From: an uncultured delta proteobacterium
GTDB taxonomy: Bacteria; Myxococcota_A; Polyangia; Polyangiales; Polyangiaceae
Direction of reading: 5' to 3'
Length of the DNA: 64,000 nt
NCBI GenBank assembly: GCA_963841435.1
Contig: CAWJCS010000004.1
Location: 448,001-512,000, forward strand
Shown: piece after piece, positions 1 to 64,000 of the stretch
Numbering within the stretch: the first letter of the stretch is position 1
How the letters are laid out: every line of letters begins with the position of its first letter
Program-made: the position numbers and the translations under genes
The notes under the pieces: model-generated
Seen by the model: the letters and a program-made list of their open reading frames with translations, nothing else
Told to the model about the DNA's origin: nothing
The model's database searches: none

Positions 1-83
1 TCCTCTGCCCCGACACCTGCACGACCGTGCAGACCGACGACGCGGCGGAGGTGGCGATCGATTTCGGCTGCCTGGGCTCCTGA
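1..83 (+). CDS. 3' end (partial) of a vWA-family Cys-rich lipoprotein
   Basis: Frame from nt 3 reads LCPDTCTTVQTDDAAEVAIDFGCLGS*. This matches the C-terminus of the paralog at 17266-18540 (LCPNTCDMVQRDPQGSVELLFGC). Not in the ORF track. Confidence 0.7.
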   Translation, partial: LCPDTCTTVQTDDAAEVAIDFGCLGS

Positions 84-136
84 CGAGCGCATGCTGACGC
101 GGCCCGGCGGGTTGCGTAAGGCTGGCGGGAGCAGCG

Positions 137-922
137 CTACTTGCCGTTGAATCTTGGGCGCCGCCGCTCGCCGAAGGCGATGATGCCCTCACGCAGGTCC
201 TGGCTGGCGAGCAAGCGCGCTTGTCCCGTGGCCTCGCGGGCGAGCGCCTCCTCGAGCGTGGCGCCGAGCGCTGCGCGCGTGGCGAGCTTGATCTCTCGCA
301 GGGCAAGCGGCGGACCTTCCGCGAGTCGTCGTGCGAGTGCCACCGCTTCCGTCATGAGGTCGCTCGAGGGCACGACGCGATTGGCGAGCCCGAGCTCGAG
401 CGCGCGCTCTGCCCCGATCTTCTCTCCGAGGAGGAGCAGCTCGAGCGCGCGTCCCGGGCCGACCAAGCGCGGCAGGTGGTAGGTGCCGCCGCCGTCCGGC
501 ATCAGCCCGATGCCCACGAACTTCTCCTGGAGATAGCCGTCTACGGACAGCACGCGCAGGTCACAGGCGAGCGCGAGGTCGCAGCCGAACCCGACGGCCG
601 CACCGCCCACCGCGGCAATCACCGGCTGGCCAGCGTCGGCGATGGCGCGGATGCAGGCCTGGAAGGGCGCGAGGCGCTCAGCGAGCAAAACGCCCGAGTC
701 GAGGTTCGCGAGGGCCTGCTTCAGGTCCGCGCCGGAGCAGAAGGCGCCTCCGCTGCCAGTGAGCACGAGCGCGCGGACGCCGGGGTCTCCCGCCGCTCGT
801 GCGAGCTCCGAGCCCAGGCGCTCGACGAGCTCGGCATCGAGGGCATTGAGCGTTTCGGGTCTGTTGAGCCTGAGGACGGCGACCGCTCCGTCGCGCTCGG
901 CCAGCAGGGAGGGGGTCGGCAT
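137..922 (-). CDS. Enoyl-CoA hydratase/isomerase (crotonase family)
   Basis: LNRPETLNAL, AFCSGADL, AVGFGCDLALACDLR, GLMPDGGG motifs; start trimmed to ATG 922. Confidence 0.92.
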   Translation of the reverse strand: MPTPSLLAERDGAVAVLRLNRPETLNALDAELVERLGSELARAAGDPGVRALVLTGSGGAFCSGADLKQALANLDSGVLLAERLAPFQACIRAIADAGQPVIAAVGGAAVGFGCDLALACDLRVLSVDGYLQEKFVGIGLMPDGGGTYHLPRLVGPGRALELLLLGEKIGAERALELGLANRVVPSSDLMTEAVALARRLAEGPPLALREIKLATRAALGATLEEALAREATGQARLLASQDLREGIIAFGERRRPRFNGK

Positions 923-998
923 GGCTTCGCAGTATGCGGTGGCCCGTGGTGTGCGGCTACCGGAGGGGGGCCTCTCGTGGCAAGACTCCGCCAAACCG

Positions 999-1844
999 AT
1001 GGGCAGCCCGTTCGACATCCCGACCCCACCACCGCTCGCCGAGCAGCAGGGCGAAGCCTACGTTTCGCTCGTCGCCATCATGCGGCGGCTGCTCGCCCCC
1101 GACGGCTGCCCCTGGGACCGCGAGCAGAGCTATCTCACGCTTCGGCGCTACGTTCTCGAGGAAGCCTGCGAGGTGATCGACGCCATCGACGCAGGGGACT
1201 TCGAAGGGCTCAAGGAGGAGCTCGGTGATCTCGCGTTGCAAGTGGTGTTCTTGAGCGAGCTGGCGCGGCGCGAGGGTCGCTTCGGCCCCGACGATGTCCT
1301 GGCCGGCATCGTCGAGAAGCTCGTGCGCCGCCACCCGCATGTCTTCGCCGACGAGCACGTCGAGGGCGCCGAGCAGGTCGTTCAAAACTGGGAGCTCATC
1401 AAGGCCGCCGAGAAGGCTGAACGCGGTGTGCTCGATTCGGTGCCGCGCTCCCTGTCGGCGTTGTTGCGTGCCGAGCGCATGGGCGACAAGGTGAGCCGCG
1501 TCGGCTTCGATTGGCCGGACGGGCGCGGCTCGCGCGCCAAGGTGAGCGAGGAGCTCGGCGAGCTCGACGAGGCCATCGCAGGCGGCGATCGCGCCCGCAT
1601 CGAGAGCGAGCTCGGCGACCTGCTCTTTTCGCTCGTCAACCTGGCACGCCACCACGGCGTCGATCCCGAATCTGCGCTGCGCTCCACCGCCGATCGTTTC
1701 GCCAAACGCTTCTCCCACGTAGAAAAGCGCGTGAAGGAGCGACACGGGGGTTGGCCGCGCGGTCAGGACGGCAAGCCGCGAGCCGGAATCCCGCTCGAGG
1801 TGCTCGACGGCTACTGGACCGAGGCGAAGCGGGAGGCACCGTGA
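999..1844 (+). CDS. mazG: Nucleoside triphosphate pyrophosphohydrolase MazG
   Basis: GCPWDREQ, LEEACEVIDAI, EELGDL, KLVRRHPHVF, second ELGDLLF domain; ATG at 999. Confidence 0.93.
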   Translation: MGSPFDIPTPPPLAEQQGEAYVSLVAIMRRLLAPDGCPWDREQSYLTLRRYVLEEACEVIDAIDAGDFEGLKEELGDLALQVVFLSELARREGRFGPDDVLAGIVEKLVRRHPHVFADEHVEGAEQVVQNWELIKAAEKAERGVLDSVPRSLSALLRAERMGDKVSRVGFDWPDGRGSRAKVSEELGELDEAIAGGDRARIESELGDLLFSLVNLARHHGVDPESALRSTADRFAKRFSHVEKRVKERHGGWPRGQDGKPRAGIPLEVLDGYWTEAKREAP

Positions 1845-2992
1845 GCGACGTGCCGACGCCCGTCGCGCGGCTGCCGGACGAGTGGCGTGCCGAGCTCGCG
1901 CGGCACGGCGAGCCCGCCTATCGGGCGCTCCAGGTGTTTCGCTGGATCCACCGACGAGGCGAGCTCGAGCCGGAAAAGATGACGGACTTGCCCGCGGCGC
2001 TGCGCCAGGTGTTGCGGAGCGAGGGGCTAGCTCCTCCCGCCGAGGTGGTGGACGTGCGCCGGGCCGCCGACGGGACTCGCAAGGTGGTGCTGGGGCTCGC
2101 TGCGGGGGCTCGCGTCGAGTGCGTTCTCATTCCCATGACGCCGCTGGCGGACGCCGACGCCGATGCCGCGGTCGGCGACGGTGACGCCGACGACGCCGAG
2201 GACGCGGTGGGGGGTCCGACGCGCGTCACGCTGTGCGTGTCAACGCAGTTCGGCTGCGCCATGGGCTGCGTGTTCTGCGCGAGCGGTCGCGCGGGGCTCG
2301 GGCGTGGCCTCGACGCCGGCGAGATCGTAAGCCAGGTGATCCTCTCGCGGCGGCTGCTCGACCCCGGCGAGGAGCTCAGGAACCTGGTGTTCATGGGCAT
2401 GGGCGAGCCGCTTCACCACTACGAGGCAACGGCGCGAGCGCTCCGACTCTTGACTCATCCGGAGGGCGGCGGCATGAGCCCGCGGCGCATCACGGTCAGC
2501 ACCGTCGGCCTCGTGCCCGGCCTCAAGCGACTGGGCGATGATTTCGGCGGCAAAATAGGGTTGGCTGTGTCGCTGCACGCGCCCGACGACGAGACGCGCG
2601 GCCGGATCGTGCCGATGAACCGGCGCTACCCCCTCTCCGAGCTCATGCGCGCCCTGCGGCAGTACCCGTTGCCGAAGCGCCGCCGCATCACCATCGAATA
2701 CACGCTCATCGACGGTGTCAACGACAGCCGCGGCCACGCTGAGCGCCTCACCGAGCTGCTCTTCGACCTCCCCGTCAAGGTCAACCTCATTCCCATGAAC
2801 CCCGTCACGGGCTCGCCGCTCCGCGCGTCGCCGCCCGAGCGCGTCGCGGCGTTCCAGGACCTCGTTTCGGCCGCCGGGTACTCGTGCTTCGTGCGCACGC
2901 GCCGCGGCGACGAGGTCGACGCGGCCTGCGGACAGCTCGCACTCGCGCCCGATTTGATCGCGCTTGGCGGCCGCTCACGGGGGCTCACCTGA
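1841..2992 (+). CDS. rlmN: 23S rRNA (adenine-C2)-methyltransferase RlmN (radical SAM)
   Basis: CVSTQFGCAMGCVFCASG, VFMGMGEP, SLHAPDD, AACGQL; GTG overlaps the mazG stop (GTGA). Confidence 0.93.
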   Translation: MSDVPTPVARLPDEWRAELARHGEPAYRALQVFRWIHRRGELEPEKMTDLPAALRQVLRSEGLAPPAEVVDVRRAADGTRKVVLGLAAGARVECVLIPMTPLADADADAAVGDGDADDAEDAVGGPTRVTLCVSTQFGCAMGCVFCASGRAGLGRGLDAGEIVSQVILSRRLLDPGEELRNLVFMGMGEPLHHYEATARALRLLTHPEGGGMSPRRITVSTVGLVPGLKRLGDDFGGKIGLAVSLHAPDDETRGRIVPMNRRYPLSELMRALRQYPLPKRRRITIEYTLIDGVNDSRGHAERLTELLFDLPVKVNLIPMNPVTGSPLRASPPERVAAFQDLVSAAGYSCFVRTRRGDEVDAACGQLALAPDLIALGGRSRGLT

Positions 2993-4395
2993 CGCTGCCG
3001 TTCCAGCGGCTCTTGGTGGCGAACCGCGGCGAGATCGCCTGCCGCGTGTTGCGCACCGCCTCGCGCCTGGGCCTCGAGACGGTCGCGGTGTTCTCGGACG
3101 CCGACACGCTCTCTCCGCACGTGGCGCTTGCCGATCAGGCGATGCGGCTCGGCCCGGCCCCCGTCAAGCAGAGCTACCTGTCGGTCAACGCCATCCTCGG
3201 CGCGATCGCCGAAACGGGCGCTGACGCCGTGCATCCCGGCTACGGCTTGCTCAGCGAGAGCCCGGCCTTCGCCGCGGCGGTTGCCGCCGCGGGCGCCACG
3301 TTCATCGGGCCCTCGCCGCGCGCTCTCGCGACGCTCGGCGACAAGATTGCCGCTCGCCGCAGCGCCCGCGCCGTCGGCCTCGAGCCGCCGCCCGGCAGCG
3401 AGGGGCCCATCGACCCCGACGACGCGAAAGCGCTCGCCGCCGAGGCGGAGCGCATCGGCTACCCGTTGCTCGTCAAGGCCGCGGGCGGCGGCGGCGGCAT
3501 CGGCATGCAGGTGGCGGCCAACGTCGAGGAGCTCGCGCGCGCCGCTCGCGCTTGCTCGGATCGCGGACGCGCCGCTTTCCTCGACCCGAGGGTGTACCTC
3601 GAGCGCTACGTCGAGCATCCGCGGCACATCGAGCTTCAGCTGCTCGCGGACGCGCACGGAGGCGCGCGCGTGCTCGGTGAGCGCGAGTGCAGCGTCCAGC
3701 GGCGACACCAAAAGGTCATCGAGGAGAGCCCGTCGCCGGCCGCGTTCCTCGGCGGCGACCTCGGGCGCTCGCGGCGTCGGGTGCTCGCGGAGCGAGCGAT
3801 CGCGCTCGCGGCGTCGGTCGGCTACGTGGGAGCTGGAACGGTAGAGCTCGTGGCCGATGGGGAGGGCAGAAGCTATTTTCTCGAGGTGAATGCTCGACTG
3901 CAGGTCGAGCACCCGGTCACCGAGCTCGTGACGGGGCTCGACCTCGTCGAGGCACAGCTCCGCATCGCCGCTGGCGAGCCGCTTTCGCGCGAGGTGCTCG
4001 AGGCCGAGCCGCAGGGCCACGCGATCGAGATGCGCCTCTACGCCGAGGACCCGGCCAAGGGCTACCTGCCCCAGCCCGGCCGGCTCGAGCGCCTGCGGTT
4101 TCCGGAGGGTTTGCCCGGTGTGCGCGTCGACGCCGGCTACAGCGAGGGGGGCGAGGTGACGGTGCACTACGACCCGCTGATCGCCAAGATCATCGCGCAC
4201 GGTGCCACGCGGGCGGAGGCGATCGCGCGCCTCGACGCAGCGCTCGCCGCGACCGTGGTCGAGCTCGTGGGGCCCAAGGGGAGGCGGGCCACGAACCTAG
4301 AGCTCGGGCGCCGGGTGCTCGCCTCGGCCCCCTTCCGGGCCGGCGACTACGACACGACGCTCCTCGCGAGCCTGCCGAGCGAGGGGCCCGGCTAG
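2989..4395 (+). CDS. Biotin carboxylase subunit (acetyl/propionyl-CoA carboxylase family), no biotinyl domain
   Basis: LVANRGEIACR, HPGYGLLSE, KAAGGGGGIGM, RECSVQRRHQK, EVNARLQVEHPVTE. Start uncertain (CTG overlapping the rlmN stop). Confidence 0.88.
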   Translation: MTLPFQRLLVANRGEIACRVLRTASRLGLETVAVFSDADTLSPHVALADQAMRLGPAPVKQSYLSVNAILGAIAETGADAVHPGYGLLSESPAFAAAVAAAGATFIGPSPRALATLGDKIAARRSARAVGLEPPPGSEGPIDPDDAKALAAEAERIGYPLLVKAAGGGGGIGMQVAANVEELARAARACSDRGRAAFLDPRVYLERYVEHPRHIELQLLADAHGGARVLGERECSVQRRHQKVIEESPSPAAFLGGDLGRSRRRVLAERAIALAASVGYVGAGTVELVADGEGRSYFLEVNARLQVEHPVTELVTGLDLVEAQLRIAAGEPLSREVLEAEPQGHAIEMRLYAEDPAKGYLPQPGRLERLRFPEGLPGVRVDAGYSEGGEVTVHYDPLIAKIIAHGATRAEAIARLDAALAATVVELVGPKGRRATNLELGRRVLASAPFRAGDYDTTLLASLPSEGPG

Positions 4396-4396
4396 G

Positions 4397-6137
4397 ATGG
4401 ACCGGCCCGGCAATCCGTTCGCGGCGGCCCGCGCCTGGATCGCGGGCGACCCCGACGCTCGCACGCGATCCGAGCTCGAGGCGCTCGTCGCCGGCGGCGA
4501 TCGGGAGGCCCTGAGCGAGCGAATGGCGGGCCCGTTGACGTTCGGAACGGCGGGTCTGCGGGCGCCCGTCGGTGCCGGCAGCGCGCGCATGAACCGCGCC
4601 ACCGTCATCCGGACCACGCGCGGCCTCGCGGACTTTCTGGTGGCGCGGCGAGACGGCGCGCGGGCCCTACCGGTCGTCGTGGGGCACGACGCGCGCACCA
4701 CGAGCCCGGAGCTCGCCCGCGACACGGTCGCCGTGCTCAGGGCCGCGGGGCTCCCCGTGCGCTTCTTTCCCGAGCCTGTCCCCACGCCGCTCGTCGCGTA
4801 CGCCGCACGCGCGCTCGGCGCCACGGCCGCTGTCGTCGTGACGGCGAGCCACAATCCGCGCGAAGACAACGGCTACAAGGTGTACCTCGACGACGCCGTG
4901 CAGCTCGTGGCTCCGCACGACGCAGCCATCGCCGCCTCGATCGAAAAGGTCGGCGATGCAGCGAGTGTGCCGCGGCGCGAGGCCAGCGACGACGAGCGTC
5001 TCGAACGGCTCGAGGTCGCCCCGTGGTTCGAGCGCTACCTCACCGAAGCGTTCGGCTCGCTCGGGATCGGCGAGCCCGAGCAGAAGCCCCTCAAGATCGT
5101 GTACACGCCGCTTCACGGGGTCGGGTTCCGCTTCGCGCGCGAAGCGCTCGAGCGTGCCGGCTTCACCGACGTGCACGTCGTGCCGGAGCAGGCGGAGCCC
5201 GACGGTGCTTTTCCAACGACGCCATTTCCGAACCCGGAGGAGCCGGGCACGCTGGCGCTCGGGCTCGAGCTCGCCGAACGGGTTCGGGCCGATCTCGTTG
5301 ATCGCCAACGACCCCGACGCCGATCGTCTCGCGGCGGCCGTACCCGCACCGAGCGGGCGCTTCATCACGCTGACCGGCAACCAGCTCGGAGCACTGCTTT
5401 GCGCCGCGAGCCTCGACCGCTTCGCTGGTCCGGGTCAGCCCCTCGTGCTCACGAGCCTCGTGACGAGCCCACTCGTCGAGGCGATCGCAAGGTCACGTGG
5501 CGCGCGCTTCGAGCGGACCTTGACGGGTTTCAAGTGGATCTGGACGGCTGCACTCGCCTTGGAGCGACGCGGCGGAGTGCGCTTCTGTTGCGGCATGGAA
5601 GAGGCGCTCGGCTATTCGGTGACGCCCGTCGTGCGCGACAAAGACGGCATCTCGGCCGCGGTGCTGCTCGCCGGGCTCGCGGCCCGCGCGCGGGCGGCCG
5701 GACACACGCTGCTCGAACGCCTGCACGCGACGTACGCCGAGCACGGGCTCTGGGTCAGCTTGCAGCGGAGCGTGCCGCTATCGAAGGCCATGGTCGAAGA
5801 GGTTGGGATGGCGGTCATCGACCGGTTGGCTCAATCGCCACCCCAGGAGCTGGCCGGGATTCGCGTGACCGAGGTGGTGGATCATCGGACCGGCGCCGAA
5901 GCGCGCCCGCCTTGGCTTGCCGCTTCGCCGCTGGTCGAGCTAAAGCTCGCGTGCGGTCGGCTGCTCATGCGACCGAGCGGCACGGAGCCCAAGCTCAAGC
6001 TGTACGTCGATCTCCGAGCGGACGGGCCGGGCCACGGCTCACTCGAAGAGGCAGAGCGCGCACTCGGCGATACGGCACGGGCCGTCGCCGAGGCCCTCGT
6101 CGAGCGGCTCGCATCCCCCGGTCTCCAAGGCCGCTGA
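4397..6137 (+). CDS. Phosphomannomutase/phosphoglucomutase family; +1 frameshift near 5300 (probable sequence error)
   Basis: FGTAGLR and TASHNP in ORF 4397; ANDPDADR, TLTGFKWI, RDKDG and RPSGTEPKLK in the next frame. Span of 1741 nt is 3n+1. Confidence 0.88.
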
Positions 6138-6155
6138 GCCGCGGGAGCCCGCCGC

Positions 6156-7466
6156 TCACTCGCGGTCGTACGGCACGACCTCGCTCGAAGCGAGGCCGCT
6201 CACGGCCTTCCTCACGTCGTCCCCCACCTCCGATTCCGTGCCCACGACGGCCACGACGAGGTCATCCTCCGGCAGGCGGCGCCTCACGGCTTCGTTGGCG
6301 GCATCGAGCGTCACCGCCTGGAGCTGTTCCAGGTAGCGGGTGTAGTAGCCGCTCGGCAGGTCATAGAGCTTCTGGTCGAGGGCGAGGCCGATGCGCTTGG
6401 CGGCGGTGTCGATCGCGAAGGCGTGCGACCGCACGAGGTACCGCTTGGCCCAGCCGAGCTCCGCCTTGGTGAGCCCCTGCGCGCGGAACTTCGCCAACAT
6501 CTCGAGCTCGAGGGCGATGCAAGCAGCGGCGTCCGTGGCCTTCGGGAAGGTCCACATGCTGAACGCCTGGCGGCGTCGATCGAAGGGAAGGCTCGAATAC
6601 GCGCCGTAGGACCAGCCGCGCTTGGCGCGCACTTCCTGCATGAGGCGCGCCGTGAACGTGCCGCCGAAGGCGGTGTTCGCCACGGCAAGCGGGAAGTGAT
6701 CGGAGTCGTTCGGGTGGGTCCCGAGACCACCAATCAGGATCTGCGTTTGTGTGCGCTCCGGCTTATCGACGAGCACGAGGCGACGTCCGACGATCGGCGT
6801 CGGGTCGGGAGTGCCGTCACGGCGCGCCTCGCCAGGCGATAGGCCCTGGGTGAGAAGACGACCAAGCTCCTCGGCTCGGCTTTCGTCGATGTCCCCGGCG
6901 AGGGCGATCACGATGTTTTCGGGCACCACGAGCCGGCGATAAAGCTCGCGGATCGTATCCGGCGTCGTGGCGCGCACGCCCGACAGCGTGCCGCTCGCTG
7001 ATCGCGCATATGGGTGTCCCTGAAAGACACGACGTCGGAACCAGCGCCGCACCAGCCCGCGATCGTCGTCGAGAGCCTCGACGAGCTCGGCCTCGCTCTC
7101 GCGCTTGAGGCGCGAAAGCTCGTCCTCGGGCAGGCTCGGCCTGAGCAGCGTGTCGCTCAAGAACTCGAAGAAGCGCTCGAGCGAGCGCGAGATCACGGCG
7201 CCCTGGAACACGACCGTGCTCGCCGTCACCTCGGCTCCCAGCGACGCGCCCATGCCCTCGACGAGCGCATCGTTCTCCTCGGCCGAGCGGCCACCCGCGC
7301 TGCGGCGCATGAGCCGCGAGAGCAGGCGCACCGCGCCCTCGGAGCCGGGTGGATCCTCGATGGCACCGGTGCGAAGGGCCACGCTGAGGGCGACGAGCGG
7401 CAGATCGCGGCTCGTCTCGACGAGCAGCTCGGTCCCGCTTCTGGGCCTCGGCTCAGGGCTCGTCAC
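6156..7466 (-). CDS. M16 (pitrilysin) family peptidase, non-catalytic subunit
   Basis: FGGTFTARLMQEVRAKRGWSYGAYS, HPYAR; HxxEH absent; paired with the upstream M16 gene. Confidence 0.85.
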   Translation of the reverse strand: MTSPEPRPRSGTELLVETSRDLPLVALSVALRTGAIEDPPGSEGAVRLLSRLMRRSAGGRSAEENDALVEGMGASLGAEVTASTVVFQGAVISRSLERFFEFLSDTLLRPSLPEDELSRLKRESEAELVEALDDDRGLVRRWFRRRVFQGHPYARSASGTLSGVRATTPDTIRELYRRLVVPENIVIALAGDIDESRAEELGRLLTQGLSPGEARRDGTPDPTPIVGRRLVLVDKPERTQTQILIGGLGTHPNDSDHFPLAVANTAFGGTFTARLMQEVRAKRGWSYGAYSSLPFDRRRQAFSMWTFPKATDAAACIALELEMLAKFRAQGLTKAELGWAKRYLVRSHAFAIDTAAKRIGLALDQKLYDLPSGYYTRYLEQLQAVTLDAANEAVRRRLPEDDLVVAVVGTESEVGDDVRKAVSGLASSEVVPYDRE

Positions 7467-8777
7467 TCGGCTGCTTCCTCGGTGGCGCTGGCGAGGTCCG
7501 CACGCACGAGGATCACGCTGCGCGACGTGTCCGTGAGAAACCGGCGCGCTGCGCGCAACAGATCGCTCGTGCCGAGACGCCTGAGCGCCTCGAGCCGCTC
7601 GAAGGCGGCCGCGGGGCGGCCGAGCACCGTTTCGTAGAAACCGAGCGTGGCGGCCTTGCCTTCGGCCGTCTCTAGGCTCGCGACCAGGCCGAGCTCCGTC
7701 CGTGCGCGCGCGCGTTCGATCTCCTCCGTCGTCACGGGCTCCTTCCGGACGCGCTCGAGCTCGGCGTCGAGCGCCGCGAGCAGCTCCTCCGCTCGATGGC
7801 CCTCGCGCGCCGAGGCGTAGATCTCGAGCAAGCCGGGGTCGCGGAACGGCCCCACCGAGGCCCGCACGTCGGCGGTGATTTCGAGCTTTCGCACGAGCGT
7901 CTGGTGCGCACGACTCGCGCGGCCGCCGAACAGCACGTCCACCAACAGCGCGAGCGCCTGATGGTCGAAGTCGCCGAGCGCAGGCGCGTGATAGCCGATG
8001 GCGAGCTTCTCGGTGGGCGTGGGCTTCTTCACCTCGCGCCGCCGCTCCGCGATTTGCGGCGGCTCGGCGTGGAAATCCTCGACCGGCAGCTCGCTGGGCG
8101 GCATCGAGCCGTAGGCGCGTGACAGCTTCTCGAGCAGGGCTGCCTCGGTGAAGTCACCGACGACGATGACCGTCGCGTTGTTGGGGGCGTAGTAGGTGCG
8201 ATAAAACTCCGCGCAGTCGTCGGTGGTGAAGCCTTCGATGTCGCGCATCCAGCCGATCGTCGGCCAGCGATAGGCGTGATTTTGGAATGCGGTCGCCCAG
8301 AGTAGCTCGCTGACGGAGCCCTCGACGTCGTCGTCGACCCGATAGCGCCGCTCGTTGGCGACGACTTCCTTTTCGCTCTTCACCTGCGGCTCGCGGAGCA
8401 CGAGCTTCGACATGCGCTCCGCCTCGAGCTCGATGACCAGTCCGAGCTTCTCTTTTGGAATCGCGATGTTGTACTGCGTCCAATCGAGCCAGGTCGAAGC
8501 GTTGCTCTCGGCGCCCGCCTCTTCGAGCTTGCGATCGAACTCGCCGGGCGCGCGCCCCTCGACCTCGTTGAACATCAGATGCTCGAAGAGGTGCGCGAGA
8601 CCCGTCTTGCCGTCGCGCTCGTGCCGCGATCCAACGCGAAACCAGGTGTGAAACGCGACGACGGGCGCCGAGCGATCCTCGCACGTCAGGATCTCGAGGC
8701 CGCTTTGCATGCGGAAGCGCTCCACCCGTAGGCGGCTGCCGAACGGGATGCTCTCGATGTGCTCGATGCGCCCCCAT
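7463..8777 (-). CDS. M16 family zinc peptidase, catalytic subunit
   Basis: GLAHLFEHLMF (HxxEH), NASTWLDWT, ERRYR. The ORF track starts at GTG 8725. ATG 8777 would be in frame (MGRIEHIESIPFG) if one G were removed from the G run at 8771-8775. Confidence 0.88.
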
Positions 8778-8888
8778 TGCGGCGCGCGCTGGTTAAATCT
8801 TGTCGAGGCGCTGCGAGCGGGCGGACATGACGGACACTTTCGGTAGCAGTCGGGCGCGAGCGCGGCAAGCGCGGCGAGAGGCGCGCCC

Positions 8889-10688
8889 CTAAAGCTTCAA
8901 GATGGCGAGGAACGCTTCCTGTGGAACCTCGACACTGCCGACCGACTTCATGCGCTTCTTGCCTTCCTTCTGCTTTTCGAGGAGCTTTCGCTTGCGCGTG
9001 ATGTCGCCGCCGTAACACTTTGCAGTCACGTCCTTGCGGAGCGCGCGCACGGTTTCACGGCTGATCACCTTCGAGCCGATGGCCGCCTGGATCGCGACCT
9101 CGTACTGTTGGCGCGGCACGAGCTCCTTGAGCTTTGCCGCTAGCGCTCGGCCGCGCGCGTAGGCCGACTCGCGATGAACGATCACGCTCAGCGCATCCAG
9201 CGGGTCGCCGTTCAAGAGCATGTCGAGCTTCACGAGGTCGTCGCTGCGGTAGCCCGTCACCTCGTAATCCATGCTCGCGTAGCCGCGCGAGACGCTCTTC
9301 AGCTTGTCGTGAAAATCGAGGATCACCTCGGCGAGCGGTAGCTCGTAGGTGACGACGACGTAGTCCTTCGTGGCGAAGTGGATGCCGATCTGGGTGCCGC
9401 GGCGCTCCTCGCACAGGGCAACGACGGCACCCACGTGCTCGGACGGCACGTGCACCGTGAGCTTCAGGATGGGCTCCTCGATGCTCTCGAGGTCGCCCAC
9501 CGGGGGCATCTTCGACGGGTTGTCGACGCGCACCGTCTCGCCGGTCTTCTTGTGGGCGACGTACACGACGCTCGGGGCCGTCGTGATGAGGTCGAGGTTG
9601 TACTCGCGCTCCAGGCGCTCCTGGATGATTTCCATGTGGAGCAGGCCCAGAAATCCGCAGCGGAAGCCGAACCCGAGGGCGTCCGACGTGTCGGGCTCGA
9701 ACTGAAACGAGGAGTCGTTCATGTGAAGCTTCGCGAGGGCGTCGCGCAGGTTCTCGTATTCGGCCGAATCGGTCGGGTAGATGCCCGCGAAGACCATGGG
9801 CTTCACCTCCCGGAAGCCGGGTAGGGGGACGGTCGCGCCCTTGAGCGCGTGGGTCACCGTGTCGCCGATCTTCGTGTCCTCGGTGCTCTTCACGTTGCCG
9901 GCGACGAAGCCCACCTCGCCGGGCCCGAGCTCGTCGAGCGCCGTTGCGTGCGGCGTGAACGCGCCGATCTCGGTGACCTCGTAGGTGCGTCCCGTGGCCA
10001 TGAACGAGATTCGCTCGCCCTTCTTCAGCGTGCCCTCCATCACCCGGAGCATGACGACTGCGCCGCGATAGCTGTCGTACCAGCTGTCGAACAGGAGCGC
10101 GCGCAGCGGCGCCGCTGCGTCGCCCGTCGGCGGCGGAATGCGCGCCACGACCGCTTCGAGCAGCTCGGGCACGCCCTGGCCCGTCTTGCCGCTCACGAAC
10201 AGCGCGCCGCTGCAATCGAGCCCGATGACCTCCTCGATCTGCTCGGCGGCGCGATCGACGTCGGCCGACGCCAGGTCGACCTTGTTGAGGACGGGGATGA
10301 TCTCCAGTGAATTTTCGGTCGCGAGATAGGCGTTGGCGACGGTCTGCGCCTCGACCCCTTGCGTCGCATCGACCACGAGGAGCGCGCCCTCGCACGCTCT
10401 CAGGCTGCTCGAAACCTCGTAGTTGAAATCGACGTGCCCCGGCGTGTCGATGAGCTGAAGCTGGTAGTCCTGTCCGTCCTTCGCGCGGTAGCGCAGGCGC
10501 ACGGATTGCGCCTTGATGGTGATGCCGCGCTCGCGCTCGAGCTCGAGCTTGTCGAGGAACTGCTCCACGCGCTCGCGCGCGGTCACGGCGCCCGTCACGT
10601 CGAGGATCCGATCGGCGAGCGTGCTCTTGCCGTGGTCGACGTGGGCGATGATCGAGAAATTTCGGATCTTGTTGGGAGCGGTCGCCAT
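8889..10688 (-). CDS. lepA: Translation elongation factor 4 (LepA)
   Basis: [70 protein letters not shown]. Confidence 0.98.
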
Positions 10689-10707
10689 CGGGTCTCGGCC
10701 CGGGCGC

Positions 10708-10920
10708 CTACTTGCGTACCCGGCTCGCGGTCTCCTTGACGCTCTGAGCGTCCAGAGTTCGTTGGCCGGGCAGCGACTCCTCGTATTTCTTCAACACGAG
10801 GTCGATGCCTTCCCGGATGTAGACCGCGACCGGAACCTTGGTGCGCGAGTGCAACAGGTGCAAAAGCTCGTTTTGCTCCGGCGTGATGTAGATGGTCGTG
10901 GAGATCTTCTTCCGGGACAT
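10708..10920 (-). CDS. cdbA: Ribbon-helix-helix DNA-binding protein, CdbA-like (c-di-GMP-binding nucleoid-associated protein)
   Basis: [18 protein letters not shown]...[20 protein letters not shown] closely matches my recollection of M. xanthus CdbA. Confidence 0.8.
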
Positions 10921-10950
10921 CGGTCGCGCGGCTTCGAATTGCGAGCCGTT

Positions 10951-10979
10951 ACATTAGATTCCCATACGTGCATTGTCAA
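10951..10979 (-). promoter_or_regulatory. Sigma70-type promoter for cdbA
   Basis: Minus strand TTGACA (10979-10974), 17-nt spacer, TAATGT (10956-10951), about 30 nt upstream of ATG 10920. Confidence 0.65.
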
Positions 10980-11182
10980 TGCTGAGGGTGTGCCGTTTAC
11001 GACAAATAGATAATATATTTCATATGGTTACACATGTAAGTCCAGGAGCTTGGCAGGTAGGTCTTCCTCGGGGTTTCGGGGTACGTTTCGGCCCGCTGAC
11101 CGCTGATGTGTCGGACCCGAAATCCGGTGTCGCCGGGGGCCGGCCTGGAATTTCTGGCTCGCTCGGAGTATTGAAGCGAGCC

Positions 11183-11911
11183 ATGCGCTCGCGCGGGTCC
11201 GGGTCGAGCTGGCCGTGGGTCGGCCTGCTCGCCATTTTTTGCTTTGGCTGTAACTCTGGGCCAGGGGCACGTTCGCCCGATTCCTCGACCGGGGAGCGCG
11301 ACGTGCGCGTCATCCACGAGCCGTGCGACACGTCCGGCGGCAGCGCCGAGCGACTGGACGCGAACGGCGACGGGCGTCCCGAAGTCACGATCGTCCGCGA
11401 GGGTGGCCGTGAGGTTTGCCGTGCCGTCGACCTGAACCTCGACGGCAGGGTGGACGTATGGGTCTACCTCGACGAGCACGGCCAGCTCAGGCGTCGCGAG
11501 TACGACTTCGATCGCGACGGAACCATCGACCAGATCGTCGACTATCAGGGAGGCGTCCCGGTCACGGGCGAGCGGGCCACGTTGCTCGCGAACCGGCTCG
11601 ACACTTGGGACTACTACCAGAACGGCGTGCTCGCTCGGAGCGAGCGCGACTCCGACTCCGACGCACGCATCGACCAATGGTGGGAGTATCCGAAGCCGGG
11701 TTGCCCGATGATCCACGCGGACGCCAACCAGGATGGCCGGCCCGATCCGGGAACGACGATCGATTATTGCAAGGAGACGGGCTACGTGCCTCCCGAGCGC
11801 CAATACTACCGGCAGGCGGAGGGGCCGACCTTCCGTGAGCAGCTCGGCACGCCGACCGAGGTCGAGAACCGGGAAGACGACTCCGGCGCCGGCAAGAAGG
11901 AGGAGAAGTGA
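11183..11911 (+). CDS. Putative lipoprotein with tandem Dx(N/D)xDGxxD calcium-binding-type repeats
   Basis: Lipobox-like CFGC; repeats DANGDGRPE, DLNLDGRVD, DFDRDGTID, DSDSDARID, DANQDGRPD. Confidence 0.75.
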   Translation: MRSRGSGSSWPWVGLLAIFCFGCNSGPGARSPDSSTGERDVRVIHEPCDTSGGSAERLDANGDGRPEVTIVREGGREVCRAVDLNLDGRVDVWVYLDEHGQLRRREYDFDRDGTIDQIVDYQGGVPVTGERATLLANRLDTWDYYQNGVLARSERDSDSDARIDQWWEYPKPGCPMIHADANQDGRPDPGTTIDYCKETGYVPPERQYYRQAEGPTFREQLGTPTEVENREDDSGAGKKEEK

Positions 11912-12699
11912 AGCTGCGACACGGCCTGTCTCGAGACGGTGTGCTTTCAGGCGTTGCGCTCGCGCTTGCCGCGAGCGCCGGCGTATGGGCCTGCGGGGGC
12001 ACCGAGACGCCCGGACCGAAAGCAGCGCCGCAGCGTGACGTGAAGCTCGTCGGCATCTCGAGCGACGACAGCTCGCGATGCGACTACAAGGGTCGCGTCG
12101 ACCGCGAGGTGACCGAGTCCGTGGGGCCCGGGTCCGTCACGCAGAACATCCGGCGTGTCTACGCGCTGCTCGGCGAAGGGGAGGACCGTCGGCGCGTCCT
12201 CATCTGTCGCGAGGTGGACACGAACCTCGACGGCGCCAAGGACGTCGTGCGCACCTACAACGAGCGCGGCGAAGCGCTCAACGAGATCGCCGACACCGAT
12301 TTCGACAACAAGATCGACACCTGGGTCACCTTTTCGCGCGGGAAGATCGTCAAGGTCGCCGTCGATCACTCTCACAACGGGCAACCCGACGAAACGCGCG
12401 TCTACATGGGCGGCAAGCTCAGCCGCGTTCAGCGCGACTCCAACGGCGACGGCAAGCCCGACGTTTGGGAGATCTACGACGACGGCAAGCTCCAGCGTCA
12501 GGGTGTGGACCTCAACCAGGATGGCCGCGTTGACCGCTGGGACCGTGACGAGATCGCTCTTCGCGAGATCAACGAGAAGGAACGCCGCGAGCAGGAGGAG
12601 GCCGAGAAGAAGGCCGCCGAGGAAGAGAAGCGCCAGAAGGAGCAGGCGCTCGACGGTGGCGTGACGGACGCGCGAGTCAGCGCGCGACGTCGCGAGTGA
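11908..12699 (+). CDS. Putative lipoprotein with tandem Dx(N/D)xDG repeats (paralog of the upstream gene)
   Basis: Lipobox VWAC; DTNLDGAKD, DTDFDNKID, DSNGDGKPD, DLNQDGRVD; charged helical tail; GTGA overlap. Confidence 0.78.
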   Translation: MKLRHGLSRDGVLSGVALALAASAGVWACGGTETPGPKAAPQRDVKLVGISSDDSSRCDYKGRVDREVTESVGPGSVTQNIRRVYALLGEGEDRRRVLICREVDTNLDGAKDVVRTYNERGEALNEIADTDFDNKIDTWVTFSRGKIVKVAVDHSHNGQPDETRVYMGGKLSRVQRDSNGDGKPDVWEIYDDGKLQRQGVDLNQDGRVDRWDRDEIALREINEKERREQEEAEKKAAEEEKRQKEQALDGGVTDARVSARRRE

Positions 12700-13691
12700 C
12701 GCGGCCCGGACACAACCCGCCGCGCGGCGGGCGGCGCGAGGAAGCGGCGGCACGGCCGCGCCCAGCCCGCAGGCCACGGGGCGCTGTGCCCCTGGCTGGC
12801 CGAGTCCAGAGCCAAGCGCCGATAGAGGGCCCTCCGCCCGACGAGGCGGTTGTCGAGCGTCCGCGGGGAGCAGGAGCCGTCGGCGAGCGGCTGCAGAAGG
12901 TGCTGGCCCGCGCGGGTGTGGCCTCGCGGCGCGCCGCCGAGGTTCTCATCGAGGCAGGCCGCGTGCGAGTCGACGGTCGCATCGTGCGTGAGCTCGGCGT
13001 CCGCGTGACCCGCAGGGCGCGCGTCGAGCTCGACGGGCGCCGCATCGTCGCCGAGCCGCTTCTCTACGTCATCCTGCACAAGCCCCGGGGCGTCGTCTGC
13101 ACGCTGAGCGACCCCGAGGGGCGCCCCACGGTCGGGGATCACCTGCGCGAAGTCGGTGCCCGCGTGGTCCCCGTGGGTCGGCTCGACTTTCACACGAGCG
13201 GCGCGCTCATCTGCACCAACGATGGCGAGCTCCTGAGCCGGCTTGCGCACCCGCGCTACCACGCGGCCAAGGAGTACGTCGTCAAGGTGCAAGGGGTCGT
13301 CGACGAGCGGGGTTTGGCGCGGCTCGCCGACGCCATCGTCATCGACGGGCGCCCCACGCGCCCTGCCGAGATCCGTCTGCTCCGCGTCGAAGGCGACAAG
13401 ACCTGGCTCGCCGTACGGCTTCGCGAAGGGAAGAATCGCCAGGTGCGTCGCCTGGGCGAGCACGCGGGGCTGCCGGTCATGCGTCTGGTTCGTGCGTCGC
13501 ACGCCGGTATCACGACCGAGGGGTTACGCCCCGGGGAGTGGCGTCATTTGAGCGTCGACGAGCTCACCGAGCTTCAGCGTGAGTTCGGTGTTCCGCGCCG
13601 CGTGCGACCGCCTCCGCAGGTGGTCGTGCCGGGCGCCGCGGCGCGTCGCACCCGCCCGGCACGACCGCGAGGACGCCCGGCGCGCCGCTAG
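12696..13691 (+). CDS. rRNA pseudouridine synthase, RsuA/RluB family
   Basis: S4 domain ERLQKVLARAGVASRR, HKPRG, PVGRLDFHTSG, EGKNRQVRR. Confidence 0.9.
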   Translation: MTRPGHNPPRGGRREEAAARPRPARRPRGAVPLAGRVQSQAPIEGPPPDEAVVERPRGAGAVGERLQKVLARAGVASRRAAEVLIEAGRVRVDGRIVRELGVRVTRRARVELDGRRIVAEPLLYVILHKPRGVVCTLSDPEGRPTVGDHLREVGARVVPVGRLDFHTSGALICTNDGELLSRLAHPRYHAAKEYVVKVQGVVDERGLARLADAIVIDGRPTRPAEIRLLRVEGDKTWLAVRLREGKNRQVRRLGEHAGLPVMRLVRASHAGITTEGLRPGEWRHLSVDELTELQREFGVPRRVRPPPQVVVPGAAARRTRPARPRGRPARR

Positions 13692-14227
13692 ACGCCGCCG
13701 CCCCCAGCCTCCGCCGCGCCCGCCTCGCCGGCGTTGCCGCCCGCGCCCGAGGTTCCCGACGCGCCCGAGGTCCCCGACGTGCTGCCGCCGCTGCCCGGAC
13801 CGCGGCCGCCGCGCCCGGCTTGACCCGCCTCGCCGGCCTCGCCCGCGCCCCCGCTGCCGGTGCCCGCGCTGCCACCGGTCGCGACGAAATAGCACTCCCA
13901 CTGGCGGTTCGTGCAGATGCACTCCGCGCCGGCGATCGGACAGTAAAGGTCATTGGGCTGGCAGCTGCCGCCGGGTGTCACCGTCAAGTCGGGGCACGGA
14001 TCCGCTGGGGTGCCGCCGGTGCCGCCCGTGGCATTGCGCCCGCCCATCCCGCCGGTTTGGCCGAGGCCGCCCTGACCCATGCCCCGTCCGCCGCTACCGG
14101 CCGTCGCTCCGACGGAGCCACCGGTCGTCCCAGCCGAGCTCGAGTCCTTGCCGCCGCACGCCTGCATGGCGGACGACGCACCGACCGTGAAGACCACGCC
14201 AGTCACCAGAGCTTCGAAGCGCTTCAT
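13688..14227 (-). CDS. Small Gly-rich putative lipoprotein with a six-Cys mini-domain
   Basis: Signal peptide ending MQAC; Gly/Thr/Ser linkers flank CPDL...C...C...CIC...WEC. Confidence 0.65.
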   Translation of the reverse strand: MKRFEALVTGVVFTVGASSAMQACGGKDSSSAGTTGGSVGATAGSGGRGMGQGGLGQTGGMGGRNATGGTGGTPADPCPDLTVTPGGSCQPNDLYCPIAGAECICTNRQWECYFVATGGSAGTGSGGAGEAGEAGQAGRGGRGPGSGGSTSGTSGASGTSGAGGNAGEAGAAEAGGGGV

Positions 14228-14288
14228 CCATCACCCATTTCGTGGTTCGGTTTGCGGATCATTTCGTGAAGAGCTTCCTCGGACCGGC

Positions 14289-15584
14289 TCAGCGGATGCC
14301 GACCCTGGGTTTGCACCCGACAGCTACGTCGACACGACCCGCCTCGAAGCGGCTGCACGTGCACGGGCACACCAGGATCTGTGTCGGTGCGTCGGGGTTG
14401 TCGTAGTACCAGCCGCCGTTCGGGTTCCGCGCGCACGCCTCGAGATCGTAGATGCGCGGGACCTCCTCGACCGACGTGTCACCCGCGGTGTAGGTGACCT
14501 GTACCTCGTCGTAGTCGATCTTCATCGTTTCGTCGGGTGGCGGCGGGATCTCGTATCGGCAGGCGAGCTTGGTGTTCGACACGTTGCGCAGCGCTGCGAC
14601 GAATGAGCCGGTCGGATCGCCCTCGTCAACGAGATACGCCTGGTGCGTCCCCCCCCCGATGGCGATGCTGTCCAGGTTGAAGTCTGCAGCCAGGCCGATC
14701 ACGTATGTTCTCACGTAGGGCTCCGTCGTGTGCGCGGCCTCGGCCATGGCCGCGATGTCGGCGAGGGCCATCGGCGCGCATTGCGTCGGGTAGCCGTCGG
14801 TGACGAGGACGACGGCCGTGGCCCGCCCGTCGGCGCCCGCTGCCCATTCGCTCGCGTGCGCGAGCGCTCCCTCGAGCGCGGGTGCCGTCGGCGTGAGCCC
14901 ACCGGGCTTGACGGCATCCATTGCGTCCAGGATGTCGTTGCCGACGTTGGCGAGGTCACCGATCTCGACCTTTGGCACGGCGTAGTAGTTGGCGTCACAA
15001 TCGAGCGCGTCGTCGTTGCCACCCGTGCGACCGAAGAAGCCGAGCCCGACACGGACGTCCTCGGCGCTCGCCTCGTCGACGAACGCCGCAATGGCGTCTC
15101 GGAGCACCTGCCAGCGCGTGAGCCCGGTCGTCGCATCGACGTTCTTCAGCGAGACCGAGCGGTCCATCATGAGGTAAAGATCGACGGGCACGGGCTCGGC
15201 CTCGAACGATACGCCACGACAGGCATCGACACCGGCTCCCGCGTCCGCATCGTCGAGCGGGAGGCCCGGGCACGCTTCGCCCGACGCGACGGAGCCGCCA
15301 CTGCCGCCCGAGCCGCCCGTCGAGCCGCCACTGCCGCCCGTTGTCGAGCCCGCGGAGCCGCCGCTCGCAGCAGCGCCACCGTTTGCCGCGCTACCGCCCG
15401 AGCCGCCCCCCGGAGAGCCGCCGGTCGTGCCGCTCGAGCCGCCTCGGGCAGCGTTGCCGCCGCTGCTGCCGCCGACGGAGCCCAAGCCCGTGTCATTGCC
15501 CGCGTCGGAGCTGCTGCACGCCTGCACGACGAGAGCCGCCGCGAGGAACGCCGTGGTGCTGCCGAGCCATGTGGAGGGACGCAT
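14289..15584 (-). CDS. vWA-domain lipoprotein with Gly/Ser linker and Cys-rich C-terminal domain
   Basis: VQAC lipobox, MIDAS MMDRSVS, GGLTPT, VLVTDGYP; start trimmed to ATG 15584. Confidence 0.82.
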   Translation of the reverse strand: MRPSTWLGSTTAFLAAALVVQACSSSDAGNDTGLGSVGGSSGGNAARGGSSGTTGGSPGGGSGGSAANGGAAASGGSAGSTTGGSGGSTGGSGGSGGSVASGEACPGLPLDDADAGAGVDACRGVSFEAEPVPVDLYLMMDRSVSLKNVDATTGLTRWQVLRDAIAAFVDEASAEDVRVGLGFFGRTGGNDDALDCDANYYAVPKVEIGDLANVGNDILDAMDAVKPGGLTPTAPALEGALAHASEWAAGADGRATAVVLVTDGYPTQCAPMALADIAAMAEAAHTTEPYVRTYVIGLAADFNLDSIAIGGGTHQAYLVDEGDPTGSFVAALRNVSNTKLACRYEIPPPPDETMKIDYDEVQVTYTAGDTSVEEVPRIYDLEACARNPNGGWYYDNPDAPTQILVCPCTCSRFEAGRVDVAVGCKPRVGIR

Positions 15585-15597
15585 GCTTCGATCTCCG

Positions 15598-16902
15598 CTA
15601 GCGAATGGTGGTGCACCCGTAAACGACGTTGACTCGGCGAGCGCCGTTCGCCTTGAGGTCGTCGCAGGCCGGGCCGTGGATGATGACGCTGGTCGGCGCG
15701 GCGGAATCGTCGAAGTCCCAACCGGATTCGTCGCCCTCCTTGTGCAGGACCTCGCAGTCGATGGCCACGTTGACGAGGCTGAGCTGGGCGGGCGGTTCGC
15801 CGAGCGCGATCTCGCAGGAGCGGACGAGCTCGGTCGTGATGTTGCGAAGGACATCGGTCAGACCGCTCACGCCGCTCGCCGCCGAGACGGCGAAATAGTC
15901 GTGATCCGAGCCCTGCTGCGGCACGCCGCCGGCGCGCGCGAACGCGTCGAGGTAGTCGGTGTAGTCCTCGGTGCCCGGGATGCCCACGACGAACGTAGCG
16001 ATGCCTGCGGCCCGCAGTGCGTCGATCTGGCCGGTCACTCCCTCGTCGTCGACGCAGTACTCGCCGGCGCCGTCGCAGCAGTTGCCTGCTTGACACTGAT
16101 CCTCGCCGTCGAGGTTCGGGGTGCAGGTGTCGGCGCTGCACGTGAGGTCATAATTGCAGTTCGGACCGCCGTCCGTCGCGAGCAGCACGTATTTGTCGCC
16201 CTCGAGCAGGAGGCCGTCGCCCGTGGTGAAGTAGTCGAGCGCTCGGGCGAGGGCGGCCGCCGTGGGAGTTCCGCCCCCGGGTGATGCGTCCGACAGCGCT
16301 TGCTCGATCGGCGTTCCCTGGTCCGACCCGACGCCGACCCGTATGGCGTCGCTCGCGTCGGGGACCTCGCAACAAAGATCGCCCTCGCAATAAAGGGGGA
16401 TCTTATTCATCGTCGAATACGGGTAGAGTAAGAGGCCCACGTTGAGCGTCGCAGGAGCGGTCGAGAGCGCCGAGCCGAGGGCCTGCTTCATGGCGGCCCA
16501 TTTGTCGGTGCTGAAGCCGACGGGTTGGTCCGTCATGCTCCCCGACTTGTCGATGACGAAAAGGACGTTGACGGGGACGGGCATGGCCTCGACGCGCGTG
16601 CCGCCGCATTGACCGAGACCGACGAGCGTCTGGCACACAGCGCCGGTCTCGCCGCCTTCACCACCGTCGGACGCCACGCTCCCTCCAGTTCCCCCACTCG
16701 CGTCGCCGCTGCCCGCGGTTCCGCCCGAGGAGCTGATCGTCCCCGCGCTGCCCCCTTGCCCGATGACGATGCCAGCGCTGCCCCCGCTCGCGCTCGTGCC
16801 CGAAGCGCCGAGTGCCCCGGAATCATCGGTCTTCTTGCAGGCGCCCACGAGCGGCAAGAGGCAGCCAGTGGCCACACAAAACGAGGAAAAGCGCGTGAGC
16901 AT
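15598..16902 (-). CDS. vWA-domain lipoprotein with Gly/Ser linker and Cys-rich C-terminal domain
   Basis: VGAC lipobox, MIDAS VIDKSGSM, GGGTPT, LLATDGGP; ATG 16902. Confidence 0.82.
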   Translation of the reverse strand: MLTRFSSFCVATGCLLPLVGACKKTDDSGALGASGTSASGGSAGIVIGQGGSAGTISSSGGTAGSGDASGGTGGSVASDGGEGGETGAVCQTLVGLGQCGGTRVEAMPVPVNVLFVIDKSGSMTDQPVGFSTDKWAAMKQALGSALSTAPATLNVGLLLYPYSTMNKIPLYCEGDLCCEVPDASDAIRVGVGSDQGTPIEQALSDASPGGGTPTAAALARALDYFTTGDGLLLEGDKYVLLATDGGPNCNYDLTCSADTCTPNLDGEDQCQAGNCCDGAGEYCVDDEGVTGQIDALRAAGIATFVVGIPGTEDYTDYLDAFARAGGVPQQGSDHDYFAVSAASGVSGLTDVLRNITTELVRSCEIALGEPPAQLSLVNVAIDCEVLHKEGDESGWDFDDSAAPTSVIIHGPACDDLKANGARRVNVVYGCTTIR

Positions 16903-17265
16903 GGGCCGAGCTATCGACGGCGCGCGACCAGGCGCTGGCGCCTGTCGCGGCGGCGGGTCGAGCGCATCGTCAATAGTATCCGAAGCGCGGTTCGACCAAG
17001 CGGCGAATCGACAAATTCGAGTCGCCGCTCTTTTCCTATCGAGCTTGTTACCCTGCGGCCAAGCTACAAACTTCCACATGCGCGCCCTCCCAGTCTCGGC
17101 GCAGTCTGGTAGACGCCGCGTCGTGGCACCTGAAGTGGCATGCGCGCGAGTCACGAGACTGGCGTTGCACGTCTCTGGAGACTAACCTCATGCAGTCGAC
17201 CGAATGCGCCGACGCGGCACACGAAGCATTCGTCCCGAAGACCTCGGTTGCTCCGGAGGCCCATC

Positions 17266-18540
17266 ATGCTGAAGTACCTCGCCGCCCTTCCGCTCCTCCT
17301 CGTCGTGCTCGCCTGCAGCTCGAAGGAGGACAAATCCGGCAAGGCGGCTGGCGCCGCCGGGTCCGGCAACGCCACGAGCTCCGGGGGAACGGCGGGTCAG
17401 TCCGTCATCGACATCGGGGGCTCTAGCGGGACGGGAGGCTCGGGCAGCGGCGCCGCGGCGGGCACCGACGGTGGGACGATTCCTCCCGAGACGGCGGACG
17501 GCCTACGCATGAAGGCCTGCGCGGGTTGGACGAGCGAGCCCGAACTCTTGCCGACGGTCCTCCAGCTCGTCGTCAACACGAGCCAGTCGATGAGCGAGAC
17601 CACGCGCGCGACCAACGGCATGTCGAAGTGGGTCATCACGCGCGACGCCCTCGCCATCGCCATCGACACTTTGCCCGCGACAACGTCCGTCGGCGTTCTG
17701 TACTACCCGAACATGATGACCCAGGGCAGCGACACCCCGCGCAACGTCTCCGCGTGCGTCAACGTGAACGCGTTGATCCCCGTGGTGCTGCTCGGTGACG
17801 CGGGTTCGCAACAGCGCCAGCGCATCTCGATGTCACTGAACGCCGCCGGGCCGAACGGTTCCACGCCGACCCACGACGCGTACCACTACGCGCTCGAGAA
17901 CGGCATGAAGAAGGCCGAAGAAGAGGGCAACAAGTTCATGATCCTCATCACGGACGGCGCCCCGACGCTCGCCCTCGAATGCATCGGTCAAGGCACGCCG
18001 CGCCAGCCGTCGCCCACTCAGCCCATCGTCAACGAGGTGCTCGCGACGCGCGAGGAGGGCATACGGACGTTCATCATCGGCTCGCCCGGCACGGAGAACA
18101 ACGGTAACGGCGAGGACTCGCGGCCCTGGATGTCGCGAGCGGCCGTGCTCGGGGGCACCGCGCGCTCGGGGTGCTCGCTCGGCGGACCGAACTACTGCCA
18201 CATCGATCTTTCGCAGGAGTCGGACTTCGCGGGAGCATTGAACGCCGCCCTCGCGCGCATCCTCGGTCAGATCGTGTCGTGCAGCTTCGAGCTGCCCACC
18301 CCGCCGGCGGGGGAAACGCTCGATCTCTCGCAGATCAACGTGATCTACACGCCGGGCTCCGGCGGCGACGAGCTCGTCGGGCGCGACGATTCACCGGATT
18401 GCCAAGACGGCTGGCAACTCGACTCGAACAACCGCGTCGTGTTGTGCCCGAACACGTGCGACATGGTGCAGCGCGATCCGCAGGGCAGCGTCGAGCTCTT
18501 GTTCGGCTGCGCTTCCGAGGTGTCAGAGCCGGTCAAGTAG
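17266..18540 (+). CDS. vWA-domain lipoprotein with Gly/Ser linker and Cys-rich C-terminal domain
   Basis: VLAC lipobox, variant MIDAS VVNTSQSM, GSTPT, ILITDGAP; GGAGG RBS before ATG 17266. Confidence 0.82.
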   Translation: MLKYLAALPLLLVVLACSSKEDKSGKAAGAAGSGNATSSGGTAGQSVIDIGGSSGTGGSGSGAAAGTDGGTIPPETADGLRMKACAGWTSEPELLPTVLQLVVNTSQSMSETTRATNGMSKWVITRDALAIAIDTLPATTSVGVLYYPNMMTQGSDTPRNVSACVNVNALIPVVLLGDAGSQQRQRISMSLNAAGPNGSTPTHDAYHYALENGMKKAEEEGNKFMILITDGAPTLALECIGQGTPRQPSPTQPIVNEVLATREEGIRTFIIGSPGTENNGNGEDSRPWMSRAAVLGGTARSGCSLGGPNYCHIDLSQESDFAGALNAALARILGQIVSCSFELPTPPAGETLDLSQINVIYTPGSGGDELVGRDDSPDCQDGWQLDSNNRVVLCPNTCDMVQRDPQGSVELLFGCASEVSEPVK

Positions 18541-18591
18541 CTGCCGTGCCACTGCGCGGTGCGCTCGTCGCGCCGGCGGAGGCGCCGCCGT

Positions 18592-19065
18592 TCAGTTGCC
18601 GCGATGGGCGAGCGTGCGCCGGCCGTCGCGGAACATCACGCTGACCTTGTCGTCCTCGCGAACGCCCTCGACGTACCCTTCGCCGAACTTGGGATGAAGG
18701 ATGAGCTGACCGACGGCCAGGTGCTCTTCCATCGAGTAACGAGTGAAGGCGTCAACGGCCTTGCCGAGCGTGTGCGACGCCCAGGTGCCGTACCGCTGTT
18801 CCTCTTCGCGCGCCCTCTGGGCGGCGCGGACGCCGGCCGTGGCGGGGCGCTTCGAAGCGGGGCCCGCGGCGTCGCCGCGGCGACGCACGACGGGTGCGAC
18901 GCCCCCGGATGAGCGCGGAGCCCGGTACACGTGCTCTCCGCCGCACGTGAGGCAGACCACGCGCTTGGGTGCGGCGCCGACCATCGCCACGACGCGGTGG
19001 CCGAGGTCCATGCGGCACTTGGTACACCAGGCATCGATTTCGCTGCCCGCTCCGAACGCCTTCAC
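18592..19065 (-). CDS. Hypothetical protein: N-terminal zinc ribbon plus C-terminal Tudor/SH3-like domain
   Basis: CTKC...CLTC; C-terminal VGQLILHPKFGEGYVEGV...VSVMF resembles the PcrA/UvrD C-terminal domain. Confidence 0.7.
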   Translation of the reverse strand: MKAFGAGSEIDAWCTKCRMDLGHRVVAMVGAAPKRVVCLTCGGEHVYRAPRSSGGVAPVVRRRGDAAGPASKRPATAGVRAAQRAREEEQRYGTWASHTLGKAVDAFTRYSMEEHLAVGQLILHPKFGEGYVEGVREDDKVSVMFRDGRRTLAHRGN

Positions 19066-19541
19066 GCGCCCCTCCTGTTGGCCGGCGCGGCCTCCTCGGG
19101 AGCCGGTGTGGGAGGTGCTGCGGGTGGCTCGGGGCTCGCGTCAGCGCGCCGCACCCCGACCGACGAGCGCACCTCCGGCGTGCTCGCGCGCGCCTCGTTG
19201 GGGACGAACCGCACCGTCGTCCGGATTTCGAACGACACGGCCGTGAGCGCCTTGGCGAGCTCGTCGGCGAGGCTCGTGTGCTCCAAGATGTCACGGACCT
19301 CCCGGGCGACGACGCGGTAGAGGCCCGACTTGGTCTCGTCGAGCTGGCTCAAGATGCCGGCGAGTGCCTCGCGCGGCAGCTTCAGGTCTCCCACGACGCG
19401 GCGGACGTTCTCGGGACCTTCGCTGAGCTTCTCGACGCCCGCTTCGACGATGCGCCGGATGAGCTCGGCCACGGGGCGGTCACTGAGGCGTTCGGTGTGG
19501 TCAACGTCGTCCTTGCGGGGCGTCGGCGGTTCACTCTTCAC
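19062..19541 (-). CDS. Hypothetical alpha-helical protein
   Basis: Protein-like composition and GC3-biased codons; stop overlaps the start of the downstream gene (GTGA); start uncertain. Confidence 0.65.
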   Translation of the reverse strand: MKSEPPTPRKDDVDHTERLSDRPVAELIRRIVEAGVEKLSEGPENVRRVVGDLKLPREALAGILSQLDETKSGLYRVVAREVRDILEHTSLADELAKALTAVSFEIRTTVRFVPNEARASTPEVRSSVGVRRADASPEPPAAPPTPAPEEAAPANRRGA

Positions 19542-19614
19542 GCATGAACGCGTACCGCCCGCCGCGGCGAGCGTCGAAATCCCGAGAACCACCACCCGGC
19601 GGGCGGGCTAGAAT

Positions 19615-20922
19615 GTGCACGTGTTAACCCATGACCACCGAGCCAGGCGGGAGCGCCTCATGGGCGAGCTCGCTCGCGGCGCGCTCGTCCTCTTCTCCGC
19701 CAAATTGCAGCTCCGAAACAACAACGTCGAGCAGGAGTGGCGTCAGGATTCGGATTTTCATTACCTGTCCGGGTGGGACGAGCCCGATAGCGTCCTCGTC
19801 CTGCGAGGCGGGCCGGACGCGAAGTTCGTGCTCTTCGTGCCGCCGCGCGACCCCAATCGCGAGACGTGGGACGGACCACGGGCGGGTGTGGCGGGCGCGG
19901 AAGCCGACTTCGGAGCCGATGCTGCGTATCCGATCGCGGAGCTCGACGCACGGCTGCCCGAGTTGCTCTCCAACATCGAGAGCGTGCACTACCGGCTCGG
20001 GCGAGAGCGCCGGGACGACGAGGTCGTCCTGCGCGCGCTCGACGGCGTGCGGCGGCTCGCGCGTCGTGGCGTGACTTTTCCCCACGCCATCGTGGACCCG
20101 GCGGCTTCCCTGCACGAGCATCGGCTCTGCAAGACCGACGCCGAGGTACAGAGCATGGTCCACGCGGCTCGGATCACCGGTGAAGGTCATCGCGAGGTCA
20201 TGCAGCGGGTGGCCGCTGGGATGTACGAATACGAGGCCGAAGCCGTGCTTCGCGGGGCTTTTCGCCGGGCCGGCTCCGAGCGTCAGGCGTATCCGCCCAT
20301 CGTGGGGTCGGGTCCGAACGCGACCATCTTGCACTATCGGAAGAACGACCGGCGGATGGCCGACGGTGACCTGCTCTTGGTGGACGCCGGTTGCGAGTAC
20401 GACTACTACGCGAGCGACGTGACTCGGACCTTTCCCGTCAGCGGGCGTTTCAGTCCCGAGCAGCGCGCCGTCTACGACGTCGTGCTCGCCGCCCAGACCG
20501 CGGCCATCGACGCCGTGCGCCCGGGCGCGACCCTCGACGAGGTCCACCGCGTGGCGCTCGCGGTGCTCGCGGAGGGCCTCATCGACCTCGGCGTCGTCGA
20601 AGGGTCCGTCGATCGCGTCCTCGCCGACGAGCTCTACAAGCCTTGGTACATGCATCGCACGAGCCACTGGCTCGGGATGGACGTTCACGACGTCGGCGCG
20701 TACCACGAGGCCGGCAAGCCGCGCTCGCTCGAACCTGGCATGGTGCTCACCGTCGAGCCGGGGCTCTACTTCGGCGCGAACGACGAGCGCGTGAAACCCG
20801 CGCTACGCGGGATCGGCGTGCGTATCGAGGACGACGTGCTCACGACCACGAGCGCCCCTCGGGTCCTCAGTGAGTCGATCCCGAAGGCGATCGACGCGAT
20901 CGAGCAAGCGTGCCGCGGGTAG
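19615..20922 (+). CDS. pepP: Xaa-Pro aminopeptidase (aminopeptidase P, M24B)
   Basis: RQDSDFHYLSG, LVDAGCE, YASDVTRTFP, HRTSHWLGMDVHD, TVEPGLY, GVRIEDD. Confidence 0.93.
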   Translation: MHVLTHDHRARRERLMGELARGALVLFSAKLQLRNNNVEQEWRQDSDFHYLSGWDEPDSVLVLRGGPDAKFVLFVPPRDPNRETWDGPRAGVAGAEADFGADAAYPIAELDARLPELLSNIESVHYRLGRERRDDEVVLRALDGVRRLARRGVTFPHAIVDPAASLHEHRLCKTDAEVQSMVHAARITGEGHREVMQRVAAGMYEYEAEAVLRGAFRRAGSERQAYPPIVGSGPNATILHYRKNDRRMADGDLLLVDAGCEYDYYASDVTRTFPVSGRFSPEQRAVYDVVLAAQTAAIDAVRPGATLDEVHRVALAVLAEGLIDLGVVEGSVDRVLADELYKPWYMHRTSHWLGMDVHDVGAYHEAGKPRSLEPGMVLTVEPGLYFGANDERVKPALRGIGVRIEDDVLTTTSAPRVLSESIPKAIDAIEQACRG

Positions 20923-21533
20923 CGTTGCTCCTCGGGCTCGGGCTCGTCGCGAGCGCCGGCCCGGCGTTCGCGCAGCAGGCGTTCGTCGGTCCCGACCTCT
21001 CCCCGGGCATCGCCACCACGACGCCCCCCGAAGGCGGGCCCTACGTTCACGGCTTCGGGACGGTGTCCTTCGGCAAGGGCTTCCGCTTCAACAACCCGTA
21101 TCGGCTTGCCAAGCCCATCGGCGACAGCCCCGAGTCCGTGTCGTTCACGGCGGGCTACCTCGACCTCGGGCTCGGCGCGACGTTCGGACCCGTCAAGGGG
21201 CTGCAGCACGGGGGCGAGGTCGCGCTCGCGATCGCGACGGACGGTATCTCGCAGCAAGTGCTCGGGCTGTCCTACGTGGCGCTCTGGCCCCTCGCCGATC
21301 AGGCGCTTTTGCGCGGCCGCGCGGGCTTTCCCATCGTGCTCGGCCCCGACGCGAACATCGGTCTCGAGGTCGCTGCGGGGGGCGCCTGGCTGTTCACGGG
21401 CGGCCTGGGCGTCTCCGCGGAGCTCGTCGGAAGCCTCTACTACGGTGCGGCAACCCTCGACGCGTCAACCTCGGCCATTCCGCTGCTCACCTTCGAGCTC
21501 GGGGTGTGGATCGACTACGAGGTCTTGCCGTGA
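20910..21533 (+). CDS. Putative exported outer-membrane beta-barrel protein
   Basis: Signal peptide (AFA/Q), alternating Gly/aromatic beta-strands, C-terminal LGVWIDYEVLP. Confidence 0.6.
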   Translation: MPRVALLLGLGLVASAGPAFAQQAFVGPDLSPGIATTTPPEGGPYVHGFGTVSFGKGFRFNNPYRLAKPIGDSPESVSFTAGYLDLGLGATFGPVKGLQHGGEVALAIATDGISQQVLGLSYVALWPLADQALLRGRAGFPIVLGPDANIGLEVAAGGAWLFTGGLGVSAELVGSLYYGAATLDASTSAIPLLTFELGVWIDYEVLP

Positions 21534-21928
21534 GCACCTCGTTCGGCAAGAGGGCGCTCGTGCGCGCGGGGCTCGCCCTCGTCGTCGTGCTGTTCTGCAT
21601 GGGGCCGACGCCGCCCGGCAACGTCGGCGGGTGCGGTCAGCACGCTCAGCCGCTCGATGCCACCATCTTCTTCCAGGAGTGGGCCACGATCGACTGCGAG
21701 AAGTGCACCGAGTGCAACTTCCAGAGCATGCGCTGCACCGACGCCTGCGACGCGGCGAACCTGCAGACGGCGTTCCGCGAGGGGTGCGCACCGCTCGTCC
21801 ACGACGGCGAGGTCTGCCTTCGGGCGCTACGCGCCGCCGACTGCAACGAGTACAAGGATTACGCCAAGGACGACGGCCCGCTCGTGCCCACCGAGTGTCG
21901 TTTTTGTCCTCCGGGGGTGGCACCGTGA
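21530..21928 (+). CDS. Small Cys-rich exported protein/lipoprotein
   Basis: GTG overlaps the upstream stop; hydrophobic N-terminus followed by many Cys (CEKCTEC, CTDAC, CRFC). Confidence 0.65.
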   Translation: MSTSFGKRALVRAGLALVVVLFCMGPTPPGNVGGCGQHAQPLDATIFFQEWATIDCEKCTECNFQSMRCTDACDAANLQTAFREGCAPLVHDGEVCLRALRAADCNEYKDYAKDDGPLVPTECRFCPPGVAP

Positions 21929-23055
21929 ACCGCGCGTGGTCCGCAGCCGCCGTGGTCGTCGCCTCGTTCGTCGCCACGGGGGGCGGCTGCGGCGTCGGAC
22001 GTCAGCTCGTCACCCCGCGCGAGCAGTACCGGCTCTATCGCGAGACCCACGTGGCCCCGACCGTCGAGGCGCGACTCGCCGCCGGGCACAGGTACCTGAA
22101 GCTTGCGCCGGACGGAGAGTACGCGCCCGAGGTGCGGTCGTGGTTCTCGAGCACCGAGCGCGATGTCGTGCTCAGGGCTCACGACAGCCTGCCCCGGTTG
22201 CGCGCCTACCTGGCTGCGCTGCCCGACGGGCCGCGGGCGGGCGAGGTGCGGCAACGCGAGCGGGAGCTCGAGGACGTTCTCGGCTCGGCCAAAGATCGAG
22301 AGCTCAACCGGGACGCGCGGCTTGCGAATCTCCAGGCGGATCTCGAGCGCGCTGCCGAACAGCGCAGCGCCTTCCTCGAGCAACTGCGGACGTGGATCGG
22401 CCGCCTGTCCGAGGCGCGCGCCTGGGGACAGGCGCCCACGAGCCTCGACGCAGCGCTCGTTTCCGACCTCGCGCTCGACGATCCAGCGACGTGCCAGCTC
22501 GACGTCTGCGAGAAGTCGCTGGTCGCGCGCTTCGCCATCCCCCACGCGCAGGGGCGCCTCGTGCCCCGGGACGCATCGTTCGGCGTCGAGATCGTGCTTT
22601 CTGGCGGAAGCGTCGCCGAGATTCGCCTGCAGGGTCGGGAGCTCTTCAGCCGCGTGGGCGAAGCCCTCGACCTGAAAGCCGTGTCGTTCGCCGACCCGCT
22701 GGCGCGCGCCGAGGCCATCGGCCGCGCGCTCGTGCTGGTCACGGGCGCGCTCGGCGATCGATTCCCCGAGGATCGTTGCGCGCGGCCCGCCGTGAGCCCC
22801 GTCGTGCTCGATCGCGCCTGCGACGGCACGCGCATCACCGTCACGGCCGCAGTCGACACGGGGCAGAGCGACGTCATCGCGTTCGCTCCTGAGCCGGTCC
22901 CGGCTCCCGATGCGGGCGCCCCACCGGGCAAGCGGGGGCAGAAAGCAAAACCTGCTCCCGCCGCGAAGCCCGTCGCGCCCGCCACACCGTCGGCTGCACC
23001 CGCGCCACCGGTGGGCACAGCGCCCGCATTCGGCGCGCCGGTTCCGGGGAACTGA
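21925..23055 (+). CDS. Putative lipoprotein with Pro/Ala-rich tail
   Basis: GTGA overlap; signal ending GGGC; helical N-terminal half. Confidence 0.65.
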   Translation: MNRAWSAAAVVVASFVATGGGCGVGRQLVTPREQYRLYRETHVAPTVEARLAAGHRYLKLAPDGEYAPEVRSWFSSTERDVVLRAHDSLPRLRAYLAALPDGPRAGEVRQRERELEDVLGSAKDRELNRDARLANLQADLERAAEQRSAFLEQLRTWIGRLSEARAWGQAPTSLDAALVSDLALDDPATCQLDVCEKSLVARFAIPHAQGRLVPRDASFGVEIVLSGGSVAEIRLQGRELFSRVGEALDLKAVSFADPLARAEAIGRALVLVTGALGDRFPEDRCARPAVSPVVLDRACDGTRITVTAAVDTGQSDVIAFAPEPVPAPDAGAPPGKRGQKAKPAPAAKPVAPATPSAAPAPPVGTAPAFGAPVPGN

Positions 23056-23088
23056 CGGCCGTCCGAGGACTGACCAGCGTCGAGCATC

Positions 23089-23988
23089 GTGACCCCGCTC
23101 ATCCCGTACATCGAGCTACCGGATCTCGTGCTGCTCCCCGCGCATGCGCTGCACGGGTTCCCACCCGTGCCGATTGCGCTCAAGCCGTTCGGTACGCTCG
23201 TCGCGTGCGGTGTCTACTTCGGCACTTCCTCCGCCGTTCGTCACGCGCGCCGGCTCGGCATGAACGAGAAGGCGATGGTTTCGTTTCTCACGTACATCGT
23301 CGTCATCAGCTTCGTGTTCGGTCACATGCTGGACACGCTGACCTACTACCCGGGCGAAGTGATGCGAGATCCTTTCGTGCTCTTGCGGCTGTGGGAAGGC
23401 CTTTCGAGCTTCGGCGGGTTCACTGGCGCCATCGTGGCGGGCTTTCTCTGGCGGGCGCGGCACCGCACACCGATTCTCGCGTACACGGACGTCGTCACCG
23501 CGTCGTTCCCCGTGAGCTGGACGTTCGGGCGACTGGGGTGCAGCATCGCGCACGATCACCCGGGAATCCGGAGCAACGCCTGGTTCGCGGTGAAGTACCC
23601 CGACGGTGGTCGGCTCGATCTCGGCCTCCTGGAGCTCGTCGTCACCGTCATCATGATGATCACGTTCCTTCGGCTCGCGCGTCGGCCGCGCCCGTGGGGT
23701 TTCTTCGCCGGATGGATGTGCGCTTCGTACGCGCCCATTCGCTTTGCCCTGGATTTCCTGCGGGAGCGGGAGTTCGCCCCCGTGCCGGGGCTGATGACGG
23801 GTGGCGACGCCCGTTACCTCGCGCTGACGCCCGCACAATGGGGTTGCCTGCCACTCTTCGCCGTCGGGGTCCTCTTGCTCGCCCGCTTGCCGCGAGCGGG
23901 CACGACCCTGCCGCCCGTGCCGCTGGCCTTCCGGCGTTCAGTTCCGAAACCAGAGCGCGTGGTGAGCGACGCGCGCCCGGACCGGTAG
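23089..23988 (+). CDS. lgt: Prolipoprotein diacylglyceryl transferase (Lgt family)
   Basis: Multi-TM; WEGLSSFGG, FGRLGC, RFALDFLR motifs. Confidence 0.78.
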   Translation: MTPLIPYIELPDLVLLPAHALHGFPPVPIALKPFGTLVACGVYFGTSSAVRHARRLGMNEKAMVSFLTYIVVISFVFGHMLDTLTYYPGEVMRDPFVLLRLWEGLSSFGGFTGAIVAGFLWRARHRTPILAYTDVVTASFPVSWTFGRLGCSIAHDHPGIRSNAWFAVKYPDGGRLDLGLLELVVTVIMMITFLRLARRPRPWGFFAGWMCASYAPIRFALDFLREREFAPVPGLMTGGDARYLALTPAQWGCLPLFAVGVLLLARLPRAGTTLPPVPLAFRRSVPKPERVVSDARPDR

Positions 23989-24870
23989 TCGGCCGGGCGT
24001 CTCGCCGTCGAGATCGACCAGCACGTTGCCCTGGGGCGCGAGCGGGACCGCTTCGATCACCTCGCCGCGCGCCTGCTCGATCCCGGGTCGGCCGATGTGC
24101 GTGCCGCGATAGATGTGGCTCGTGAGGCCGACGACGGCGAGCCGCGTGAGGTCGCCGATGGCGACGACGTCGAGCGCGCCATCGTCAACCGACGCGTCAG
24201 GGGCCACCATCATGCCTCCGCCGAAGTACCGGCCGTTGGCGATCGCGACGTTGACGATTGGACCCTCGAGCCAAACCTTGCCGTCGATGCTCACGCGCAC
24301 CGGCGCGTTTTTGTACGCGACGAGCCCGCGCACGGTACCGAGGTAGAAGGCGGCCTTGCCGCCGAGCCATTTCGGGCCATCGTTGACGATGCGGTCGGTG
24401 AGGCCGCCGAGCCCGAAGCTCGCAATGTTGACGAACGCCTTGACGGCCGGCTCGCCGCGATGGCCCACGAGCTCGAGCACGCCGAGATCCACGGGCCTCG
24501 GCTCGTTCTTCACGATGAGCTCGACCAGCGTGTCGAGCTTCGTCTCGACGACCCCGAGCGTTCGCCGAAAGTCGCCCCCGGTCCCGAACGGCACGAGCGC
24601 GAGCGGCGGCCCGCCGAGCGGCCGACCCTCGGGGTCGAGGTACGCCTGGCTCACGTCGTTCAGCGTCCCGTCACCCCCCACGACGGCCACGAGGTTGACA
24701 TGTCCGCCGAAACAGGACCGCGCGAGGCGCTTGGCGTCCCCCGGTGCCTTGGTTTCGAGGAGCTCTGCCGCCGCGCCGTGTCGCTCGAAAGCGCGTTTGA
24801 GCGCCGGTGCAGCGCGAGCTCCAGCACCGCCGCCGGCCTTTGGGTTGACGATGACCCGAACGCTTAGCAC
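23938..24870 (-). CDS. Diacylglycerol/lipid kinase family (YegS/BmrU-like)
   Basis: IVNPKAGGG, VGGDGT, PFGTGGDF, NGRYFGGGM, DGE. Confidence 0.9.
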   Translation of the reverse strand: MLSVRVIVNPKAGGGAGARAAPALKRAFERHGAAAELLETKAPGDAKRLARSCFGGHVNLVAVVGGDGTLNDVSQAYLDPEGRPLGGPPLALVPFGTGGDFRRTLGVVETKLDTLVELIVKNEPRPVDLGVLELVGHRGEPAVKAFVNIASFGLGGLTDRIVNDGPKWLGGKAAFYLGTVRGLVAYKNAPVRVSIDGKVWLEGPIVNVAIANGRYFGGGMMVAPDASVDDGALDVVAIGDLTRLAVVGLTSHIYRGTHIGRPGIEQARGEVIEAVPLAPQGNVLVDLDGETPGRLPVRARVAHHALWFRN

Positions 24871-25003
24871 CCAAGCAGGATCGCATGCCGAGGGCCTCGG
24901 CCGGCCCCTTTTTGGTCCGCCCCTCCGTTGCCCAGCGGGCTGGCCGGGAGGCTCGGCAGGCCCGCCGTACCTCCCCGGGAACCCGGTGTTGCGACGCCAC
25001 GAC

Positions 25004-25032
25004 TTGAAAGACTGCCCGCGGAGGGCTACGTT
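25004..25032 (+). promoter_or_regulatory. Sigma70-type promoter candidate for the RRM gene
   Basis: TTGAAA (25004-25009), 17 nt, TACGTT (25027-25032). Confidence 0.5.
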
Positions 25033-25087
25033 CTAAGGGCTGGGTGGCTCCCCCCGCCTCCTGGGAGACTGCCGAAATCGAGCAACG

Positions 25088-25939
25088 ATGGCGACCGAGG
25101 ACGCAAGAAAGCTCTTCGTAGCTGGCTTGTCGGAGTCCGTCACGGAGGATGCGCTCCGCGAGATCTTCGAGGCGGCCGGCGGCAGCGTCGTCGACGTGAG
25201 CTTGCCGCGCGATCGCGCAACGGGCCGACCGCGCGGCTTCGGCTTCGTGACGTTCTCGACCGCCGAGGAAGCCGCCCAGGCCCGCAACTCGCTCGATGGC
25301 TCGCTTCAAGCCGGGCGGGCGATGTCCGTCCGCCCGTTCTCCTCGGAGCCTCCGCGGCGCGGCGAGACGCGAACTGATGGGGGCGCCGCGAGCGCCAGCG
25401 AGGATCGCACGCTCTACGTGGGAAATCTTCCGTACGACGCGTCTCAGCAAGAGGTCACGGATTTCCTCGGTGAGCACGGCGTGACGGCGATCGTTCGAGT
25501 GCACTTGCCGAGCGGCCCCGACGGTCGGCCGCGTGGCTTCGGCTTCGTGACGCTCGGTACCGCAGAAGCCGCGAACGAAGCGATCATCCAGCTCCGCGGT
25601 GTCGAGGTGCGCGGTCGGCGGTTGCTCGTGAACATTGCGCACCCGCGGGGCGCGTCGCCCGGCGGGGCTGGCGGTCGCGGTGCTGGTCCGCGCCCGCCAC
25701 GCGAAGACGGTTGGGCGCCCGATCCGCGCTTCTCCGGTCCGCCACCGGGGGCGGACTTCGCTGCCGGTGGCGACACGCGCCGCCGCGGCACTGGCGCGCC
25801 CGGTGCTGGTGAAGAGGAGGGCGAGGGTCGCAAGCCCGTGAAGAAGCGCGGGGCCGGTGGGCGCAAGCGTGAACCGCAGGGCGGCGAGCGTGGCGGCGGC
25901 GGCAACTGGCGCTCCTGGAGCCGCGACGACGACGAGTAG
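25088..25939 (+). CDS. RNA-binding protein with two RRM domains and a Gly/Arg-rich tail
   Basis: RNP2/RNP1 twice: LFVAGL...RGFGFVTF and LYVGNL...RGFGFVTL. Confidence 0.9.
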   Translation: MATEDARKLFVAGLSESVTEDALREIFEAAGGSVVDVSLPRDRATGRPRGFGFVTFSTAEEAAQARNSLDGSLQAGRAMSVRPFSSEPPRRGETRTDGGAASASEDRTLYVGNLPYDASQQEVTDFLGEHGVTAIVRVHLPSGPDGRPRGFGFVTLGTAEAANEAIIQLRGVEVRGRRLLVNIAHPRGASPGGAGGRGAGPRPPREDGWAPDPRFSGPPPGADFAAGGDTRRRGTGAPGAGEEEGEGRKPVKKRGAGGRKREPQGGERGGGGNWRSWSRDDDE

Positions 25940-26138
25940 CGTCCCAACGGCAGGCCTCTCGAACGGCGGCCGCTGACTGGCTGGCCGGTCCTGGCCGGGA
26001 ATCGTGCGTTTCTCGCCGAACACCCAGCAAGTGTTTATGTATGTGATTCCGCGCTCCTGGGCGGGTCCGCGGGCCGGTCCTTTGAGCCCCGATTGCGGAG
26101 GCCCAAACACGCGTGCTACGAGCTGGGGGCTCAGATAG

Positions 26139-27278
<1,140 letters not shown>

Positions 27279-27325
27279 GGGCCGCGACGAGCGGCCCCCA
27301 CCGCTAGGACGCCTGGAATCGCATC

Positions 27326-28204
27326 ATGGGCCTCTTCAAGCGGCTGCGCGACACGGTGCTCGTCGTCCTGCTCCTGGCACTCCCGTTCTTCTTTTTGCGC
27401 GCGAGCATTCGGCGTCCGGAGGAGCTCAGCGCAGTAGACCGCGCCATCTTGCGCATCGCCGCTCCGTTGCAGTACGCCGCAGCGGCGCTGTCGCGTGGCA
27501 CTTCGCGCCTCGTGGGGCAATACGTCTACCTCGTGGATGTAAAATCGGACAACGATCGGCTCGTGTACGAAAATGCCCGCCTCCGAGCGGGACAGCGCGA
27601 GCTCGCGAGCTCACTCGCGGAGAACCGGCGCCTGCGCCGCCTGCTCGGCTTGCGCGACACGTTGCAGCACGAGACGGTCAGCGCCCTCGTCGTCAGCAAG
27701 GACACGACCGAATACTTTCGCGTCTGGCACCTCACGGTCGACGCGCCGAACGCCCAGATCAAGCCCAACATGCCCGTCATCTCGCTCGACGGCGCGGTCG
27801 GAACGGTGCTGCGCGTCGCCGAGCACGAGGCCGACGTGCAGCTCACCGTGGACAGCGGATTCGGCGTCGACGTCGTCGTCGAGCGTACGGGCGCCCGCGG
27901 CTTCGTGCGAGGCTCGGGCGATCGCTCGAAATACGCCGTACGAGTCGAGTACGTGCCGCGCACCGATCTCGTCGAGGTGGGCGACCTGCTCGTCACGAGC
28001 GGCGTTGGTTGCCGCTTTCCGAAGGGAATCCCCGTGGCGCGCGTCTCGAAGGTGTTGAGGCGCGACTTCGGCATCTACCAGACGGTGGAGGCGGAACCGA
28101 CCGTCGATTTTTCGCGCCTCGAAGAGGTGCTCGTGGTGCTTGCCGACCAGAGCGAATGCGACGCCTCTCCCGTTCCGGGTCGGCGCCAGCGAGCCCAGCG
28201 ATGA
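27326..28204 (+). CDS. mreC: Rod shape-determining protein MreC
   Basis: TM, coiled coil ENRRLRRLL, GDLLVTSG, FPKGIPV; follows mreB. Confidence 0.93.
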   Translation: MGLFKRLRDTVLVVLLLALPFFFLRASIRRPEELSAVDRAILRIAAPLQYAAAALSRGTSRLVGQYVYLVDVKSDNDRLVYENARLRAGQRELASSLAENRRLRRLLGLRDTLQHETVSALVVSKDTTEYFRVWHLTVDAPNAQIKPNMPVISLDGAVGTVLRVAEHEADVQLTVDSGFGVDVVVERTGARGFVRGSGDRSKYAVRVEYVPRTDLVEVGDLLVTSGVGCRFPKGIPVARVSKVLRRDFGIYQTVEAEPTVDFSRLEEVLVVLADQSECDASPVPGRRQRAQR

Positions 28205-28219
28205 AAGGGCGGGTCGACC

Positions 28220-28756
28220 ATGCGTAGTCTCGCCTACCTCGGCGTTGCGGTTCTCCTGCTCCTCGTGCAGAGCAATCTGTTCCGGCTGACGGGGCCGATC
28301 GCCGGTTTGTTCGGGCTCTCGTGGCCCCACGGCCTCACGCCGAGCCTGGTGCTGCCCCTGATCGTGTTTTTGGGTGTGCACGAACTCTCGACGGCGCGCG
28401 GCGCGCTCCTCGCGTTCGCCATCGGCTACGCGGAGGACATCCTCGGTGGCGCGCCGATTGGCCTTTTCACCTTCGTGTCGGTGGCCGTGTGGTGGCTCTC
28501 CCGCGTCACGGGGGTCCGGCTCACCGCGCAGACCGCCTTGCCCCGCATGTCGCTCGCGCTCGCGTTCGCGCTCGTCGAGGGCGCGCTCGTCCTCATTTTG
28601 CTAGCCGTCTTCGGCGACGACAATCGGCGCCCTGTCGAGATTGCAAGCGTGGTCGTGCCGCGCGCCATTGCGACGGCCGTCTGCTCACCGCCCGTCTTCC
28701 GGCTCGCGCAACGCCTGCGCCAGGGTCCCGTTCCTGGGCGGGTTCCGGAGACCTGA
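28220..28756 (+). CDS. mreD: Rod shape-determining protein MreD
   Basis: Hydrophobic multi-TM protein between mreC and mrdA. Confidence 0.82.
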   Translation: MRSLAYLGVAVLLLLVQSNLFRLTGPIAGLFGLSWPHGLTPSLVLPLIVFLGVHELSTARGALLAFAIGYAEDILGGAPIGLFTFVSVAVWWLSRVTGVRLTAQTALPRMSLALAFALVEGALVLILLAVFGDDNRRPVEIASVVVPRAIATAVCSPPVFRLAQRLRQGPVPGRVPET

Positions 28757-28759
28757 GCC

Positions 28760-30689
28760 TTGCGCATTTTCGTGCAGCGCTCGGACGTCGGCGAGTTCCG
28801 CCGCCACTATCGCTGGATGGTGCTCGGCGTGTTCACGGGCTTTTTTCTGCTCGTGGGGCGCCTCGTCCAGCTGCAGCTCATCGAGGGCGACGTGCATCGC
28901 GCGCAGGCCCGCCGCAACATCATCCGGGAGGGCTACCTAGCGACCACGCGTGGGGTCATTCGCGACGCGCTCGGACGCGTGCTCGCCGCCAATCGGCCCG
29001 CCTACAACGTGTACGTCACGCCAGCGCGACTCGACATGGAGAAGGGTTGGCCGCTCGTCGTGCGGCTCGCGCGCCTCGAAGACGACGAACGCAAGGCCGC
29101 GGAAAAGAAGATCGTCGAGCGTCGTAAGCTCGATCCGAAGGATCGCCGACGCATGCAGCAGATCCTCGTCAAGGTGGACATCGATCGCGATGCGGTCGCC
29201 TATCTCGAAACCCACGAGCGCGAGCTCGACGGCATCGAGGTCGCTCCCGCGCCCGTGCGGTATTACCCGTTCGGCTCGCTCGGCGCACACCTGGTCGGCA
29301 CGATGCGGGAGGTGAGCCGCGAGGATCTCGCTGGGCTCGGGGAGCGCGGCTACCGCTCGGGCGACCGCACGGGTGCGATCGGCATCGAACGACGCTGGGA
29401 AAGCTACCTGCGCGGGCAGCGCGGTATGCGAAAGACGGTCCGCGGCGCCGGCCGGCGCCTCGACCCCGAGGCGCTCGAGGCGAAATACCTCGAAGAGCCC
29501 CGACGCGTCGAGCCCATCCCCGGCCGCGACGTGTCGCTCACCGTCGACGTCGACGTCGAAGCGGCCGTCGAGCGCGCCATGCGTGGTCAGCTCGCCGGGG
29601 CGGTTGTCGTCGCCGACGTGCGCACGGGGCGCATTCTGGCGGCGCTCTCCAAGCCGAGCTTCGACCCGAACGTCGTCTCGGGCGGGCAGGGGAGCAAGGC
29701 CGTGAGCGAAGCCTTCACGCGGCTCTACGCCGATCCGCTCAAGCCGACCCTCGACAAGACCATCTCCGCAGCTTACCCGCCGGGCTCCACCTACAAGCCC
29801 TTTAGCGCACTCGCGGGTCTCGCTGACGGACTCATCGACCCGCGCGCCGAGGTTGATTGTCGTGGCGGCTACGAATACGGCAAGCGCTACTTTCGTTGCA
29901 CCGGAGTACACCGCCGCGTGAACCTGCACGCCGCGATCGTGCAATCGTGCAACACGTACTTTTACGACCTCGGTTCGCGCATCAGTATCGACCGCCTGGC
30001 GTCAATCGGGCTCGATTTCGGCTTCGGGGTCGCAACGGGCATCGGCGTGAACCCCGAGGCGCGCGGGCGCATGCCCACGCGCGGCTGGTACACGCGCCGC
30101 TACAAAGAAGCGTTCCGCGGCGGCTTCACGGTTCTCTCCGCGATCGGCCAGGGGGCGACCACGGTCACGGTGCTCCAACTCGCGCTCGCGTACGCGGCGC
30201 TCGCCAACGGCGGCACCGTGTACCAACCTCAGGTCGTTCGCAGCATCGAGACGAGCGACGGGACGATCGTCCAGGAGTTTCCGCCGCGCGTGCGCCGCAT
30301 CGTCCACCTCAAGCCCGAGCACCTCGCGCTGGTCACGTCCGCGCTGCACGACGTCGTCGAACAACCGGCACGGCACGGCTTACGCGGAGCGCATCGAGGG
30401 CGTCGACGTCGCAGGCAAGACCGGTACGGCCCAGGTGAGCCATGTCACGCCGAAAGGAGTCGATCCGGGCCGGGTCTGGTACTTCAACCGCGACCACGCC
30501 TGGTTCGCGGGCTACGCCCCGGCCGGCTCGCCCGAGATCGCCATCGTCGTGCTCATCGAGCACGGCGGCGGCGGTGGCAAAAACGCCGCTCCCGTCGCGA
30601 TGCGCGTGATCCGCGACTGGCAGAAGCTCAAGGCGGATCGCCTTTCGTCGCGCGCTCCGAAGGACCAACCCGCGCGGGGGAATCTCTAG
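28760..30689 (+). CDS. mrdA: Penicillin-binding protein 2; +1 frameshift near 30368 (probable sequence error)
   Basis: PGSTYK (SxxK) and SCN (SxN) in the first frame. GTAY...AGKTGTAQ and DHAWFAGYAP lie in the next frame, which ends at 30689. Span is 3n+1. Confidence 0.9.
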
Positions 30690-30691
30690 CC

Positions 30692-31807
30692 GTGCGGGAT
30701 CGGGTCTCGTTTCGCAGCGGCCCTGGTATCGACATGCCGCTGCTCGCGGTGCTCGTCGCCATCATCACGCTCGGGCTCGTCAACCTCTACAGTGCCACCA
30801 GCGTCTACGCCGACGACGCGCAGCGCGTGCAGCTCGCCGACATCTACGTCTCGCAGATCTATTGGATCGTCGTCGGCACGCTGCTAGCCATCCTGGTCGC
30901 GTCGATCGACTATCGAAACTTCGAGCGCTTGGCGATGATCGCCTACTTCGGAGGGCTCGTCGCGCTGGGGCTCGTGTTCGTGCTCGCGCGCAACATTCGC
31001 GGTGCGTCGCGCTGGATCGCGTTCGGCAGCTTCAACTTTCAACCGAGCGAGTTCATGAAGATCGTGCTGATCCTCGTGATCGCGCGCTACCTGCACAACG
31101 ACCCCAAGATCGAGCCACGGACGCTGCTCGACCTCGCGCCGCCCGCCTTCTTGACGCTGGTTCCGGTCGCCTTCGTGATGGCGCAGCCCGACCTCGGGAC
31201 ATCACTAATCTATCTGCTCACCGCCGGTTCCATGCTGGCGATGACCAAGATCCGCAAACGTAGCCTCGCCACGCTCGGCGCCATGGTGGCTGTGGCACTG
31301 CCGCTTGCCTGGAACTTCCTCCTCCTGCCGTACCAGAAGGATCGCATCACGAGCTTTCTGAATCCGGAGAACGACAAGACGGGGGCCGGCTGGCACGCAC
31401 TCCAATCGCAGACCGCGATCGGCAATGGGCAGCTCTTCGGGGAAGGCTTCATGCAGGGGACGCAGAATCAATTTCAGTTCTTGCCCGATCAGTTCTCGGA
31501 TTTTCCCTTCGCCGTCCTCTGTGAAGATTGGGGTTTCGTCGGCGCCGTGGTGCTGCTCGGGCTGTACTGTTTCGCCTGCATCTGGGCGATCCACGTCGCC
31601 TCGCAGGCTCGCGATCGCTTCGGTGCGGCACTCGCCATCGGTGTTGGGGCGAACCTCTTCTGGCACGTGGTGCTCAACGTCGGGATGGCCATCGGGCTCT
31701 TGCCGGTCGTGGGTGTCACGCTGCCGCTCTTTTCGTACGGCGGCTCCAATGTCGTGACGATGATGGTCGCCTTGGGCCTCCTGATGAACGTTTCCATGCG
31801 GCGCTGA
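30692..31807 (+). CDS. rodA: SEDS peptidoglycan glycosyltransferase RodA
   Basis: GASRWI, FQPSEFMK, QPDLGT, FLPDQFSDF, LPLFSYGGS; GTG at 30692. Confidence 0.93.
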   Translation: MRDRVSFRSGPGIDMPLLAVLVAIITLGLVNLYSATSVYADDAQRVQLADIYVSQIYWIVVGTLLAILVASIDYRNFERLAMIAYFGGLVALGLVFVLARNIRGASRWIAFGSFNFQPSEFMKIVLILVIARYLHNDPKIEPRTLLDLAPPAFLTLVPVAFVMAQPDLGTSLIYLLTAGSMLAMTKIRKRSLATLGAMVAVALPLAWNFLLLPYQKDRITSFLNPENDKTGAGWHALQSQTAIGNGQLFGEGFMQGTQNQFQFLPDQFSDFPFAVLCEDWGFVGAVVLLGLYCFACIWAIHVASQARDRFGAALAIGVGANLFWHVVLNVGMAIGLLPVVGVTLPLFSYGGSNVVTMMVALGLLMNVSMRR

Positions 31808-31852
31808 ATTCGCCTGCGCGCCGCACCCAGGCCGGGTGGAGCGCTGTGATCG

Positions 31853-32518
31853 ATGCTCGGGGGGTCGAGCATTACGGGCGTGCTGAGCCGCGTCCGAGGG
31901 CTTTCCCTTCTGGTGCTCGGATTACCCGTTGCGGCTTGCAGCGCTGGAAGCGCCACCGGCGACCACGCCTCGAGCGGAGGCGCTCCCGTTGCGGGCACGG
32001 GCGGTAGGTTCTCGGGTGGCTCCGGCGGAAGCATCGCGGCTCAGGGCCGGCGGCGCCGCGAGTGTCGGAGGGACGGCCGGAGGCTCGTCGGCAGCGGCTG
32101 GGCAGGGTCGTGTCCCATCCGGCGGCGTCGCCGGGCTCGGCGGTCGGGCGGCGTCGCCGCGGGTGGGGCGGGGGTCTCGGGGGCCGCAATCGGGGGAACG
32201 GGCGGAGCCGCGGGAGCGGTCGGTGCAGCGACGCAACCGGTGGCATACCGCATCACGTTCCACCACAACTGGTGGTCCACCAACGTCGCGGAGCGCATGC
32301 CGCGCGTGCGGTTCGGTCAGGTTCACGCGTTCAACAACTATTACGGCACGGGACTGGGTACGAACCTCGACAACGACCACTGCGTGCGTGCCGCCCTGCC
32401 GGCCGGACCGCGAATCTTTCGTCGAGCGCTGCCGCTGCGATGCCGGCCGCAGCAAGGTCACTCGAGATTGAAAAGGTCGTCGAGGTCCTCGCGCGAGAGC
32501 AGCTTCTCGCCCGTGTGA
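31853..32518 (+). pseudogene. Lipoprotein remnant with a short polysaccharide lyase family 1 (pectate lyase) fragment
   Basis: VAAC lipobox and Gly linker (partly in another frame, ~32045-32145), followed only by ITFHHNWW...ERMPRVRFGQVHAFNNYY. Confidence 0.55.
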
Positions 32519-35500
32519 TCTTCGCTCAAGACCGAGCTCACGAGGTCCTTCTTGCGCTGCTTGAGCTCGAGGATCTTCTCCTCGATCGTACCCGCGGCGA
32601 CGAGCCGGTACACCGTCACGACCTTCTTCTGACCGATTCGATGCGCGCGGTCGGATGCCTGATCTTCGACGGCGGGGTTCCACCACGGATCGAAGTGAAT
32701 CACCGTGTCGGCGGCGGTCAGATTCAAGCCCGAGCCACCCGCCTTGAGGCTGATCAAAAAGACTGGAATGGTGGGATCGCTCTGGAAGCGATCGATGCGC
32801 TCCGGTCGATCCATCGTGCTGCCGTCGAGGTATTCGTAGCGGATCTTGTCCTCGTCGAGCGCCTGGCAGATGAGCTTCAGCATCGAGACGAACTGGCTGA
32901 AGATCAGCACTTTGTGTCCGCCAGCCTCGACCTCGTCCACGAGCTCACGAAGCGCCGAAAGTTTGCCGCTGTCGTCGTGACTGAACTCGCGCGGAAGCCC
33001 CAGAAGTCGGGGATCGCAGGCCGCCTGCCGTAGCTTGGTGAGGCCCGCTAGGATGTGAAGCTGGCTCTTGGCCATGCCGACCCGCTCGACCTCGCCCATG
33101 ACCTGGGCGCGCACTTCGCGCAGCACCTGCAGGTAAATGGCGCGCTGGTCGGGCGCCAGATCGACGATTTTGTCCACTTCGAGCTTCGGCGGTAGGTCTT
33201 TCGCCACCTCCGTTTTCGTTCGCCGCAGGATGAACGGGTGGATGACCGAGCGAAGGCGCGCAGCGCGCTCCGAGTTGCCCTGCTCGATTGGGCGCGCGTA
33301 GCGTTCCTCGAACTTGGGCAGGCTGCCGAGCAAACCGGGGCTCACGAAGTCGAAGAGCGACCAGATCTCGCTCAGGCGGTTTTCGATGGGCGTGCCCGTG
33401 AGCGCCAGACGGTGGACCGCCTTGAGATCCTTGGCCGCCTGTGCGGTCGCGCTCATGGGGTTCTTGATGGCCTGAGCTTCGTCGAGGATGGCGTAGTCGA
33501 GGCGAAGCTCCTTCAAGAGATCGATGTCCCGCCGGAGCAACGCGTAGCTCGTGATGATGACGTTCGAGCTCTCGAGCTCGCTGGCTTGCTCTTTGCGCCC
33601 TGCGCCATGCCACAGCGCCGTCGTCAGCGAGGGTCCGAAGCGCTCGATCTCCCGCACCCAGTTGGTGACGACGCTCGTCGGCGCGACGATCAGGGCGCGC
33701 AGGGCGTCTTCCTTCTTTTCCTGCTTCAACGACAACAAGAGCGCGATGGTCTCGATGGTCTTGCCGAGACCCATGTCGTCGGCCAGCACGCCGCCCGAAC
33801 CGATCTCGTGAATGAATCGCAGCCAAGCGAGTCCCTGCTCCTGGTAGGGACGCAGGGTTGCCTTGAGCCCCTTGGGCTTCTTGGCCGGCTTGATCTCGTC
33901 GATCGACTCGAGCTTGTGGAACAGCTCCTTCGTGGCCGCGGCGACTGACGGGCTCGATGCGTGCTGCAGGAGCTCCTGCACGCGGCCCGCGTGCGAGAGC
34001 GGCAGCTTGCCGGTCTTTCCTGCTGCGACGATCAACTCCACCTCGCGGTCGAGCAGGCTCTGAACGCGCTCCGCGTCGATGGGCGCGAAGGAGTTGTCGG
34101 ACAGGCGAACGTATTTTTTGCCTTCGCGCAAGCAGCGTTCGAGCTCGTCGCGATTGACGCCCACGCCCTCGCTCTCGTAGCTCACCTTGACGCTCAGCCA
34201 GTCAACGCCGCTCGAGACGCGGGCGTTCATCATCACCGGCTTCGAGCGCACCTGGGTGCCCACGAGCTCCTCGGGCACGTAGAGGTCCCATTCCTCGGGT
34301 AGCGCCCCGACGCCCTCGGACCAGAAGGCGATCGACCCATCGCCGTGCGCCACGAAGTGCTGCCCGCTCTCGTCGGCCTCGAGCCCCAGCTCGAGCAGCT
34401 TTTGTACGGCGCTCTGTTGCCCGGCGATGTCGCAGCGCACGCATTTCGCACGCTTCTGACCCTCCTGGGGCGGAAGGATCATGATCGGCGGGGAGATGCC
34501 GTCGGCGCGCACCTCGACCTCGAGGCCTCCGTAATCCGCCTTGAGCTCCACCTCGACGTCCGTGAGCGAGCCGCCCGCGCGCATGCGGAACGTCGGCTCG
34601 AGATCGACAACGTCGGCCACCTGCGACAGATCCGGCAGCTGGGCGCCGACCTCGCTTGCCACCTTGGGCAGGCCGTAGGTGATCATGCCCATCAGCTCCG
34701 AAGCCGGCTCGGCAATCGTCGGGCTGCGCAGGAGGCGCCTGAGCGCAGCCGGTGCGACGCGCGCGTCGAGGGGCCGCGCTACGCCGTCGCTCGTGTCGAT
34801 GTGCCACCCGGGTGCACCTTCGAACCAACCGCCGCTCGTGAGCTGGAAGCGACGGCCGTCCCCACGTTCGAAGGTCACCTTCGCGACGATCGTTTCGCTG
34901 CCGACGAGCTCCAGGTCGAAGCGGGGTCGGAGTGGCTCTTCGACGAAGCGCAGCTGCATGAGGGCCGGCTCGAGCAGTACCCGTCGTTCGCGTAGGAGTG
35001 GCAGTAGCTCTGCCGCGTCCTCGCCGCGAATGTCGACGGCCGGATGCCGCGGATTGCCGCTCTCGAAGCGCGACAGGACGCGCAGCGCGCCGCGATCGGG
35101 AGTCGGCGTGATCGCCTGCCAGCCGAGCGCCACGCTGGGCAAGAGCGGGGCGCGGTGGTCCACGTCGAGGACGGTGACGGTCAGGCCACCCTGCCGCACG
35201 TGGACGCGAAATTCGAGGTGCAGCGCCTTGGTCGCCGACTCCGGCGGCAGCCACGCCCCGATGCCGGTCGGACGCGCGCTCGCGTCGACCATCGGGGCCA
35301 CGTAGTGGGTCTGGGGTGCGCTGAGCTGCTGGACCTGCGCGCGGCGGCGACGGTCGCGGCGGCGGCTGCCCTTGGCGGCGTCGCCTCCGCCGTTCTGCGC
35401 GTTGGGGTGGGGATGAGAGTGTTGGTGCACGGGTGCGTTGTTGTTGGTGCGCGGGAGTTGCGAGCGCGCTCGGTTGCGGACGGTGATGAGCAGAGCGGCA

Positions 35501-35766
35501 ACGTGCTTGCAGTGCTGACCGGTCTTCTGAAACGCCGGGCACGTGCAGTGCGACGTGATGCCTTCTCCGCCGAGTCGGATCGTGACGGCGTATGGGTCGG
35601 GATCCGAGCCACGCACTTTGCCTTGCGCCGTGGATTCGTTCACGTCCACGTCTTCGACGACCTTGCGCTTCTCGTAGTCGAGCCCGCGGAGGAACGTTCG
35701 CGCACCGAGCAGGCGTCTCAGGCCTCGGTCGGAAAGAGTGGACAGGGCGTCGGCTAAACTGGACAA
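32458..35766 (-). CDS. SWIM zinc-finger SNF2-family helicase/ATPase
   Basis: CTC...CKH SWIM; LRPYQ, LADDMGLGKT, ILDEAQ, LTGTPIEN, WWNPAVEDQASDRAHRIGQ. Confidence 0.93.
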   Translation of the reverse strand: MSSLADALSTLSDRGLRRLLGARTFLRGLDYEKRKVVEDVDVNESTAQGKVRGSDPDPYAVTIRLGGEGITSHCTCPAFQKTGQHCKHVAALLITVRNRARSQLPRTNNNAPVHQHSHPHPNAQNGGGDAAKGSRRRDRRRRAQVQQLSAPQTHYVAPMVDASARPTGIGAWLPPESATKALHLEFRVHVRQGGLTVTVLDVDHRAPLLPSVALGWQAITPTPDRGALRVLSRFESGNPRHPAVDIRGEDAAELLPLLRERRVLLEPALMQLRFVEEPLRPRFDLELVGSETIVAKVTFERGDGRRFQLTSGGWFEGAPGWHIDTSDGVARPLDARVAPAALRRLLRSPTIAEPASELMGMITYGLPKVASEVGAQLPDLSQVADVVDLEPTFRMRAGGSLTDVEVELKADYGGLEVEVRADGISPPIMILPPQEGQKRAKCVRCDIAGQQSAVQKLLELGLEADESGQHFVAHGDGSIAFWSEGVGALPEEWDLYVPEELVGTQVRSKPVMMNARVSSGVDWLSVKVSYESEGVGVNRDELERCLREGKKYVRLSDNSFAPIDAERVQSLLDREVELIVAAGKTGKLPLSHAGRVQELLQHASSPSVAAATKELFHKLESIDEIKPAKKPKGLKATLRPYQEQGLAWLRFIHEIGSGGVLADDMGLGKTIETIALLLSLKQEKKEDALRALIVAPTSVVTNWVREIERFGPSLTTALWHGAGRKEQASELESSNVIITSYALLRRDIDLLKELRLDYAILDEAQAIKNPMSATAQAAKDLKAVHRLALTGTPIENRLSEIWSLFDFVSPGLLGSLPKFEERYARPIEQGNSERAARLRSVIHPFILRRTKTEVAKDLPPKLEVDKIVDLAPDQRAIYLQVLREVRAQVMGEVERVGMAKSQLHILAGLTKLRQAACDPRLLGLPREFSHDDSGKLSALRELVDEVEAGGHKVLIFSQFVSMLKLICQALDEDKIRYEYLDGSTMDRPERIDRFQSDPTIPVFLISLKAGGSGLNLTAADTVIHFDPWWNPAVEDQASDRAHRIGQKKVVTVYRLVAAGTIEEKILELKQRKKDLVSSVLSEDHTGEKLLSREDLDDLFNLE

Positions 35767-35816
35767 GGCGCGTTACCCGGCGGCACGGCGCTGGAAGGGG
35801 TCGAGGGGCACGGGTG

Positions 35817-37880
35817 TCAGTAAAAGAAGGGAGCGATAAGACCGATCGAAGTGGCCAAGAGCGAGAGCGTGGACGCTAGAGGTCCCGCCGAGTTGCCTAG
35901 GATGTCAGCCAACGAGTTGCCGCCAACGGATGCCGCGAAGCTTGCGGGGTCTCCCTCGGGTCGGCTCGCTCGGCGCACGGCGAGCAGAACGGCTCGGGCT
36001 CCGTTCGCCGTAAGCGCGACCCAGAGGGCAGCCACCGCTGCCCCCACGGCAAATGCCGCGAAGGCCTCGGCCGCCAAACGAGGGCTTCGAACTCGATACA
36101 CGAGGTCGAGGGCGATGCCAAGTAGAACCGGCGGAACGAGCCCCAGGAGGGCGAACCGCGCCCCCCCTCGGGCGGCTGCACGGGCGCACTCGTCCTCGCA
36201 GGCCCGGTAGCTCGGGCCGCCGACCGCCGGATCGCGGCCAGGTTCGTCGAGCTGCCTGTCCACCTCCAGGCTCGCGTCGAGCGCTGCCCGCGCGGCTGCC
36301 CGCGCGGCGAAGGCGGCGCCCGTCGCGACGAGCGCCGCGCCAACCAGCGCGACCCAAACGGCGACCGTCGATGCGAGTGGCGGTGCGTCGCTGCTCACGG
36401 AAACCCACAAGACGAGGCTCGTTGCCACAGCGCCCGTGACGCACAGCGCATGAGCACGCGCGGTGGCCGCGGGAACCTGGGCCGCATCGTCCAGACGTTT
36501 CACGCGGCGTGTCGTCTCGGGATCCGCGGGAGCCATGCCGAGAATTCGGCGAGCGCTCTCCGAGACGACCGACGAGAGCTCAATGGCCAAGGCGTGAGGC
36601 AAGAGCGCGAGCGCGCCGGCGAGCGTGAGAAGGGGTCCCACCCTCGCGCCGTGAGGGATGCCGCTCGCCGTGCCGGCAAACCGAGCCAGCACGGCCGCTC
36701 CCGCCAGCAGCACGAGCAACGCGCCTGCGCGCTCGAGACCGCTCGCGAGCCCCAGCGCCGAGGTCGGACCCGCGCCCGCGCGCAGGAGGCCCTGCGCCGC
36801 GCGCGTCGCACCGCTCTGAGCGCGGGCGGCGCGCGCGAGCCACGCCGGTCCGGCGACGGCGACGAGAAGCCCAGCCGCGCCCGTTGCCGAGAGGGCGGCC
36901 CACCCAGCGGGAAACAGCCAGTAGCACGCGCCGAGCACGCCGAGAGCCGTCACCCATAGCGCGCTCGCAACACCACGAAGAAGCGCCAGGCCGGGCGGCT
37001 CTTCCTCGTCGCAGCGCGTCGCGAAGAGACCCGCTGCGCAGCCAATGAGCCCGAACCCGAGAACGAGTGGCGCGAGCGCCGCGACGCGCGCCGCATCCGC
37101 GCCCGAGAGCCCCAGCCTCGGTGGCAGACCGTCGGCGAGCGCGAGCAGCGTCGCCGTGACCGCGACGGCGCGAGCAGCGCTCGCCCCCGCGCCGACGCCG
37201 AGCCCGACGAGCCCGGCGACGAGCGCGGGATTCTTCGGATCTGCGGCGCCGAGCGGGGGCGACGCAAGCGCCCCCCGGTGGCTCCCGGCGTCCGCGGCCA
37301 CCCGGTAAAGCGATGCCGCGCGCTCGATCAAAAAGGCGGCGAGAGAAGCGCCGATGGCGTAGCCCGGCAAGCTTGCGGCCGAGGACGCCGTCCCGGTCGT
37401 CGCACCGAGCCGGACGAGCCGCTCGACGAGAGTCAGCCCGAGGCCGACGACGAGCGTGGCGGCTTGGGTGCCCAGTCCGAGGGCGGCGCCGGCGCGTAGC
37501 GCCGTCGTCAGCGCGGCGTCGAAGCGCGATCGAGCGTGCTCGATCGCGCTGCCGGCCGCGCGCCCTGCCAGCATCCCGCCGGCCTGCGCAGCGAGTGCGC
37601 CGAGCGCCGCGCCCGTGACGACGCCGAGGGCGCCGGCACCCCCAGCGCCCGATTGTCCTCGCGCCGCGTCGACGGCGAAAACGCCGAGCGCCGCCGCGCC
37701 GGTGACGAGCATGAGCCCCGGTCGCTCGCGCGCGAGCAGTGAGGCAAGCGCGCGCTCGACCGCGCTCACCACACGCCATGCTCCCGCCGCGTCGCGCTTT
37801 CCGACGTGCACGCGCGCGAGCGCCAGGGCGAGCAACAAGCCGCCGGCCGCAAGCGCGAGGATGAGCACGAGCTCTGTCAC
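35817..37880 (-). CDS. Degenerate membrane-bound Na+/H+-pyrophosphatase (HppA) homolog, probably catalytically inactive
   Basis: Collinear remnants ALRAGAALG, YAIGASL, AADAG...DPKNPALVA, EVDRQL, PSYRAC, NSAGP; highly hydrophobic 687 aa. Confidence 0.72.
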   Translation of the reverse strand: MTELVLILALAAGGLLLALALARVHVGKRDAAGAWRVVSAVERALASLLARERPGLMLVTGAAALGVFAVDAARGQSGAGGAGALGVVTGAALGALAAQAGGMLAGRAAGSAIEHARSRFDAALTTALRAGAALGLGTQAATLVVGLGLTLVERLVRLGATTGTASSAASLPGYAIGASLAAFLIERAASLYRVAADAGSHRGALASPPLGAADPKNPALVAGLVGLGVGAGASAARAVAVTATLLALADGLPPRLGLSGADAARVAALAPLVLGFGLIGCAAGLFATRCDEEEPPGLALLRGVASALWVTALGVLGACYWLFPAGWAALSATGAAGLLVAVAGPAWLARAARAQSGATRAAQGLLRAGAGPTSALGLASGLERAGALLVLLAGAAVLARFAGTASGIPHGARVGPLLTLAGALALLPHALAIELSSVVSESARRILGMAPADPETTRRVKRLDDAAQVPAATARAHALCVTGAVATSLVLWVSVSSDAPPLASTVAVWVALVGAALVATGAAFAARAAARAALDASLEVDRQLDEPGRDPAVGGPSYRACEDECARAAARGGARFALLGLVPPVLLGIALDLVYRVRSPRLAAEAFAAFAVGAAVAALWVALTANGARAVLLAVRRASRPEGDPASFAASVGGNSLADILGNSAGPLASTLSLLATSIGLIAPFFY

Positions 37881-37953
37881 GGGTGACCGTTGGGCCGCGG
37901 ACGGGCCGCGACCGGGATGCTGGTGGCGGCGACGCGAGCCCGCCGGGCCCGCT

Positions 37954-38556
37954 TCAGCCGCCGAGCTTCTTCGACTGAATCACCATCAGGTGATACTTGC
38001 CGAATTCGCTCTGTCCCAACGTGAACAGCACCTCGATGAACAGCCGGTACGGGGTGCCGCGATCCGCGATGATGATCGCTTCCGAGCTCGAGGGGTCGAG
38101 GCCCTTGGCTCGACGAACCGCGACGTCCGTGCGACGCGCCGACTGGAGGACGTTGCCGAGTGGGACGATGTAAAGGTCGTTCGGCCCGCCCCGCTTGTGC
38201 TGCGCCCCGACGCCCGTCTGGGCCTGCGACTCGCGCCCAGGGAGGCTGATGATCTTCTGATCCCCCACCAAAATCTGGGACTTCGAGATGGTCAGCGTCA
38301 CACCTTCTTGGTGTGGATTGCTCTTCGCGACCGACGTGGGCAGACGAAGATCGTCGCTCTGCGGAATCGCGTTGCTCGACTCACCCAGGGTCTTCAAGAG
38401 GAAGACCAGGATGATGGTCATGATGTCGAGCATGGCCGTGATGTTCAGGAAGTTGACCTCGGGGTCGTGCGCGTTGCGCCGGATGGCCTTCCGGAGCTCG
38501 GCCTTGTAGCGGATGATGGAGCTCTGGCCGTCGCCGCCAGTGGCTTGTTGAGTCAC
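37954..38556 (-). CDS. ExbD/TolR family protein (AglS-like paralog)
   Basis: LNITAMLDIMTIILVFLL TM with conserved Asp; IIADRGTPY. Confidence 0.88.
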   Translation of the reverse strand: MTQQATGGDGQSSIIRYKAELRKAIRRNAHDPEVNFLNITAMLDIMTIILVFLLKTLGESSNAIPQSDDLRLPTSVAKSNPHQEGVTLTISKSQILVGDQKIISLPGRESQAQTGVGAQHKRGGPNDLYIVPLGNVLQSARRTDVAVRRAKGLDPSSSEAIIIADRGTPYRLFIEVLFTLGQSEFGKYHLMVIQSKKLGG

Positions 38557-38575
38557 GCTGCCCTCCGCCTCGACG

Positions 38576-39121
38576 TCAACGCGGCACCTTGAAGTTCACG
38601 TTGGCGAACATGGGGGCGCCCGCCGCGGTCTGCCGCAACGCGTCGATCGCGTTGACGATGATCTGGTACTCGGTGCCCGGGTTCGCCGTGATGTAGACCT
38701 GATCCTCGTCCTCGAACTTCTGCTTCAGCTTGGTCGCGCAGGCAGTGAGCGACGCGTAGTCGTACTTGCCGTTCGAGAGCGGGATCGCGATCCCGGGGCC
38801 CTGCCCGGAGCAGCCGGGCGCGATGTTGCCGCCCGAGGCCTTGAGCGAAAAACCGTCATTCACGATGAAGACGGTCAGATTCAGCGCCTCGGACTGGATC
38901 TGACTGCGGACGCCGGATCCCTTGCCCGATGGCGGCGTGGTTTCGATGCTCGCCGTGAAGGTGACGGCCACCGTCGCGAGCACGAAGATCAGGATGTTCA
39001 CGATGATGTCGAGGAACGGCACGATGTTGAGCTCGCCGCCTTCCTCGTCAGGGGCTAGCTCGCGCGGTTGGCTCAGGCGCCGGATCTTGCCGCGCTGCGC
39101 TGCTGTAAGCGAATCGGACAT
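38576..39121 (-). CDS. ExbD/TolR family protein (AglQ-like paralog)
   Basis: ELNIVPFLDIIVNILIFVL TM; ANPGTEYQIIVNAIDA. Confidence 0.88.
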   Translation of the reverse strand: MSDSLTAAQRGKIRRLSQPRELAPDEEGGELNIVPFLDIIVNILIFVLATVAVTFTASIETTPPSGKGSGVRSQIQSEALNLTVFIVNDGFSLKASGGNIAPGCSGQGPGIAIPLSNGKYDYASLTACATKLKQKFEDEDQVYITANPGTEYQIIVNAIDALRQTAAGAPMFANVNFKVPR

Positions 39122-39136
39122 CGCCGTCGGCGCGAC

Positions 39137-39810
39137 TCAGCCCGGCCGCTGCCCGATGGTCAGCAGGTTGAACGTGCGCTCCATCGTGGACTCGAGGTCG
39201 TGCTGGATAGCCTTGGCGCGCGTGTGGAGGATGATGTGCGTGATCATGCAGAACACCGCGATGCCGAGGCCGAGCGCCGTGTTGTACATGGCTTCCGCGA
39301 TGCCGTTCGACAGCATGCCGCTGCTTGTCGGACTGGGAAAGGCCGGCCTGCGCGATTGCACTGAACGTGGCAATGAGGCCGCTCACCGTGCCGAGCAGCC
39401 CGATGAGGGTCGCGATGTTGGCGAGTGACCACAGCGCGCCGACTCGCTTCTCGGCCTGCGGTTTGAGCTCGGAGAGCTTCTCGCTAAGGGCAGCGTCGAT
39501 CTCATCAGGCCCCTTGTTGGCGTGGGTCAGGCCCGCCTTGACCAGTTGGAGGATGGGGTAATCGCTCGCTTCGCACAGCTTGATGGCCCGGTCGATGTTG
39601 CCCGCGTTGCACGAGCTTTTTGACCTGGGCGAAGAATTCCTTCGAGTTGACGCGGTAGCGCGTGAGCTGAAACGCGAAGCGCTCGATCACGACCGTGAAC
39701 ACGACCGCCGAGGTGCAGAGGTTCAGCACCATGAAAGTCGGGTTGTGTCGGAAAGCTTCGACGAGCTGGCCGGAACCAGCACCTTCGGCCGCTAGGAGCA
39801 GAAGCTGCAT
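39137..39810 (-). CDS. MotA/TolQ/ExbB proton-channel protein (AglR paralog); two +1 frameshifts near 39606 and 39317
   Basis: Joined frames read VVIERF...KKLVQAGNIDRAIKLC...ANIATLIGLLGTVSGLI...LSNGIAEAMYNTALGL. Span of 674 nt is 3n+2. Confidence 0.85.
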
Positions 39811-39892
39811 TCCCCTTGTCCCTTTCCTCGAGGACGATTCGTGTCGGACTAAACGTACTGTGCTTGCGGGAGCCTCCCGCTACGAGAGCTGC

Positions 39893-39922
39893 ACTATAGC
39901 CGCCTGCCGCGAGCGCAAGCAA
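39893..39922 (-). promoter_or_regulatory. Sigma70-type promoter candidate for the minus-strand motor operon
   Basis: Minus strand TTGCTT (39922-39917), 18 nt, TATAGT (39898-39893). Confidence 0.45.
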
Positions 39923-40449
39923 GAGTGCGTCGTAACATCGGTTTTCGGGGCGGCGGGCCGGATCCTGCCGCCTTCGTTACCTACATGGGACGCAGCCACG
40001 TCCGCACCTACATTGTGGCCCAAGCCACGCGGATGGTGCCCCGCACTCCTTGGATGTCAACTGCGGGGCGCCCGGTGACGGTCGCGGGGCCGGGGCGGGA
40101 CGGGCGGTGGTCGGGTGCTCGCGCGCGTCGCGCCGCGAGACAGAGCCACCACTTCCCTACCTCTCTCATTTACCTCTCTCAGTTAAGTGCGTTCGGTTCT
40201 TGGACGGGCGCGCGGTCGATGGGTGCCGCGCGGTGCTTGGTGGCGCGTTCGCAGATGCGGTCCACGAGCGGAGGGGACGAGCTCGCGTTGTTAAGGTGTG
40301 CGCGCTCGCTCGCCCCGACTCGTTCTCCCCCCGCCCCGTGGTGGACGGACCGCGGTAATGACCTCGTCTGAGATGGACCGCCGGGCGGAGGTACAACTTT
40401 TCGCCCTGGTGCGATTTCATTCGCACTGCGGATCAGGACCCAATCTCTC

Positions 40450-40478
40450 TTGACGGGGTGGGTTCCACTCAGCAAGAT
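40450..40478 (+). promoter_or_regulatory. Sigma70-type promoter candidate for the aglRQS-like operon
   Basis: TTGACG (40450-40455), 17 nt, CAAGAT (40473-40478). Confidence 0.5.
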
Positions 40479-40615
40479 GGCGCCGTCCAGTACCGCCGTA
40501 ACCGAGGCGGGAACGGGTGTTCCGAGGCTCTCAAAAAAAGCCGCGGGTTTAAGTGGCCGCAAAGCCCTCCAGGCATGCAGCCATCTGGCCCCCGCGGGCG
40601 GAAGGTAAACGAGAA

Positions 40616-41269
40616 ATGTCTGATCTCTGGCATCACTACCAAGCGGGCGGTTGGGCCATGTGGCTCATCCTGTTCTGGCTGATCTGCTCGATCGCCGTCA
40701 TCGCCGAGCGCAGCGTGTTCCTGTTCGGCGCCTCGATCAACAAGGACGTGTTCCTCGCCACCATGCAAAAGTGCATCCTGGCAGGGGACGTCGCGAAAGC
40801 CGTGAAGATGTGCTCCGCGGCGAATGCACCGCTGGCGCGCATCGTTCAGGCTGGCCTCGTGAAGGTGAATCGCCCTGACGAAGAGGTCCAGGCGGCGATG
40901 GACGAAGGCGCTCTACGCGAGATGCCGAAGATCACCAAGCGCACGAGCTTCCTCGCGCTGTTCGCGAACCTCGCGATGCTCTGCGGTCTGTTCGGCACGA
41001 TCGTCGGCCTCATCAAGGCGTTCGGCGCCGTCGGTGGTGAGTCGGTCGATCCGAGCCAGAAGGCACGCATCCTCGCCGAGGGTATTGCGGAAGCGATGAA
41101 CTGCACCGCGTTCGGCCTGATCTCCGCGATTACGGCGCTCGTCGGTTTCGCGTTCCTCAACGGCAAGACGCAGACGATGGAAGACGACATCAACGAGGCA
41201 TCGGTCACCGTGCTGAACCTCGTCGTCGCCAACCGTCAGAAGGTTAACCTCCAGGGCCTGGAGGGCTGA
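40616..41269 (+). CDS. aglR: MotA/TolQ/ExbB family motor subunit, AglR-like
   Basis: ERSVFLFGASINK, EVQAAMDE, GIAEAMNCTAFGL, DINEASVTVLNLVVAN resemble my recollection of M. xanthus AglR. Confidence 0.8.
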   Translation: MSDLWHHYQAGGWAMWLILFWLICSIAVIAERSVFLFGASINKDVFLATMQKCILAGDVAKAVKMCSAANAPLARIVQAGLVKVNRPDEEVQAAMDEGALREMPKITKRTSFLALFANLAMLCGLFGTIVGLIKAFGAVGGESVDPSQKARILAEGIAEAMNCTAFGLISAITALVGFAFLNGKTQTMEDDINEASVTVLNLVVANRQKVNLQGLEG

Positions 41270-41287
41270 GTCTCGACACCCGTTTCC

Positions 41288-41328
41288 GCCGGCTCGGCGC
41301 TGCGGCAAGCGCCGAGTTCCGAGCCGGC
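41288..41328 (+). other. GC-rich intercistronic stem-loop
   Basis: GCCGGCTCGG...CCGAGCCGGC inverted repeat with an alternative inner stem CTCGGCGCT/AGCGCCGAG, between aglR and aglQ. Confidence 0.4.
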
Positions 41329-41368
41329 ACCGCGCTCAGGAAAGATAGAGGAGAGAGGTTAGGTTCCC

Positions 41369-41929
41369 ATGGCTGGTATCGACGTTGGTGGTGGTCACGG
41401 CAAACGCGCCACAAACCACGAAATCCCCCTGATTCCCTTCATCGACTTTCTCCTTTGCCTGGTCGCGTTCCTGCTCGTGACCGCGGTCTGGTCGCAGATG
41501 GCGCGCATCAACGCTGACGCTCGCGTCCCTGGCCCGCCGCAGCCCGATGAGCCCAAGGATCCGCCGAAGGAGAAGCAGCTCCACGTCGAGATGAAGGGCG
41601 AGCAGAAGTTCCAGCTCGTGTGGAAGGAAGGGAACACGGTGGTGAACACCATCGACATCGATCGCAAGGCCGTCCCGGTCGGCGATCAGGGCGACTTCCG
41701 CTACCCCGATCTCGCGAAGAAGATCGTCGACGAGTGGACCGCCAATGGCTCGCACAAGGCGCCCACGGACGCCAAGCTCGATCAGTCGGTGCTGCACACC
41801 GACAACTCGACGCCGTTCGGCGACGTGATCGCAGTGATTGATGCCATCTACACCCCGAAGCGCGATCTGACGTGGGGTGGGAAGACCGAAAAGGTCCCCG
41901 CCTTCAACGTGACCTTCGCGGTCAACTGA
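41369..41929 (+). CDS. aglQ: ExbD/TolR family motor subunit, AglQ-like
   Basis: MAGIDVGGG...PFIDFLLCLVAFLLVTAVWSQMAR; conserved TM Asp; second gene of the operon. Confidence 0.75.
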   Translation: MAGIDVGGGHGKRATNHEIPLIPFIDFLLCLVAFLLVTAVWSQMARINADARVPGPPQPDEPKDPPKEKQLHVEMKGEQKFQLVWKEGNTVVNTIDIDRKAVPVGDQGDFRYPDLAKKIVDEWTANGSHKAPTDAKLDQSVLHTDNSTPFGDVIAVIDAIYTPKRDLTWGGKTEKVPAFNVTFAVN

Positions 41930-41936
41930 GGAAGCC

Positions 41937-42503
41937 ATGTCGGACAAGCCGCTCAGCCGTTTCACCCAGCCGATCGCCGTCCCCGGCCGGCGTCTGCTTC
42001 ATCACATCCCGCTCCGGTTCGTGCGCAAGAAGGTGGCAGGGGGCGGCTCGCGCGCCGTCAATTCCGAGATCCCGCTGATCCCCTTCATCGACTTCTTGCT
42101 CTGCATCGTGCTCTTCCTGCTCGCGAGCTTCTCGGCTTCGGGCGAGTTGCCGATCGACAAGAACGTGAAGCTGCCGAACGCGGAAAACGTCATCGACATG
42201 ACGGACGCGCCGATGTGCGCCATCACCGGCACGCAAATCCTCGTCGACGGCTCGGCCGCGGGCAGCACTCGCGTGATCGAGGAGGCGAACCGTCTTCAGC
42301 GCGTCGAGGAGCTCTTCAACATCCTCAAGAACAAGCGTGAGCTCTGGAAGCAGCTGAACCCCGGCAAAGACTTTCCGGGCGTCATCGTGTTGCAGGTCGA
42401 TCGCCGAGTGCAGGCGCTCGTCGTGAAGAGCGTGTTCCAGACAGCAGCGTTTGCTGGCTACCCGAACGTGAGCTTCATGGTCGGGCGACTCGGCAAGACC
42501 TGA
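41937..42503 (+). CDS. aglS: ExbD/TolR family motor subunit, AglS-like
   Basis: IAVPGRR...IVLFLLASFSASGE...LPNAENV...AGYPNVSF resemble AglS; third gene of the operon. Confidence 0.75.
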   Translation: MSDKPLSRFTQPIAVPGRRLLHHIPLRFVRKKVAGGGSRAVNSEIPLIPFIDFLLCIVLFLLASFSASGELPIDKNVKLPNAENVIDMTDAPMCAITGTQILVDGSAAGSTRVIEEANRLQRVEELFNILKNKRELWKQLNPGKDFPGVIVLQVDRRVQALVVKSVFQTAAFAGYPNVSFMVGRLGKT

Positions 42504-42555
42504 GCGGCGCGCACGGCTGCTCGGGTTCGAACCGAGTCGCCGCGCCCTGACGAGC

Positions 42556-43596
42556 ATGGTCGGCTCTCGCGAGCGTGGGCTCCCCTCGGTGAACCAGGCG
42601 CGCGGCGAGCGTCGTCGCGCCATGGTGCTCGGCCGCGTGCGTCTGCGCGGCATGCCGCCTCACTTCTGGCTGTGGGCGCTGACCGGCATCGGAGTGTTTT
42701 CCGTCTTCTACTGGCGGATTGCGCAGGGGCATCTGGAGAGCCGCAAGGCTCAGGTGATGGCCAAGCAACGTGCGATTGCTCACACCATCGGCCCGACTAT
42801 CCTGCCTTTTCGCGATCGCGTCGAGCGCTGGGTGACCGAGCTCGCTGGCAGCTACCCCGGAGACCTCGTCGAAAAGAGCGCCCCGCTCGACGTGATCCGA
42901 AAGAGCCCGGGGGTCTACCTTAGGCTCCGCCTCGCCAACGCCCATTCCGCACGCGACATCCGCAGGGCAGCGCGTGTGTCCCTCCACGACGGCTTCACGT
43001 CGTGTCTGTTCATGAGCCGAGACGCGGCGTCGCCGACCGAGGGGCCGCCATGTACCGTCACGGCCAACTGTGAGCCTGGCAAGCTTTGCAACGAGTGGAA
43101 CGTCTGCGCCGCGCCACCCACGCCGTACAACATGCGGCTCGCCTATCGCACGCTCAGGGTGCTGTCCAACGAATGGACCGACGAGCTGCACGGCGCGAGC
43201 AGTGAGCTCGGCGTCAACGCCTACGACCGCGATCTGGACAGCGTCACGCGCTACGACGTGCGCATCGCCGCCGACATTCTGGCTCGCTCGAAGTACTTCA
43301 CGCTCGTGCTCGACGAGGACCCGGAGGGGGGTCTGCCCACCGAGCTACCCGATGCCGGCGAGACGCCCGAGGAGCGCCTGCAGCGCGTCGGGCACCGTGC
43401 CCGGGTCGGGATCTGGGAGCTGGCGAGTGGTCGGCCGCTGCTCAGGCTGCGGGCCGAGGCCGCGGGCGAGTTCGTGCCCATGGGGGAGCGCGTGGTTCGG
43501 GATCCGGCTGTCGTCGCGGCGCAGGCCCGGCAGGTGAACAGCTGTCAGCTCGCGCTCGCCGTTCGGAGCGCGCTGTCGGGCGAGCCCGCACCCTAA
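42556..43596 (+). CDS. Hypothetical single-pass membrane protein with a Cys-containing extracytoplasmic domain
   Basis: TM FWLWALTGIGVFSVFYW; CTVTANCEPGKLCNEWNVC; start uncertain. Confidence 0.65.
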   Translation: MVGSRERGLPSVNQARGERRRAMVLGRVRLRGMPPHFWLWALTGIGVFSVFYWRIAQGHLESRKAQVMAKQRAIAHTIGPTILPFRDRVERWVTELAGSYPGDLVEKSAPLDVIRKSPGVYLRLRLANAHSARDIRRAARVSLHDGFTSCLFMSRDAASPTEGPPCTVTANCEPGKLCNEWNVCAAPPTPYNMRLAYRTLRVLSNEWTDELHGASSELGVNAYDRDLDSVTRYDVRIAADILARSKYFTLVLDEDPEGGLPTELPDAGETPEERLQRVGHRARVGIWELASGRPLLRLRAEAAGEFVPMGERVVRDPAVVAAQARQVNSCQLALAVRSALSGEPAP

Positions 43597-46500
43597 TGGC
43601 GTCCAGTCCCTTGCTCTCCCTTTCGGCCTTCGGGGCGCTCCGAGATCGGGGAGCCGAAGCCTCCACCGCCCGGCGTCTCGATGCGGAGTACGTCGCCGGG
43701 CTTCACGGCCACGGAGAAGCGCCCCGGGAGCTCGCGGCCGTTCAAGACGTTTCTGCCCGACGCGCCGGGTAGCCCGCCGGCGAGTCCGAACGGCGCCGTC
43801 GTGCGACGCTCGGAGATCACCGACACCCGAAGCGGCGCCAGAAACACGAGCTCACGGCACATGCCGTCGCCGCCGCGGCGCTGCCCGGCGCCGCCGGAGC
43901 CGCGGCGGATGGCGACCGAGCGCACTCGCACGGGGTAGTGACGCTCCAGCACCTCGGGATCGGTGAGGCGCGTGTTCGTCATGTGGGTCTGCACGGCCGA
44001 AGCGCCATCGTGGTCGGGGCCCGCGCCGGCGCCGCCCCCGATGGTCTCGTAGTAGCCGAACGACGCGTCGCCGAAGGTGAGGTTGTTCATGGTGCCCTGG
44101 CTGGCCGCTGCACGTCCGAACGCTGCAAGCATGACGTCCACGATGCGCTGTGAGGTTTCGACGTTGCCCGAGGCCACCGCCGCGCTCGCGCTGGGTGCGA
44201 GCAGGCTTCGATCGGGGATGAGTAGAACGACGTCACGCAGGCAGCCGGAGTTCAGCGGAATCGGGGCTGCGATCAACGCGCGCAGGCAATAAAGGACCGC
44301 GGCAGTCGTCACGGCGCGCGGCGCGTTGGCGTTCCCGGGCACCTCCGCGCTCGTACCGGCGAAGTCCACGCTGAGCCTCTTGCCCTCGCAACGGATGTGC
44401 ACCCGGATGCGCGTTCCGTCGTCGAGTGAGTCCTCGAACGAGCCGCTGAACGCACCCAGCGCGGCGAGCCAGCGCTCGACGCGCGTCGCCGCATCGTCGA
44501 GCAGGTGGGCCATGTAGCGCTCGACGAGCGCGAATCCCGCGGTTGCCCCGAGCTCCCCCAGGCGATCGCAGCCAAGCTTCATGGCCGCGATCTGCGCGGC
44601 GAGGTCCGCGAGATTGTCGCCAGGGCGCCGCGCGGGGTACGGGCCCCGTCGGAGAACGTCGAGCACGGCGCTTTCGTCGAGGCGCCCCGCGTGAACCGCC
44701 CGGAGCGCGCGAAAGACGGCGCCCTCGTCGTCGATATGTGTGGAATCGGCGGGCATCGAGCCGGGGGCTTTGCCGCCGACGTCGGCGTGGTGGCCTCGAC
44801 ACGCCACGAAGAAGCGCAGCGACCCCGCCGGGTCGTGGACGGGGGCCACCGTCGTGATGTCGGGCAGGTGCGAGCCGCCCGCCGCCGGGTCGTTGGTCAC
44901 GAAGACGTTGCCAGGGTCGGGTGCGGGGTGCGCCTCGAGCACGCTCTGTACGGACTCGCCCATGGCCCCGAGGTGGACCGGGATGTGGGGCGCGTTGGCA
45001 ATCAGGTTTCCGGCGCGGTCGAACACGGCGCACGAGAAGTCACGCCGCTCCCGGATGTTGGTGCTGAGGGCCGTGCGTCTGAGGACGTGCCCCATCTGCT
45101 CGGCGATCGACATGAAACGGCGGCCGAGCACCTCGAGCAGCACCGGATCGGGTTCCCGCGACGTGCCGCCGCCCCGGGTGCGGAACGTCAGGGCGCCGCC
45201 GGGCGACGGACCGAGGGCCGCGACGTTGGAGGGCCGCGCGAGGAGCAGTCCGCGCTCGTCGAGCTCGACGGTGAAGCCTGGATCGATCACCAGGGTGCCG
45301 TTCCTTTCGAGGACGACGAGCGGGCCCCGGTATCGTTCGCCCGTCCGGAGCTGGGCGCGCGTCCGCACGGGAACCTCGTCCAGCCAGCTGCCCTGCCAGA
45401 ACAGGCGTGTGCTCTTCGGCGCGCCGCCCTCGGGCTCGAGCGGCGGATGCAGGCTTCCGAGCTCGCGCCTCGCGGTCACGCTGACTCGCACGTTGACCAG
45501 CTCGACGGGATGGTCCGGCCGGGCGTGACCGAACAGCGCCGCGTGCCTTTCGTTAAAGGAAAGGGCAAGATCCTCGAGCTCGGCAAGCTCGCACGCGATC
45601 TGCGTCTCGGTCCCCGCGTAGCGCAGGCTCAGCGTCGGCTCGACCAGGAGTCGGCCCGAGCCCCCCACCTGGTCCCGGACGATGGCCTCTCCCGCGGTCC
45701 CGAGCTCGTCGAGCTGCCTTTTGGCGAGGATCAGCGCCGCCGCGTCTAGCGGCCGATCGATCTCTCGAGTGCCGTGCCACCCTACGTCGGCGAGGCCGAG
45801 CCCCCACGCCGAGAGCACGCCGCCAAGCGGGTGAAAGACGACGCTGCGGACGCCGAGGAGTCGGGCGATGGCGCACGCATGCTGTCCGCCGGCGCCGCCC
45901 AGAACGAGCAAGGCGTGCTCCCGCACGTCGTGACCGTGACCTACGGAGATCTCACGAATGGCCTGAGCCATGGCGTGATTGGCGACCTCCACGAACCCCT
46001 CGGCCACCTCGAGCGGGCTGAGCTGGCCGCCCGACGCGCCGAGCGCAGTGCTCAGGCCTTCGAGTGCGCGTAGGGCGCGACCCTGCTCGAGCGGGAGCGG
46101 GAAATGCTGCGCAACGAGCCGGCCGAGGCACAGGTTCACGTCGCTCAGCGTGAGCTCGGTGGCGAGCGGGCTGCCGTAGCAGAGTGGGCCTGGCACGGCT
46201 CCAGCACTTTCTGGCCCCACGCTGAGCTTGCCGCCGTCGAGGCGGCAGAGCGATCCGCCACCCGCAGCGATCGTCGTGACGGCGGTGACCGGCGCGCGCA
46301 TCCGGTAGCCCCCGATCGACGCTTCGTGCTCGAGCTCGATGCTGCCTGCGTCCGACCGAGACACGTCAGTCCACGTACCGCCCATGTCGAAGCTCACCAC
46401 CTTGCCGAGCCCGGCATGCTCGGCCAGGCGGGCACAGGCCACGACGCCCGCGGCGGGACCGGAAAGCAGCGCCGCGGGGCCCCGCAACGCGCGTGGCTCG

Positions 46501-47222
46501 GTGAGCGTGCCGCTCGACTGCATCACGCGCAGGCGCGAGCCGGGGAGCTCGACAGCCAGCACCGCGAGGGCCCGCGAGAGCGGCGGCGTGAGGTACGCGT
46601 CGAGCGCCGCGGTTTCGGCTCGACCGAGCAGGCCCAATTCCGGAGTGAGCTCCGAGGACAGCGCCACGTGCTCGAAGCCTGCCGTGCGAGCAAGCTCCGC
46701 GATCTCGCGTTCGAGGACACCCTCGCGGTGGTCGTTCAACACGGCCACTGCGAGGCTCGCGATGCCGCGGCCCCGGATGGCGCGAAGCTCATCGAGCAAT
46801 TGCGCTGGATCGGGGCGCTCGAGCGGCATGCCGTCGTTCGTCGCGCGCGCCTCCACCTCGAGCATGAGCTCCGGCAGCGGCGCAGGCCGGTCGATGGCGA
46901 GCGAGAAGAGGTCAGGGCGTGTTTGATCGCCGATGGCGAGCAGGTCGCCGAAGCCCTGGGTGATGGCGAGCGCCGAGCGGACCCCGCGCCGTTCCAGGAG
47001 GGCGTTGGTCGCGAGCGTGGTACCGAGCCGTACGTCGCACGCGGGCACTGGGGCTCCCGCCGAAACGCCGAGCAAGCGCCGGATCCCCTCGACGGGCGCC
47101 CGATCCGACGACGGGAGTTTGAGCGTTTCGAGCTTGCCCGTGCGCCGGTCGAGCGCGACGAAATCCGTGAAGGTGCCGCCGCGGTCGATCCAGACCTCGT
47201 GCGAGAAGTCGGCCGAAGCCAC
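43593..47222 (-). CDS. 5-oxoprolinase / hydantoinase A-B fusion
   Basis: IDRGGTFTD, LGTTLATNALLER, SGPAAG, ERRDFSCA, PHIPVHLG, SQGTMNN, ETPGGGGFG. Confidence 0.92.
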   Translation of the reverse strand: MASADFSHEVWIDRGGTFTDFVALDRRTGKLETLKLPSSDRAPVEGIRRLLGVSAGAPVPACDVRLGTTLATNALLERRGVRSALAITQGFGDLLAIGDQTRPDLFSLAIDRPAPLPELMLEVEARATNDGMPLERPDPAQLLDELRAIRGRGIASLAVAVLNDHREGVLEREIAELARTAGFEHVALSSELTPELGLLGRAETAALDAYLTPPLSRALAVLAVELPGSRLRVMQSSGTLTEPRALRGPAALLSGPAAGVVACARLAEHAGLGKVVSFDMGGTWTDVSRSDAGSIELEHEASIGGYRMRAPVTAVTTIAAGGGSLCRLDGGKLSVGPESAGAVPGPLCYGSPLATELTLSDVNLCLGRLVAQHFPLPLEQGRALRALEGLSTALGASGGQLSPLEVAEGFVEVANHAMAQAIREISVGHGHDVREHALLVLGGAGGQHACAIARLLGVRSVVFHPLGGVLSAWGLGLADVGWHGTREIDRPLDAAALILAKRQLDELGTAGEAIVRDQVGGSGRLLVEPTLSLRYAGTETQIACELAELEDLALSFNERHAALFGHARPDHPVELVNVRVSVTARRELGSLHPPLEPEGGAPKSTRLFWQGSWLDEVPVRTRAQLRTGERYRGPLVVLERNGTLVIDPGFTVELDERGLLLARPSNVAALGPSPGGALTFRTRGGGTSREPDPVLLEVLGRRFMSIAEQMGHVLRRTALSTNIRERRDFSCAVFDRAGNLIANAPHIPVHLGAMGESVQSVLEAHPAPDPGNVFVTNDPAAGGSHLPDITTVAPVHDPAGSLRFFVACRGHHADVGGKAPGSMPADSTHIDDEGAVFRALRAVHAGRLDESAVLDVLRRGPYPARRPGDNLADLAAQIAAMKLGCDRLGELGATAGFALVERYMAHLLDDAATRVERWLAALGAFSGSFEDSLDDGTRIRVHIRCEGKRLSVDFAGTSAEVPGNANAPRAVTTAAVLYCLRALIAAPIPLNSGCLRDVVLLIPDRSLLAPSASAAVASGNVETSQRIVDVMLAAFGRAAASQGTMNNLTFGDASFGYYETIGGGAGAGPDHDGASAVQTHMTNTRLTDPEVLERHYPVRVRSVAIRRGSGGAGQRRGGDGMCRELVFLAPLRVSVISERRTTAPFGLAGGLPGASGRNVLNGRELPGRFSVAVKPGDVLRIETPGGGGFGSPISERPEGRKGEQGTGRH

Positions 47223-47224
47223 GC

Positions 47225-49507
47225 TCAGTTCAAGAGCTTCGGCCCGGAGGCGCCGGCCTTCGGCGGGCGCCCGCGGACTTCGAATTTGAGCGCACCGTCC
47301 GTGAGGTCGACAATGACGTGGCCGCCGTGCTCGAGCTCGCCGAAAAGGAGCTGATCGCCGAGCGGGCGCTTGATCTCGTCCTGGATGAGGCGGCCGAGGG
47401 GGCGGGCTCCCTGGTCCTTGTCGTAGCCCTTCTCGGCGAGATAGCTGCGCGCCTCCTCGGTGAGCGACAGCGTGACCTCGCGCTCGGCGAGCTGGTCGCC
47501 GAGCTCTTTCATGAACTTGTCAACGACGAGCACCATCACTTCGCGCGACAGCGGATCGAACTGGATGCGCGCGTCGAGGCGATTACGAAACTCCGGGCTG
47601 AAAAGGTTCTTCAGCGCGATGTCTTCCTTGCCGCTGGAGTCGCGCTGGCCGAAGCCGACCATGCCGCGCGCGAGGTCCTGGGCGCCGATGTTGCTGGTCA
47701 TGATCAGCACGACGTGGCGAAAATCGGCCTTCTTGCCGTTGTTGTCCGTGAGCGTGCCATGGTCCATCACCTGCAAGAGCACGTTGAAGACGTCGGGGTG
47801 GGCCTTTTCGATCTCGTCGAGCAGGAGTACGGCGTGCGGCGTCTTGGAGATGGCTTCGGTGAGGAGACCGCCCCGATCGTAGCCGACGTAGCCGGGGGGC
47901 GCGCCGATGAGTCGCGAGACGGTGTGCCGCTCCATGTACTCGCTCATGTCGAAGCGAATGAGCTCGATGCCGAGGGTCTTGGCGAGCTGGCGCGCCGCTT
48001 CTGTCTTGCCGACCCCCGTCGGGCCGGTGAAAAGGTACGAGCCGATGGGCTTTTCCCGCGGGCGGAGCCCCGCGCGCGAGAGCTTGATCGCCGTCGAGAG
48101 CTCCTTGAGCGCGCGGTTCTGTCCGTAGACCACCTGCTCGAGGTCTGCCTCGAGGTTCTTGAGCGCCGTCTTGTCGCTGGAGCTTACCTGGCGAGTTGGG
48201 ATCTGCGCCATGCGCGCCACGACGTTCTCGATGCGCTCGATGCGCACGACTGGCTCGGCGCCCTCGTCGAGCTTGGTGTCCGCGCCCGCCTCGTCCATGA
48301 GGTCGATCGCCTTGTCGGGCATCTTGCGGTCGTGCAGATGTCGGTCGGACAGCTTGACGGCGCCGTCGAGCGCGTCGGGGTCGTAGGTGACGCCGTGGAA
48401 CTCCTCGTAGCGAGGGACGAGGCCCTTGAGGATTTCGAGCGTCTCTTCGAGGCTGGGCTCCAGCACCTCGATTTTCTGGAAACGGCGCGCGAGGGCGCGA
48501 TCGCGTTCCACGTGGGTCCGGTACTCCTCGAAGGTCGTCGCGCCGATACAGCGCAGCTGGCCGCTCGCGAGGGCGGGTTTGAGCAGATTCGCCGCGTCGA
48601 GCGTCCCGCCGCTCGCAGCGCCGGCGCCCACCACGGTGTGCATCTCGTCGACGAACAGGATCGCCCCGGGCTTGTCGGCGAGCGCCTTGAGCACGGCCTT
48701 GACCCTGTTCTCGAAGTCGCCGCGGAAGCGCGTGCCGGCCACCAACGCACCCATGTCGAGCGCGTAAATGACGGCCTCGTCGAGCACCTTCGGCACTTTG
48801 TGCTCGACGATGCGCTGCGCCAGCCCTTCGACGATCGCCGTTTTTCCGACGCCGGCGTCGCCCACGAAGAGTGGGTTGTTCTTGCGCCGCCGCGCGAGCA
48901 CCTGGATGGCACGCTTGAGCTCCCTGTCGCGCCCGACGAGGGGCTCGATGTCGCCAGCGATGGCGCGCTCGTTCAGGTTGATGGCGAAACGCTCCAGCGG
49001 GTCGCCGGCGCTCTCGCGCTCTTCGTCGTCACCGCCGAGTCCTGGGGTTGCCTCGAGCGACTCCTCGCTGCCGTCCTTGGCCACGCCGTGCGAGATGAAG
49101 CTCACGACGTCGTAGCGGGTGATGCCGGCGTCGGCCATCGCCTGGACGGCTGGTGAGTCAGCCTCCGCGAAGATGGCGATGAGGACATTGTGGCCCTTGA
49201 GCTCGTCCTTGCCGCTCGACTGGACGTGGATCGCCGCCCGCTGCAGGACGCGCTGGAAGCCGCGTGTAGGCGTCGGCTGCACGGAATCCGTCCCCGAGAC
49301 GGGCTTGAATTCCTCGCTCAGGATGCGCTCCAGACGCTTCTTGAGTTTTTCGACCTTGCCACCCGATTTCCGCACCACGGCCGCGGTCGCGTCGTCGTGA
49401 AGGAGCGCGTAGAGCAGGTGCTCGACTGCCATCACGTCGTGGCGGCGCGTCACGGCCTCACGCAGCGCGAGGGAACAGGCGATTTCGACTTCGGCGCTGA
49501 CTTTCAC
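47225..49507 (-). CDS. clpA: ATP-dependent Clp protease ATP-binding subunit ClpA
   Basis: Two AAA modules ([16 protein letters not shown]), [10 protein letters not shown]; follows clpS. Confidence 0.96.
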
Positions 49508-49848
49508 CGGTCGCTCCCGAGCCCTTCGGGCTCAGCCGTACACCTCAGGGGGTGTCCGTGCTCCTTGGCGTAGGCCACGACGTGGGACGCCTTGGTTTCG
49601 GCCACGTCGCGCGTGAAGGTGCCGGCGATGCCGAAGCCCTTGTGGTGGATGTGCAACATGACCTGGGTCGCGCCCGTCTCGTCCATATGGAAGAACTTCA
49701 TCAATACGTGAACGACGAACTCCATGGTCGTGTAGTCGTCGTTGTGGAGGACGACGACGTACCGCCGAGGCTTCTCGACCTTCTGGTGCTCGGCCACGCC
49801 GAGCTCGCCCTCGGGCGTCGGTCCGGGTTTTGGGCGGTGACTCGCCAT
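49504..49848 (-). CDS. clpS: Clp protease adaptor ClpS
   Basis: YVVVLHNDDYTTMEFVV, VAETK, HPLRC. Confidence 0.95.
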   Translation of the reverse strand: MASHRPKPGPTPEGELGVAEHQKVEKPRRYVVVLHNDDYTTMEFVVHVLMKFFHMDETGATQVMLHIHHKGFGIAGTFTRDVAETKASHVVAYAKEHGHPLRCTAEPEGLGSDR

Positions 49849-49987
49849 GGTCGACGAATGGATTCTGGGCACGCTGGGGCCCTTTGTCGACCCCCCCGGC
49901 CCGCGGGCGGAAACTCAACCCGACGCGTGACCCTCGCGAGCGCGAAAACGTAAGCCCGGGGAGGCGCCTTCCCGGACGGGGACGCTC

Positions 49988-50128
49988 TCAGGTCGTCTTC
50001 TTGGCCGATGCCTTGGGCTTGGCGGCTTCGGCGTTCTCTCTCGCTCGCCGCGCCTCCCAGGCGAGGTTCTTTTTAGCTCGGCGGATGCGCTTGCGACGGC
50101 GGGTACGAGGATCTTGAGGGGTTCCCAT
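49988..50128 (-). CDS. Small basic protein (46 aa), below the ORF-track cutoff
   Basis: MGTPQDPRTRRRKRIRRAKKNLAWEARRARENAEAAKPKASAKKTT*. GGAG lies 5 nt before the ATG, directly after the upstream TAG. Confidence 0.6.
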   Translation of the reverse strand: MGTPQDPRTRRRKRIRRAKKNLAWEARRARENAEAAKPKASAKKTT

Positions 50129-50137
50129 GGCGGCTCC

Positions 50138-51160
50138 CTAAATGGTCCAGGTGTTGCCGCCACGCAAGAGCTTCGCGAGGTCTCCCTTGCCGGATTTGTC
50201 CCGGGCGGCCTTTTGCTGGGTGCGGACGGTGCCGTCGTAGGTCGGGCGGAGCGTCGCGTGGAGGACGCCGATGGCCATGGGGAACTCGGGGAAAGGCATG
50301 TGCGAGAGCAGGTTCGCGAACATGACATTGGTCTCGTCGTGCACGAGGACGTTGTCCAGTGTGACGCCGTTCTCGCCGATGGTCACGACCTCGAGCGAAA
50401 GCGTGCGCGGGTTCAAGCGCAGCCCCTTGTTCTGGGCTGCCCCGAAGACGAGCGGCTTGCCGTGCTCGACGCGAACCTCGCGATCGGCGCGCACCGATTT
50501 ATCGGTGAACGCGTCGAAGGCGCCGTCATTGAACACGTTGCAGTTCTGGTAGATCTCGACGAACGCGGTGCCAACGTGCGTGGCGGTGCGGCGAAGCACG
50601 TCCGACAGGTGAGGGGCGTCCGTGTCGACGGAGCGAGCGACGAAGCTCGCGTTCGACCCGAGCGCGAAGCTCGACGGATCGAGCGGCTGGTCGGCGGAGC
50701 CGACCGGTGTGCTCTTCGTGACCTTGCCCATCTCACTCGTGGGTGAGTACTGACCCTTCGTGAGCCCGTAGATGCGGTTGTTGAAGAGCAAGATCTTGAC
50801 GTCGAGGTTCCGCCGCAGACAGTGCATCAGGTGGTTGCCGCCGATGCTCAGGCCGTCACCGTCGCCCGTCGCGATCCAAACCGAGAGCTCGGGATTCGCG
50901 ATCTTTACGCCCATGGCGATGGCGGGCGCGCGCCCATGGATCGTGTGAAATCCGTAGGTGTTCATGTAGTACGGGAACCGGCTGCTGCAGCCGATGCCGC
51001 TCACCCAAACGATGCGCTCTCGCGGGATGCCGAGCTCCGGCATCACACGCTGCACGTTGGCGAGGATCGAGTAATCACCGCAGCCAGGGCACCAGCGCAC
51101 GTCCTGGTCGGTCTCGAAATCCTTCTTGGTGAGCCTACTTGGCTCGATGACGTTGGACAT
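50138..51160 (-). CDS. 2-oxoacid:ferredoxin oxidoreductase beta subunit
   Basis: WCPGCGDY, SGIGCSSR, HGRA, GDGDGLSIGGNH, YGLTKGQYSPT. Confidence 0.95.
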   Translation of the reverse strand: MSNVIEPSRLTKKDFETDQDVRWCPGCGDYSILANVQRVMPELGIPRERIVWVSGIGCSSRFPYYMNTYGFHTIHGRAPAIAMGVKIANPELSVWIATGDGDGLSIGGNHLMHCLRRNLDVKILLFNNRIYGLTKGQYSPTSEMGKVTKSTPVGSADQPLDPSSFALGSNASFVARSVDTDAPHLSDVLRRTATHVGTAFVEIYQNCNVFNDGAFDAFTDKSVRADREVRVEHGKPLVFGAAQNKGLRLNPRTLSLEVVTIGENGVTLDNVLVHDETNVMFANLLSHMPFPEFPMAIGVLHATLRPTYDGTVRTQQKAARDKSGKGDLAKLLRGGNTWTI

Positions 51161-51165
51161 ATGGC

Positions 51166-53034
51166 TCAGCTTTCCAGAAGCTGGCGGATCTTGTCCTCCA
51201 GCTCGGCGATCTTGAAAGGTTGCCCCTGGACCTTCGGCAAGCTCTCGGCGGGCACGAGGAAGGTGCTGCGCACGAGCTTCACGAGTTGGCCGAGGTTGAG
51301 CTCGGGTACGAGCACGCGTTCGAAGCGGGACAGCAACGCGCGGAGGTTCTTGGGGAAGGGGTTCAGGTAGCGGAGGTGGGCGTGCGACACGCTGAGGCCT
51401 CGCTCGCGGGAACGCTGCACGGCCTCGCGGATGGCGCCATAGGTCGAGCCCCAGCCGAGCACCAGCAGGCGCCCACTTTCGTCACCGACCTCGATCTCGA
51501 GATCCGGAATGTCGTTAGCGATGCCGGCGATCTTGGCCGCTCGCGTCTTGGTCATGCGCTCGTGGTTGTCGGGCGCATACGAGATGTGACCGGTGTCGTA
51601 GTCTTTCTCGAGGCCGCCCACCCGGTGCATCAGATCAGGCGTGCCGGGAATCGCCCAGTTGCGCGAAAGCGTCGCCGGATCCCGCAGGAAGGGGTGAAAA
51701 CCCTCGGGATCGGTGCGGAACTTCACATCGAGCTTCGGCAGGTCCGAGAGCGACGGAATGCGCCACGGCTCCGCGCCGTTCGCAAGGTAGCCGTCCGTGA
51801 GCAGGATCACCGGGGTCATGTACTTCGTGGCGAGGCGCACGGCCTCGATCGCCATGTCGAAGCAGTTGCCCGGGGTGGACGCGGCGATGACGCAGACCGG
51901 GCTCTCGCTGTTGCGGCCGTAGACGGCCTGCAAGAGATCCGCCTGTTCGGTCTTGGTGGGGAGGCCCGTGCTCGGGCCACCGCGCTGGATGTTGATGATC
52001 ACGAGCGGCAGCTCGACCGAGAGCGCAAGCCCGATGCCTTCCATCTTGAGGGCCATGCCCGGCCCGCTCGTGCTCGTGACGCCCAGGTTGCCGGCGTAGG
52101 ACGCGCCGAGCGCGGCGCACACGGCGGCGATCTCGTCCTCAGCCTGGATCGTGGTCACGCCGAACTGCTTGTACTTGCTCAGCTCGTGCAGGATGTCGCT
52201 GGCGGGAGTGATGGGATACGCGCCGAGCACGAGCGGCAGGCCCGTGAGCTGCGCGGCCGCCACCAGGCCGAGCGCCGTCGCGGTATTGCCGCCGATGTTG
52301 CGGTACTCGCCCTTTTCGACTGGGGCGGCGGGCACCTCGTAGCCGTGCTGGAAGATCTCGGCGGTCTCGCCGTAGGCGTGGCCGGCCTTTAGCGCTGCGA
52401 TATTCGCCGCGACCAGATCGGCACGCTTGCCAAACTTCGACTCGATCCACTTCAGCGTCGGCTCGAGGGGTCGCCCGTAGATCCAGAACATCAAACCGAG
52501 CGTCCAGAAGTTCTTGCAGCGGTGGGCCTCCTTGTTCGAGAGCCCGGTATCCTTGACCGCCGCGACCGTGAGCTTCGTGATGTCGATCGACATCAGGGTG
52601 TAACCGTCGAGCGAGCCGTTCTCCAGCGGATTCTCGTCGTAGCCGGCCTTCTTCAGATTCGCAGCGCTGAACGCGCCCGTGTTCAGGATCAAGAGGCCGC
52701 CCTTCTTGAGATCCCGAAGGTTGGTGCGTAGCGCAGCGGGGTTCATCGCCACGAGCACGTCGGGCGCATCGCCGGGCGTGAACACGTCGTGCGACGAGAA
52801 GTGCACCTGGAACCCCGAAACGCCGTACGTGGTGCCGGCCGGGGCCCGGATCTCCGCGGGAAAATCCGGGAAGGTTGCCAGGTCGTTTCTGGCGAGTGCG
52901 GCGGCGGCCGTGAACTGATCTCCGGTGACCTGCATGCCGTCGCCTGAATCGCCTGCGAACCGGACGACGGCGCCGCGAATGATCTCGCGCGGAGATGGAA
53001 CGGGCGTACTGAGTGGTTCGATGGCTGAAGTCAT
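51166..53034 (-). CDS. 2-oxoacid:acceptor oxidoreductase alpha subunit (gamma-alpha fused)
   Basis: AGDSGDGMQ, PAEIRAPAG, YPITPAS, QAEDEIAA, QRGGPSTGLPT. Confidence 0.95.
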   Translation of the reverse strand: MTSAIEPLSTPVPSPREIIRGAVVRFAGDSGDGMQVTGDQFTAAAALARNDLATFPDFPAEIRAPAGTTYGVSGFQVHFSSHDVFTPGDAPDVLVAMNPAALRTNLRDLKKGGLLILNTGAFSAANLKKAGYDENPLENGSLDGYTLMSIDITKLTVAAVKDTGLSNKEAHRCKNFWTLGLMFWIYGRPLEPTLKWIESKFGKRADLVAANIAALKAGHAYGETAEIFQHGYEVPAAPVEKGEYRNIGGNTATALGLVAAAQLTGLPLVLGAYPITPASDILHELSKYKQFGVTTIQAEDEIAAVCAALGASYAGNLGVTSTSGPGMALKMEGIGLALSVELPLVIINIQRGGPSTGLPTKTEQADLLQAVYGRNSESPVCVIAASTPGNCFDMAIEAVRLATKYMTPVILLTDGYLANGAEPWRIPSLSDLPKLDVKFRTDPEGFHPFLRDPATLSRNWAIPGTPDLMHRVGGLEKDYDTGHISYAPDNHERMTKTRAAKIAGIANDIPDLEIEVGDESGRLLVLGWGSTYGAIREAVQRSRERGLSVSHAHLRYLNPFPKNLRALLSRFERVLVPELNLGQLVKLVRSTFLVPAESLPKVQGQPFKIAELEDKIRQLLES

Positions 53035-53126
53035 GGCGAACGTCGAAACTGAGTGAGTTTTCCCCTCTTTGGGGGCTTGTCAAGTTGGCGTGGGGGCTTG
53101 GCTTGCCCCTTTTTGTCGCCGAGGCT

Positions 53127-53576
53127 TCAGGCCGTGGGAACGACGTGGCGATCGAGCAGTCCGCCGAGCCGCGGACACGCGGCTTCGACCTGCTTCTTCG
53201 CGATCGGCCGTAGCTTGTCGTACGCCGAGCGCACGACGGGGCGCTTGGCCTCCTTCGCACGCTTGTCGGTCACCTGAAGGAGCGCGTCCGCGGCCCGTGA
53301 GGCATTCTCGCTCAAGTATGCCCCGGCGGGACGCTTCTTCTCCACGGCTTCCTGGTAAATTGGATCGAGGGCGTCGATGAAGTCGTCGAGCAGGGCGTCG
53401 ACGACCTCTGGGACGAAGCCCGGCTTGATACCTTGTAGGACTTTGTAGGCGCCCTTGATGGCGAGGCCGGTGATGCCACCCTTGTCGCCGACCTCTTGGT
53501 CGAGGACGCTGCAAGCGTCCTTTATCACTGTGGGGCGCTTGTCCGGGGTCGTGAGCTGTTCGCGCAGAGATGGCAT
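53127..53576 (-). CDS. Conserved hypothetical protein (DUF6918-like)
   Basis: DQEVGDKGGITGLAIKGAYKV, ADALLQVTD, AYDKLRP pattern; family name from recall. Confidence 0.65.
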   Translation of the reverse strand: MPSLREQLTTPDKRPTVIKDACSVLDQEVGDKGGITGLAIKGAYKVLQGIKPGFVPEVVDALLDDFIDALDPIYQEAVEKKRPAGAYLSENASRAADALLQVTDKRAKEAKRPVVRSAYDKLRPIAKKQVEAACPRLGGLLDRHVVPTA

Positions 53577-53809
53577 TTTTTCTGGCCTCTCCTCGGGGCC
53601 GGGCAGGGCGGAGCCTAATCCCGTCATTTTGGTCGTGCGAGGGAAATTTCGCGCGCCCGCAACCAAAACTGCGGGTTTTTGGGGTCTACCTGGCCCCGCG
53701 GTGCCTCATTCGGGTTCGGTGGGCCTCGCGACCGGCGCAGCAAGCTTTGCGACCGGGGCCCCAATGGTGCAAAAAAGAAACCTGGAGGCCCCGATCGTGG
53801 ACCTTCGAC

Positions 53810-55081
53810 ATGACAGAGGACCTCAAGCCCGGATCCAAGCTCGGCGATAGCGAGCTGCTCTTGCGGATCGGTCGCGGCGGTATGGCCACGGTGTGGGTCG
53901 CGCGTGAGCGCGGTGCGAGCACCGAGGAGGACCGCCTCGTCGCGGTCAAGGCCATGCTGCCCGATCTCGCAGAAGAGCCCGAGTTCGTTCGGATGTTCCT
54001 CGACGAGGTGCGCCTCGTCCGCAGCATTCGACACCCGAACGTCGTCAACGTGTACGACGTGGGCGAGCACGACGGCATCATGTGGATGTCGATGGAATGG
54101 GTGGAGGGCGAGTCACTCCACACGGTGATAGCCGAGGCCGGCAAACGACGTGCCATTCCACCGGAAATGGCGGTGCGCATCATCGCCGACGCCGCAGCTG
54201 GGCTGCACGCGGCCCACGAGCTGCGCGACGAGAACGGCGCCCTGCGCGGCGTCGTCCATCGCGACATCTCGCCACACAACATCCTGATCGGGACGAACGG
54301 CGTCGTGAAACTCGTGGATTTCGGTGTGGCGAAAGCGATCGGCCGCGTGAGCGAGGCGACGCGCGCCGGCCAGCTCAAGGGCAAATTCGGCTACATGTCG
54401 CCCGAGCAGGCGCGCGGCAAGCCCATCGACCGACGCAGCGACGTCTTTGCGCTCGGCATCGTGCTCTTCGAGCTCACGACGAGCCGGCGGCTCTTTCGCG
54501 GGGAGAGTGACATCGAGACGCTCAAGCTCGTGATCTCGAGCCGCATCCCGCGTCCGAGCTCGTTCGATCCGAAGTACCCGCTCGAGCTCGAGCGGATCGT
54601 CCTCAAGGCACTCGACCGCGATCCGACCAAGCGTTTCCAGACGGCGGCGGAGCTCGAGCGAGACCTCAACACGTATCTGAAGAGCCAGCGCATCCTCGTA
54701 CCCGAGAGCGGTATCGCCGGCTTGCTCAAGCGAGTGGTGGGGCAGCGCATCGAGCAGCGGCGCAAGGCGGTGCGAGCCGCGGTGAGGTCGCTCTCGGCCG
54801 GAACGGCCGCGGAGCTCATCTCCAGCGAGCCCGTCTTCACGCCCACGGGCCGTGAGAAGATCACCGTGACCGGTGTGAGCGTCGTCACGGGGACGGGGCT
54901 CTCGGGCGTCTCCGGCCTATCGTCCGCGAGCAGCTCACGTGGTGGTGTGGCGCCACCGAGCACGCGATCGGTGCCGAATGAGCGACCTGATCCGAATCGG
55001 GGAGTGGCCCTGGTGGCCTACGCCGTGGGCGTGGCCGGAATCCTGATCGCGCTGGCCGTGCTGTACTTGAACGGGCGCTAG
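53810..55081 (+). CDS. Hanks-type Ser/Thr protein kinase with a C-terminal TM anchor
   Basis: IGRGGMATVW, VAVK, HRDISPHN, DFG, GKFGYMSPEQ. Confidence 0.93.
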   Translation: MTEDLKPGSKLGDSELLLRIGRGGMATVWVARERGASTEEDRLVAVKAMLPDLAEEPEFVRMFLDEVRLVRSIRHPNVVNVYDVGEHDGIMWMSMEWVEGESLHTVIAEAGKRRAIPPEMAVRIIADAAAGLHAAHELRDENGALRGVVHRDISPHNILIGTNGVVKLVDFGVAKAIGRVSEATRAGQLKGKFGYMSPEQARGKPIDRRSDVFALGIVLFELTTSRRLFRGESDIETLKLVISSRIPRPSSFDPKYPLELERIVLKALDRDPTKRFQTAAELERDLNTYLKSQRILVPESGIAGLLKRVVGQRIEQRRKAVRAAVRSLSAGTAAELISSEPVFTPTGREKITVTGVSVVTGTGLSGVSGLSSASSSRGGVAPPSTRSVPNERPDPNRGVALVAYAVGVAGILIALAVLYLNGR

Positions 55082-55132
55082 CCCGGGGCTAGAACCCTCG
55101 CATGGGGTGCGCTGGCGGCGCCCCGAGAGGTT

Positions 55133-56560
55133 TTGGCTACGTCCAACCACGTGTCGAGTTTGGAGCAGGGCGGCTCGCCGGGAGGGCGAGCGGCGGAGGA
55201 GTCTGCTCGGCTCGGCAAGATCCTCGTGGTCGACGACCAGCGCAACATGCGTACGACGCTGGCGCTCATGTTGAGGAGCGCCGGCTATGACGTTGACGAG
55301 GCCCAGGACGGCGCGGAGGGACGCGAGCTCGGCGCTCGTGGTGCTTACGACGTCGTGATCACCGACCTCCGGATGGGCGAGTTCGATGGTATCGAGGTGC
55401 TGCGCGCGATCAAGGACGCCCAGCCCATGACCGAGGTGATCGTCATGACCGCCTACGGCACCATCGAGAGTGCCGTGGAGGCCATGCGCGTCGGTGCTTT
55501 CGACTACATCCAGAAGCCTTTCACGGAGCAGGAGCTCACCGTCAAGGTCAACAAGGCTCTCGAGAGCCGGCAGCTCCGCGGCCAGATGCAGCTCTTCGCG
55601 CAAGAGTTCAAGGAGCGCTACCACCTCGAGAACGTCATCGGCCGCTCGCAACCGATGCGGGACGTGCTGATGCGCGTGGTGAAAATCGCCGCAACCGATG
55701 CCACCGCGCTCATCACGGGTGAAAGCGGCACGGGAAAGGAGCTCATTGCTCGGGCCATTCACGCCAATAGCAAGCGCGCGAGCCGTCCTTTCGTGTCCGT
55801 CAATTGCGCCGCCATCACGGAGACGCTGCTCGAAAGCGAGCTGTTCGGCTACGCGCGCGGCGCCTTCACGGGCGCCGTCACGGCGCGCAAGGGGCTGTTC
55901 GAGGAGGCAGACGGCGGCACGTTCTTCTTCGACGAGATTGCCGAAACGACCCCGGCGACGCAGGCGAAGCTCCTCCGCGCCATCCAGGAGGGGGAGATCC
56001 GCAGGGTGGGGGAGAACAAGCCCATCCGCGTCGACGTGCGCGTGGTCGCGGCCACCAACGTCGATCTCGCGCAGGCGGTCGCGGATCGCCGCTTCAGACA
56101 GGATCTGTTCTATCGCCTCAACGTAGCTCGCTTCGTGCTGCCACCGCTGCGCGAGCGGCCCGAGGACATCCCGCTGCTCGTCGAATTCTTCCTGGCAAAG
56201 TACAGCCGGAAAATGGGGCGGCGGGCGCGCCTGGGTGAAGGCGTTCTCGACCGCCTGCTCTCGTATTCGTTTCCGGGCAACGTGCGGGAGCTCGAGAACC
56301 TAGTCGAGCAGGGCGTCGCGCTTTGCACGAACGGCGTCATCGGCGTCGACGACATCCTTCCCGAGGAGCCTCGAGCACCCGGCGGCGCGTCCGGCAAGAC
56401 GCTCGCCGACATCGTCGACGAGGCGCAGCGGCAGGCCATCGAGGCGGCGCTCCGAGGCGCGGACGGTAGCCGCGAGCGAGCGGCGGAGCTGCTCGACATC
56501 AGCCCCGTCACGCTCTGGCGGAAGATGACGCGGCTCGGCATCGCCATCGAGTCGCGCTAA
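55133..56560 (+). CDS. Sigma54-dependent response regulator (NtrC family)
   Basis: REC domain (VVDD, ITDLRM, KPF), GESGTGKE, GAFTGA, FPGNVREL, C-terminal HTH. Confidence 0.94.
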   Translation: MATSNHVSSLEQGGSPGGRAAEESARLGKILVVDDQRNMRTTLALMLRSAGYDVDEAQDGAEGRELGARGAYDVVITDLRMGEFDGIEVLRAIKDAQPMTEVIVMTAYGTIESAVEAMRVGAFDYIQKPFTEQELTVKVNKALESRQLRGQMQLFAQEFKERYHLENVIGRSQPMRDVLMRVVKIAATDATALITGESGTGKELIARAIHANSKRASRPFVSVNCAAITETLLESELFGYARGAFTGAVTARKGLFEEADGGTFFFDEIAETTPATQAKLLRAIQEGEIRRVGENKPIRVDVRVVAATNVDLAQAVADRRFRQDLFYRLNVARFVLPPLRERPEDIPLLVEFFLAKYSRKMGRRARLGEGVLDRLLSYSFPGNVRELENLVEQGVALCTNGVIGVDDILPEEPRAPGGASGKTLADIVDEAQRQAIEAALRGADGSRERAAELLDISPVTLWRKMTRLGIAIESR

Positions 56561-56584
56561 TAAAGGCCCCTGGCCAGCGAGCCC

Positions 56585-57634
56585 TTGCGTACCGAGCTCT
56601 TCGACTACGCGCTGCCTCCGGCGCAGATAGCCCGCCACCCGCCGACCGAGCGAGATGGCGGGAGGCTGTGTGCGCTCGAGGTCGACGGCGTGCGGCACCT
56701 CGCCCTGGCCGAATTTCCCGAGCTCGTGCCGCCGGGGGCGCTCGTCGTGCTCAACGACACCCGCGTCCGCCACGCCCGCGCGCTCGTCCGGCGCCGACGA
56801 ACGGGGGGCGGGGTGGAGCTGCTCTTCCTCGAGCGGCTCGCCGACGACGCGGACGGTGAGGTCTGGGAAGCGCTCGGGCGCGCCAACAAGCCGCTCTCGG
56901 TCGGCGATGCCTTCGAGGCCGTCGATCTCGACGCACGCATCACGCTCGTGGGTGAGCGCGGTCTCGTCCGCGTCTCGGCCCGAACGCGCCACGGCGTGGA
57001 GGCCTGGCTTGCGACTCACGGGCACGTGCCGATCCCACCGTACCTCGGTCGCGGCGACGAACCCGAGGATCGTGAGCGTTACCAGACGGTTTTTGCGGAA
57101 CGGCTTGGCTCGGTGGCCGCACCCACGGCGGGTCTCCACCTCAGTCGAACGTTGCTCGAGCGACTACGGGAAAGGGGCGTCGAAATTGCGACGACGACGC
57201 TCTCGATCGGACTTGGCACCTTTCGACCCGTCGAGGTCGACGACCTCGACCACCATCCGATGCACGCCGAGACGATCGAGGTCTCCGAGCAGCTGACGGG
57301 CCACGTCGCCCGAGCGCGGGCCCGCGGCGCGCCGGTCGTGGCCATCGGCACGACCGTGGTGCGGGCGCTCGAATCGGCGGCCGATCGAGAGAGGCCTGGT
57401 CACCTCCAGCGCTTTTCCGGCGAGACGCGGCTCCTCATCCAGCCGGGCTACGCGTTTCGGGTCGTCAACGCGCTGCTCACCAATTTCCACCAGCCGAGGA
57501 GCACGCTGCTTGCGCTCGTGTGCGCGTTCGCGGGTCGCGACAGGGTGCTCGCGGCGTACCGCGAGGCGCTCGGGCGCGGATACCGCTTCCTCTCGTACGG
57601 GGACGCCATGTGGTTGCCGAGACGCGCATGGTGA
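56585..57634 (+). CDS. queA: S-adenosylmethionine:tRNA ribosyltransferase-isomerase
   Basis: FDYALP, NDTRV, PIPPY, YQTVFA, VAAPTAGLH, TNFHQP, YRFLSYGDAM. Confidence 0.95.
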   Translation: MRTELFDYALPPAQIARHPPTERDGGRLCALEVDGVRHLALAEFPELVPPGALVVLNDTRVRHARALVRRRRTGGGVELLFLERLADDADGEVWEALGRANKPLSVGDAFEAVDLDARITLVGERGLVRVSARTRHGVEAWLATHGHVPIPPYLGRGDEPEDRERYQTVFAERLGSVAAPTAGLHLSRTLLERLRERGVEIATTTLSIGLGTFRPVEVDDLDHHPMHAETIEVSEQLTGHVARARARGAPVVAIGTTVVRALESAADRERPGHLQRFSGETRLLIQPGYAFRVVNALLTNFHQPRSTLLALVCAFAGRDRVLAAYREALGRGYRFLSYGDAMWLPRRAW

Positions 57635-58746
57635 GCTTCCGCCTCGCGGGCCAATCGGGCGAGGCGCGTGCCGGCGTCATCGTTTCGTCGCGTGGGGACG
57701 TGGAAACGCCCGCGTTCATGCCGGTCGCGACGCTCGGGAGCGTCAAAGGGCTCGACGCCGCGGACCTCGCGGCGGTCGGTGCCCGGATGGTGATCATGAA
57801 CACCTACCACCTGTGGACGCGCCCTGGCGAAGAGGTGGTGCGTGCGCTCGGAGGCCTCCACGCGTTCACGCGCTTCCCGGGCCCCATCGTGACCGACTCG
57901 GGGGGCTTCCAGGCCTTCTCGCTCGCCGAGCGCGTTCGTCTCGACGAAAACGGCTTCACGTTTTCGTCGCACGTCGACGGTCGGCGCCTCGAGCTGACGC
58001 CCGAAGCGGCCATGCGCATCCAGGGCGCGCTCGGCTCCGACATCGCGATGCAGCTCGACGTTTGTCCGGTGGGTGGCGCCCCGCGCGAGCAGCTCGAGAT
58101 GGCCGTGGCGCGCACGACGCGCTGGGCGGAGCGCTGCCTCGCTGCCCGCAGCCCGGGTCAGTCGGTGTTCGGCATCGTGCAGGGCGGCACCGATCGAGAG
58201 CTGAGGCTCCGGCACGCCGAGGCCCTCGCAAGGCTTCCGTTCGAGGGCCTCGCGTTGGGTGGTTTCAGCGTGGGCGAGGCGAACGCCCAAATGCACGCGA
58301 CGCTCGAGGTCGTGGCGCCCCGCATGGATCCGGCGCGTCCGCGCTACCTGATGGGCGTTGGCACACCGAGTGACGTCGTGCGCGCCGTAGCGGCCGGGGT
58401 GGACCTTTTCGATTGCGTGATCCCCACACGCAATGCCCGCAACGGGCAAGCGTTCACCCCGGATGGTCCCCTTGCGCTCCGCAACGCGCGCTACCGAGAA
58501 GACGGCGCCGTGCTCGAAGACGGCTGCACCTGCCCGGCCTGCCGGTGCGGCTACAGCCGCGCGTACCTCAGGCACCTACATCTCGCCAAGGAAATGTCGG
58601 CCGCTCGCCTGGTGACGCTGCACAACCTCACTTTCTACGCGCGGCTCGTGGCCGACGCGCGTCGTGCCATCCTCGCTGGCGACTACACGCATTGGGCCGC
58701 TGCGAGGCTCGAGCGCTACGGCGCGCTCGAGGGGCCCGCCGCTTGA
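57628..58746 (+). CDS. tgt: tRNA-guanine transglycosylase
   Basis: TPAFMPV, NTYHL, TDSGGFQ, FGIVQGG, YLMGVG, DCVIPTR, CTCPAC. Confidence 0.95.
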   Translation: MVSFRLAGQSGEARAGVIVSSRGDVETPAFMPVATLGSVKGLDAADLAAVGARMVIMNTYHLWTRPGEEVVRALGGLHAFTRFPGPIVTDSGGFQAFSLAERVRLDENGFTFSSHVDGRRLELTPEAAMRIQGALGSDIAMQLDVCPVGGAPREQLEMAVARTTRWAERCLAARSPGQSVFGIVQGGTDRELRLRHAEALARLPFEGLALGGFSVGEANAQMHATLEVVAPRMDPARPRYLMGVGTPSDVVRAVAAGVDLFDCVIPTRNARNGQAFTPDGPLALRNARYREDGAVLEDGCTCPACRCGYSRAYLRHLHLAKEMSAARLVTLHNLTFYARLVADARRAILAGDYTHWAAARLERYGALEGPAA

Positions 58747-58846
58747 ACGAGCGCCCCGGCCGCCGCGCTCGACGCCTCGCGTCGCACCCTGAAGGGGTAC
58801 GAGAACGGCCCCCACGCCGGCGCGCTTTTAGGTGATACTGCAGAGG

Positions 58847-60337
58847 ATGAGCGACCGGAAGCAGATCGGGAAGATCCTGCTTCGCCAGCGCGCCCTGAGT
58901 CAGGAGCAGCTCGACCGAGCCCTCTCCGAGAACAAAGGCGGGCGGCTGGCGTCCCGCCTGGCGGCGGACGGCACCATCACCGACCTTTCGGCGCTCAAGG
59001 CGCTCAGCGAGCAGCACGGGATCCCGGGCATCGATCTTTCGCAGATCTGCCTGCGCCTGGAGACGCTCGATCTCTTGCCGCGCGAGATCGCCGAAAGGCA
59101 TCTGATATTGCCGGTGCTCATGCGCGAGGACCGACTGTTCGTCGCGATGGCAAACCCGCGCGAGCGCAAGGTTGTCGACGAGCTCGAGTTCGTGACCGGC
59201 AAGAAGGTGTACCCCTACATCGCGCTCGAGACGTCGCTTGCCCACGTCATCGAGGAGGCCTACTCGCGCAAGACCCGAGGCGACGCGTTTTACGTGGGCT
59301 CGCACTGCCCGGCGGAGGTGCTCAAGAAGCTCGGCATCGACGCCAGCGGCGAGCCGCTCTCGTCACCCGACGAGGGCGCCGAGGAGCCGCCGAGCCAGCG
59401 CGCGCTGCATGGCCCGGGGGTGATCGTCGACGACGAGGTTGGGCGTCTCTCGCAGAGCGACGACATCGAGGAGGGCGACGTCGCGAACGTGCAGCCGGAG
59501 GACAGCGTGGTCAGTGCGCCTCCGGACGAGGTCGCGCGCGAGTCGGCGCTGCCTCCGCCGCCCCCCGGAGCGAAGACGATCCTCGTTGTCGATGACGAGG
59601 CCGACATTCGCAAGATGCTCTCGCGCCTGCTCGCGCGCGCAGGCTACCGCGTGCTCGAGGCCGACCGTGGGGTTCTGGCGCTGCGCCTCGTGAAGGAGCA
59701 GACGCCGGATCTCATCGTTTTGGACGCCATGCTTCCCGAGATCCATGGCTTCGACATCGCGCGACGCATCAAGGGCAGCAAGCGCTACGGGGAGATTCCG
59801 ATCGTGATGGTGAGCGCCGTTTATCGGGGTTGGCGCTACGCCGAGGACCTGCGCCAGACGCTCGGGGTCGACGACTTCATCGAGAAGCCGTTCACCCTCC
59901 AGGACGTGCTCACGCGCATCCAGGCGCGCCTCGGCACTCGGGACCCGAGCGCGCCGCCCGCGCCGCCCGCCGTCGCCAACGACGAGGTGGAGCGCGCGCT
60001 CCAGCAGGGTATCGACGCCTACAAGGCGGGGCAGCTCGACGAGGCCATCGAGCACCTCAGGCGCGGCGTCGCCATCGACCCCCTGGCCTTCCGGCTGCGG
60101 TTCCAGCTCGGCCTGCTCTACGGCCGGAGGGGGCAAATCTTCGACGCGGTGAGCGAGCTCGAGACGGCGGTCAGCGTCAATCCAGGGCATTTTTCGGCCG
60201 TCAAGAACCTTGCCATCCTGTACCAAAAGTCCGGATTTCGGAACAAGGCCGTCGAGACCTGGGAGCGCGCTCTCGCCCTTGCCCCCGATGACGCGACCCG
60301 GCTATCCATCAAGGAGCACCTCCTCCGGTTGCTCTGA
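58847..60337 (+). CDS. Response regulator with N-terminal GspE-N/MshEN-like domain and C-terminal TPRs
   Basis: QIGKILL...LSQEQLDRAL, REC (LVVDD, LDAMLP, KPF), TPR helices. Confidence 0.8.
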   Translation: MSDRKQIGKILLRQRALSQEQLDRALSENKGGRLASRLAADGTITDLSALKALSEQHGIPGIDLSQICLRLETLDLLPREIAERHLILPVLMREDRLFVAMANPRERKVVDELEFVTGKKVYPYIALETSLAHVIEEAYSRKTRGDAFYVGSHCPAEVLKKLGIDASGEPLSSPDEGAEEPPSQRALHGPGVIVDDEVGRLSQSDDIEEGDVANVQPEDSVVSAPPDEVARESALPPPPPGAKTILVVDDEADIRKMLSRLLARAGYRVLEADRGVLALRLVKEQTPDLIVLDAMLPEIHGFDIARRIKGSKRYGEIPIVMVSAVYRGWRYAEDLRQTLGVDDFIEKPFTLQDVLTRIQARLGTRDPSAPPAPPAVANDEVERALQQGIDAYKAGQLDEAIEHLRRGVAIDPLAFRLRFQLGLLYGRRGQIFDAVSELETAVSVNPGHFSAVKNLAILYQKSGFRNKAVETWERALALAPDDATRLSIKEHLLRLL

Positions 60338-60373
60338 GGAGCCCGCTCGCATGAGTCTCGCCCGAGCCCGCGT

Positions 60374-62027
60374 ATGAAGTTTCTATGTCCGAGCTGCAAG
60401 GCGAAGTACCAGATCGCCGACGAGAAGGTTGCGGGCCGTTCGGTACGCATGAAGTGCCGCAAGTGCGGCTTCATCATTCCGTTGAGCGAGGTGCCGCCGG
60501 CGCCCCCGTCAATGCTGCCCGACGCGGGCGGCGTGAAGCTGCCCGACGTGCCCAGGGCGCCTCCGCCGCCCACGGTCGCGGCTGAGCCTGGGCGTACGCC
60601 CCCTTCGCCCACCTCGGCCGAGCGACTCCCGCTGCCGCCTTCCGAGGCAAGGCTTCCTCCTCCGCGCCGGCCAACCCTGGCCGACGTGAAGGACGCGCCG
60701 TCGAGGCCGGGCGGATCCGCTCCGGAGGTCTCTCGCAAGCCGCCGCCCCCCAAGCCGGCTGGAGCGCCCCCACCGCGGCCGGCGACGGGCGCGCCCCGCG
60801 CGTCCGAGCTGGAGTCGGCCCCGAAGGCCGCGGCCGCGCCGCCCGTAGCGCGCAAGCCAGCATCGCCCGCAAGGAAGAGCGCCGGAGCCGCTGGCGGTCT
60901 CGATCTCCTCCCGGCCGTCGACGAAGACGACGACGACGCCACCAAGATCGCCAGCGGGGGCGCCCTGGCCGAGGCCTTCGGCGCGCTCGTCAGCGCCGAA
61001 TCGGTGGCGCCCCCCCCCGGCGCCGACGTGCAAGGGATGCCCGCCGACGAGTGGTTCGTCGGCATCAACGACGTCCCCGTCGGGCCGATCCGTCTAACGG
61101 AGATCCGCAAGCGTGCAATGCTCGGTGCCGTTTCGCTGGATTCCCTCGTGTGGCGTGATGGGCTGGAAGCCTGGCGGCCGCTGCGCACGTTCCCAGAGCT
61201 AGTCGCCGTGCTCGAGGAGAGCATGTCGAGCCTGCAGGCGTCGGCTGGTCCCCTCGCTCGGCCGTCGGCCGCAGATTCTGGCGCCGTCGAGCTCGTCGGC
61301 GAGCCCGACGACGGGGACGGCAGTGGTGACGGACGATCTCGCTGCCGCGGGTCTCACTCGCTCCCGTACGCCGCTCGCCGCGTGGATCGCGGTGGTCGTA
61401 GCGCTGGTTTTCGGTGTGGTGATTGGCTTCGTGGTCTTCAGCCGGCAAAAGCCGCCCGAGACCGTCTACAAGTACGTCGAGGTTCCCGCCAAGGGCACCG
61501 ACCAGCCCGCTGCGGCTGCGGCTCAGGTGGAAGCAGACAAGGCGGCCAACCCGGTCCCCTCGGCAGAGAAGCCTCGCGGAACGCACGGCACGACCACCAA
61601 GTCAACGCAGAGCGCGACGGGCGACAAGAGTGGCGGGCTCACCGGGCTCAAGGGACTCTCGGGGCTGAGTCCGAGCGGCCCCGCCATCCCGGGCTCGTCG
61701 CCCGGCACGACGCCGTCCGGCAAGGGCGGCCAGCTCGACGCGGGCCAGATCCAGTCCACCGTGTCGCGCTACACCGGAGCGGTGAAGCGCCGCTGCTGGC
61801 AGCCAGCGCTCGATGGCCGCGACCCGAGCGCACCCTCGACGGCGCGTGTCGTCGTCACGATCGGTGTTGCGGGCTCGGGCAACGTGCAGAGCGTCTCCAC
61901 GAGCGGCGACCCACGCGGGTACCCCGGGCTCGCCAATTGCATTGCGAGCAGCGTGCGAGCGTGGACGTTCCCCGCGACGGGGGGCTCGAGCACAGCCGTC
62001 GTGCCGTTCGTGTTCGCAGCACAATGA
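60374..62027 (+). CDS. GltJ/AgmX-like protein (Zn-ribbon, Pro-rich linker, GYF, TM, TonB-C-like); +1 frameshift at ~61260-61320
   Basis: CPSC..KYQIADEK..CRKC, WFVGIND..VGP..LVWRDGLEAW. The next frame gives a TM and VKRRCW...CIASSVRAWTFP...VPFVF. Span is 3n+1. Confidence 0.75.
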
Positions 62028-62042
62028 GCCGAGCGCGCGGGC

Positions 62043-62414
62043 TCAGCCGCCGGCGACGTCGGCCTTCACGATCAAGTAGCCGAGGGGCTCGGTGCTCGAG
62101 AGGTTCCGAATGGCGAGGGTCGCGCCGAAGGGCAGGTAGACGACGCAGCCTGGCTCAAGGCTCTGCACGACGCCGTTCACGTCGGCCTCGCCGTGACCGC
62201 CGAGGCCAATCACGATCTCGGGGTCGCGCTGCTGGCGGTGTGCACCGACGCTGCCTGCCGGTTCGAGTTCGCACGAAAGCACTGCGCTAAACGGCGGAGC
62301 CGGGGTCCTTAGCAAGTCATAGACCTTCACCTCGCCACTGCCTCCGAAGAGATCCCTGCGCACGTCGGGCGCGGCGCGTGGCATCGGCGTGGCGCCCGTT
62401 CGAGAGCCGCTCAT
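62043..62414 (-). CDS. Cupin domain protein
   Basis: LEPAGSVGAHRQ...EIV...G...LEPGCVVYLPFG; ATGA overlap with the upstream cupin. Confidence 0.75.
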   Translation of the reverse strand: MSGSRTGATPMPRAAPDVRRDLFGGSGEVKVYDLLRTPAPPFSAVLSCELEPAGSVGAHRQQRDPEIVIGLGGHGEADVNGVVQSLEPGCVVYLPFGATLAIRNLSSTEPLGYLIVKADVAGG

Positions 62415-62773
62415 GCGTCCCGGTGGACGGTTTGGGGAGAGAAGGCCGGTAGGCAAACGGCGACGTAGGCCGCGCCATCCGGGCCCGGCGTCGAGTAGCG
62501 AACCCACTCACCCGCGTGCGTGAGCACGGCCTGCCCAGCCTGGACCTCGAGCTTGCCCGAATCGTGCTCGACGACCAGCGTGCCACGGAGCACCAGCGTG
62601 TATTCGTCGAAGTCAGGACGCTGCCCGGGCTCGACCCAGCCGGATGGCGACGTCATCATGGCGACGCTGACGCGCGCTTCCGCGTTGTTGACCTGTCCAA
62701 CGTACTCCTCGATGACCTTTGGCAGGTTGCCGGCCGCCTCGATGCGAGTCGGTGTTGCGATCAGCGTGGGCAT
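62411..62773 (-). CDS. Cupin domain protein
   Basis: SGWVEPGQRPDFDEYTLVLRG...GEWVRYSTP. Confidence 0.82.
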   Translation of the reverse strand: MPTLIATPTRIEAAGNLPKVIEEYVGQVNNAEARVSVAMMTSPSGWVEPGQRPDFDEYTLVLRGTLVVEHDSGKLEVQAGQAVLTHAGEWVRYSTPGPDGAAYVAVCLPAFSPQTVHRDA

Positions 62774-62943
62774 TCTTTTCTCCCGTCATGGGTGTGCTCG
62801 GCGCCTTGCGGAGCCACCTCTTGTCTCGGGTCCTACATCGGTTGGGACCCGGCCGCAGGGCCCGCCTGGGCCAAGGGCGGGCGCGCTCGCGCGCCCCTCT
62901 GCGAAGGTGCCTCGAACCGGCCCCGACAGGCTACTACCCGAAC

Positions 62944-63501
62944 GTGACGCCTATCATCCTTCCGGCGGGTGCCGGTCAGCCCGCGTCCGTTTCGACCATT
63001 TCACGCCGGCTGCTGCTTTTGGCGGCCGGCTCCGCGTTCGCGTGCTCTTCGGCCCCGTTGCCGAGCTCGACTCCGAGCAAGCTCTTGGGCGCTCCGCTGC
63101 CCGCTTTCACTGGCCTCACCATCAACGGCTCGGAGTTCGACTCCAACTCGGGCATTGGTCATGTGATGGTCGTCGAATTTTTCACCGAAGGCTGTGGCGC
63201 GTGTGAGCGGTCGCTCGTGGACGCGGCGGACCTCTACGAGGCCCACAGCGAGCTCATCGTCGTCGGGGTCTCGCTCGATACGTCGATCGCCGGCGTCCGG
63301 TCGCAGATGTCGCGGCACTCGATCCGCTTCCCCGTGCTCCACGACCCCGAGCGGCACGTGGCCGAGCGGTTGGGCGTCACCGACGCCAAGATGAGCTTCG
63401 CCGTGGATCGGCGGGGCATTCTGCGCTGGGTTGGCGCTCCGACGCCGAATCCGGGCGCGGCGCGCCAGGCGGCCGAAGCGCTGCTCGGCGAGTCGAGCTG
63501 A
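62944..63501 (+). CDS. Thioredoxin-fold (TlpA/peroxiredoxin-like) lipoprotein
   Basis: AFAC lipobox, VVEFFTEGCGAC (CxxC), VGVSLD, FPVLHD; start uncertain. Confidence 0.72.
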   Translation: MTPIILPAGAGQPASVSTISRRLLLLAAGSAFACSSAPLPSSTPSKLLGAPLPAFTGLTINGSEFDSNSGIGHVMVVEFFTEGCGACERSLVDAADLYEAHSELIVVGVSLDTSIAGVRSQMSRHSIRFPVLHDPERHVAERLGVTDAKMSFAVDRRGILRWVGAPTPNPGAARQAAEALLGESS

Positions 63502-63513
63502 GCGCGAACCAGG

Positions 63514-64000
63514 TCACCCGTCGGAGTCGGTGGGCGGGCTCGCGAAGACTTTTCGCCCCGTAATCATGCTGGAGAGCAATCCGCCCCCATGTCGGATCTC
63601 CTTGAGCGAGACGCCCACGACGTGGAGGACCAAGAGCCCGATGAGCACGTTGGCCGCGATGCTGTGAACGCGGACTGCAACCTTGCGCAACAGGAACACT
63701 CGGGCCGTCTTCGAGGCATCGACCATTTCCTTGTCGCCCAAATCGGTGGGCGGTCGGCTGCTGCCAGGCTTCGCAACGTAGGCCGAGATGGCCGTCCACA
63801 GCGGCGGATGATGAAGATCGGCCGCTGCCTGCAGCGAGCCGCTCGCGAACATCGTGAGGAACAAGGCCAGCATGAAGGTCGTCGAGAGCCGACCCAAGGG
63901 GCCGTGGCCGAGGTCGTGCCGATAGGGGCGATTGTTCACGATGGCGGAGGCCTCGAGGAGCGCGTCTTGCGGCGTTTTTGCGTTGGGGAGGATCGAGCGC
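63514..64000 (-). CDS. Cytochrome b/b6-domain membrane protein (partial, 5' end outside window)
   Basis: GHGPLG, VHSIAAN...LVVLHVVGV...LLSSMITGRK, typical of hydrogenase-type cytochrome b. Confidence 0.72.
   Translation of the reverse strand, partial: RSILPNAKTPQDALLEASAIVNNRPYRHDLGHGPLGRLSTTFMLALFLTMFASGSLQAAADLHHPPLWTAISAYVAKPGSSRPPTDLGDKEMVDASKTARVFLLRKVAVRVHSIAANVLIGLLVLHVVGVSLKEIRHGGGLLSSMITGRKVFASPPTDSDG

Follow-up and report, generated by a model that had tools for sequence, protein, structure and literature searches.

The prevailing view of membrane pyrophosphatases (mPPases) is that all of them are active primary ion pumps, whose catalytic residues hardly vary. The residue table of a review of the family (PMC6882861) gives 98–99.9% identity for several residues that are lost in the protein described here. 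This protein is encoded in a 64,000-nucleotide stretch of DNA from an uncultured member of the Polyangiaceae, a family of soil bacteria; the whole stretch is referred to below as the window. A full-text literature search, with most subscription journals outside its scope, returned no published description of a catalytically dead mPPase. Based on sequence comparison, we propose with a probability of roughly 0.62 that the protein is a non-enzymatic, non-pumping inner-membrane pseudoenzyme, which arose from a working K+-independent mPPase of the NF001953 type at the same locus and is not part of the adjoining ExbB/ExbD motor.

The unbroken reading frame claimed in the initial annotation was recovered (Table 1), and all six motif strings quoted there are present in its translation (residues 194–207, 214–231, 437–446, 463–472, 628–636 and 654–667). 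A profile search with Pfam PF03030 (H_PPase) aligned residues 23–627 with profile positions 13–585 of 645 (E 1.8e-28). The score exceeds the gathering score of 29.7, which places the protein in the family by homology; working enzymes reach 598–908 bits in the same test. The best NCBIfam model is NF001953, an equivalog model named “sodium-translocating pyrophosphatase”, whose curated cut-off of 783 bits lies far above the score of the window protein. In a pairwise alignment, residues 99–686 fall on chain positions 158–755 of the Vigna radiata enzyme (6afx; E 6.2e-10), and K250V, D257H, K261L, D283L and D287A are among the replacements. When a profile of 18 orthologues was compared with solved structures, it reached E 3e-53 against the Vigna mPPase and covered positions 4–707 on chain 8b37. 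The alignment is collinear along the entire length, and hydropathy correlates with that of active enzymes (r 0.73–0.78 over 669–710 aligned columns); by alignment, the protein is predicted to share the mPPase fold of 16 helices in two concentric rings.

Table 1 Features of the dead mPPase gene and its neighbours, in window coordinates
Feature	Position	Strand	Basis and remarks
Catalytically dead mPPase homologue, 687 aa, GTG start	35817..37880	minus	ORF; PF03030 100 bits; NF001953 100.8 bits; 2/16 hydrolytic-centre residues kept
Residues 36–44 (RVVSAVERA), clade signature R36, A40, R43, A44	37749..37775	minus	Active enzymes read E...EGA
Helix 5–loop 5-6–helix 6 remnant (residues 194–231)	37188..37301	minus	Alignment to 6afx, site table; K250V, D257H, K261L, E268A, D269A, D279G, D283L, D287A; D253, D270, N273 kept
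Residues 289–322 with near-invariant R289, R302, G303, W321, L322	36915..37016	minus	–
Remnant of helices 11–12 (residues 437–472)	36465..36572	minus	D500E, D507E, N508S, N534Q, K541R; R459, L463 kept
Residues 539–561 (EVDRQL ... PSYRAC), cytoplasmic end of helix 13	36198..36266	minus	Best conserved stretch of the dead clade
Remnant of helices 15–16 (residues 628–667)	35880..35999	minus	D691L, K694R, K695R, D723N, K730G, D731N; D727 kept
ExbD/TolR-family gene ExbD_b, on the upstream side; gap to the dead gene 73 nt	37954..38556	minus	PF02472 44.1 bits; 88% identical to nearest orthologue
ExbD/TolR-family gene ExbD_a	38576..39121	minus	PF02472 44.3 bits
MotA/ExbB-family gene (ExbB')	39137..39810 (approximate)	minus	In three frames; compared with three orthologues, one base inserted near 39606 and another near 39319
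SWIM zinc finger, SNF2_assoc and SNF2 helicase gene, 1102 aa, on the downstream side; gap to the dead gene 50 nt	32458..35766	minus	Pfam

The hydrolytic centre was scored at 16 residues, namely K5.58, D5.61, D5.65, E5.76, D5.77, D6.35, D6.39, D6.43, D11.57, the conserved helix-12 Asn (which we take to be Vigna N534), D15.61, K15.64, D16.31, D16.35, K16.38 and D16.39. The site list and numbering are those of section 10 of PMC6882861, which prints the helix-12 Asn as N12.53, at odds with its own anchor K541 = 12.50. Only D253 and D727 of these 16 residues are kept in the window protein (the string reads VDHAAGLAEQLRNDGN), as are 5 of the 29 tabulated sites overall. The catalytic residues are thus erased from a full-length homologue, as first claimed, and by these residues the protein does not count as a functional enzyme. 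Both members of the nucleophile-activating pair D6.43/D16.39 are replaced, by Ala and Asn, and the three substrate lysines by V, R and G. Nor does the protein count as a functional pump: the coupling-funnel and ionic-gate residues R5.50, D6.50, D11.50, K12.50 and K16.50 read E, A, E, R and L, with none of the five kept. Mg-PPi binding, PPi cleavage and ion gating by the known mechanism would all be lost, and the former ion path is probably plugged in the window lineage, because Ala and Leu replace the buried D6.50/K16.50 charge pair. Of 70 members of the dead clade, 29 have lost both residues of this pair and 36 have kept it; a Fisher test on it yields no valid probability, since the sequences are related.

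The tree built from 90 deduplicated sequences places the dead members in a single clade inside active enzymes of the NF001953 type, with retained sites falling along the tree from 29 to 22–25, then 12–15 and finally 1–8. The earliest losses fall in helix 6 (N284, D6.43 and D6.50) and at N508 in helix 11. In other genera of the Polyangiaceae, the same locus, with ExbB-ExbD-ExbD upstream and the SWIM-SNF2 helicase downstream, holds intact, partly eroded, dead or deleted versions of the gene. Two syntenic orthologues (L043 and L054) keep all 29 catalytic and gate sites and score 1018 and 938 bits with NF001953. The window gene hence appears to descend from a working K+-independent mPPase of this type at the same locus. 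Catalytic motifs are kept only in distant genera of the family and not in close relatives: the 13 nearest relatives (39–53% identical) keep 0–3 of the 16 catalytic sites, while the 20 signature residues described below are almost unchanged in them. A low-scoring copy is present in 36 of 41 genomes of the genus, and clustering of the best 150 representatives at 50% identity gave at least 54 clusters that belong to the dead clade.

With the ExbD_b protein as an anchor, 80 loci were found; a search for related loci with the window dead protein alone as query found no relative. Sixty of the 80 carry a full single ORF, one copy is split over two frames and one is interrupted by a run of N; the frame is open in 60 of the 62 loci where the sequence is complete and a copy can be detected. 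In three loci (L113, L116 and L122) the gene has been deleted and only a weak 3' remnant is left, and in L128 it has been replaced or has diverged beyond recognition. A 634-aa ORF at the same position in L128, considered as an ultra-diverged orthologue, showed no clear homology (nothing by hmmsearch; hhalign E 0.062 over 46 collinear columns). Under the GY+F3X4 codon model, omega is 0.22 in the window subclade (six sequences) and 0.079 and 0.081 in two other subclades, and the closest NG86 pair gives a dN/dS of 0.10 at a dS of 0.58. The open frames and the purifying selection for which the initial annotation had called as checks against decay are therefore both found. An enzyme homologue that has lost its catalytic residues while its gene stays under purifying selection is a pseudoenzyme, and the window gene encodes one. 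Constraint on it is weak, weaker than on the active paralogue of the same genomes, whose omega (0.023 and 0.030) is exceeded 3–7-fold, and weaker than on the neighbouring genes, with a dN to the nearest orthologue of 0.64 against 0.08–0.11. Composition has shifted as well, Ala+Gly+Arg+Pro rising from 0.33–0.35 in active enzymes to 0.50 in the window protein and Phe+Tyr+Met+Ile+Asn+Lys falling from 0.22–0.24 to 0.06, as expected when mutation pressure acts on a protein under weak constraint.

What selection would hold in place includes derived residues. The R36/A40/R43/A44 signature is 99–100% conserved in the 70 dead sequences and differs from the 13 active ones, and E539, R542, Q543, P556 and Y558 are 96–100% conserved in the dead clade. 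Windowed conservation is 0.65 for residues 526–550, and residues 201–225 (0.60) are also among the better conserved stretches. In all, about 20 signature residues, including derived ones (R36, R43, A44, S557 and Y558), are 86–100% conserved across 70 sequences that share about 30% identity. Most are arginines, joined by a “DPxNPA” stretch in loop 5-6 and an “E..RQ...PSY..C” element in helix 13, and all of them would face the cytoplasm, judging by the solved enzymes. It is also conceivable that the conserved Arg, Gly and Pro residues do nothing beyond setting fold and topology.

These data bear on the possibility that the gene is a translated relic, whose protein has no role of its own and whose frame stays open only through polarity on the SNF2 gene and the harm done by a misfolded polytopic protein, clean deletion being the sole escape. 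Evolution 6–8 times faster than that of the flanking genes, the strong drift to GC-rich codons, the raised omega of the window subclade and the three lineages with a deleted gene all fit such a relic, as does the tight one-strand spacing of 73 and 50 nt in gaps that lack a terminator-like site and would permit a putative co-transcription. Omega is nonetheless far below 1 in all three subclades, and polarity by itself does not constrain residue identity, as the near-invariant signature would demand. We regard a relic as unlikely; given the open frames, the roughly 20 near-invariant residues and an omega of 0.08–0.22, the dead gene does not appear to be a neutral one.

Both the dead gene and ExbD_b lie on the minus strand at the spacing first reported (ExbD_b stop at 37954), and the two ExbD genes of the proposed MotA/ExbD/ExbD operon are in place; its “MotA” gene, however, is spread over three reading frames in the assembly. 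Its two insertions would each shift the frame. A search of sequencing reads listed one DNA dataset, with a small share of the sequence words, and no RNA dataset; contigs from the DNA reads (~38520–39647) bridge neither insertion site, and none covers the body of the dead gene. An orthologue of ExbB' (L036:4697-5467) matches PF01618 at 86.8 bits. In the genus, 19 of 20 loci have the SNF2 helicase gene next to the mPPase-like gene, as do 18 of 20 from other genera; an upstream ExbD_b is present in 19 of the 20 genus loci, and the full ExbB'-ExbD-ExbD-X-SNF2 order occurs in 12 of the 20 from other genera. Seven of these 20 are inverted or unlinked, the mPPase-like/SNF2 block being inverted relative to the motor genes in three large genomes (L045–L047), with no motor genes within 6 kb in 3–4 loci (L050–L053). 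A promoter/terminator scan found no promoter-like site and three terminator-like sites against 3.0 expected, none of them within the intergenic gaps.

The anti-phage system Zorya combines the MotAB-like ZorAB with the SNF2 helicase ZorD, and an ion-motor stator pair likewise stands on one strand with an SNF2 helicase here. One could imagine the ExbB'-ExbD-ExbD-(m)PPase-SWIM/SNF2 block as a single housekeeping, Zorya-like machine in which the membrane stator and the former pump control the DNA translocase, the dead mPPase serving as the membrane adaptor of the helicase. More broadly, the helix bundle might have a second, pyrophosphate-independent job, which would account for the retention of dead copies in several unrelated lineages. 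We consider this idea a long shot. Unlike in Zorya, the window ExbB/ExbD proteins match no ZorA or ZorB, and conservation of the block extends across an entire bacterial family in a pattern that is not patchy. For the helicase core, the top scores are 402 bits with ZorD models and 557 bits with DpdE models, with only the generic SNF2 core covered, and PADLOC models gave no match for ExbB' (tested on the L036 orthologue), ExbB, four ExbD proteins or the dead protein. Zorya itself, or another defence system, is rejected on these PADLOC results, as only the SNF2 core matches ZorD/DpdE.

The dead subunit might instead regulate an active mPPase of the same cell (NF001950 type), by heterodimerising with it or otherwise modulating it, a role that dead paralogues play for certain other enzymes. 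mPPases are described as obligate dimers with communication between subunits (PMC6882861), and most genomes of the genus have an active copy of about 590 bits plus the dead one. The active paralogue nevertheless comes from a distant subfamily, shares only 17% identity with the window protein and scores only 72.9 bits with the dead-clade profile; the two genes lie on different contigs, and the dead copy is alone in a 100%-complete genome (G004) and in two less complete ones, which makes a regulatory partner improbable. The dimer-interface residues listed in PMC6882861 are not conserved, even among the active enzymes of our alignment.

About as improbable is the role put forward by the initial annotation, that of an accessory (gate, leak or scaffold) to the adjacent MotA/ExbB-ExbD-ExbD ion motor. 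It draws on the co-orientation, the short gap and the recurrent upstream ExbD_b and full gene order described above. The same order is found with a fully active enzyme in L043, pointing to inherited synteny, and because orthologues with 29 of 29 sites adjoin the same motor genes (L043 and L054), the motor linkage is older than the loss of activity. Moreover, the block is inverted or unlinked elsewhere, the motor genes remain intact in the three loci from which the dead gene has been deleted, and ExbB' reads as broken in the window while the dead gene is intact. An accessory subunit of an ExbB/ExbD motor (TonB-, Tol- or Agl-type) would call for a linkage confined to the dead form and retained wherever that form is found. 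No such linkage was observed, and membership of the dead protein in this motor is not supported. Of the original reading as a retained pseudoenzyme with a new role, retention and the loss of catalytic residues thus hold, and the motor role lacks support.

An enzyme or transporter of altered chemistry, with for example another phosphoanhydride substrate or a passive cation channel, is highly improbable, for although the acidic D253 and D727, arginines at the K694/K695 positions and, in 36 of 70 members, the gate pair remain, the nucleophile-activating pair, the substrate lysines and the window protein's own gate pair are gone, and which catalytic sites remain varies by lineage, as expected for drift and not for a new active site. 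For the pseudoenzyme that we favour, selection would preserve the helix bundle and the roughly 20 signature residues. Our best guess is that its cytoplasmic face has a PPi-independent structural or partner-binding role, which would be dispensable enough for the gene to be deleted in some lineages.

The dead clade provides a large natural set of full-length mPPase copies that lack catalytic residues and yet are kept by selection, and a single syntenic locus offers the complete series of intact, partly eroded, dead and deleted versions. This series is suited to asking in which order an active site breaks down, what constrains a polytopic scaffold without chemistry, and whether a pump fold can have a PPi-independent role. 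In public sources, proteins of the dead clade are labelled “Na+/H+-translocating membrane pyrophosphatase” or “K+-stimulated sodium pump”, and the Myxococcota clusters in the ESM Atlas carry automatic names only (“hypothetical protein”, “Inorganic H+ pyrophosphatase domain-containing protein”). Database names that denote working pumps would mislead metabolic reconstructions of the Polyangiaceae.

Compared with the K+-independent mPPases (NF001953, PF03030, TC 3.A.10; solved for Pyrobaculum aerophilum, 8b37, and Vigna radiata, 4a01 and the 6af series), the window protein has full-length collinear homology, similar length and hydropathy, and the same genomic locus as active members. It has other residues at 14 of the 16 positions of the hydrolytic centre and at the coupling and gate sites, and it carries derived signature residues absent from active enzymes; Lys at the 12.46 position is a feature of the active syntenic orthologues. 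The working NF001950-type mPPase of the same genome (G000 contig 2, 1365 bits) shares its Pfam family with the window protein and keeps 29 of 29 sites. Also comparable are pseudoenzymes, dead paralogues or orthologues that selection retains, among them the trypanosome AdoMetDC prozyme (PMC5201418); the window protein resembles them in its loss of catalytic residues, a presumably retained fold and continuing purifying selection. Unlike that type, the window gene has taken the place of its orthologue at the ancestral locus and is not a fresh duplicate.

The dead mPPase-like gene lies between an ExbD/TolR-family gene (ExbD_b) and an SNF2 helicase gene. Its N-terminus (V/M-TEL...) aligns with the starts of orthologues, so the GTG start is well placed, and a terminator scan found no terminator-like sites within either flanking gap. 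All six motif strings read in the initial annotation are present in its translation, and the 73-nt spacing to the co-oriented ExbD gene was borne out. A second frame is also open inside the gene on the same strand; such extra ORFs are typical of GC-rich DNA, and open frames by themselves mean little here.

Coordinates of the dead gene, its neighbours and related genes (window positions unless stated otherwise)
Feature	Position	Strand	Remarks
Dead mPPase-like gene	35817..37880	minus	uninterrupted 687-codon frame, GTG start
ORF inside dead gene	36580-37779	minus	399 aa, another frame
ExbD_b, ExbD/TolR family	37954-38556	minus	stop 73 nt ahead of dead gene's start
ExbD_a, second ExbD gene, ExbD/TolR family	38576-39121	minus	
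ExbB', MotA/ExbB gene	39137-39810	minus	reads in three frames
ExbB-ExbD-ExbD triad	37954-39810	minus	
Divergent ExbB-ExbD-ExbD triad	40553-42503	plus	back to back with the minus-strand triad
SWIM + SNF2_assoc + SNF2 helicase	32458-35766	minus	1102 aa, begins 50 nt downstream of dead gene
PBP-FtsW/RodA/SpoVE ORF	28760-31807	plus	1015 aa
Working mPPase (L001), contig 2 of the same genome	609890-611983	minus	NF001950 type
Split copy, locus L083	4831-7059		two frames
Hydrophobic polytopic ORF, locus L128	4713-6614	plus	634 aa, between ExbD_b and SNF2

Consistent with the proposal of a full-length membrane pyrophosphatase homologue, Pfam H_PPase matched the window protein at 100 bits (cut-off 29.7; working enzymes, 598-908 bits), aligning residues 23-627 with profile positions 13-585 of 645. 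Its top NCBIfam model, NF001953, gave 100.8 bits, below the curated cut-off (783). The Vigna radiata enzyme (6afx) was matched by phmmer at E 6.2e-10 with residues 99-686 collinear, while a profile of 18 orthologues reached E 3e-53 on the Vigna chains and spanned positions 4-707 of the K+-insensitive enzyme 8b37. Hydropathy correlated with that of active enzymes over 669-710 aligned columns (r 0.73-0.78). These alignments indicate homology over the whole length, from which the protein would be predicted to adopt the mPPase fold.

At the 16 hydrolytic-centre sites, where we take the helix-12 Asn to be Vigna N534, the window protein reads VDHAAGLAEQLRNDGN. Of these, D253 and D727 survive and the other 14 are lost, in line with the replaced catalytic residues first noted. 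At the coupling and gate positions R5.50, D6.50, D11.50, K12.50 and K16.50 the protein has E, A, E, R and L, respectively, and in all it keeps 5 of 29 tabulated sites. The hydrolytic-centre residues and their Vigna anchors are those listed in section 10 and Table 3 of PMC6882861; these anchors agree with the numbering read from our alignments, the table puts several of the residues at 98-99.9% identity across the family, and the helix-12 Asn is given there as N12.53, at odds with the paper's own anchor. The genome's other H_PPase gene, on contig 2, keeps 29/29 sites and scores 598 bits with Pfam and 1365 bits with NF001950; compared with the solved enzymes, its helix-11 and helix-12 motifs are separated by ~25 additional residues.

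When 301 genomes of the order, including the unpublished genome G147, were searched with a profile, many genera of the same family gave matches well over the ordinary-enzyme level (about 220-275 bits), and 20 such loci from other genera were compared for gene order and sites. The full order, a divergent ExbB-ExbD-ExbD triad followed by ExbB'-ExbD_a-ExbD_b-mPPase-like-SNF2, is found in 12/20. Two syntenic loci, L043 and L054 (the latter without the SNF2 gene), keep 29/29 sites and pass NF001953 at 1018 and 938 bits. L045-L047, from 11-13 Mb genomes, have the mPPase-like/SNF2 block inverted relative to ExbB'-ExbD-ExbD and keep 22-25 of 29, the first losses being N284, D287 (6.43), D294 (6.50) and N508. 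L051-L053, with the mPPase-like gene followed by SNF2 and motor genes absent within 6 kb, keep 12-18; all other loci keep 1-15, and in L050 the mPPase-like gene stands alone. In a single FastTree topology (90 deduplicated full-length sequences, 722 columns), one clade nested within the active sequences holds the eroded forms, with the window protein in the most eroded subclade. Because the eroded forms share the derived states K730G, K694R, K695R, K261E and N284H, these data point to one early loss of function and later erosion in separate lineages. In a search of 1.84 billion proteins, 92 of the best 150 representatives span all 16 hydrolytic sites; of these 92, 26 have all 16 intact, 12 have 11-14 and 54 have at most 8.

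H_PPase matches occur in 41/41 genomes of the window's genus, a tally that takes in the unpublished genome G331, which underlies no individual statement here. By reading of the score table, a low-scoring copy (60-279 bits) is present in 36/41, most genomes having a copy of ~590 bits as well; G004 (100% complete), G020 and G325 carry only the low-scoring one. Genus relatives are 31-41% identical to the window protein, yet full-length, stop-free matches; the closest match among 5.8 billion proteins is 53% identical. Loci found via the neighbouring ExbD protein have record titles of Polyangiaceae or Polyangiales MAGs. For the mPPase-like proteins, names in the sources include 'H+-translocating diphosphatase', 'Na+/H+-translocating membrane pyrophosphatase', 'K(+)-stimulated pyrophosphate-energized sodium pump' and 'hypothetical protein', and a full-text literature search brought up no account of a catalytically dead mPPase.

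Whether the gene is a relic was weighed from several sides. A single-ORF full copy is present in 60 of 80 ExbD_b-anchored loci; further copies are cut at contig ends (7), broken by an N run (L118) or in two frames (L083, the sole such locus, split near the 5' end). Under GY+F3X4, the window's own subclade gave an omega of 0.22 and two other subclades 0.079 and 0.081; Nei-Gojobori gave 0.10 for the closest pair (dS 0.58). Across 70 dead sequences, 38 columns are conserved at >=85%, including derived residues not seen in active enzymes (R36, A40, R43, A44, R129, S557 and Y558). Of the 16 catalytic sites, 0-3 survive in each of the 13 nearest relatives (39-53% identical), whereas 20 signature residues are almost unchanged among them. 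Open frames, omega well below 1, conserved columns and kept signature residues all argue for retention, as initially claimed.

Against a strong function stand a higher omega than that of the active paralogue in the same genomes (0.023 and 0.030), a dN to the nearest orthologue of 0.64 versus 0.08-0.11 for ExbD_a, ExbD_b and SNF2, compositional drift and deletions. Inside the window subclade, Nei-Gojobori omega was 0.26-0.67, a method biased upward by saturation. Ala+Gly+Arg+Pro climbs stepwise from 0.33-0.35 to 0.50, and Phe+Tyr+Met+Ile+Asn+Lys drops from 0.22-0.24 to 0.06. Eleven of the 80 loci lack a match: six contig ends, one unclear case, three deletions and L128. In the deletions (L113, L116 and L122), SNF2 comes about 400-470 nt after ExbD_b, and in the gaps tblastn picks up nothing beyond faint matches to the C-terminal 60-100 residues (E 3e-4 to 0.05, tiny database). 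The ORF in L128, a Sorangiineae MAG, could not be matched to the dead clade (hhalign E 0.062); it either replaced the gene or is an orthologue too diverged to be recognised. We conclude that the window protein is probably made, is under weak constraint and has a dispensable role.

The idea that the protein is an accessory of the ExbB/ExbD motor did not hold up: the same neighbourhood surrounds fully active orthologues, the linkage is inverted or the motor genes are absent in 7/20 other-genus loci, the motor genes remain where the dead gene is deleted, and the window's ExbB' has frame-ending insertions. The two insertions, each of one base, were placed near 39606 and 39319 by comparison with three close orthologues and end the frame after about 100 codons; they reflect either a very recent pseudogene or assembly errors, and the neighbouring 3-kb genes are intact. 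The back-to-back triad pair is itself conserved in 12/20 other-genus loci. The SNF2 helicase is a more constant neighbour of the dead gene than the motor genes, and this linkage is also older than the loss of catalysis. Among 20 genus-search loci, including the window's own, ExbD_b lies upstream in 19 and SNF2 downstream in 19, the two missing neighbours falling at contig ends. Conservation of the helicase is high throughout the family (74-86% identity within the genus); among PADLOC models, its core hits DpdE at 557 bits and ZorD at 402 bits. A Zorya-like system was rejected: PADLOC models matched none of the ExbB and ExbD proteins (ExbB' through its L036 orthologue) and found no other defence components beside the helicase. 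PBP and FtsW/RodA/SpoVE are usually encoded by two adjacent genes; the ORF at 28760-31807 joins PBP dimerisation and transpeptidase domains (residues 63-537) to an FtsW/RodA/SpoVE domain (662-1014); a genuine fusion or the loss of a stop codon may account for it.

As to how the protein might work, conservation is highest in loop 5-6 (DPxNPA), at the cytoplasmic end of helix 13 (E..RQ...PSY..C) and in a set of arginines. By homology these would lie on the cytoplasmic side, which favours a PPi-independent structural or partner-binding role for that face. The two residues of the D6.50/K16.50 pair are kept together in 36 and lost together in 29 of 70 dead-clade sequences, a pattern that fits a preserved contact between helices 6 and 16 but, since the sequences are related, is no statistical test of association. 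The window protein has Ala and Leu in place of this pair, which probably closes the former ion path. Loss of the Mg-binding aspartates, the three substrate lysines and the D6.43/D16.39 pair would make PPi hydrolysis by the known mechanism impossible. What the data show is that the window protein descends from a working pump, has lost the chemistry of that pump and persists under purifying selection.
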